Below are positions 1 through 32,534 of a stretch of 32,534 bases of DNA, in pieces (position 1 is the first letter of the stretch; the number at the start of each line of letters is the position of its first letter). The stretch comes from a virus (taxonomy: Duplodnaviria > Caudoviricetes), in the IMG/VR virus record IMGVR_UViG_3300019784_002254, positions 1 through 32,534 of that record. The stretch is one strand, 5' to 3'. The position numbers were made by a program, and so were the translations under genes. The notes beneath the pieces are model-generated. The model searched no databases, was not told the DNA's origin, and worked only from the letters and a program-made list of their open reading frames with translations.

Positions 1-54
1 GATACGATTAATCCAACCCCAACAAGTAATGTTTTTGTTTTCCAATTCCAAAGT

Positions 55-1218
55 TTACTTATTTTTTTTGTAGTCTTCAAGGCAAGATTTAAATTTAGAT
101 TTATCATCACCTTCTTTTGTAGGAACACATTTTTTTAAGAACTCATTGAATTTTTCACCTTCAATGGTCATCATTTTTTTGTATTCTTCGTCTGCTTCTA
201 TTTGATATTTTTCATTATAAGAAGCTTTTACTAATTGAATTTCTGTTTTACCAAGCATGTCACCTTTTTTCCAAGATGATCCATCATTTGTGCATTCGTA
301 CATAACTGCATATCCCATGTTTTCTGGTAGATCACGAATTTCTTTAACGATTCCTTCGCTACCATAATGCTTGCATTCTGCGTTCACATTTTTAACTTTG
401 TCACCAACTTTAAACATCATTGAAGCGCTTGATTCTTCATTTTCTTTATTAAACATTACATAGTTGTGAATAGTAATCATGTAGTCTTCTGCAAGAATTG
501 CCATTTGTTGTAAGAATGGTTCTGTAAGATTTTCTTTAACCATTGGATCATTTAATTTTTCAATTACATTTTTTGAATGTTGATATATAGAGTTAATTGA
601 ACCAACTATCATACCATAAAAATCTTCTTTGTAATCTTGTAGTTCTTCTTCTGGAGACTCCATTTCTTCTACATTATGTAAGTCGGCTGTCATTAATTCA
701 TTCTGATCAAATTCTGTTTCGCCATCCCACTCGTATTGTTCGTTAGAGTAATCTTCTGCTTGAGCTTTTTTAAGCGCTTCTGGAGTTGGGCGATCTTTTG
801 AACCAGGTTTAGCTGGTTTATAATTTTTGCCCATTCTTTTTTTCTTTTGCTGAATGTTGTACCAAAGACCTTTACTCTTAGCTTGAACGTCTATTTCAAA
901 ATTAACCTCTTCTTCACTTCCAGTAATTTTACTAACTGGTTTTGCACTCCACATTTTGCAACTCCAATAATTGGCTTTATATTTTGGACCAGGATTATCG
1001 CAACCATGTCTTGATCTATATGCTTTGCGTCTTTCTGGATTGTCTCTTTTAATAGACATATTTGGATCGCCAAAAGTAACTTTTACAATATTACCTTTAT
1101 CATTCTTTACATAAACGCCAAATTTCTTTTTGCTTCCAGAGGGAAGACGAAATGGTTTATTAAGTGGCGCTTTGCCTTTTTTTGCTGCTAGTATATCTTT
1201 TGAAAAATCGATTTCCAT
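55..1218 (-). CDS. Multi-domain phage protein, probably late/virion-associated
   Basis: ORF track 55..1359. The real start is probably MEIDFSK (ATG 1218), 14 nt after a GTGTAA motif (1233-1238); the extra N-terminus overlaps the upstream gene. Contains the common phage motif FGDPNMSIKRDNPERRKAYRSRHGC...ANYWSCKMW. Confidence 0.7.
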   Translation of the reverse strand: MEIDFSKDILAAKKGKAPLNKPFRLPSGSKKKFGVYVKNDKGNIVKVTFGDPNMSIKRDNPERRKAYRSRHGCDNPGPKYKANYWSCKMWSAKPVSKITGSEEEVNFEIDVQAKSKGLWYNIQQKKKRMGKNYKPAKPGSKDRPTPEALKKAQAEDYSNEQYEWDGETEFDQNELMTADLHNVEEMESPEEELQDYKEDFYGMIVGSINSIYQHSKNVIEKLNDPMVKENLTEPFLQQMAILAEDYMITIHNYVMFNKENEESSASMMFKVGDKVKNVNAECKHYGSEGIVKEIRDLPENMGYAVMYECTNDGSSWKKGDMLGKTEIQLVKASYNEKYQIEADEEYKKMMTIEGEKFNEFLKKCVPTKEGDDKSKFKSCLEDYKKNK

Positions 1219-1243
1219 ATTGTTTAATATAGTTACACTATTT

Positions 1244-1735
1244 TTACGCGGCGGTGATGGTGATGGCGGGAGACCAGTCAGTTGTGGGTATGGTGGTTGG
1301 GTCAGTAGATGGATTTGTAAATAAAGCGCGGGTACCCAGAATGTTGTAAATGTTTTCATACAGAACCCAGCTTGATTGAGTGCCTATCTCCGAATTTAAT
1401 CCTGATTTGTTATTAGGAGCAATTAGTTCAGTGGTTCTATAAATATTATTTACAGTATAAGCTCCTTCGTAATTCCTATTTGGGCCAACAGGAAAATTGT
1501 CCTCATAATAATTCCCGTCGCCATCAAAGTTGCCCACGGTAATAGTATCATTCGCTGGTTGCCTTGTTAGGGCACGAGGCGTGTCTCCAGTGCGACCAGC
1601 AATCGAAAGATTTATTGTATTTGCACCATCTACAACAATCCCAGCGGGTGCGGCTGAGACTATTCTTTTTATAGGAACATATAAATTTATTCCTTTTTTG
1701 AAGTTTCCTAATTGTTTTGTTTTTTTGACTATCAT
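1244..1735 (-). CDS. Hypothetical protein, paralogue of 1740..2135
   Basis: Start reassigned to MIVKKTKQLGNFK (ATG 1735), matching the neighbour's N-terminus; shared C-terminus TNPST..IPTT.WSP.ITITAA. Confidence 0.75.
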   Translation of the reverse strand: MIVKKTKQLGNFKKGINLYVPIKRIVSAAPAGIVVDGANTINLSIAGRTGDTPRALTRQPANDTITVGNFDGDGNYYEDNFPVGPNRNYEGAYTVNNIYRTTELIAPNNKSGLNSEIGTQSSWVLYENIYNILGTRALFTNPSTDPTTIPTTDWSPAITITAA

Positions 1736-1739
1736 ATAA

Positions 1740-2135
1740 TTACGCGGCGGTGATGGTGATGGATGGTGACCAGCCAGTTGTAGGAATAAAATTGGCATTA
1801 GTGGATGGATTTGTGTATGTCGAGAAATCCCAAGTTTCCAGACAGCCATTAAACGGCCCATATTTATATGACCAGCTTCCACCAGAAAACTCTAATTGTC
1901 CTTGTTCTCCGTAACTACGGGTTTGATCGTTGCCACAATCTTCATAGTCAATAATTATTTGGCCAGAGAAAAGTGTGCTTGATTGCTTGCCTAAAGTAAA
2001 ACTATTAACAGAAATAGAGTTCGTACTCGCCACAGGAATCCCGCTAGGTGCGGGTGGAACTATTCTTTTTTTAGGAACATATAAATTAATTCCTCTTTTG
2101 AAGTTCCCGAGTTGTTTGGTTTTCTTGACTATCAT
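1740..2135 (-). CDS. Hypothetical protein, paralogue of 1244..1735
   Basis: 131-aa ORF with the same N- and C-terminal modules. Confidence 0.75.
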   Translation of the reverse strand: MIVKKTKQLGNFKRGINLYVPKKRIVPPAPSGIPVASTNSISVNSFTLGKQSSTLFSGQIIIDYEDCGNDQTRSYGEQGQLEFSGGSWSYKYGPFNGCLETWDFSTYTNPSTNANFIPTTGWSPSITITAA

Positions 2136-2155
2136 ATAGTCAATATAAAGTTAAA

Positions 2156-2497
2156 TTAACTTCTTTCCCAGCAAATATAACTTGAATTCACTCCACTAAC
2201 ACTAACTATTCCTACATAATTAAGATCACTTAAACTTCCACCATCACCACCTCCAGAAACAGTACTTGAAGCTAGAACAAAATTAAATGAATTACTAGCA
2301 GCAGAAGCTCCGTATTTCACATAAAGATTGCCGCTTTGTAAATTTTGAATAAAAAGTTCTTCGCGGTTAGCATTTGCTTCTAAAACTGTTCCGTTTGTTC
2401 CACTTACTGTAAAATTAGATATTGGGTCTGCTGGAGTAGCGTCGTAATCTAAATTTATTCTTTTTTCAGAAGCATCTGTTGTTGTGAGATTAGACAT
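2156..2497 (-). CDS. Putative small virion structural/decoration protein
   Basis: S/G/N-rich; ANANREELFIQNL...YVKYGA...WERS is shared with 2550..3050; GTGTAA at 2509-2514. Confidence 0.6.
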   Translation of the reverse strand: MSNLTTTDASEKRINLDYDATPADPISNFTVSGTNGTVLEANANREELFIQNLQSGNLYVKYGASAASNSFNFVLASSTVSGGGDGGSLSDLNYVGIVSVSGVNSSYICWERS

Positions 2498-2549
2498 ATT
2501 AAATATAATTACACATCAAATATAAAAATTGATATTATATTATATTAGA

Positions 2550-3050
2550 TTAAGTTCTTTCCCAAGCAATAAAGCTGGGATTATTTGTAACGCCAGTTGT
2601 TGTAACTATTCCAGTGTAAGATGAATCTGTATAAACATTGTATGTTCCAGTAAGACTAATGTTATAAGATGATAATGTTGGAGCTGCTCCTAATTTTACA
2701 AACAAACCAACTGGTCCTAGATTTTGAATGTAAAGTTCTTTTCTATTTGCGTTTGCTGCGACAGCTGTTCCGTGAGCAGTAGCTAGTGTGCTATTTGAGA
2801 TTGTTGATCCTTTTAATGGTACAACTGTAACTGAATCAGTTGCTGAACTCAAATCAAATTGATTAACATTAATTGAACTACTTTGTAGAATATTTAAAAT
2901 TCCACTAGCATAAGCTTCAGTATCGTTTACTTTGCTAAAATCAAATGGAACTCCACTTTGTCCAATGTCACTATTATTAACTAGAATAGTAGATTGATCC
3001 GACCAGCGGTTTGGATCGTTTCTGTCTACAGTGTTTGATGATATGCTCAT
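2550..3050 (-). CDS. Putative virion structural protein, paralogue of 2156..2497
   Basis: ANANRKELYIQNL...FVKLGA...WERT; GTGTAT at 3060-3065. Confidence 0.6.
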   Translation of the reverse strand: MSISSNTVDRNDPNRWSDQSTILVNNSDIGQSGVPFDFSKVNDTEAYASGILNILQSSSINVNQFDLSSATDSVTVVPLKGSTISNSTLATAHGTAVAANANRKELYIQNLGPVGLFVKLGAAPTLSSYNISLTGTYNVYTDSSYTGIVTTTGVTNNPSFIAWERT

Positions 3051-3064
3051 ATATTATATATACA

Positions 3065-3616
3065 CTATTTTTTAATTAAATTGATAAAATTTATCATTTG
3101 ATCTTTTGTGAAATCATTTTTCATAACATTAATACAATAACATACAAACTCAACATTACCTTTGATATATCCTATGTTTGGATCAATTCTATCAAGACTT
3201 AATTTAGTTGGGCTTTTTTTAATATCTTCATCTTGAGAAGACCTTGGTATTTCCATCTTGATTCTTGTATATGTACATAAACCGTTTTGGTTATCATACG
3301 TTTCTTTAAGATACTCTAAAGTTAAGTCTGTCTCTCCTCCCTTTTCCTTGCTCCTTGATCTAGCTTTATTTAAAGAATATTTAAAAGGACTATATTCATC
3401 TAGTCTATTAGCTTCGTGACCTTTTAATAAACTAATATTACCTTTGTTTTTTTCTAGTTTACTTGGGTTGTTTTTATAATCAGCTTTTCCAGAACATTTT
3501 AAACTACAATAAAATTTATTTTGCCCAGCTTTAATTTTTCTATTATAATCGCCCAATCTTATTTCATGTGCTTTATTACAAGTAGCACAAACTATTTTTG
3601 TCTTTTTTATGTTCAT
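3065..3616 (-). CDS. HNH-type (His-Me finger) endonuclease with N-terminal zinc finger
   Basis: CATC and YCSLKCS Zn motifs; SLDRIDPNIGYIKGNVEFVCYCINVMK is typical of free-standing phage HNH nucleases. Confidence 0.75.
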   Translation of the reverse strand: MNIKKTKIVCATCNKAHEIRLGDYNRKIKAGQNKFYCSLKCSGKADYKNNPSKLEKNKGNISLLKGHEANRLDEYSPFKYSLNKARSRSKEKGGETDLTLEYLKETYDNQNGLCTYTRIKMEIPRSSQDEDIKKSPTKLSLDRIDPNIGYIKGNVEFVCYCINVMKNDFTKDQMINFINLIKK

Positions 3617-3684
3617 GTAAAGATTGTATACTACTAAAATATAATTGTCTAATAAAAAATGCAGACAGGGAGATTCGTTTTACT

Positions 3685-4070
3685 TGGACGCGGAGGAAGT
3701 TGAATCCTCGTCTTTTAAAAATCCAAATTAAAATACTACAAGTTTAGCTCTTTTTATTTTTAGCTTTGTATAGATAAAGAACAAACATACTCAGCGAGTT
3801 TATTTTTGATATTGAATATAAAAAGAATAAAAAAACTTTTTATGCTCAAACATCTAATTACGCAACTATCCAATAGATGTGTCAAGGTAGTCACGCTGTA
3901 ACTTAAGCTACAGAAGCGGTCAACTCAACAAGAGAAACTCTTGCTGAAATATGACCTTTATATTTTGCTGTTTTGGCAGTTGATATAAATGAAACTTTTT
4001 AAGGAGTCCTCGATTCAACCTCCACTTGCATTTTAATTCATATCTCTAAAATCGAAACCAGTACGCGCCC
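3685..4070 (-). ncRNA. ssrA: tmRNA (phage-encoded)
   Basis: 5' GGGCGCGUACUGGUUUCGA; 3' GACGAGGAUUCAACUUCCUCCGCGUCCA. Acceptor stem GGGCGCG/CGCGUCC has G3.U70 and A73; T-arm GAGGA-UUCAACU-UCCUC; tag frame 3977..3903 AKTAKYKGHISARVSLVELTASVA*. CCA not encoded. Confidence 0.93.
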
Positions 4071-4098
4071 AATGTTAAAGAACTAATCTAGCTTACAC
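4068..4098 (-). promoter_or_regulatory. GTGTAA promoter motif plus boxA-like element of tmRNA
   Basis: GTGTAA (4098-4093), 9 nt, GTTCTTTAACA (4083-4073), which resembles the boxA consensus TGCTCTTTAACA. Confidence 0.6.
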
Positions 4099-4099
4099 A

Positions 4100-4315
4100 T
4101 TATAAAGCTTTTAATAATCTTTGGCAATCTTTTTTATAAACAAATTTAAATTTAATTCTTGAACCATTAAGATCTGATATTAATTGAGATACTGCTATGC
4201 ATGGATATTCCTCTGGATTATCATAAATAATAAAATTATTAACATTGTAATACTTCGCGCACTTATATGCATAAGCTTCCCATCTTGCTTTATTTTTAAC
4301 TATTTCCATTTCCAT
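4100..4315 (-). CDS. Hypothetical protein
   Basis: 71-aa ORF co-oriented with neighbours. Confidence 0.55.
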   Translation of the reverse strand: MEMEIVKNKARWEAYAYKCAKYYNVNNFIIYDNPEEYPCIAVSQLISDLNGSRIKFKFVYKKDCQRLLKAL

Positions 4316-4331
4316 CTATTATAAATAAAAT

Positions 4332-4360
4332 TTGACAAAAAAACAAGATTAATGTACTAT
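4332..4360 (+). promoter_or_regulatory. Sigma70-type promoter driving the ncRNA
   Basis: TTGACA (4332-4337)-17 nt-TACTAT (4355-4360); no ORF follows. Confidence 0.7.
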
Positions 4361-4366
4361 TACATA

Positions 4367-4700
4367 TACATAGTTCCCAATTAGAGCAGTTTGTTGATGT
4401 CAAACAATCAACTATCAATCCCTGAGATAGCAATGTCATAAGGGCTGACAACTATTAAAACCTTCGTTTGTACATAATATGGCTAAAGAAGGAAATGTAG
4501 CTATAGGCATCGCAGAATGTAGTGATCGAAGCTACCTCTGATCCATAAGTGCGATGGCCCATTCACCGCTGAGATCGTGGTGAAATTTGGAGTCAAAAGA
4601 AAAGTTGGATTGATAATACTTAACTTCAGATATACGATATTTGGAGGTAAAGCCCTTTTGGATATCAAAGAAAAGTTAAATAATTAAGAAGAGAACTATA
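4367..4700 (+). ncRNA. Unassigned highly structured RNA (~330 nt)
   Basis: No ORF of 60 aa or more in the track; closing helix ATAGTTC(4370-76)/GAACTAT(4693-99); TATCAATCC/GGATTGATA; CATCGCA/TGCGATG; TTCACCGC/GTGGTGAA; TTAACTT/AAGTTAA; GCAA tetraloop hairpin. Confidence 0.7.
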
Positions 4701-5216
4701 TTAGAACCATACTTCATTATGTATAATTCTTAATACTTTAATCCAATCTTTAAGATGTTCTGATATATGTATTTTGTCTGAATTTTCAAAACCATTTTTA
4801 GCTATATTATAATAAGTATTTTCTGATGGATAAGCTCGTCTTGGTCGATTTAAATTCTTATAGAAAAAACCTAAAAATACAAGTAATGATTTGGCAGTAT
4901 CCTCATCATGTTTAAATTCAAATATAGATTTCTTTACAATAGGTTCACCAATTAAATCATAGAATTTCAAACCGACTGCTTCTGAAACATACTCTTTTTC
5001 TTCAAAACTATATTTTAAATCTTTACTATATTTTATAATAGTTATTTCTGCAAATACTGGAAAACTTATGTCTATAATTCCATCTATATTATCTTCGGAA
5101 ATTTTATTTAATATTTCTGGTAAACATTCTGGATCTTGAATCAGTAAAAAAGTTTTTTCTGGTGATAAATTTAATTTCTTGGCAAAAAAATCAATATCCC
5201 GATCTGAAACAATCAT
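4701..5216 (-). CDS. Hypothetical protein
   Basis: 171-aa ORF; CTGTAA variant motif just upstream. Confidence 0.7.
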   Translation of the reverse strand: MIVSDRDIDFFAKKLNLSPEKTFLLIQDPECLPEILNKISEDNIDGIIDISFPVFAEITIIKYSKDLKYSFEEKEYVSEAVGLKFYDLIGEPIVKKSIFEFKHDEDTAKSLLVFLGFFYKNLNRPRRAYPSENTYYNIAKNGFENSDKIHISEHLKDWIKVLRIIHNEVWF

Positions 5217-5249
5217 ATTAACTATTACAGTTAATTTATTTAAATTATA

Positions 5250-7970
5250 TTAATATATTGGAATAGATCCACTGTTTTGCATTAAAGTATAATTAATATG
5301 TTCAGATTTTCTAGAGAAATCATTTGTTTTAACTAAAAAGCTTCCAGTAAATACTGGGATATTATATTTTGTAAATTTAGTATTATCTGAAGAAATTTGA
5401 TTGATACTGTTAATTTTATTTCCAGCGTGAGCACTATGTCTATCTCCATAGTACAGATTAGATGGAATTAGATTTGTATTTATCGTATGTGTATCAATAT
5501 CTCCAGTTCTTATTTTACTAATTGCATTTCCATTGTATGGGAATAATCCAGATCCATATGTAGTTAATCCAGTATAAAAATAAAATCCTGTATATCCTGT
5601 ATAAGTATTCAAATAATAAGTATTATTTGCTTCTAAGAATAATTCTGGATATAATCTATTATCTATTGTATATGCTATTTTTATTCCAGTTCTAGCTACT
5701 CTATCTCCAGAAGGAATAAAGTTAAAATTAGGTATAGTTCTTCTAAATACAAATTTATTTTTATCAGATACTAGATTTTGCCCCGTCAAGTTAAAATATC
5801 CAGATATTGGATTTTGTTTAACTGAGAACCAACTAATATCATAAGCGTCTTCATTTACTTTAAATTTTATTAATCTATAATTACCACTTACTTGATTAAA
5901 GTTTGGTTGTACTATTTTTACTTCAGAAATATCTCCTTTTACTGCAAATGGTAATTCATTTGTTTTATCGCATTGTACAAAATTGTATGTATATCCCCTT
6001 TTAAGATAAAGAGTATTAATATTTTTATAAATAAAACCACCAGTTAATTGAGTTTCAACTTTATAGGTATTTGTTCCACTGAATAAAGAATAATATTCTT
6101 GTTTTAAATCAGTGGTATCAAATGTTGGCATTCTTTCATTTCTTATTTTAAACAATAAATCCAATTGAACTGCGCCAGTTAATGGATTAAATCCATTCTT
6201 AGTATTAGAAACTTGTCCATTAACATCAAATAATCCAGAGTATGCAATCAAATATCTAAGATATTGTTGCTCAGTATTTAATATAGTAATATGAGAATCT
6301 TCTTGTTCATCTAAATCTATAATACTTTCTCCATATATATCTGGAAAAGATCTAATTCCAGAATCATATTTTGTACGCAAAATTGTTCTTTGAGGAGCAA
6401 GATTAGATCCACTAGAATAAACTGTTAATCCAAAAATAGACGTATTTAGATTCTCAAGAGATCCATTAGAATTTAAAACTAATTGTCCATTTAAATTATA
6501 GTTTATTGAATTTCCAGTTTTTGCTAAAACAGAGATCTTATCTCCTTTTGTTGCTGCGTAATAATAATCATCAAATAAAATTTTAGTATTATTATCTACT
6601 ACGTAAGAATTAACTGGAATATAGGTATCTTTAGTCATGAAATTTAAAAATCCATTAACTAATTTAGTGCCAGTAACATCATTTAATATGATTGCTCCTG
6701 TTTTTAAATATACTTTAGATCCGTTAGGAAGAGAAGCACTTAAAGATCCAGTTTGACTAAAATAATGATTATAATTAATATCAATAGCACTATTTTTTCC
6801 TACTGTATAGTATCTAACTAACTCCCCACTATTTGGATGATTATTAGGATAGTAGAAATTACTAGTTTTATAATCTAAATCATTAATATCTAACATGCTA
6901 GTATCGCTAACACTAACATAAAAATTTCTAGGAGTATCACCAGTATTTGCTACTGAGAAATATTTATTTGCATTATGATTTAATACTCCAGAATTATTTA
7001 TTATAAAATTATTATTATAAAATTTAAATATACCAGTATTATTTTTTTGAAAATATGGACCATATGCTAAAGATGAAGTTTTTGGAGCTGTTCCAGTTGG
7101 AAGCCAATTTATATTACCAGAAAAAACAAATATTCTATATTTAATTTCATCCCTGTCTCTATATGCATATGGATTATCATAATAAGCATTCTTTGCTCCT
7201 AGTAAATTTGTATAAACAAAAGAGCATCTATTTTTAACACACCAATCTAAATCAGGAATATTATCTTGAAAGTAAAGTTTATTATAAGCAATTTTTTTTC
7301 CAGTCTCTATTGATTCTAATCCACTTATTTTAAAATTTGCAAATCCAGTAGTTGCTCCAAAATTAATCAACTCCTGTCTAGACCAATAGTTTCTGCCCAT
7401 GCTTGCGATTTGATATCCACTGTGATCTTGTAATTCATAAATATTTTTATAAGGAGATACAAATGGAGCAGAGGTAGGATCATTATCTACAACATATCCG
7501 CATATTCTAAATTTTGTACCTTTCGATAGACCTTTAGGATATTCATCATATTCTCCATAAGGGTATCCGCCAGAAATACTAAAATCTGCAATTATACTTC
7601 TATCTAAACAATATCCTTGTCTTCCTGCACTTGAGTAAGGAATTGTTCCAGAAGGATAAAATGTTTGAGCAAATCTTATTCTTAATCCAGTAGATTTGTA
7701 ATTTTTAAGCCAACCAGATTCATACCATTTTCCATAATAGTTATCTTTTCTATTATTTAATAATTCATTAATATACCGAGTATTATCTCTTTTAGATATC
7801 AATTCACCTACATTTGTTTTGCTAGATTCTACTATATAATTCATGCCAGAAGACAAATAATCTCTATCTACATAAGTATAGTATATATCATCTACTGATG
7901 CAGCCAAATCCAATTGCATCGGAGTAGTTGATGCACTAAAAGATTTTCTTGTTCCACTAGTTTTATTCAT
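5250..7970 (-). CDS. Large putative virion structural protein (906 aa)
   Basis: N/Y/S/T/G-rich with frequent SG/TG dipeptides, beta-rich composition; no enzyme motifs recognised. Confidence 0.6.
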   Translation of the reverse strand: MNKTSGTRKSFSASTTPMQLDLAASVDDIYYTYVDRDYLSSGMNYIVESSKTNVGELISKRDNTRYINELLNNRKDNYYGKWYESGWLKNYKSTGLRIRFAQTFYPSGTIPYSSAGRQGYCLDRSIIADFSISGGYPYGEYDEYPKGLSKGTKFRICGYVVDNDPTSAPFVSPYKNIYELQDHSGYQIASMGRNYWSRQELINFGATTGFANFKISGLESIETGKKIAYNKLYFQDNIPDLDWCVKNRCSFVYTNLLGAKNAYYDNPYAYRDRDEIKYRIFVFSGNINWLPTGTAPKTSSLAYGPYFQKNNTGIFKFYNNNFIINNSGVLNHNANKYFSVANTGDTPRNFYVSVSDTSMLDINDLDYKTSNFYYPNNHPNSGELVRYYTVGKNSAIDINYNHYFSQTGSLSASLPNGSKVYLKTGAIILNDVTGTKLVNGFLNFMTKDTYIPVNSYVVDNNTKILFDDYYYAATKGDKISVLAKTGNSINYNLNGQLVLNSNGSLENLNTSIFGLTVYSSGSNLAPQRTILRTKYDSGIRSFPDIYGESIIDLDEQEDSHITILNTEQQYLRYLIAYSGLFDVNGQVSNTKNGFNPLTGAVQLDLLFKIRNERMPTFDTTDLKQEYYSLFSGTNTYKVETQLTGGFIYKNINTLYLKRGYTYNFVQCDKTNELPFAVKGDISEVKIVQPNFNQVSGNYRLIKFKVNEDAYDISWFSVKQNPISGYFNLTGQNLVSDKNKFVFRRTIPNFNFIPSGDRVARTGIKIAYTIDNRLYPELFLEANNTYYLNTYTGYTGFYFYTGLTTYGSGLFPYNGNAISKIRTGDIDTHTINTNLIPSNLYYGDRHSAHAGNKINSINQISSDNTKFTKYNIPVFTGSFLVKTNDFSRKSEHINYTLMQNSGSIPIY

Positions 7971-7979
7971 ATAACGTTT

Positions 7980-8090
7980 AGTCCTGTTTTTCTCTATCTG
8001 GTTGGTAGGTCTAGACTCATCGCTGTCCTAGCGGACTTGATGAAAAACCTTATTAGATAGATGTATCGTCGACTTCTGTGTCAACAAACT
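7980..8090 (-). ncRNA. Predicted 111-nt exon/circular RNA of the permuted group I intron
   Basis: Lies between candidate omega-G (8091) and candidate 5' splice-site U (7980). Nested helices UCUAUCU/AGAUAGA, AGGU/ACCU, UCAUC/GAUGA, GUCC-GCUA-GGAC and hairpin UUGUUGAC/GUCGACGA. Confidence 0.45.
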
Positions 8091-8355
8091 CAACCTTCTC
8101 ATTTTTGTTATTTTTTTCTTTTTTAATAGAAAAACTCAATATTACTACTGAGATCGGACTATATCTTGCTTACTAGCTTTCGCTAATAAGACTGGGCGCT
8201 CGTGTCTCTGTTATTGTTACGGTAACTCAAGAGTTAGTCTCTACACCTTCTTACTTCATTTTTTTACCGTGAAGTAAGCTTGGCTCGGTATTGTCCACGC
8301 TTTTATGAATAATAAACGTGGGTTTCCACCGAATTCACCCAGTGGGACCACTTGT
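8091..8355 (-). ncRNA. Group I intron ribozyme core (IA-like), free-standing and ORF-less
   Basis: P3 CUGGGUG(8342-36)/CGCCCAG(8198-92); P AAUUCGGUGGAA; Q AAUACCGAGCC; R GUAGAGACUA(8244-35); S AAGAUAUAGUCC(8167-56); P5, P6a, P7.1 extension, P8 with GAAA loop, P9 with GUAA loop. Confidence 0.9.
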
Positions 8356-8385
8356 ACAATTTTAAAGAACTGTACATTATTACAC
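8356..8385 (-). promoter_or_regulatory. GTGTAA promoter motif plus boxA-like element of the ribozyme
   Basis: GTGTAA-N9-GTTCTTTAAAATTG, the same spacing as the tmRNA leader GTGTAA-N9-GTTCTTTAACATTG. Confidence 0.65.
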
Positions 8386-8432
8386 TTTATATATTAAATA
8401 TAGATTTTTTTTTTAAATTGTGCTTTGTACTC

Positions 8433-9425
8433 TCAAATAAAAGACTTATTTCCAGAGAATATTATCTCACAAAAATCTTTAAGCTCAGTAGTCATATAAT
8501 CTTTCATTGAATTAAAATCAATAAAATTTATATAACTTGGACCAGATTGATCATCTGTTATAATTTTATATTTATTAATCTGTTCTACGATGTCACATTT
8601 ATTGATAATAAGTTTCGTTGTTCCAGATATTTTGATAGCTTGTTTTAAATGATTTAATCTTAACCAATTAGCTATTCTTTTACGACCAGTAGTAGAACCA
8701 AACTCTTTACCTAGTTCAATTATCTTATTAAGATATTCGTCATTCCATAGTGATTCTGGAAATAATGGATCTACTCCACTTTTAGTATCATAAATTTTAG
8801 CTACGCCAATAATGTCTCTAATCTTCTTTGGGCTAAACCCAAGAGAGCAAGCGTTATATGGTAAAGTTTCACTACTTGTAACATATGGATAATCTCCATA
8901 ATTTATATCTAACCAAAAACTTTGCGCACCTTCACATAAAATTTCTCCAGATAATTCTCCATCCCAAATATATTTTTTATCTAAATATGAGCCAGCCATC
9001 TTTCCAATTCTTAACATTTTATCTGCATAAGCTGGAGCAATACCTTGACCAGTTGTACCAAGTTTTGGTTTTAGAAATTTGAGATCATATTGGATATGTC
9101 TTTCAGTAATAATATGAGCTTTAGGACTAACTTTAATTAAAGATGTATCAAATCCTTCTTTTTTAAGATAATCTATTTCATCGAAAAATTTATCAATGTT
9201 GATAACACAATTTGGACCAACGATACTAAGTTTATTTTGGAAAACTCCACAAGGAATAATATGAGTTTTATATTTCTTATCGTTAAGATAAACTGTATGA
9301 CCTGCATTGGGGCCACCATTCCAACGACAAACAATATCATAATTTTTAGAAATAGTATTACTTATTTTACCTTTTCCTTCATCTCCCCAAGCTAAACCAA
9401 AAATAATATCAACTGCTTTGATCAT
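8433..9425 (-). CDS. purA: Adenylosuccinate synthetase (short form)
   Basis: WGDEGKGK, GGPNAGHT, GTTGQGI, EGAQ, YPYVTSS, EFGSTTGRKR. Confidence 0.95.
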   Translation of the reverse strand: MIKAVDIIFGLAWGDEGKGKISNTISKNYDIVCRWNGGPNAGHTVYLNDKKYKTHIIPCGVFQNKLSIVGPNCVINIDKFFDEIDYLKKEGFDTSLIKVSPKAHIITERHIQYDLKFLKPKLGTTGQGIAPAYADKMLRIGKMAGSYLDKKYIWDGELSGEILCEGAQSFWLDINYGDYPYVTSSETLPYNACSLGFSPKKIRDIIGVAKIYDTKSGVDPLFPESLWNDEYLNKIIELGKEFGSTTGRKRIANWLRLNHLKQAIKISGTTKLIINKCDIVEQINKYKIITDDQSGPSYINFIDFNSMKDYMTTELKDFCEIIFSGNKSFI

Positions 9426-9639
9426 CTTTTTTAGATTTTAATTCGTTAATATAATTTTCTAAATTTTCTTTAGCTTTATTACAGAAGTCTTGGCCAGATT
9501 TACCACAGCAATCTTTAAATTTCTTACCTTCAAGTGGACATTTTGAATTTCTTCCAATTTTAGGCAAAACTCTAACTACTGGAGTAAATGGCGTAGCTCT
9601 AGCGTAAGGGCTATGATCTAGTTTAATTTTATCTTCCAT
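9409..9639 (-). CDS. SEC-C motif protein
   Basis: KIGRNSKCPLEGKKFKDCCG resembles the SecA C-terminal SEC-C motif, lacking the second Cys. Confidence 0.75.
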   Translation of the reverse strand: MEDKIKLDHSPYARATPFTPVVRVLPKIGRNSKCPLEGKKFKDCCGKSGQDFCNKAKENLENYINELKSKKDDQSS

Positions 9640-9640
9640 A

Positions 9641-10021
9641 TTATTTATTTTGTTGTAAAGTAGGTTTCATACTTCTATACGATGAATTATATCGATCAAC
9701 ATCATCAACTTTATTAGCATCCATAAGAAGAAAGGTTTTTTGATTTAATCTGAAATTCTCATTTTCTTTAGCAGAAATTACAGCTCTTATTTGAGATCTC
9801 GTTTTCGACTCTTTAAAAACAGAGTATTGATCTTTTGTTGATTTCAATAAATCTATTTCTTTTGTATTAGATGTGATCTTTGATTTAGATATATTATATT
9901 CTACGCCTCTTGTAACAGAATCATACTTCTGGTAAGTAGATTGAGCCTTAGAAGTACTAGCAGCAATTATAAAAGCTAGAATAGCTAAAGCGATATGTTT
10001 TATTTTAATATTATTTTCCAT
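9641..10021 (-). CDS. Secreted/exported hypothetical protein
   Basis: Likely start MENNIKIK (10021); signal peptide IALAILAFIIAASTSKA. Confidence 0.65.
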   Translation of the reverse strand: MENNIKIKHIALAILAFIIAASTSKAQSTYQKYDSVTRGVEYNISKSKITSNTKEIDLLKSTKDQYSVFKESKTRSQIRAVISAKENENFRLNQKTFLLMDANKVDDVDRYNSSYRSMKPTLQQNK

Positions 10022-11111
10022 GAGCAAATCCCTCATACATGCTATTTGGACTATTTTTAACTGCTGTAATTTTATCAGTCCATAATCCTCCGCGCATATC
10101 CTGTAAATCTCTGAAACCTAAATAACTCATGCCACTTCTTAAGCCATTAGCGAAATCATAAATAATATCCTCTAATGATTTATTTTCGATTAATGGAATC
10201 AAAGTGTTATCTCCTTCAACAAATAAATTCTTTTTTGTTCCATCATATAATTCATAATCCTCAACAACATCTTGACTTGCCATTCCTCGATATTTAGCAA
10301 ATCTTTTACCATTTATTTCAACTATATTTTCATCATCAACAACATCTGCAAGTCCAGCAAATATTCTACCGCAAATTACAGCATCACATCCACTTGCTAT
10401 AGCTTTAACTAAGTCTTTTGGATACCTAATTCCACCATCAGCAAGAATACTTGGCCTATGAGATGGATTAGGTTTATCTTGTTTAAATAAATCAACTTGA
10501 GAAAGTTCCCAATTTCTGACAGCTTTCCAAGCGTAATAATTTCCAGTTAAACTTGGACATCCAATTCCAGTTTTAACTTGAGTTAAGCACATAGATCCTG
10601 GACCAATTAAATGTCTAAATCCATCTGCTTTCAAATTAGCAAGTCTATAAACGCTTTCTTTAGTTAAAGTATTTCCTACTATTATATCTTGAGAAAACCC
10701 AGCAGTTTTATACCACCTCAAGAAATCTTCTACATTTTTTGCTAAACCATTAGCTGTATCTAAAAAATAAAGATTAGTAAATGCGCTTGTAGCTCTAATT
10801 CTTTCTTCTGCATCTTTTAATCCAATTGCGGTAATACAGAAATCGCTAGCATCTTTAATAAGTTTAGCTTTAGCTGCTTGATCATTAATTGACATGAATC
10901 TATGTAAAACCCCAGCCGCACCAAGTTTATTCATCTTAATGCATGATTTTACAGAAGATACAGTATCCATTGGCGATAAGATTATTGGAATCTTTATCGT
11001 ATTGTTTCTTGAAATTTTTGTAGTCGTGTCTACTTCTTTTCTTGAATTTATATCAGAAAAATTCGGTAGAAGTGAAATATCATCGTAACTTAAAGCTTCT
11101 TTGAATTGCAT
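10011..11111 (-). CDS. guaB: IMP dehydrogenase / GMP reductase family protein, no CBS domains
   Basis: LSYDDI, SPMDTV, GVLHRF, IGPGSMCLT (catalytic Cys), ADGGIR, YRGMAS, VEG, GLRSGMSYLG. IMPDH versus GMPR not resolved. Confidence 0.85.
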   Translation of the reverse strand: MQFKEALSYDDISLLPNFSDINSRKEVDTTTKISRNNTIKIPIILSPMDTVSSVKSCIKMNKLGAAGVLHRFMSINDQAAKAKLIKDASDFCITAIGLKDAEERIRATSAFTNLYFLDTANGLAKNVEDFLRWYKTAGFSQDIIVGNTLTKESVYRLANLKADGFRHLIGPGSMCLTQVKTGIGCPSLTGNYYAWKAVRNWELSQVDLFKQDKPNPSHRPSILADGGIRYPKDLVKAIASGCDAVICGRIFAGLADVVDDENIVEINGKRFAKYRGMASQDVVEDYELYDGTKKNLFVEGDNTLIPLIENKSLEDIIYDFANGLRSGMSYLGFRDLQDMRGGLWTDKITAVKNSPNSMYEGFAHGK

Positions 11112-11117
11112 TTAATA

Positions 11118-11146
11118 ATTATAGAACCAATATAGCAGCAAGTCAA
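11118..11146 (-). promoter_or_regulatory. Sigma70-type promoter, leaderless guaB mRNA
   Basis: TTGACT-17-TATAAT, 6 nt before the ATG. Confidence 0.7.
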
Positions 11147-11152
11147 TATAAA

Positions 11153-11446
11153 TTATATCGTTTTAAAGATTTCGTTATTTTTATTTTTAAACATGAGTTT
11201 ATCATCACTTGATAAATTTAGAATAGTTTTAATTGAATTTAAAATTTGAGCATCCAATGAATTAATCTTTTCCTCAAATTTGTCTTGAGCAAAGTTTTGT
11301 CTAGTCTTCTTACTACAATTGCACCCACCTAAAGATGTCTCATAATACGTAATTGTATCATTAAACAATGATAGTATATTATTTCCACTCATATTTTCCT
11401 TAGCAAAAGCTACAAAATCAATTAAATTAAATGTTTTCTCTATCAT
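11153..11446 (-). CDS. Hypothetical protein (CxC motif)
   Basis: 97 aa, GGCNCS. Confidence 0.6.
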   Translation of the reverse strand: MIEKTFNLIDFVAFAKENMSGNNILSLFNDTITYYETSLGGCNCSKKTRQNFAQDKFEEKINSLDAQILNSIKTILNLSSDDKLMFKNKNNEIFKTI

Positions 11447-11792
11447 GATATTTTAATAAAATTACACCAGTAAAGTATAATATAATAGATAGTGTAAAAT
11501 TTACAAAGAAATTTGCACTATTTGCTAGAAAAGGAATAAGACTTATATTAATCCAAGTATTGATACAGATAGGGCAAGTTATCAATCTTGTCAAAAAATT
11601 ATTATATTGAATCAATAAGAAAACATGATAATTGATCTCTGGATTCTTTTCTCTAAATTTTATAAAATCAAATATTTTAAATAAATTACCAAATGGTTTA
11701 AATAATTTACCATATTCTATAAATGCTTCGGTTTTAAACCATATAAACATTATTACGAAAGATATAAAAATAGGATAGAAATCATTAAACAT
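11427..11792 (-). CDS. Membrane protein with CPxC motif
   Basis: Hydrophobic segments; LITCPICINTW. Confidence 0.65.
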   Translation of the reverse strand: MFNDFYPIFISFVIMFIWFKTEAFIEYGKLFKPFGNLFKIFDFIKFREKNPEINYHVFLLIQYNNFLTRLITCPICINTWINISLIPFLANSANFFVNFTLSIILYFTGVILLKYHDRENI

Positions 11793-12209
11793 CTAATGAT
11801 TATACTTCATTAACTCTATATTATAAAATTTAAATATATCTAAAGCTTTTTGGTCATTAATATATTCCTCTATATAAATAACTCTTTTAATATTATAAGA
11901 AGCTATATTTATCGCACAGCAAGAACATGGTAACATTGTACAAGCTATTACATAAGGCTCTTCGTATCTTGATATACATGATAAAGCGTTAGTCTCAGCA
12001 TGTATCATATACAATCTTCTATGATCTCTATCATTCCAAAAATTATCTTCTGCTATCTTCTTAGAAGTCAATCCATTATATCCAATACTTAATACTCTGC
12101 CTTCTTTATTCAAAATACAGCATCCTACTTTTTTAAATGGATCTTCTGATCTTTCAGAAGCAGATAAGGCGAATTTAACAGCCATATCTTCAAATGATAT
12201 TCTACTCAT
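11793..12209 (-). CDS. dCMP deaminase
   Basis: RSEDP..KVGC, GYNG, HAETNA, PCSCC zinc-deaminase motifs. Confidence 0.92.
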   Translation of the reverse strand: MSRISFEDMAVKFALSASERSEDPFKKVGCCILNKEGRVLSIGYNGLTSKKIAEDNFWNDRDHRRLYMIHAETNALSCISRYEEPYVIACTMLPCSCCAINIASYNIKRVIYIEEYINDQKALDIFKFYNIELMKYNH

Positions 12210-12252
12210 TCATATATAATCTTAATAATATATTAAATTGTCAAGTTAATAC

Positions 12253-12281
12253 TTGACTTTGATATAACTTAATACTATACT
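12253..12281 (+). promoter_or_regulatory. Sigma70-type promoter at the divergent strand switch
   Basis: TTGACT-17-TATACT, 8 nt before ATG 12290; a back-to-back TTGACA lies on the minus strand at 12244-12239. Confidence 0.7.
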
Positions 12282-12289
12282 ACTCTTAT

Positions 12290-12883
12290 ATGATAGGCAT
12301 CACAGGTGTAGCTAGAAGTGGTAAAGATACTTTTTACTCTATACTTTCTAAATATTTAGAGAGCAAAGGCTTAAAGTCTCAAAGACTAGCTTTTGCTGAT
12401 AATTTAAAAAAAGAACTTCGACCATTTGTTAAAGATAATTTTAAAATTGATTTGAATAGTTGTACTCCAGAAGAAAAAGAAATAGTAAGACCACTAATGG
12501 TTGCTTATGGAAAATGTAGAAGATCTCAAACTCAAGGGCAATATTGGGTTTCTTTATTAGATGAAGATGTAAAAAAATTACAAAAGGAAAATATTATACC
12601 CATAATAACAGACGTAAGATACATAGAATATAAAGGAGACGAATATTCTTGGCTTAAAAAATACAATGGAATATTAATACATCTATCAAGAAAACTTGAT
12701 GATGGATCATTAATTCAGCCAGCTAATATAGAAGAAAAAGCTAATGATAATAAATTAAAAAATGTAGCAGATTTGACAATTTCTTGGGAAACTTGTTTAG
12801 ATTCAAATTTCTTATATGAATTAATTGAGAAAAATTTAGAAAAAATATATGAATTATACAGAAGATCTAGAATTAATAAATAA
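12290..12883 (+). CDS. Deoxynucleoside monophosphate kinase
   Basis: IGITGVARSGKDT P-loop, AFADNLK, IITDVRY. Confidence 0.85.
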   Translation: MIGITGVARSGKDTFYSILSKYLESKGLKSQRLAFADNLKKELRPFVKDNFKIDLNSCTPEEKEIVRPLMVAYGKCRRSQTQGQYWVSLLDEDVKKLQKENIIPIITDVRYIEYKGDEYSWLKKYNGILIHLSRKLDDGSLIQPANIEEKANDNKLKNVADLTISWETCLDSNFLYELIEKNLEKIYELYRRSRINK

Positions 12884-13448
12884 AATAAAAGCAACTTCAG
12901 ATAATGAAGCGTTAAAAGAATTAGAATCCAGACATACTGGAATTTATAATGAAATAATTAAAAAATACTATAAACATTTAATAGATTTTGGCTTAAATCC
13001 AAACGATATAGTTTCTGATAAATTATTTGTTCTATACAAATCAGTCATGAGTTTCAATCCAGATAAGAATGTTAAATTTTCGACTTGGCTAGGTAATCAA
13101 GCTAGATATCATTGCTTGAACTGCTTGAATAAAAAGAATAATACTATAGGTATGGAAAATGAAGATATTAAAAAGATAATAGAAAAGAAACAGATCGCAA
13201 TATCAAATGATGATATGAAGTCTAAAGAAAAATCAGATTTAATCTTTTCTATATTAGACAGAATTAAAGATAAAAGAATTTATAAGATATATAAAATGAG
13301 ATACTTTAATGATAAAAAGCTAACTCCTTGGAGTAAAATAAGTAGAAAATTAAAAATAAGCACTCAAACAGCAATTAATCTACATAATAAAGGTAAAACT
13401 TTATTAAAAAATAAGTTGACAAGTATAAATAATACTGATATTATATAA
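12849..13448 (+). CDS. Phage sigma70-family-like transcription factor
   Basis: Region-2-like SFNPDKNVKFSTWL; C-terminal HTH (MRYF..TPWSKISRKLKISTQTA). Confidence 0.75.
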   Translation: MNYTEDLELINKIKATSDNEALKELESRHTGIYNEIIKKYYKHLIDFGLNPNDIVSDKLFVLYKSVMSFNPDKNVKFSTWLGNQARYHCLNCLNKKNNTIGMENEDIKKIIEKKQIAISNDDMKSKEKSDLIFSILDRIKDKRIYKIYKMRYFNDKKLTPWSKISRKLKISTQTAINLHNKGKTLLKNKLTSINNTDII

Positions 13449-13451
13449 ATT

Positions 13452-13757
13452 ATGGAAAACAAAACACAAAACAAAAACCAAAATGAGCTGGGTGCACTTT
13501 GGAAGAAGAAGAGCAAAACAGGACTATCATTCCTATCTGGTTATATTAATGATCACGATGGTCAAAGAATTGATGTTGTAGTTTTTGCTAATAGCAAAAA
13601 GACAAATGAAAAAGCACCAGACTATAGGCTTTATGTTTCTAAGCCTTTAGACAAAGCATCTTCTGAGTCAGTAGCTCAAAAGCCTGCTCAAGAAGTAAAG
13701 AAATTCGTTAAGAAGCAAGTTTCTTCGGTCATTGAAGAGGACGAAGATATTTTGTAA
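13452..13757 (+). CDS. DUF736-like protein, possible ssDNA-binding protein
   Basis: GALWKKKSKTG..FLSG, KAPDYRL, acidic tail EEDEDIL. Confidence 0.6.
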   Translation: MENKTQNKNQNELGALWKKKSKTGLSFLSGYINDHDGQRIDVVVFANSKKTNEKAPDYRLYVSKPLDKASSESVAQKPAQEVKKFVKKQVSSVIEEDEDIL

Positions 13758-14842
13758 TGGATTTCAGTCTTAATCTACCAATTAACTCAGTATCATTTGG
13801 GCAAACGTCCACACTGATACTGAGAGAATTGTTTAATAGAAATATTAACCCACTAATCTCACCAATTGGTGGGAATGTAGATTTATCATCTCAGCAAATA
13901 GACGAGAATTTTGCTAAATGGATTGAACCAAATATTAATTCTTTTCTTGCAAATCATAAAAGAACTAATAAAATATTTAAATTATGGCATCTTAATGGAA
14001 GCTTAGAAAGTCTTTCTGAAAAGCAAATTCTTTTTTCATTTTATGAGCTAGACTCCCCAACTCAAGCAGAACTTAATATAGTAAAAAATAATCACAAAGT
14101 AATATTTTCTTCAAAGTATTCTATAGAAGTTTTTAAAAATCATGGATGCTCAAACTTAGAATATGTTCCATTAGCTTTTGATAAATATAATTTTCAAAGA
14201 CTCGATAAAGCTTATTTTAAAGATAGAATAGTATTTAACCTAGTAGGAAAACTAGAAAAAAGAAAGCATCATAAGAAAGTTATTCAAACTTGGTTGAAAA
14301 AATTTGGTAATGACCAAAGATATCATCTTCAATGCGCGATTTATAATCCATTTCTAAAAGAAGAAGATAATAAAACTTTAATTAATTCTATCTTAGAAGG
14401 TAAGGATTATTTCAATATTTCTTTTATAGGAAATATGCCACGAAATGCAGCTTATAATGATTATTTAAATAGTGGCAATATAATACTTGGAATGAGTGGT
14501 GGAGAAGGCTGGGGTCTTCCAGAGTTTCATTCTGTGGCTCTTGGTAAACATGCAGTAATATTAAATGCTCATGCATATAAAGAATGGGCAAATGAAAATA
14601 ATTCAAGCCTAGTAAATCCAAACTCTAAAATGGAAGTATATGATAATATGTTTTTTCATAAAGGTGAGATGTTTAATCAAGGAAATATATTTGATTTTGA
14701 TTCAGAAGAATTTATATCTGCTTGCGAGAAAGCTATAGCAAAAGTAGTTTCCAATAAACTCAATACAGAAGGACTCAAACTGCAACAAGAATTTTCCTCA
14801 GAAAAAATGGTAGATAAAATACTACAAATCATCAAAGATTAA
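13757..14842 (+). CDS. Glycosyltransferase, GT-B/GT4 family
   Basis: GKLEKRK and SGGEGWGLPEFHSVALG motifs. Confidence 0.85.
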   Translation: MDFSLNLPINSVSFGQTSTLILRELFNRNINPLISPIGGNVDLSSQQIDENFAKWIEPNINSFLANHKRTNKIFKLWHLNGSLESLSEKQILFSFYELDSPTQAELNIVKNNHKVIFSSKYSIEVFKNHGCSNLEYVPLAFDKYNFQRLDKAYFKDRIVFNLVGKLEKRKHHKKVIQTWLKKFGNDQRYHLQCAIYNPFLKEEDNKTLINSILEGKDYFNISFIGNMPRNAAYNDYLNSGNIILGMSGGEGWGLPEFHSVALGKHAVILNAHAYKEWANENNSSLVNPNSKMEVYDNMFFHKGEMFNQGNIFDFDSEEFISACEKAIAKVVSNKLNTEGLKLQQEFSSEKMVDKILQIIKD

Positions 14843-14843
14843 T

Positions 14844-15191
14844 ATGCCCACTTATCTGTATCAAAATCCAAAAACTGGTGAAATTAAAGAGGTCATACAA
14901 AGCATTAATGACAAACATGAGTATTCAAAAGGTGGACTAAAATGGGATAGAGTTTTTACTCTCCCTCAAGTGAATACTCACGACAAGTTAAATGAAAACT
15001 CAACAGAGAAAGATTTCTCTAGAGTAACTAAAAATAAAAAAGGCACAGTAGGAGATTTATGGGATCAAAGTAGAGAGCTGTCTGAGAAAAGAGAAAAGGT
15101 TTATGGGAAAGATCCAGTTAAAAATAAATATTTTGACAACTGGAGCAAAAAGAGAAAAGGCAAAAAGCATCCTAAATCTTTAGGATTATAA
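14844..15191 (+). CDS. FmdB-like protein lacking the zinc cysteines
   Basis: MPTYLYQNPKTGE...EVIQS...RVFT.P pattern. Confidence 0.5.
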   Translation: MPTYLYQNPKTGEIKEVIQSINDKHEYSKGGLKWDRVFTLPQVNTHDKLNENSTEKDFSRVTKNKKGTVGDLWDQSRELSEKREKVYGKDPVKNKYFDNWSKKRKGKKHPKSLGL

Positions 15192-16112
15192 TTCCATATT
15201 TGATCTCTTAATTAATAGATCAAGACAATTCTTACCACCCATTGGATCATTTACTCTGTATTGGCTTTTTAGATATGCTGCGATCATTTTTTCTCTAAAA
15301 GAGTCTTTATTTAAATTTCCATTTTTATTTTGATGGTATATTGGACATGGAGATAATGCCTCAACTGATTTTCCTATAGCCATTGACTCTACTAAGCATG
15401 TGGAACTTAAACCTATAATATACTTAGCGTTTACTGCTAAATCTAAAAAACTAGAAGTTTTGTCCAAAGAAATATTTTCATTACTTAAATTGATTTGATT
15501 TTTAATATAATCGTAGTCTTTTTGTTGATGTCTTGGGTGAAATTTGAAAATAATTTTTTCATTTGGATGTCTAGCTAAAGCAATTGATATTAGGTCTTTA
15601 TTTCTTAAGCTTGAGCCTTGCAAAGATGAATCCCAATCCATTTGTAATGGACACAAGACGTACAATTCCTTTTGATCTTTTAAGTATTTAGAATATATAC
15701 TATTCTCTATATATCTTTTAGCATACTCAATATCATCTTCTTTAATCCATTCAAAATCATCAAAACCTAGTGAGCTTTCATAAAATAAACCTTTATAATC
15801 TATATGTATAGATCCACTTTGAGGCAAATGTCCTAGTTCGGAGTATATAATTTTTTTATTTTTTAATCTTGCTAAATCCATAAATCTTCTTTGATATGGA
15901 CGATAACCATTATTTATAAATATAAGATCGTATTGGTCAATAAACTCAAAGATAATCTCATCGGAAAGCTCTTTAAAGAAATTTTCGTTCTTAATGTCTC
16001 TTTCTTTTTCGCAAATATAACCAAAATCTTCTCTTAATACCTTACAAATCTTGCGGTCATATACTCCAAACATATCCATTAGAGTATATATGAACATTCT
16101 TTTCATTATCAT
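15186..16112 (-). CDS. Capsule polysaccharide synthesis (KpsS/KpsC-like) protein
   Basis: YSELGHLP, IDYKG, LCPLQMDWDSS, FKFHP, SSTCLVESMAIGK. Confidence 0.75.
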   Translation of the reverse strand: MIMKRMFIYTLMDMFGVYDRKICKVLREDFGYICEKERDIKNENFFKELSDEIIFEFIDQYDLIFINNGYRPYQRRFMDLARLKNKKIIYSELGHLPQSGSIHIDYKGLFYESSLGFDDFEWIKEDDIEYAKRYIENSIYSKYLKDQKELYVLCPLQMDWDSSLQGSSLRNKDLISIALARHPNEKIIFKFHPRHQQKDYDYIKNQINLSNENISLDKTSSFLDLAVNAKYIIGLSSTCLVESMAIGKSVEALSPCPIYHQNKNGNLNKDSFREKMIAAYLKSQYRVNDPMGGKNCLDLLIKRSNMEL

Positions 16113-16233
16113 ATTATATTTAATTTAAATCGCCTACACTAATTTATTTACCATAGAAGTTATTAACACCGATTGAAGCTTTTTTCTTTTTAAAAACTAA
16201 AAAATGATGTAAACTATACCTACGACTTTGATT

Positions 16234-18495
16234 ATGAGCAAAAATGTTACTATTAAAAAAAGAAATGGCGCAACTGAAAAATTTGATGTAGAAAAAATCA
16301 ATAAGGTAATTAATTGGGCTATTTATGGCTATAGTGGAGTTAGTTTAACGGATATAGAAATTAACGCAAAAATAAACATACATGATGGCATAACGAGTAA
16401 AGAAATACACAACCTATTGATTGAAAGTGCAGCTAATTTAATTTCTGTCGAAAAACCAAACTATCAATTCGTTGCTGGTAGATTATTGAATTATCAATTG
16501 AGAAAAGATGTATGGAAAGGCAAGCATGCGCCAAGACTATCGGAGTTTCTAAATCAAGGAATTAAAAATAAAGTCTATGATCCTGTTATTTTGGAAAACT
16601 ATTCTGAAGATGAAATAAATAAACTAGGTGAATTTATTGATCACGAAAGAGATTATAATTTTACATATGCTGGTATTAAACAATTATGCGATAAGTACCT
16701 CATTAAAGATAGAATAACTGGAAAAATTTATGAAACTCCACAATTTGCTTATATATTAATTGCTGCTTATGCTTTTGCTAAATATCCAGCAGAGACAAGA
16801 TTATCTTATGTAAGAAAATTTTATGATGCTATTAGTAAACATAAAATTAATTTACCAACTCCAGTAATGGCAGGAGTTAGAACTTCTAGCAGAAATTATG
16901 CTAGTTGCTGTTTAATTGGTGTTGATGATACTAAAGACAGTATTACAGCTAGTGCTACCGCTGTAAGTATGGCTACTGCTAATAGATGTGGTATTGGTAT
17001 TGATGTAAGTAAAATTAGAGCTATCGGTTCTCCAATCAAGAATGGAGAAGTTGTTCATACTGGTTTAATTCCATTTTTAAAAATCTATGAAAGTAGCGTG
17101 AAGGCATGGCAACAAAATGGACTACGAGGTGGAAGTGCAACTTGTAATATTCAATGGTGGCATTACGAAATTGAAGACGTTGTTGTATTAAAAAATAACG
17201 CAGGAACAGATGATAATCGAGTTCGCAAACTTGATTATACAGTTGGTATGAGCAAATTATTTTACGATAGAGTACTAAAAGATGAAGACATTACTTTATT
17301 TAATAACTCCGAAGTTCCAGAGCTTTATGAAGCGTGGGGAACAAAAGACTTTGATAAAGTATACAAAGAATGTGAATCAAAGAAACTAAAACTTAAAAAG
17401 AAAGTATCTGCTAGAAAATTATTTTCTCTTATAATTAAAGAAAGAGTTGAAACTGGTCGTATTTATATTCTAAATATAGATCACGCTAATGAACACGGCG
17501 CTTGGTCTGATAAAGTTACAATGAGTAATCTTTGCACAGAAGTTATTCATCCAACGATTCCATTAAATGATTATCACGATAAAGATGGCGAAATTGGAAT
17601 GTGTATCCTTTCGGCAGTAAATATGCTAGAAATAAAAAACTGGCAGGATCTTGAAAAGACTTGCGATCTTATCGTAAGATTTCTTGATGAAATCATTGAA
17701 CTTCAAGATTATTTTAATATTGCTGCTGAAAATTTTGCTAAAAAACGTAGAAGCCTTGGAGTTGGAATTACCAATCTCGCAGCTTTTCTTGCTAAAAATG
17801 AATTAAAATATTCATCAGATAAATCACTAAATGTTGTAGACGAATGGATGGAACACTTTCAATATTATCTTTTAGAAAGTAGCGTTCAATTAGCTAAAGA
17901 AAAAGGCAAATGCGAAAAGTTCAATCATACAAAATATTCTAAGGGTATTCTTCCAATTGATACTTACAAGGACAAGATTGATGAAATTGTAAAAAGAAAA
18001 TTATCACTTGATTGGGAAAAATTAAGAAAAGATATTAAAGAATTTGGATTAAGACATTCCACATTATCTTCTTGTATGCCTTGCGAAAGCAGTTCTGTAA
18101 TTCAATCTTCAACAAATGGAGTTGAACCAATTCGTAGTCTCATAACTTATAAAATGAGTAAAATGGGTAAACTTCCAGTATTAGTTCCAGGAATTGGAAA
18201 ATTTGAAGAAAATTATGAATTAGCATATGATCTTAAAGATAATACTGGTTTATTAAAAATTAACGCAGTTATTCAGAAATATATCGATATGGCCATATCA
18301 ACTAATGTATATTACAACTATAGTCATTATGAAAATAATATATTACCAGATGCAAAAGTTATGAAAGAGTTAATCTACGCCTATAGCCTTGGTTTAATTA
18401 GCCTATATTACAATAATACAGATGATGGCGATAAAGAACAATCTCTTAATCAAAAAGAAGATAAAGATTGCTCAAGTGGCGCATGCAAATTATAA
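16234..18495 (+). CDS. nrdA: Ribonucleotide reductase class Ia alpha subunit
   Basis: ATP cone (KRNG..EKFD), PTPVM, SCCL, SNLCTE, LYY, C-terminal CSSGAC. Confidence 0.97.
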   Translation: MSKNVTIKKRNGATEKFDVEKINKVINWAIYGYSGVSLTDIEINAKINIHDGITSKEIHNLLIESAANLISVEKPNYQFVAGRLLNYQLRKDVWKGKHAPRLSEFLNQGIKNKVYDPVILENYSEDEINKLGEFIDHERDYNFTYAGIKQLCDKYLIKDRITGKIYETPQFAYILIAAYAFAKYPAETRLSYVRKFYDAISKHKINLPTPVMAGVRTSSRNYASCCLIGVDDTKDSITASATAVSMATANRCGIGIDVSKIRAIGSPIKNGEVVHTGLIPFLKIYESSVKAWQQNGLRGGSATCNIQWWHYEIEDVVVLKNNAGTDDNRVRKLDYTVGMSKLFYDRVLKDEDITLFNNSEVPELYEAWGTKDFDKVYKECESKKLKLKKKVSARKLFSLIIKERVETGRIYILNIDHANEHGAWSDKVTMSNLCTEVIHPTIPLNDYHDKDGEIGMCILSAVNMLEIKNWQDLEKTCDLIVRFLDEIIELQDYFNIAAENFAKKRRSLGVGITNLAAFLAKNELKYSSDKSLNVVDEWMEHFQYYLLESSVQLAKEKGKCEKFNHTKYSKGILPIDTYKDKIDEIVKRKLSLDWEKLRKDIKEFGLRHSTLSSCMPCESSSVIQSSTNGVEPIRSLITYKMSKMGKLPVLVPGIGKFEENYELAYDLKDNTGLLKINAVIQKYIDMAISTNVYYNYSHYENNILPDAKVMKELIYAYSLGLISLYYNNTDDGDKEQSLNQKEDKDCSSGACKL

Positions 18496-18532
18496 GTTTG
18501 ATATTATTATTAATATAATATATAATTATAAA

Positions 18533-19165
18533 ATGAAATATTACTCGCAGATTGGACAAGATAAACTCGTTGATTTTATATTAAAAAATAAAGAGAATGG
18601 ATTCTTTCTAGACATTGGAGCACAACATCCAGAAGATCTTAATAATACTGCTTTTTTTGAAAAATATAGAAATTGGAACGGAGTAGCAATCGAAAAAGGT
18701 TCAATGTGGAACGATAAATGGAGTGATTCTTCAAGAAAAAAAACTTCATATATAAATAATGACGCAAGATTTATAGATTATAACAATATACTACTAAACT
18801 ATAATATAGATATTGTAGATTATATATCTTTAGATTTAGAACCACCACAAGTTACTTTTGATGTATTAAAAGATATACTATCAAAAAATATAAAATTTAA
18901 AGTTATGACTTTTGAAGTAGATGCTTATAGATCTGATAATGTAAAAAATATATCAAGAGATCTTCTTAATTCCAATGGATATCAATTGGCGTATGAATTA
19001 CATTTTACAGACGATGGTCTCACAAATGCGCATGTGGATGATATTTGGATTAATAAAGATTATATTAAAGATTTCCATTCTTTAGAAATTAGTTCTAATA
19101 AACTAGAATATAATTTTAATTTAAATAAGTTTACAAATATAGACGAGAATTGTTTTAAACTTTAA
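18533..19165 (+). CDS. FkbM-family methyltransferase
   Basis: YSQIGQD, GFFLDIGA, NNT..FE..RNWNG, DYISLD; start reassigned to ATG 18533. Confidence 0.85.
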   Translation: MKYYSQIGQDKLVDFILKNKENGFFLDIGAQHPEDLNNTAFFEKYRNWNGVAIEKGSMWNDKWSDSSRKKTSYINNDARFIDYNNILLNYNIDIVDYISLDLEPPQVTFDVLKDILSKNIKFKVMTFEVDAYRSDNVKNISRDLLNSNGYQLAYELHFTDDGLTNAHVDDIWINKDYIKDFHSLEISSNKLEYNFNLNKFTNIDENCFKL

Positions 19166-19171
19166 AAATAT

Positions 19172-19810
19172 ATGAAATATAATTCTCAAATTGGACAAGA
19201 TCAGCTTATTGATTTTATTTTAAATAAAAAAGAAAATGGTTTCTTTTTAGACATTGGAGCTAAAAATGCCGTGAGATTCAATAATACTAATTTCTTTGAA
19301 AAATGCAGGAATTGGAGTGGAATAGCATTTGAAATAAATCCAGAATGGAACAATGAATGGCTTCATAGAAACAAAACATTACATATATGTGCAGACGCTA
19401 GAAATATAAAATATTCTGAATTATTAAAGCAACGAGATATAGAAGTCGTTGATTATATTTCATTAGATTTAGATCCTCCAGAAGTTACATTAGAAGTTTT
19501 ATCTAAACTTTTATCTTCTAATATCGAATTTAAAACTATGACATTCGAAGTGGATGCATATATACAAGATAGAACAAAAGATATATCAAGAAATCTTCTA
19601 GCTTTAAATGGTTATGAACTTGCATATGAATTACATTATACAGATGATACAGACCCAGCATTTAAAAATGTTCATGTAGATGATGTTTGGGTAAATAAAA
19701 AATATATAAAAGAATTTAATTTTATAAAAAGTGTAAATGATAATAAGCTAGAATTTAATCTACGCTTAGAAAAATTTGTAAATATAAATGAAAACTGTTT
19801 TAAACTTTAA
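19172..19810 (+). CDS. FkbM-family methyltransferase (tandem paralogue)
   Basis: Same motifs; collinear with the upstream gene. Confidence 0.85.
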   Translation: MKYNSQIGQDQLIDFILNKKENGFFLDIGAKNAVRFNNTNFFEKCRNWSGIAFEINPEWNNEWLHRNKTLHICADARNIKYSELLKQRDIEVVDYISLDLDPPEVTLEVLSKLLSSNIEFKTMTFEVDAYIQDRTKDISRNLLALNGYELAYELHYTDDTDPAFKNVHVDDVWVNKKYIKEFNFIKSVNDNKLEFNLRLEKFVNINENCFKL

Positions 19811-20852
19811 AAATATAGATACTACTAAACAGCCATTATTTCTTGGAGAAGATTTAAATCTCCAAAGATATGATCGCTTTAAATATCCCATATTTTTTGA
19901 ATTATTTAAAAAGCAAAATGAGAACTTTTGGTGGCCTCACGAAATAGCTTTAGGTAAAGACAGAAGTGATTATAAAAATTTAACAGATACTGAAAGATTT
20001 GTTTTTGATAGTAATCTAAGATTTCAAACCCTTGGAGATAGTATGCTTTCTCGTAGTATTCATTCTCTTAAAGATTACGTAAGTAATCCAGAGCTTGAAA
20101 TTTGCATGAACACTTGGGCGCAGTTTGAGGGTATTCATAGTTATTCTTATTCGTATCTATTGAATAATGTTTATCCAGATCCCACGAAATTTTTTGATAG
20201 TATTATGGAAGATAAAGAAATTACAAGTCGCGCCGAGTTAATTAGAAATAATTTTGATAAAATTCTTGGTGATGATGAAAAGAAAGATCCTAAACAAAAG
20301 ATTTTTGACGCTATTCTTTCTATCAATGTAATGGAAGGACTAGTGTTTTATGTAAGTTTTGCTTGTTCTTTCTATTTTGGGTATCGTGGAAAGATGGAAG
20401 GTAATTCTAAGATTATTAAATTTATTCAAAGAGATGAAGCTCTACATTTCGCAGTCAGCCAAAATCTACTTAAAATTTTAAGAGATGAAGACAAAGAAGG
20501 CTTTACTTCTATTGTTAAAAAGAGTGAAGATAAGATTTACGCTTTCTATGAACAAGCTTCAAAAAATGAAAGCGAATGGTCAAAATATCTATTTAGTAAA
20601 GGTAATTTACTAGGTTTAAATGCAGAGGTTCTCGATGGTTACTCTAAGTGGCTTTGTGATAGCAGATTACGCAGTTTAGGATATAAAAAGATATTTAATC
20701 AAAAAACTAATCCTATATCTGGATGGCTAGACAGCTATTTAGATAGTAGTAAAGTGCAAGTAGCCCCTCAAGAGACGGAGATATCAAGCTATAAGATAGG
20801 CGCAAGGAAAACAGATATCTCTGATGATGATTTTGGTGATTTAAAACTCTAA
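19788..20852 (+). CDS. nrdB: Ribonucleotide reductase class Ia beta subunit
   Basis: FWWPHE, QTLGDS, EGIHSYSY (radical Tyr), EGLVFY, RDEALH, QVAPQETEISSY. Confidence 0.97.
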   Translation: MKTVLNFKNIDTTKQPLFLGEDLNLQRYDRFKYPIFFELFKKQNENFWWPHEIALGKDRSDYKNLTDTERFVFDSNLRFQTLGDSMLSRSIHSLKDYVSNPELEICMNTWAQFEGIHSYSYSYLLNNVYPDPTKFFDSIMEDKEITSRAELIRNNFDKILGDDEKKDPKQKIFDAILSINVMEGLVFYVSFACSFYFGYRGKMEGNSKIIKFIQRDEALHFAVSQNLLKILRDEDKEGFTSIVKKSEDKIYAFYEQASKNESEWSKYLFSKGNLLGLNAEVLDGYSKWLCDSRLRSLGYKKIFNQKTNPISGWLDSYLDSSKVQVAPQETEISSYKIGARKTDISDDDFGDLKL

Positions 20853-20883
20853 TAGATATATATATTAATGTGTAATTATCTAT

Positions 20884-21222
20884 GTGAATTTAGATATTAC
20901 ATTAATATTTAACTTAGTTATGGGAGCAGCTTCTTTTTTAGGAGGATGGTTGTTTACTAGATTATTCTCTCTTTTTGATAAACAAGAGAATCTAATGAAA
21001 GAAATTAATGATAAAACTTTTAGCGATTTTATTACTTTAAGAAAAGAAATGGAAGTGGAAGGAAGAAAACATCAACAAGAGATAGCAGATTTAGCTTTAA
21101 AAATAAGCACAACTTATGTAACTAAAGAATCCTTTGAGACATATTTTGATAGAATTGAAGCTAAGTTAGATCGTAATTTTGATACTATACAAAATTTATT
21201 ATTAAAAAATAAAGATAAATAA
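20884..21222 (+). CDS. N-terminally anchored membrane/coiled-coil protein (holin-like?)
   Basis: One N-terminal TM helix then coiled coil; GTG start 8 nt after GTGTAA. Confidence 0.55.
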   Translation: MNLDITLIFNLVMGAASFLGGWLFTRLFSLFDKQENLMKEINDKTFSDFITLRKEMEVEGRKHQQEIADLALKISTTYVTKESFETYFDRIEAKLDRNFDTIQNLLLKNKDK

Positions 21223-21260
21223 AATAGATTTTTTTAAACTGTGTTCATATTATATAACAT

Positions 21261-21671
21261 ATGAGTAATATTGATTTTGGTAAGCTTAGAGCTTTAATTG
21301 AAGTAGATGACACATTCAATGTATTAAAAGAAAAATACAAAGAAATAGAAATAGATCTATTGAGCTGGAGAGAGAATCCAAGCTGTTCTTGCGGCAAAAG
21401 AGTTCATGAATTTTTTAATAAAACTTCTGAAGACCAAAATGAAATGGATTTTTTAAATAAAATGTTTGAACTCGATAAAGTTAAAGAAAAAATAGAAATG
21501 CAAAAACAAATACCACCAAATATGACCGATTATAGAGGTAAAGTATTTACAGTAGGTAAGACAGATGAAGATTGGTGGAATTTTTGGCAAAAAATTATAA
21601 AAGACAAAGCCGCATTCAGAAGCTTTAGCTTACTAGAAAAAGAAGATTATCTAAAAATTTATTTTCTATAA
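21261..21671 (+). CDS. Hypothetical protein (CxC motif)
   Basis: 136 aa, NPSCSCG. Confidence 0.65.
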   Translation: MSNIDFGKLRALIEVDDTFNVLKEKYKEIEIDLLSWRENPSCSCGKRVHEFFNKTSEDQNEMDFLNKMFELDKVKEKIEMQKQIPPNMTDYRGKVFTVGKTDEDWWNFWQKIIKDKAAFRSFSLLEKEDYLKIYFL

Positions 21672-21688
21672 TAGTGTAAAAACTATTA

Positions 21689-22327
21689 GTGAATTTAAAT
21701 ATCATTGGAATAACTGTCTGCTACAAACATTTAGATGTTTTAAAAGATACTATATCTAATGCTGAAATTTTTTATAAATGGTTCATTATAACCTCAAAAG
21801 AAGATAAAGAAACTATAGATTTCATAAATAGTATTAATCAAAATAATAAGTTTGAGTTGATATTTTTTCCTTTTGAAGAATCAATTAATAGAGGCAAGGC
21901 TATAAATTTAGCTTTAAAAGAAGTTTATAATAAATATCATGATTTTTGGATTTTAAGTATTGACGCAGATATTTATATACCAGATGAGCTTAAAAAATCT
22001 TTTATAGATGGAGTAGTTTTAAATAAAAAAAATATCTATTATACATCTAGAATATTAGTAGACTCTTTTGAAGATTATCTTAATAATAAAGATAATTTAA
22101 ATATATTTCAAAAATTAAGACCAAGATCAATTGGATATTTTCAATTCTTTTTTAAAAAGAATATTTATTTTTCTGAGAAATACGACTCATGGGGAACATC
22201 AGATTTTATATTTCCACAAGATAATTTTGGCAAGAATACAGTTAGAATTTTTTCGCCAGTTATTCATATAGGCAAAATAGAAAAATGGGTTAAAAAAAGA
22301 ACTTATACAGGATTAGAAAAAGTTTAA
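21689..22327 (+). CDS. Glycosyltransferase, GT-A/GT2-like
   Basis: NRGKAINLA, DAD (DxD) motif, GYFQFF, SDFIF. Confidence 0.75.
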   Translation: MNLNIIGITVCYKHLDVLKDTISNAEIFYKWFIITSKEDKETIDFINSINQNNKFELIFFPFEESINRGKAINLALKEVYNKYHDFWILSIDADIYIPDELKKSFIDGVVLNKKNIYYTSRILVDSFEDYLNNKDNLNIFQKLRPRSIGYFQFFFKKNIYFSEKYDSWGTSDFIFPQDNFGKNTVRIFSPVIHIGKIEKWVKKRTYTGLEKV

Positions 22328-23469
22328 GCGCATGGATAGCAAAGTGGATCAAAAGTAAATCTTGTATAGAATCCATATCCAGCGAAAACACCTGATCCAC
22401 CAGCAGAATAATAAGGCCCTTGAAAACTTGTTCTAGATCCAGCATTACATCTAGCTTGAACATCAAGATGATATCTTGGAAATACATAATATACCGTATT
22501 GTTTCCATAAGCTCCAGTAGAAGTTAAGCATTGATATGATCCTGGAGCGCCACCAGCGAAAACAGAATTAAATAATAATGTAAATTTTGTTCCAACTGGC
22601 CCACTAGCTAATCCATATTCCGTGGATATAGCTCCACCATAACGACTACTTGTTCTCGTAATTTTTGACCATGCAACTCCAGCTGGATTTGACCAAGAAG
22701 TAGTTCCCCAAAAATGACCATTATATGTATTGCCATAGCCAGTACTATATACGCACGCAGCAACACAATTATCTGGAGATGGAGTTCCAACTGTATAAAA
22801 AAACCAATTTACTCCAGCAAATCGAGTTGCACTTACATTTGGTCCATCCGCACTGCATCCATGAGCTGGAATTAATTGATTTCCAGCACTCCATGTGCGA
22901 CTTGTATAGAAATTTCCACTTGCTGGCTCTGTTGCCCTTGAGGGAGTATTTCCAACTAAATTATAGCATGCGGAACTTGAGGCAAGATCTGGGCTATCCC
23001 AATAAGAAGTTGTTAATGATGATCCAGCGATTAGTGTGGTTGGTTCACTAAAATAATAAGGCTTTACATCTATAGTTATACCATTATGATTATATCCATT
23101 TAAGAAAGTATAACTAGCTGGACAACTAGTATTTGCAAATTCTGGAGGTTTATCTCTATCAATTACAGCAGTAATAAAATGATTAGTGGACATTCCTGCA
23201 GAATATAAATTAGCATAACTCATATAATTACTTTTACCAGCCAAAGCTGTGCCAACTAAATCATTTTCATTTCCCAAAACAAAAGTATAAGTTCCAGCAG
23301 TTTTTAAATCAAAAGATCCAATCCTAAGTTTATCATTACCCCAAGGATCACTTACATTATTACTATAATATAAATGTCCATTTCTTGCACTACTTCCATA
23401 ACTACTAAAACCACCATTATTAGTCACAGTAATAGCAAGAGCTTTTTTAGTGAAATCTATATAGTCCAT
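22324..23469 (-). CDS. Cys/Gly/Ser-rich putative virion surface or receptor-binding protein
   Basis: 381 aa, low charge, many G/S/T/Y and spaced Cys; lone minus-strand gene in a plus-strand block. Confidence 0.55.
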   Translation of the reverse strand: MDYIDFTKKALAITVTNNGGFSSYGSSARNGHLYYSNNVSDPWGNDKLRIGSFDLKTAGTYTFVLGNENDLVGTALAGKSNYMSYANLYSAGMSTNHFITAVIDRDKPPEFANTSCPASYTFLNGYNHNGITIDVKPYYFSEPTTLIAGSSLTTSYWDSPDLASSSACYNLVGNTPSRATEPASGNFYTSRTWSAGNQLIPAHGCSADGPNVSATRFAGVNWFFYTVGTPSPDNCVAACVYSTGYGNTYNGHFWGTTSWSNPAGVAWSKITRTSSRYGGAISTEYGLASGPVGTKFTLLFNSVFAGGAPGSYQCLTSTGAYGNNTVYYVFPRYHLDVQARCNAGSRTSFQGPYYSAGGSGVFAGYGFYTRFTFDPLCYPCA

Positions 23470-23527
23470 AGTATATTTACATTATTTATATTGAATAAAC
23501 ACAAGTATTATTATATAATATACAATA

Positions 23528-23692
23528 ATGAAAAATTATCAAATAATAAAAAATCTTATAAATGAAATTATAGATTATAACATTTACTTAGATAATCTAG
23601 TTAAAAAAGATACTGATACTGGAGATAATTGGACAGTCTATCATTTAAAATTATTAAAAGGATTAATAGAAGAAAATAAAAATGAATCCTAA
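23528..23692 (+). CDS. Small hypothetical protein (54 aa)
   Basis: Read manually: MKNYQIIK...DNWTVYHLKLLK...NES*. Confidence 0.5.
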   Translation: MKNYQIIKNLINEIIDYNIYLDNLVKKDTDTGDNWTVYHLKLLKGLIEENKNES

Positions 23693-23861
23693 ACCTAGAA
23701 AAAAACAAAAATATTATGGCATATATGCAGAAAACGATAAATTTCTTCATGGAGTTTTTCCTTTTTCAAAAGAAGGCTACAACAAAGCGTTAGAATATAT
23801 TAAAAAAATATCAACTAAACAAAACAAATTTTATATCAAAAGGAACAATAAGCATGTTTAG
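23682..23861 (+). CDS. Small hypothetical protein (59 aa)
   Basis: Read manually: MNPKPRKKQKYYGIY...LHGVFPFSKEG...; overlaps both neighbours. Confidence 0.55.
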   Translation: MNPKPRKKQKYYGIYAENDKFLHGVFPFSKEGYNKALEYIKKISTKQNKFYIKRNNKHV

Positions 23862-24687
23862 TTTAAATAAACAAAATTCAATCATTAAAAATGATATAAA
23901 TTTGGAAGCCTATTGCATTTATGGAAATGCAGATCAAGCGAAAAAGTATATAACACAAGCTTCCCCTAAAAGAGATTGGATGGATAAACATGGTCAAAAG
24001 TATGCTTATAATTGCATTCCAATGGTTGCTGCAAATCAAGCTGGATATTGGATAGTTTATGATAATGAAACAGAAATTTTTTGGAATGGTGGACCTAATA
24101 CGAAAGATGTAAAAATAATACATAGAGATCAAAAGGATGAGTTTAACACATGTTCATCTCATTTTACAATAGGGATCGTTACTTTCAATTTCCCTATCAT
24201 TTTTAAAACACCTCCAGGATGGGGTTTATGGATATCTGGATGCCCAAATTATCCAATTAATGGTTTGCATGCATTAGAAGCTATAGTTGAAACAAATTGG
24301 TCACCATTTACATTCACTATGAATTTCAAAATAACTGAACCCAACAAACTAATCACAATAAAAAAGAATACTCCAATATGCAGAGTTATGCCTTATCCAT
24401 TGAATTTAAATGAAAAAACTCAAATTCAATTTAAAAAGTTAGATGCCAATAAGGAATTAAAAAAAACTCATGAAGAATGGTCCGACTCTAGAACAAAGTT
24501 AAATGAATCATTTAAAAAAGGAGAAACAAAGAAAAGGCAATTTTTCTATAAAGACGGAGTAAATATTAAAGGTGAAAATATTTCAGAAGGTCATCATAAA
24601 TTAAATTATAAGTTTAAGGAAATTAAAAATGAAGATATTGAAAAATGCCCATTCTTATCTTTCATGAAAAAATTAAAAAATAAATAG
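23854..24687 (+). CDS. DUF6065-like protein
   Basis: RDWMD....AYNCIPM..ANQAG, SHFTIG, KTPPGW, G.PNY, VETNWSPFTFTMN. Confidence 0.75.
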   Translation: MFSLNKQNSIIKNDINLEAYCIYGNADQAKKYITQASPKRDWMDKHGQKYAYNCIPMVAANQAGYWIVYDNETEIFWNGGPNTKDVKIIHRDQKDEFNTCSSHFTIGIVTFNFPIIFKTPPGWGLWISGCPNYPINGLHALEAIVETNWSPFTFTMNFKITEPNKLITIKKNTPICRVMPYPLNLNEKTQIQFKKLDANKELKKTHEEWSDSRTKLNESFKKGETKKRQFFYKDGVNIKGENISEGHHKLNYKFKEIKNEDIEKCPFLSFMKKLKNK

Positions 24688-24702
24688 GGTGTAATCTATT
24701 GC

Positions 24703-24924
24703 ATGAGTGATCAAACTCAAGCGTTAGCAATATGTTCAGAATTTGCAGATGAATATGGTTTTGATTCAAAAGATTTAGAAACACTTGTAGTATATACAAA
24801 AAGTGAATATATTAATGAATTAAAAAACCTATTATCAGTAAAAAATTTTAAATTAAAAAGCTTTCAAATATATGGCGATGAAGCTCTGATATATTTCGTT
24901 CCTAAAAAAAGAAAAAAAATTTAA
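24703..24924 (+). CDS. Hypothetical protein
   Basis: 73 aa; GTGTAA 8 nt upstream. Confidence 0.6.
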   Translation: MSDQTQALAICSEFADEYGFDSKDLETLVVYTKSEYINELKNLLSVKNFKLKSFQIYGDEALIYFVPKKRKKI

Positions 24925-24972
24925 AACCTTTAATTATCTTGACTTCTATCTTATATATTATATAATATTAAT

Positions 24973-25182
24973 ATGAGAGTAATATTGTCATACATTTTAT
25001 ATTTTATAGGCGATGTCATTAGCAGAACATTTATGGTTTGGGGAGATGGATATGGATTTAATATTTACAACAAAATTATGCTTATGAGCGTTGATTTAGA
25101 TAACGAAGGAAAAATCTGGAAATATGTTGAACCTAAAAAGAAAAGGAAGAAAAATGCTAAAAAAAATCCTAAGCTTCATTGA
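24973..25182 (+). CDS. Hypothetical protein
   Basis: 69 aa; TTGACT..TATAAT upstream. Confidence 0.6.
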   Translation: MRVILSYILYFIGDVISRTFMVWGDGYGFNIYNKIMLMSVDLDNEGKIWKYVEPKKKRKKNAKKNPKLH

Positions 25183-25447
25183 TTGCACAATGCCAGCAAA
25201 ATCAAAACTAGATCTATATCTAGGAACACTTTATAAAATAAAAGGCGAAGCCCTACCATTTAGATATATCAGATTTACTAATCAAGCTTATTCAAATAAG
25301 CCAGTGTATCATTTCAAGCATCATCAATTAAAAGAATACAAGTTTAATGATCTTTCTAAAGTTGAAAGAGAAGCTAATCCAGAAGAAGTAAGAATATATA
25401 ATTTAATAAAAAATCATGTGAACGAAGTCGCAGAGAATAATGACTAA
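25124..25447 (+). CDS. Hypothetical protein
   Basis: 107-aa ORF; the true start may be the second Met. Confidence 0.55.
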   Translation: MLNLKRKGRKMLKKILSFIDCTMPAKSKLDLYLGTLYKIKGEALPFRYIRFTNQAYSNKPVYHFKHHQLKEYKFNDLSKVEREANPEEVRIYNLIKNHVNEVAENND

Positions 25448-25452
25448 TTTTT

Positions 25453-25524
25453 TGCCTAATAGCACAAGGGTAGTGCGCTTCACTGTTAATGAAGATGTTC
25501 TAGGTTCAAATCCTAGTTAGGCAG
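25453..25524 (+). tRNA. tRNA-Asn(GUU)
   Basis: TGCCTAA/TTAGGCA acceptor, CTTCA-CTGTTAA-TGAAG anticodon arm, CTAGG-TTCAAAT-CCTAG T arm, G73; CCA not encoded. Confidence 0.93.
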
Positions 25525-25539
25525 TTAAATAAAATTTAT

Positions 25540-25626
25540 GGAACGATGGCTGAGTGGTCTAAAGCAGAAGTTTACTAAACTTCCGATGGTTAACTCCATC
25601 CGTAGGTTCAAATCCTACTCGTTCCG
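25540..25626 (+). tRNA. tRNA-Ser(ACU)
   Basis: GGAACGA/TCGTTCC acceptor, GAAGT-TTACTAA-ACTTC anticodon arm, long variable arm GATGG/CCATC, G73. Confidence 0.9.
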
Positions 25627-25742
25627 AATTGATTAATATGAACGAAGAAAATTACGCAGGAGAATGTTTGCTTGTTGTTGGTATGATAATGATATATAGT
25701 ATTATTATATTTGTTATACTATATGAAAGTGTAAAGTAATAC

Positions 25743-26399
25743 ATGGAAATAGAAATAAGAGATGAGCATGACCAAATAATTGATATTTCTCAAATCGAAA
25801 TAAATGAACAAAATCAAGCTAAAAAATATATAGAGGAAAATGATATTGTTTTAGAATTGGGAGCTAGATATGGTTCAGTATCTTGCGCGATAAATTCTAA
25901 ACTTAATAATAAAAGCAATCAAGTCGTTGTAGAACCAGACCAGAGAGTATGGGAAGCGTTAGAAAAAAATAAAACTAGAAATAATTGTGAATTCCATATC
26001 ATCAGAGGTTTTATAAGCAAACAAAAAATGGATCTTGTTAATTTACATTCATATTTAAATGGATATGGATCTACATTTAGGAAAAATATTAATTCTACGA
26101 TACCAAATTTTCTACTTGATAATATAATTGAAAAATATAATTTAACATTTAATGTTCTTGTTGCAGATTGCGAAGGATTTCTTGAAATCTTTTTAAATGA
26201 AAACCCTAGATTATATAAAGAGTTAAGATTAATTATATTTGAAGCAGACTATCCAAATAAATGTAATTATAAGAGAATAGAAAATATGTTATCAGGCAAT
26301 AATTTCAAAAAATTTGTTAAAGGCCATCAAAATGTATGGATAAAATCTACCGAAGAATATCAAGAAGTTAGGCCAAATCCACCACAATATAAATATTGA
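25743..26399 (+). CDS. FkbM-family methyltransferase
   Basis: VLELGARYG, VVVEP, LVADCEG. Confidence 0.85.
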   Translation: MEIEIRDEHDQIIDISQIEINEQNQAKKYIEENDIVLELGARYGSVSCAINSKLNNKSNQVVVEPDQRVWEALEKNKTRNNCEFHIIRGFISKQKMDLVNLHSYLNGYGSTFRKNINSTIPNFLLDNIIEKYNLTFNVLVADCEGFLEIFLNENPRLYKELRLIIFEADYPNKCNYKRIENMLSGNNFKKFVKGHQNVWIKSTEEYQEVRPNPPQYKY

Positions 26400-26849
26400 T
26401 TTGCTAACGAAAAAATGCCAAATATAGTTGATAAAACCATAATACAAACATATAATCTAATAATATGAATAAAATTAAAACACTAGCATTAATCGCACTT
26501 TTTTCTGCCTCTTTGGGGCTAGCGGATTCTGGAACTCAAAGTGAATCTACTCCAGTAGCAGATGGTTTTTTATCCGCTGGAGATCTTATCATTGTTCGCC
26601 CAATCTCAACCGCAGCAACTATTGGTGCTTTCGGAATTTTTGCAGTAGTAGCTCCATTTACTGAAATGGCTGGATGCACAGAAGAAACTTATGAAGGTCT
26701 TGTAGAAAAGACTGGAAAGTTTTCTTTTGATCGTGATCTTGGTGATTTCAATAAGTAAGATTTGCTAACGAAATTTAGCCAAATAATCCTATTTACTAAC
26801 AGGATTTAGCCAAATATAGCTCTATTTGCTAACGAAATTTAGCCAAATA
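26400..26849. repeat. Four copies of a 25-bp quasi-palindromic repeat TTTGCTAACGAAATTTAGCCAAATA
   Basis: Copies at 26400-26424, 26761-26785, 26792-26816 and 26825-26849. Confidence 0.9.
26465..26758 (+). CDS. Exported/membrane small protein
   Basis: Signal peptide plus hydrophobic DLIIVRP..AATIGAFGIFAVVAPF. Confidence 0.7.
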   Translation: MNKIKTLALIALFSASLGLADSGTQSESTPVADGFLSAGDLIIVRPISTAATIGAFGIFAVVAPFTEMAGCTEETYEGLVEKTGKFSFDRDLGDFNK

Positions 26850-26850
26850 T

Positions 26851-27048
26851 ATGAACAAAAAATGTTCAAATACGAATGAATGTCGGCCAAATATAGGTGC
26901 TGGCAAAGGCGATAAACCAAGAAATTGTTTCTCTGATAGGTTTAAACAAAACTATGACAGCATAAACTGGTCAGATGAAAAAGATAAGTCGTTGATTAAA
27001 AAAGAATTAAAAAACAAAGATTGTTCATCTACATACATTTATAAATGA
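26851..27048 (+). CDS. Small phage protein
   Basis: GAGKGDKPR...FKQNYDSINW motif. Confidence 0.65.
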   Translation: MNKKCSNTNECRPNIGAGKGDKPRNCFSDRFKQNYDSINWSDEKDKSLIKKELKNKDCSSTYIYK

Positions 27049-27422
27049 CAGATCCAAAAAGAGTTTTAGAAAATCGTGCAAGTTCTTCATACATAGCAGA
27101 ATATTCTGCTCCAAAGATTGAACTTGCGGATCTTGATAAACTACAAGGACTTAGACATTTAAATCTAAATAAAAAAATAGATACAAGATTGCAAGAGCTT
27201 AAAGCAGAATATGATAACCTTGTGGCTCTTAATGATTGGAATAATTTTGTAGATAGTTTTGAGTGCAGAATAGAATGTGTCATAGGTCAAGAATATTATC
27301 TCTATGAGACAGATGAAGGTAGAAGATTTTTGTCTATTATTGAGCCAGAAAGTTTTACTATCAAATATAAGTTCCACGGCACAACAAGGTTAAATAGCTT
27401 TGGATTTTTTGAAAAAGTATAA
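27045..27422 (+). CDS. DUF2452-like protein
   Basis: APKI, VIGQEYYLY, FLSIIEP. Confidence 0.65.
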   Translation: MTDPKRVLENRASSSYIAEYSAPKIELADLDKLQGLRHLNLNKKIDTRLQELKAEYDNLVALNDWNNFVDSFECRIECVIGQEYYLYETDEGRRFLSIIEPESFTIKYKFHGTTRLNSFGFFEKV

Positions 27423-27454
27423 TTGACAAGTTTGACAATATATATTATATTTGA

Positions 27455-28357
27455 ATGATGAGAAAAGGAGTTTGTTGTATTGTTTTAAGTCTAGCTGAAC
27501 AAGATAATCCTATCAAGTTCAATACTATGACTTATGCTCGTTTCTCTGCTATGTCTAGAGCAGAGGCATTATCTACTCTTTCTTCTAGAATATTAAACAA
27601 TATGACAACTACATATCAATACATAAAGTATTGTGCAGACCATAATCATACTTATAGAATTTCTTCTGATCTATTTCCTCTTATCACTTATGATAAAGCA
27701 GATGTTAAGCTGGAAAACTTACCAGATTATACCAGAATACTAGCATCATTTGATAGTATCAAGAAACTAATACAATCTAGAAATGTTAGAGTGTCTTGCC
27801 ATCCTAGTGAATTTAATGTTCTTGCAAGTGACAACGAAAATGCAATAACTAAAACAATCAAAGAATTAAATCACTATGGTTGGTTTATGACGCAAATCGG
27901 TTGTCCACTAAACTATGATGCACCTATGAATATGCACATACATAATTCCAAGGGCAATCTAAATGACATAGTAAAGAAGTTTATGAGTAACTTTGAAAGA
28001 CTATCAGATGATGTCAAATCTAGATTAGTTATTGAGAATGATGATAAAGATACTTGCTGGTCAGTTAAGAAACTTATGAAGCATTTTCATTCTGTTTCTA
28101 ATATTCCTATTACCTTTGATTATCTTCATCACAAATGTCATCCAGATAATCTATCAGAGGAACAAGCATTTCATCTTGCACGAATTACTTGGGGCAATCA
28201 TACTCCACTATTTCATTACTCTGAAAGTATTGATGGTCACAAGAATCCACGCAAACACGCTGACTACGCAAAGTCCTTGCCTAATACTTATGGTTATGAT
28301 AATATAGATGTTGATTTTGAATTAAAGATGAAAGAACAATCTTTCGCTAAACTATGA
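27455..28357 (+). CDS. uvsE: UV-damage endonuclease
   Basis: YRISSDLFP, SCHPSEFNVLAS, IENDDK, FDYLHH, FHYSES, HAD, ELKMKE. Confidence 0.92.
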   Translation: MMRKGVCCIVLSLAEQDNPIKFNTMTYARFSAMSRAEALSTLSSRILNNMTTTYQYIKYCADHNHTYRISSDLFPLITYDKADVKLENLPDYTRILASFDSIKKLIQSRNVRVSCHPSEFNVLASDNENAITKTIKELNHYGWFMTQIGCPLNYDAPMNMHIHNSKGNLNDIVKKFMSNFERLSDDVKSRLVIENDDKDTCWSVKKLMKHFHSVSNIPITFDYLHHKCHPDNLSEEQAFHLARITWGNHTPLFHYSESIDGHKNPRKHADYAKSLPNTYGYDNIDVDFELKMKEQSFAKL

Positions 28358-28443
28358 CGCACAAACTATACGAAATGTTCATAGTTATCCTTGGTGTAAT
28401 TGCTAATATCGTGCTTATTATAAATGCAATTCATCATTGGTAA
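28354..28443 (+). CDS. 29-aa transmembrane peptide
   Basis: ATGA and TAATG overlaps with both neighbours; hydrophobic core. Confidence 0.45.
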   Translation: MTHKLYEMFIVILGVIANIVLIINAIHHW

Positions 28444-29105
28444 TGAATAAATATTTAATTATATCAGACATTCACCTTGGAGATAAAGATTGCAAGGCTG
28501 AAATCTTATTAAAAGTTTTAAAACAAAACAAAGCAAAAACAATTATAATTGCTGGCGATCTTTTTGACCACCACAATTTGCATAGGTTAAATAAAACTCA
28601 TTGGAAAGTATTATCTAAATTACGCAAACTTTCTAAAAAATGCAAGATAATTTATTTGATTGGCAATCATTGTTTTCTTAAAGCAGAGTTTATGAGTATT
28701 CTTCTTGGATTTAATTGCAAAGACGAACATATTATAGAATTAAAAGATGAGAAATTGTTGGTAGTTCACGGAGACATATTTGATATTTACTTTACAAAAT
28801 ATAAATGGATTACTAACTTTATTATTAAATTATATTACCTTGTTAGACATTATACTCCATTTGCAGATGATTTCTTTAAATTATTTAAACATCATACAAA
28901 TGATTTTGTTGAGAAAAGCGGAGATGTAAAGAAAAATGCTCTAAAATATATAGAAGTAAATAACTACGATAAGATAATTTGTGGTCATACTCATCTTCCA
29001 GAAGATGATGATAGATATATAAATACTGGTAGTTTTTGTGAAAAAGAATGTGGTTATGTTGTTATAGATAAAAAAGATCAAATAAGATTGACAAAAATTA
29101 AATAA
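28443..29105 (+). CDS. Calcineurin-like metallophosphoesterase, LpxH-like
   Basis: SDIHLG, GDLFD, GNH, HGDIFD, CGHTH, YINTGS. Confidence 0.85.
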   Translation: MNKYLIISDIHLGDKDCKAEILLKVLKQNKAKTIIIAGDLFDHHNLHRLNKTHWKVLSKLRKLSKKCKIIYLIGNHCFLKAEFMSILLGFNCKDEHIIELKDEKLLVVHGDIFDIYFTKYKWITNFIIKLYYLVRHYTPFADDFFKLFKHHTNDFVEKSGDVKKNALKYIEVNNYDKIICGHTHLPEDDDRYINTGSFCEKECGYVVIDKKDQIRLTKIK

Positions 29106-29122
29106 AGGATAAGATATAGTAT

Positions 29123-29770
29123 ATGGGTATGTTTAATTATATCAAGATCGAGCAAGATTTACCTCTTAATGATGAGCTAAAAGCTCTTAATGTTGATTTT
29201 AAGAAAGAAGAATTTCAAACAAAAGAACTAGAAGAAAGTCTTATGTCTACTTATATTATCCGTGATTATAGACTATTTGAATTAAAAATAACTAGCCATT
29301 GGGAAGATAATCCAGATTATGTAAAAGATGGTAGTAGATTTGGCGAATTTTTTAATAAGAATAAATTGGTAGAAGATAGCAGAGAAGAAGTTTTTAGAGA
29401 TGATTATACTGGCACATTTACTTTTGGTGCTTATATCTCTGGCAAAACCAAGGAAAGCTATGATTACTTTCCAGATTGGAAATGTGTTGTAGTCCAAGGT
29501 TTATTAACAGAAATATCTTTAATTACGCCAGTTGAAAAAAATTCATCTGGAAAAAGAATAGATGCAGAAGAATCTTTTATGAAAGAAATAGAAGATCACG
29601 AAAGAAAAATGAGATGTCCAGTTTATAGTTTTTACTTTAAATATTATGTTAAGACAATGAATCTAGTTGAATGGAAACTTTCTATTGGGATTGTCAAGAT
29701 TATTAATTTCTTGAATTGGCTACAATGGAAAGGCATTAGAAAAGTTATAAGGATTTTGACACCAAGATGA
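29123..29770 (+). CDS. Conserved phage hypothetical protein
   Basis: MGMFNYI...FQTKEL pattern. Confidence 0.65.
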   Translation: MGMFNYIKIEQDLPLNDELKALNVDFKKEEFQTKELEESLMSTYIIRDYRLFELKITSHWEDNPDYVKDGSRFGEFFNKNKLVEDSREEVFRDDYTGTFTFGAYISGKTKESYDYFPDWKCVVVQGLLTEISLITPVEKNSSGKRIDAEESFMKEIEDHERKMRCPVYSFYFKYYVKTMNLVEWKLSIGIVKIINFLNWLQWKGIRKVIRILTPR

Positions 29771-30417
29771 AAAAATTTAGAATTGTTACTCATCTTTGGC
29801 CTACCGCAGATGAAATGGATAAAGAACTATTAATTAATTTAGATAATCAATCAGTTACTAATAGAAAAACAAATCATACATATATTCCTCAAATTAGCGG
29901 TCAATGCAAGTATCCAGCAATCAATTATTCTAGAAATAGCAAATTAATTAGAGTATTATTGCATAATGTTTTATTCTATCACAAACATAGATATTTACCA
30001 GAAGAAATAGACCATATAGATTTTAATAAATTGAATAATGATATTAATAATTTAAGACCATTGACAACAGAGGGAAACAGAAGATATAACAAGAAAAGAA
30101 AATATTTGAAAGGCAAAAAAACATCTTCTAAATATATTGGAGTCACTTTAGATAAAAAAGCTCAAAAATTAAAGACTGGAAAAGTTTGGAGAGCTAGAGT
30201 TGTTGTTCCAAAGAATCATCCACAATTTAATAATATAAAAAGACTTGAACTTCACTTAGGTTTCTTTAAATCAGAAGATGAAGCGGGACAAGTAGTAAAT
30301 GACAAAATAAGAGAGTTAGGATTAGAAGATATTTCTGTAATGAATGATACGCCACAAGAAAGAGCAAGAAAATTAAGTTTATTTGACAACTTAGAACCTA
30401 TTACAGATTTAAAATGA
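29767..30417 (+). CDS. HNH-AP2 homing endonuclease-like protein
   Basis: EIDHIDFNKLNNDINNLR (HNH); SSKYIGV..WRARV..HLGFF..EDEAG (AP2). Confidence 0.88.
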   Translation: MKKFRIVTHLWPTADEMDKELLINLDNQSVTNRKTNHTYIPQISGQCKYPAINYSRNSKLIRVLLHNVLFYHKHRYLPEEIDHIDFNKLNNDINNLRPLTTEGNRRYNKKRKYLKGKKTSSKYIGVTLDKKAQKLKTGKVWRARVVVPKNHPQFNNIKRLELHLGFFKSEDEAGQVVNDKIRELGLEDISVMNDTPQERARKLSLFDNLEPITDLK

Positions 30418-30605
30418 AGAAAAAACCTCATATTCTTAAGGTTAAACAACAAGATGGATACCAATATGTTGAATTACCAGATTCTTTAATGAATAAAATG
30501 GGATGGAAAATCGGTGATACGATTGATTGGCACGATAATAAAGACGGAAGTTTTTCTTTAATCAAAATCGCAAAGCCTTCTAAATCAAAAAGAAACAAAG
30601 TTTGA
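30414..30605 (+). CDS. AbrB/MazE-like DNA-binding protein
   Basis: YVELPDSLMNKMGWKIGDTIDW. Confidence 0.75.
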   Translation: MKKKPHILKVKQQDGYQYVELPDSLMNKMGWKIGDTIDWHDNKDGSFSLIKIAKPSKSKRNKV

Positions 30606-30636
30606 CGAGTTGGTTAGTCCAGTATATACTGGAAGT

Positions 30637-31749
30637 ATGAAGCTACCTACAATTTACAAAAAGACAAAGACTGGCAAAGTCCAAGAATGGACTATTGAAG
30701 TTAAAGGAAATCAATACCGCACAATTTCTGGTCAAACAGATGGCGAGAAGATCACTAATAATTGGAGTGATTGTGATATTAAAAATGCTGGCAGATCAAA
30801 TGCTACTACTCCAGAAGAACAAGCAATCAAAGAAGCAGAAGCAAAACGCAAAAAGAAATTAGAATCTGGCTACTTTGAATCTATCAAAGATATTAACAAG
30901 GTTCAATACTTCGAGCCAATGCTTGCACAAAAGTATGAAGATCACGAAATCAATTATCCAGTTTATAGCCAACCCAAACTTGATGGTATTCGTTGTATTG
31001 TAACAAAGGATGGAATGTTTAGCAGAAACGGCAAGAAGATTATTTCTGCTACTCACATTCGCCAGAATCTAGATTTATTCTTTAAAGATTATCCTAATGC
31101 AATTCTTGATGGCGAGTTATATTGTGATAAGTTTGCGAATGATTTTAATAAGATTTGCTCTCTTGTAAAAAGAACTAAACCTACCGATAAAGAACTAGAG
31201 GAAAGTGCAGATAGTATTCAATATTGGGTTTATGATGCACCTAGAATTGGATTGTTAAATGAAAGTGATTTATTCTATGAGAGATATGAATTGTTTTCTA
31301 ATGCTCTTACTAAAAGAAAATATAATAGCATTGTTGTTGTAACTACTCTTAAAGTAAATAATGAAAAAGAACTTACTGAATCCTACGAAATGTATGTGGA
31401 GAATGGTTACGAAGGTCAAATGGTTAGACTTAACAGACCTTATGAGAATAAGCGAAGCAAGTTTCTTCTTAAAAGAAAAGAATTTATGGATGCCGAGTTT
31501 ATTATCAAAGGAGTTAAAGAAGGTGAAGGCAACCGCAAAGGAACTGCTGGTTATATGGAATTTGCAAATGCTAAAGGTAGATATTTTAAGAGCAACATCA
31601 AAGGTGATTTTGGTTATCTCAAAGAACTTTACAAACAAAGAAATGAATTAGTGGGCAAGAAAGCTACCATAAAATTCTTCAATTATACACCAGATGAAGT
31701 GCCAAGGTTTCCTTATGTTGTTGCTATTGATAGAGATAGCTACGAATAA
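30637..31749 (+). CDS. ATP-dependent DNA ligase
   Basis: PMLA, QPKLDGIR, SRNGK, LDGELY, YEGQM, KRSKFLLK.K, PRFP. ATG 30637 follows TTGACG-17-TATACT. Confidence 0.93.
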   Translation: MKLPTIYKKTKTGKVQEWTIEVKGNQYRTISGQTDGEKITNNWSDCDIKNAGRSNATTPEEQAIKEAEAKRKKKLESGYFESIKDINKVQYFEPMLAQKYEDHEINYPVYSQPKLDGIRCIVTKDGMFSRNGKKIISATHIRQNLDLFFKDYPNAILDGELYCDKFANDFNKICSLVKRTKPTDKELEESADSIQYWVYDAPRIGLLNESDLFYERYELFSNALTKRKYNSIVVVTTLKVNNEKELTESYEMYVENGYEGQMVRLNRPYENKRSKFLLKRKEFMDAEFIIKGVKEGEGNRKGTAGYMEFANAKGRYFKSNIKGDFGYLKELYKQRNELVGKKATIKFFNYTPDEVPRFPYVVAIDRDSYE

Positions 31750-31792
31750 AATATTATTTGACATCATTTTAAATTTAATTTATATTCAATAT

Positions 31793-32534
31793 ATGAAATT
31801 AATCGAAAAACCAATCAATGTAGTCGAGTCCGATAGTTTTGAGTCCGTAAGTTTCGGAATTAAGCAATCTGGACTTCCTTATATCTTTAACATCCTTCGC
31901 AATCAGTTGTATTCCAACAAACCTCTCGCAGTTTTGCGTGAGATTACTTGTAATGCACAAGACGCTAACATCGAAGCAAAGAGCAAGCGTCCGATTGAAA
32001 TTAAACTTCCTACAAAGCTAGACCCTACCTTAACTATCAGAGATTTTGGTAATGGTCTTTCTGCTGATGATATTAAGAATCTTTATTGTTATTATGGCGA
32101 ATCTACCAAACGCAATAGTAATTCTGCTATTGGATATTATGGCATTGGAAAATTCGCACCATTCAGTTATGGTGATAACTTTGTTTTGATTTCCTACAAT
32201 GATAGTAAGAAAACTACTTATAATGCTTTTATTGATGAGACTAAAATTGGTAAGATCGTTAAGCTCAAGGAAGAAAAATCCTCCGAGCCTACTGGCGTAT
32301 TAATTTCTGTTCCAATCAAAGAAGAAGATACTGAAACCTTCTTGTCTACTGCTCAAGAATTGTTTAAGTATTTTAAGAACAAGCCAATTATCAAAGGTGC
32401 AAGAAAAGAAGATTTATCAGAAATCTATGATCGCACACCAGTATTTAAAGGTAATGGTTGGGCTTATTATAATAACTCTAGCTATGGTAAAGAATCTGTT
32501 GCTATTATGGGAGTTGGTTATCCTATCGAAACTA
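31793..32534 (+). CDS. rIIA-like protein with GHKL ATPase domain (runs off window end)
   Basis: Read manually: LYSNKPLAVLREITCNAQDA, IRDFGNGLS, YGESTKRNSN.AIG.YGIGKFAPFSY. Confidence 0.85.
   Translation, partial: MKLIEKPINVVESDSFESVSFGIKQSGLPYIFNILRNQLYSNKPLAVLREITCNAQDANIEAKSKRPIEIKLPTKLDPTLTIRDFGNGLSADDIKNLYCYYGESTKRNSNSAIGYYGIGKFAPFSYGDNFVLISYNDSKKTTYNAFIDETKIGKIVKLKEEKSSEPTGVLISVPIKEEDTETFLSTAQELFKYFKNKPIIKGARKEDLSEIYDRTPVFKGNGWAYYNNSSYGKESVAIMGVGYPIET

Follow-up and report, generated by a model that had tools for sequence, protein, structure and literature searches.

A conserved RNA gene of large phages, predicted to form three pseudoknots, carries two matched 17-letter words

A conserved non-coding RNA gene is predicted at positions 4368..4676 (+ strand) of the window, by which we mean the whole 32,534-nucleotide stretch of phage DNA analysed. 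Judged from sequence, it is a conserved RNA gene of a large-phage clade and lies outside the catalogued families; we recovered 116 distinct copies in six subtypes, all from this one clade. Conservation, covariation, the promoter and the lack of a matching Rfam family support the original prediction of a large structured phage RNA, possibly of a new class, with its boundaries and part of its fold corrected. Large, ornate RNAs without an assigned function are rare and mostly come without a mechanistic handle. The evolutionary signal in this one is unusual, as two long unpaired words covary by identity and not by complement. Newly added here are the six-subtype set, the 17-letter register of the words and a reading of the RNA as a former of R-loops.

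A conserved RNA gene outside the catalogued families

The ends of the gene are placed by conservation; since this does not extend beyond about 4676, the length of the RNA is taken as ~310 nt (280-320 nt across subtypes) and not as the ~330 nt first proposed. The sigma70-type promoter that had been read from the letters, TTGACA-17-TACTAT, is present, with its -35 hexamer at 4332..4337 and its -10 hexamer at 4355..4360 (both + strand) on either side of a 17-nt spacer. TTGAC stands upstream of 110 of the 112 copies with enough flank (three without flank were left out), and the full -35/-10 arrangement is kept in 107 of the 112, the spacer sequence being free. By itself the window promoter is modest evidence, with 53 promoter-like sites observed across 6 kb against 41 expected. 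The absence of a sizeable + strand ORF across the segment was borne out, and the small ORFs within the RNA were rejected as coding on account of non-triplet indels and a lack of conservation. We assign the RNA to the + strand because of the promoter and the GNRA loops in types 2 and 4-6.

The first search pattern gave two members among 23 loci, both identical to the window. The neighbouring 171-aa gene led to 33 loci, 25 with the full element and four with a part cut at the locus edge; three of the remaining four records hold a divergent copy elsewhere. Pattern scans returned 57 members among 92 loci, 63 among 102, 61 among 89 and 78 among 84, and those non-member matches that were inspected resembled chance matches in coding or repeat sequence. 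Relatives of NrdB revealed three more subtypes, sited before nrdA and missed by the first profile, for which a pattern yielded 27 loci. The full-length copies number 115 (66, 15, 12, 5, 4 and 13 for subtypes 1-6), and the 116th, L729, came from a model search instead of a word pattern. Among types 1-3 identity goes as low as 58%, and the gene is single-copy in each of the 18 records examined. Over 14 type-1 loci, mean identity to the window is 92.6% for the RNA, 85.6% for the tmRNA, 79-82% for the flanking ORFs and 70% for the promoter region.

Searched with the Rfam 15 covariance models, the window matches no family, whether the gathering level or a cut-off of E 10 is applied, a snoRNA match (E 9.8) being the only return; families without a match at the gathering threshold include ROOL, GOLLD, OLE, raiA, RNase P, group I/II and ribozymes. 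Seven loci of types 2-6 also gave no Rfam family match. Against the INPHARED phages, blastn produced short chance matches only, and tblastn with the capsid of the clade produced none. Patterns for types 1-3 had no match among genome contigs. The sole match there of the types 4-6 pattern, which was rejected, lies in Singulisphaera, where the RNA model was empty in the 150 scored of 287 candidates. A sequence-only model found no match in five records of more distant large phages (>=90% complete). In an unrelated GC-rich phage (L433:600-720) a short stem resembling P4, described below, sits in a structured leader before a tRNA; this leader has no Rfam match.

Neither a description of the RNA nor any of the six word sequences was found in the open literature searched. 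For the supplements of Fremin 2023 (PMC10690425), a motif search of three files and a search for contig ids in one gave no match; the RNA may be among the 10,000 candidates of that study. Passages of PMC10085705 concern hammerhead permutations. By membership the RNA is a new class; if the best reading given below were true, its mode of action would be that of a known primer RNA, achieved with another design.

A covarying fold with about nine helices and three pseudoknots

Covariation among the copies supports a fold of nine or so helices and three pseudoknots, for which fold energy alone is modest evidence (z = -2.53 for 4365-4705). Among types 1-3 (81 sequences) the paired share of cells is 90.2%, compared with 80.1% in shuffled and 32-49% in slid controls, and both sides change in 44 of 73 pairs; one of the 73 (4505/4559) was wrongly guessed and never pairs. 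Across all six types (38 sequences) 79.6% of cells are paired despite misalignment between types, and for PK1 the figure is 97.7%.

The cell counts that follow, taken within types, are favoured by construction because the helices were set by eye. The P1 hairpin (4373..4387; 4373-76/4384-87) is 99.7% paired, with both-side changes in three of four pairs. This and the following elements are all on the + strand. The PK0 pseudoknot (4389-92 with 4458-61) has 3-4 bp, shares its last C with P5 and forms in 474 of 477 cells over the six types, and the P2 hairpin (4393..4412) is longer in types 2-6. The long-range helix P3 (4413-21 with 4607-15; 836/860 cells) is the 9-bp helix proposed originally: every one of 594 cells is paired in the window's subtype, and the other five subtypes differ in sequence. 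The two segments of the P4 stem (4427..4455; 4427-30/4452-55 and 4434-37/4447-50) pair in 460/460 and 423/423 cells, 883/883 in total. PK1 (4440-46 with 4651-57) is a pseudoknot paired in 824 of 826 cells, with both-side changes in five of seven pairs; its strands differ by type, for example AAGGGCU/AGCCCUU, GAAGACUU/AAGUCUUC and GGAGCUU/AAGCUCC. Beyond the P5 hairpin (4461..4492), which is variable in length, lies PK2 (4497-4502 with 4530-35), where the suspected pseudoknot GUAGCU/AGCUAC is upheld by pairing in 653 of 668 cells. P6 (4508-14/4550-56) and P7 (4524-27/4540-43) form in 777/778 and 433/442 cells. The P8 hairpin (4562..4584), directly 5' of word 1, has both-side changes in eight of eight pairs, and the P9 hairpin (4623..4648) is variable and pairs in 537 of 575 cells.

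All four pairings of the original prediction can be drawn in the window, and two of them are not confirmed by the homologues. The pairing of the ends (4370-76/4693-99) forms in just one of 52 homologues, namely the window. Of the 52, 26 form the 5-bp A/U helix 4379-83/4681-85. The supposed GCAA tetraloop is likewise discarded: it has no closing pairs in 25 of 66 type-1 copies, zero to two in types 2 and 4-6, and four in type 3. GCAA is invariant and constitutes the internal loop of the covarying stem P4 (4427-4455). PK0, PK1 and the twin words were absent from the original prediction.

Five type-6 copies (L604, L607, L703, L709 and L711) have lost GGAGU after P5 and have GGAG at word 2. Each of these strings could pair with the P2 loop, L693 being a misfit, and a fourth, shifting pseudoknot is possible in this type.

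Twin words that change together

Word 1 (4589..4605) and word 2 (4660..4676), both of 17 nt and on the + strand, agree with each other in each copy. No partner strand for word 1 was found inside the RNA, and word 2 is its last conserved element. The words vary in sequence across lineages while their agreement is kept inside each copy. An 11-letter tract takes eight states and is identical between the words in 115 of 115 copies. In a 17-letter register that leaves one letter of each word unpaired, 15 of 16 positions are identical throughout the 116 copies, one cell excepted. The sixteenth is G in word 1 and A in word 2 in 93 copies and C in both in 23, and the unpaired letters vary regardless of the other word. 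On a tree built without the words the 11-letter tract has changed at least nine times, each change being mirrored, and L729 adds more; single-letter changes are mirrored even along short branches. Some discovery patterns required parts of both words, and copies found from proteins or by the model are equally concordant. The word-to-word spacing is 63-75 and keeps to no multiple of three.

No internal column of the RNA tracks the words in seven nearest-neighbour contrasts, and among 18 records no phage DNA site outside the RNA gene matches or tracks them. Word class shows no link to 53 of the 54 protein families in common or to tmRNA similarity, the window tmRNA being 92% like that of a type-6 phage and 80% like that of another type 1, so an outside partner is not indicated. 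Because the majority of records are incomplete, they may lack a partner gene or target. Whenever the words match, the only sequence complementary to both of them is the complementary copy of the gene itself, which points to the template DNA.

The sole family of the 54 that splits by word class encodes a 124-aa protein (G006:112406-112780, L619:12406-12780); it was not accepted as a partner, since one side of the split consists of just two members, each of type 5. In nrdA, another ATTGGGAA, the third, was rejected as a word site because it supplies Asp-Trp-Glu codons in all types, and a third word copy in one record (G015) lies within thyX at a site whose homologues do not follow type. Set against motifs of tRNA anticodon loops, 16S rRNA, cobalamin riboswitches and group I, the words gave no likeness consistent across types. 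In types 3-6 (e.g. L561 and L567) a conserved TACAC stands 15-30 nt after word 2, before nrdA, and probably belongs to the promoter or operator of that gene.

Genome position and expression

The immediate neighbours of the RNA gene vary; its place and direction are kept. The gene lies at the divergence of the genome arms: in each of 18 records, 85-100% of the coding sequence behind the promoter is directed away from it, as is the recA-dnaB-dnaG-polIII block, found behind the promoter in all 16 records holding those genes. Ahead of the gene, ligase and capsid are directed away from it, and the nrdAB segment switches orientation among lineages. The shared placement is a single inherited one, not many independent ones, and a position at the divergence of the arms also suits any early promoter. 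The cumulative GC-skew minimum, which is confounded by gene strand, lies no more than 1 kb from the gene in three records of types 4-5 (as near as 0.1 kb), at 5-8 kb in five and at 18-25 kb in two; skew follows gene strand, and fourfold sites yielded no separate replication signal. AT-richness after word 2 is modest only (percentile 0.58-0.96). A terminator-like hairpin was seen downstream in one of 112 copies. The gene is not followed by a fixed same-strand gene, as a riboswitch or 5' leader would be: a convergent gene comes next in most type 1-2 loci and nrdA in types 3-6.

Contigs from RNA runs give a weak hint of transcription; the runs with the region are freshwater or lake metagenomes. 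Run X1 holds a 271-nt contig identical to 4436-4706, separate from the tmRNA contig and from the next gene, and X3 has contigs at 4386-4534 and 4505-4690. Coverage in X5 spans 4578-4780, and X2 contains a contig from a relative that extends onward. In X4, X6, X7 and X8 the element has no contig though the tmRNA is covered, a gap that proves nothing. The contigs show neither strand nor level and may include DNA, and X1-X4 are possibly one campaign. No joint or skip between the two words appears in the eight RNA runs.

A possible R-loop at the start of replication

We tentatively propose that the RNA acts on its own DNA, where word 1 would pair with the template at word 2 and the R-loop would open or prime a replication origin. 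Host sigma70 polymerase would transcribe from 4368, and the 5' 290 nt would fold into a rigid scaffold that keeps word 1 single-stranded. As the polymerase passes 4660-4676, word 1 would capture the template strand there; the hybrid would persist, and the DnaB, DnaG and polymerase III alpha of the phage could then use either the end of the RNA or the displaced strand. The template at word 2 is complementary to word 1 only if the words are alike, so joint drift alone would be allowed. At the G/A position the complement of word 2 accepts G.T, whereas the reverse direction gives A.C; this fit of word 1 points to the template at 4660-4676 and to a co-transcriptional R-loop, and an outside partner bearing U explains the position equally well. 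With similar caution we suggest that an R-loop might account for the twin words and the fixed orientation, as well as for the single copy and the absence of a terminator. Slightly more doubtful is the wider claim of a new phage RNA class that starts genome replication, in which a triple-pseudoknot scaffold would guide one word to the template DNA of the other and origin specificity would lie in a repeat that drifts freely while both copies move together. If the R-loop reading is true, the phage would have a replication origin built on a folded RNA, which would hint at the role of some other ornate RNAs near origins.

In ColE1, according to passages of PMC4412123, the rG stretch of a promoter-driven transcript must pair with a template dC stretch, and T4 oriF and oriG are described there as a promoter plus an R-loop; G clusters favour R-loop initiation in an excerpt of PMC4083084. 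Like ColE1 RNA II and T4 oriF/oriG, as portrayed in sections of PMC4412123 and PMC4555960, the phage RNA is predicted to be a promoter-driven non-coding transcript without a terminator, with a proposed RNA-to-template pairing that is here a capacity of the sequence only. It has no sequence or fold likeness to any of them and has three pseudoknots. It differs further from RNA II in that 17-letter mixed words replace the G run and no antisense RNA I or Rop was seen. A G stretch facing dC is missing: the words of types 1-3, window included, are A-rich with no G cluster beyond GG, and GGG occurs in types 4-6 only. In ColE1 the G stretch is far upstream of its target.

Like the R-loop, an RNA-only structure would make an outside partner unnecessary: the words would pair like-with-like and in parallel, within one molecule or between subunits, and lock a particle of the ROOL, GOLLD or OLE kind. 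The purine-rich words would suit such pairing, and parts of PMC12286853 report four symmetric A-A pairs in OLE and describe ROOL and GOLLD as multi-pseudoknot phage RNAs near tRNA genes. We consider this structure unlikely, since it leaves the fixed genome orientation unexplained and since parallel helices permit A.U pairs too, of which the 116 copies contain one such cell; the term 'parallel' is also absent from a review of natural RNA assemblies (PMC12990946). Were the words to pair with each other, they would make a long RNA helix of an unusual kind, parallel and like-with-like. That the words are conserved and unpaired, and that subtypes are exchanged between phages whose NrdB proteins are 85-99% identical, would also fit a twin bait, a rigid scaffold that offers one handle twice to an RNA or protein of the host; a pseudo-ToxI-like defence decoy would be an example. 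Phage RNA mimics of ToxI exist (extracts of PMC3475682), and a partner bearing U would account for the G/A position. A protein partner, however, would tolerate independent drift at loose positions, and the changes are mirrored on short branches; moreover, tmRNA similarity, which is a weak proxy for the host, does not go with word class, and no target was identified in the phage records. We judge a bait improbable.

It is very unlikely that the words belong to a template-jump RNA of A-B-A' layout (cf. telomerase, DRT10 and DRT2), in which a polymerase would copy word 2 to word 1, halt at P8 and re-anneal. The A-B-A' identity pattern of the DRT10 and DRT2 ncRNAs is indeed present, P8 abuts word 1, the conserved span ends with word 2, and the sections available of a DRT10 study (bioRxiv 10.1101/2025.10.16.682844) give the same identity rule with a boundary hairpin. 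Yet an RVT_1 domain is absent from 21 records (one complete) and from 135 proteins of the relative G006, the B segment of 46-58 nt is locked in P3 and PK1 while DRT10 fails at 20 nt in those same sections, the spacing keeps to no multiple of three, the G/A position becomes an A.C mismatch in the copying direction, and a tandem junction is absent from 720 loci. We give equally little credence to the words as a by-product, either of gene conversion between short repeats, for which the phage does encode a RecA-like protein, or of a folding switch in which they alternate on one internal partner. In some types the 5' ends of both words could form pairings of 3-8 bp with the loops of P1 and P2, but the 3' tract is tracked by no internal column. 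None of the 116 copies has its central four letters homogenised, a point against simple gene conversion, and the matched pyrimidine stands one position out of register.

Likeness to other known RNAs

As ROOL and GOLLD are presented in parts of PMC12286853, the phage RNA resembles them as a large multi-pseudoknot phage RNA near tRNA-type genes with no assigned function; it has several covarying pseudoknots, and a tmRNA is adjacent only in types 1-2. Unlike them, it is ~310 nt long compared with 659 and >800 nt, it has no Rfam match at E up to 10, and its twin words are absent from the ROOL and GOLLD descriptions in those parts. In size it is also similar to ARRPOF RNA (255 nt), which is named for a replication region (passages of PMC12990946); it comes, however, from a phage and not from a Fusobacterium plasmid, and has no Rfam match. 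With the DRT10 and DRT2 ncRNAs and telomerase RNA it shares two segments that stay identical while drifting and a hairpin 5' of the first, and it differs in that the phage lacks an RT, the repeats are of 17 nt and not 2-4, and the spacer is long and base-paired.

The RNA is similar in size to bacterial RNase P RNA, and an invariant AGG-AAAG before the pseudoknot strand bears what we take to be a resemblance to RNase P conserved region I. In RNase P, conserved regions I and V build a P4 with a bulged U; in contrast, PK1 is an unbroken helix of 7-8 bp in all types, with no bulged U, and its partner lies 5' and not 3'. Type III antitoxins (ToxI-like) are tandem pseudoknot repeats beside a toxin gene, whereas the phage RNA is a single unit with no fixed neighbour gene.

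Source phage and neighbouring genes

The window is a large-phage fragment that encodes ribonucleotide reductase, DNA ligase, rIIA, a tmRNA and two tRNAs. A complete relative of 172 kb (G006), whose protein scan covered 135 of 162 longer ORFs, encodes polymerase III alpha, DnaB, DnaG, RecA and terminase. PATR and prepilin-type domains presumably hint at a host among the Verrucomicrobia or Planctomycetes. The tmRNA (3684..4070, - strand), a divergent neighbour with an Rfam match, adjoins the RNA gene in most type 1-2 loci and not in types 3-6; ARAGORN misses it in the window. Its long basic tag peptide is common to most of the clade and differs in one type-2 phage, and contigs of RNA runs X5 and X4 stop at its 5' end or nearby, with adapter letters. 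The neighbouring 71-aa ORF (4100..4315, -), with no assigned function, is absent at several loci and is thus no required partner of the RNA gene. The 171-aa ORF (4701..5216, -), also with no assigned function, is a convergent neighbour, and the neighbourhood is not fixed.

Directly behind the tmRNA is an endonuclease-like ORF (3065-3616, -; PHROG 3322), possibly a homing endonuclease, which one X1 contig joins to the tmRNA. A tRNA-Ser with anticodon ACU (25539-25627, +) is present in seven related records too; serine tRNAs with A34 are rare in bacteria. An HNH endonuclease gene (29767-30417, +) adjoins the ligase gene, and relatives carry several in this region.

Follow-up and report, generated by a model that had tools for sequence, protein, structure and literature searches.

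A free-standing permuted group I ribozyme of a lake phage that probably back-splices a 120-nt structured RNA into a circle

Permuted group I ribozymes are a standard laboratory tool for the production of circular RNA. The engineered single-piece circularisers (PMC10415121; PMC11417360) are laboratory constructs, whereas the phage element described here is natural, diversified and combined with several types of cargo. The only natural permuted group I case that we found in the literature, going by the portions of it that bear on such RNAs, is the ND5-717 intron of mushroom-coral mitochondria (PMC6545197). This giant intron interrupts a gene and holds most of the mitochondrial genome in its P8; in the phage element, by contrast, the core is intact, the break adjoins P1 and a small non-coding RNA serves as the exon. 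The part of PMC10085705 that lists natural permuted RNAs names no group I ribozyme, and a literature search confined to freely accessible main texts gave no account of a natural, free-standing permuted group I ribozyme in a phage. Similar in their way of working are the CP group II introns (Roth et al., 2021, PMC8637638), which are likewise free-standing permuted bacterial self-splicers that yield a small circle and restore no gene. These introns use group II chemistry and reportedly never abut an ORF precisely, whereas the phage group I copies often end 2–25 nt before a start codon and carry a conserved, structured exon of which a linear allele exists. The phage element has no group II domains and its core is that of RF00028, so that the likeness lies in the working only.

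Two further systems process mRNA leaders. In the c-di-GMP-controlled group I intron of Clostridioides difficile, as outlined in PMC3984707, alternative processing by a ribozyme in the 5' leader keeps or removes the ribosome-binding site. That intron has the normal exon order and an upstream aptamer, whereas no Rfam match to a riboswitch family was found for the phage element (E up to 10 on positions 7900–8450 and up to 5 on 14 relatives); this search covered known Rfam families, and an aptamer of another kind is possible. GIR1, in the account of PMC3679873, derives from a group I ribozyme, lies directly upstream of a gene and leaves a new mRNA 5' end by its reaction. A preliminary description of the phage locus had drawn a parallel with such lariat-capping ribozymes. 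However, GIR1 has neither a 5' nor a 3' splice site, its core is rearranged and it reacts by branching, which yields a 3-nt 2',5' cap, while the phage element keeps both splice sites and an ordinary P3–P7, and therefore the likeness is loose. The setting of GIR1, a twin-ribozyme intron with a homing endonuclease gene, is also absent, since the phage element is free-standing and the protein encoded downstream has no Pfam or PHROG match.

Architecture of the locus and of the ribozyme

The window, that is the whole stretch of 32,534 nucleotides analysed, is a 32.5-kb virus record that encodes a ribonucleotide reductase, RIIA, UvdE, a sigma factor, a tmRNA and tRNAs. Its sequence is contained in freshwater metagenomes and metatranscriptomes. 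Among its RNA genes, a tRNA called as Ser with anticodon ACU (25539–25627, plus strand) adjoins a tRNA-Asn; a tRNA-Ser with this anticodon is rare among bacteria. The phage tmRNA (3684–4070, minus strand) has a long predicted tag, AKTAKYKGHISARVSLVELTASVA, for which the resume codon was taken from the Rfam alignment, and is followed by an endonuclease-like ORF (3616–3065). Positions 1740–3050 of the minus strand hold two pairs of short paralogous-looking ORFs, one formed by a 131-aa ORF and an overlapping 212-aa frame with an N-terminal stretch in common, the other by 113- and 166-aa ORFs with a common motif.

The ribozyme occupies a 462-nt gap on the minus strand between purA (9425–8433) and a 906-aa ORF (7970–5250), and thus is intergenic and interrupts no gene. 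All features given below lie on this strand. The product of the 906-aa gene, which is co-transcribed with the exon described below, matches no Pfam or PHROG family; its comparison with a protein atlas gave laminin G-like clusters at 0.79, which is a lead only, and the putative structural role given to it in the preliminary description found no sign in the Pfam, PHROG or atlas comparisons.

When the 551-nt stretch around the gap was searched, a group I core (RF00028) was found at 8407–8135 with 83 bits against a gathering score of 50 (E 1e-21), a core that an Rfam scan of the whole window had missed. The guide-plus-core span is 8100–8349 and the core itself 8135–8342, with P3 (8342–8336/8198–8192), P4–P6, P8 (8190–8169) and P9 (8152–8135). 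The P3–P9 catalytic core includes the guanosine-binding site in P7 (8241–8235/8161–8156), which has a bulged A, and an insert lies between P7 and P3. In transcript order, a GTGTAA promoter-like motif (8380–8385) and a boxA match (8360–8370; consensus GYTCTTTAANA as given in PMC5725501) are followed by the internal guide sequence (8345–8350), of which GGUCC spans 8349–8345 and G8349 would form the U.G pair at the cut, by P3 to P9, by the terminal guanosine G8100 (omega G) of the 3' splice site 8100/8099, by a 120-nt structured exon (7980–8099) that ends in GGACU (7980–7984), and by nine bases and the ATG. Because the GGACU cut site (7980/7979) follows the core, the 5' splice site lies behind the core, which makes the layout permuted. 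The GTGTAA, 31 nt upstream of the guide, probably serves as the promoter of the unit. In the window boxA matches only once more, at the head of the tmRNA (4083), there too 15 nt after a GTGTAA, and this common leader indicates that the ribozyme unit is organised in the manner of a stable-RNA gene. Pairing in P10 is weak in the window, with one contiguous pair, and in 58 of 64 copies of the family the guide pairs with the first base of the exon. An ordinary intron with an upstream 5' exon was considered and rejected: the window has a single upstream match, which falls within purA at 150 nt from P3, and the matches of this kind in related copies are scattered.

In the reaction expected from this layout, guanosine would cut at 7980/7979 and release an mRNA that starts with the added G, followed by the 9-nt leader AAACGUUAU (7971–7979) and directly by the AUG at 7970. 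The freed U7980 would then attack 8100/8099, closing a 120-nt circle (8099–7980) and setting free the guide and core as a 250-nt RNA whose 3' G is reactive. An RNA of this form, consisting of guide and core and ending in G, can act as an enzyme, as do the L-19 and L-21 forms of the Tetrahymena ribozyme. The freed core could attack further accessible GGACU sites, which would be the first step of reverse splicing, and cleavage at the 3' site alone would produce an RNA led by position 8099.

A family of permuted copies

Four pattern scans yielded 110 distinct cores, of which 65 were judged permuted by eye; leaving out L192, in which the guide is shifted by one base, 64 copies were tabulated, with copies identical to the window merged. 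For this set, 18 terminal Gs and five cut sites were set by hand and three automatic picks were corrected. Many copies are close kin, and the counts are thus of sequences and not of events. RF00028 scored above gathering in 10 of 14 related loci, and one core pattern had no match (0) in bacterial genomes.

P1, formed by a U.G plus three Watson–Crick pairs, is present in 61 of the 64 copies in four sequence versions (48 GGCC/GGCU, 7 GACC/GGUU, 4 GCCC/GGGU and 2 GGUC/GACU, besides 3 irregular), and in 62 of 64 the guide also pairs with the base 3' of the cut. Selection of the targets by complementarity biases the count towards pairing; in the large marine subfamily, however, the target lies at a nearly fixed distance (exon of 75–80 nt) regardless of the guide. 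The loci with the same slot between purA and an orthologue of the 906-aa gene, namely the window, G001 copy 1 and G006, have U-A, G-C and C-G, respectively, at one aligned P1 position, and the cut site of G006 has C-G in place of U.G. That the pairing is kept and covaries in 61 of 64 copies argues that the splice site at GGACU is not due to chance, and the earlier placement of a 5' splice site nine bases before the ATG at 7970 thus stands.

In a rough tree of the cores the 9-row clade of the window is well supported. A single origin of all permuted copies was rejected (p-AU 0.0004, 28 versus 23 rows) on this rough tree, in which the bootstrap is unsettled and four rows that bear the label ordinary group with permuted copies. 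Several copies deserve mention in their own right. G001 carries two permuted ribozymes in one genome (84608 and 21983, minus strand) that differ in guide and exon type, each of which precedes a paralogue of the 906-aa family. L115, L182 and L325 form a separate branch of permuted copies with tiny exons (18–22 nt), of which a further copy lies outside the table at G002 47931. In L144, L155 and L321 a boxA-like motif is found within the P5 region and not in the leader.

The exon RNA, its ribozyme-free form and the predicted circle

The 120-nt exon is predicted to fold into a long stem, an internal loop and a three-way junction with two hairpins. The predicted ligation point falls within an 11-nt loop closed by a 3-bp stem, the sequence of which varies between copies yet pairs. 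An ORF on the circle was considered and dropped, as stops were read by eye in all three frames.

An argument for the circle comes from an allele that has no ribozyme. Locus L346 has purA, the same GTGTAA, a boxA-like leader and an orthologue of the 906-aa gene with 48% identity, but no core. In its place is an RNA with a strong fold (z −5.2). When the exons of G001 copy 1, the window and G006 are doubled, this RNA aligns with each of them across the ligation junction, with scores of 73, 50 and 45; of 200 shuffles, 0, 0 and 1, respectively, scored as high. With the same exons taken as linear sequences it scores 42, 34 and 28; against this RNA the near-identical strain L061 reaches only 29, and seven other exon types gave no match to it. 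The L346 RNA thus corresponds to a linear form of the ligated exon, so that one RNA would come in two forms, a ring closed by the ribozyme and a linear molecule with its ends at another place, clamped by a long end stem. As a ribozyme-free locus encodes the ligated exon, the circle (8099–7980) and not the new mRNA end is more likely the selected product. This argument rests on a single allele: a junction-pattern search for ribozyme-free alleles gave 33 matches of which only L409, the same as L346, was real, and a 16-mer of the ligated junction was absent from 397 loci.

Conserved exon folds are also found elsewhere in the family. In 28 distinct 76-nt exons of the marine subfamily, the outer stem is 96% paired and a pseudoknot 99%, against 5–48% in slid controls, and the inner helices are 73% and 67% paired in an ungapped count. 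No marine exon without a core was found (0 of 64 matches), and Rfam holds no family for any of the exons or for the L346 RNA. The marine exon RNA (L047, L165, L158, L179, L180 and kin) extends 75–80 nt after the terminal G, has three stacked stems and a covarying pseudoknot, is seen only as the exon of a permuted ribozyme and has a gene for a Lys-rich 125-aa protein downstream. L436 carries a ribozyme-free structured RNA with a terminal stem about 180 nt before an ORF at 1489, between two GTGTAA motifs; it precedes a distant paralogue of the 906-aa gene, and small RNAs thus accompany this protein family. The L436 RNA matches the L155 exon weakly (reached by 1 of 100 shuffles).

Taken together, the element is probably a free-standing group I ribozyme, with its core in front and its 5' splice site behind, that back-splices the 120-nt RNA into a circle, and this circle would be the useful product. 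A decaying or purely selfish intron remnant, in which the downstream GGACU is incidental, would agree with the broken P1 of rare copies (L212, L311) and with the lack of a circle in the contigs of six RNA runs. This is highly improbable given the compensatory changes in P1 and in the P1 extension, the conserved exon folds, the promoter-like motif and boxA of its own, and a reaction product found in lake RNA.

Transcripts, the predicted mRNA end and possible activity in trans

Six RNA runs were searched, as contigs only (X6, X11, X14, X15, X19 and X20), five of which are freshwater runs of 2017 and maybe come from one campaign. No back-splice joint (7980 to 8099) was present in these contigs. 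Contigs of X6, X11, X14 and X15 bridge 7980/7979 from the exon into the gene, that of X19 reaches 32 letters beyond this point and stops at 8011, and X20 has no cover at the cut site; the X11 contig stops at 8179, where DNA contigs break too. Since contigs cannot show an end at 7979, the bridging neither proves nor excludes the cut. In X14 and X15 contigs begin at 8099 with the 5' site uncut, that of X14 with one unaligned letter, and these runs hold no contig of the core of this strain. The DNA runs X2 and X7, which are not from the sample of X6, continue past 8099 with no loose end. The starts at 8099 hint weakly at RNAs cut at the 3' site that keep the 5' site whole, and cleavage at the 3' site or trans-splicing would account for this pattern better than cis splicing carried to completion. 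In one run, X6, an RNA contig ends at 8348 where the DNA continues. The contig depths of X6 (180–310 for the core, 79 for the gene and 4 for purA), like the stretches that lack cover, are unable to rank the RNAs and are not used as evidence.

X6 also contains a chimera. One contig, of low depth (about 7, back-calculated), leaves the ribozyme at 8099, after which 30 of 30 loose letters equal 23461–23432. With one shared A, the joint is placed between 8100 and 23462, right after a GGACU (23463–23467) inside the start of a 381-aa ORF (23469–22324) that lies 15 kb away. GGACU occurs at 24 of the 65,068 strand positions of the window, and G8100 had been named as the terminal G before the reads were examined. 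Reverse splicing, or attack by the terminal G, would first of all yield such a joint of the terminal G behind GGACU, as can be gathered from PMC3984707 and PMC3679873. The chimera is evidence for the guide as well as for the terminal G, and suggests that the ribozyme is active in the wild.

It could be read further, with the ribozyme acting mainly in trans: having freed itself at the 3' splice site, it would serve as a guided endonuclease or trans-splicer on other mRNAs, for which the site at 23462 pairs seven bases in a row with the guide against six for the cis site, and the contigs from 8099 with an intact cis site are what such activity would leave. Distinctly improbable as a main function, this is opposed by the conservation of the cis site (61 of 64 copies), by the two orthologues of the 381-aa gene, both of which start with MFYL and neither of which has the guide match (0 of 2), and by the 11 phage contigs in which guide-matching start codons are not enriched. 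Start-codon targeting as a trait of the family was rejected on these last grounds. As the target site is not conserved and no start-codon enrichment was seen, the chimera is read as off-target, and reverse splicing at sites with 4–6 complementary bases is a known side reaction according to the passages of PMC3984707 and PMC3679873 that deal with it. A wider reading, in which one transcript gives rise to a non-coding circle, a short-leader mRNA that starts with G and a multiple-turnover core enzyme that trims chosen phage mRNA starts, is quite unlikely; if true, such trimming would have been caught at the 381-aa gene.

The competing reading that concerns the locus itself, on which the preliminary description was built, is that the cut is maintained because it gives the 906-aa gene a near-leaderless mRNA fit for translation, possibly under the influence of guanosine levels. 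That description reported no GTGTAA or sigma70 promoter directly upstream of the gene. There is indeed no GTGTAA between the cut and the ATG, and no sigma70-type match in that interval among the 60 listed of 74 sites. However, the GTGTAA at 8385 and the boxA at 8370 head the ribozyme and contigs join the exon to the gene, so that the 906-aa gene is not promoterless. The 5' splice site exists and is conserved, so that an attack by guanosine at this point would set free the RNA G-AAACGUUAU-AUG, which is probably translatable; this part of the proposal survives as chemistry, whereas its standing as the purpose of the element is not supported. In the clade of the window (13 copies) the cut lies 4–9 nt before the AUG in ten, and the other three have a GTGTAA promoter of their own. 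These tight leaders suggest selection on the mRNA end too. When G001 copy 1 is added (65 copies), leaders of 17 nt or less contain no Shine–Dalgarno, promoter or terminator motif (0 of 26), those of 20–41 nt mostly contain an SD-like motif (21 of 26), and a terminator or promoter motif precedes the next gene in 15 of 65, including all 13 with leaders of at least 43 nt. In this phage group GTGTAA mostly lies 12–23 nt before many start codons, a clustering that would leave GTGTAA-led genes with almost no leader, provided that transcripts begin about 7 nt downstream of the motif. P1 moreover overlaps the ribosome footprint. The C. difficile intron provides a precedent, in so far as PMC3984707 describes it.

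Against these points, orthologues do without the cut. In G006/L188 a terminator and an own GTGTAA stand before the gene, which would be a start independent of the ribozyme and thus the case that the preliminary description named as refuting it, L346 has no core, and the paralogue locus L436 has a linear RNA and its own GTGTAA. Leaders range over 2–134 nt across the family, in which a short distance between cut and AUG is nothing unusual. By crude ORF calls, many genes of these phages have neither an SD nor a promoter motif close by nor coupling (11 of 37 in the window and 50 of 153 in G001). The 8099-started RNAs carry the site uncut. In the window, an SD-like AGGA that overlaps the P1 strand at GGACU would be freed by 3'-site cleavage but lost through the 5' cut. 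The suggested tie of expression to the GTP and ATP pools through the neighbouring purA does not hold up: purA is upstream in 3 of 46 copies and in G001 copy 1, and it is also present at the core-free L346 locus. Group I ribozymes are usually saturated by cellular GTP. A cut maintained for the sake of the mRNA end is therefore unlikely, and the mRNA with the short leader is most likely no more than a tolerated by-product of copies that lack a terminator, and not a GTP sensor.

In all, a phage family of at least 65 copies uses the permuted group I layout around several structured small RNAs, and a ribozyme-free allele shows the expected form of the ligated RNA. The chimera of the lake sample is a candidate footprint of group I reverse splicing in the wild. 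With a transcript of 400 nt, the role of RNA circles in bacteria becomes testable, and the family offers compact natural circularisers.
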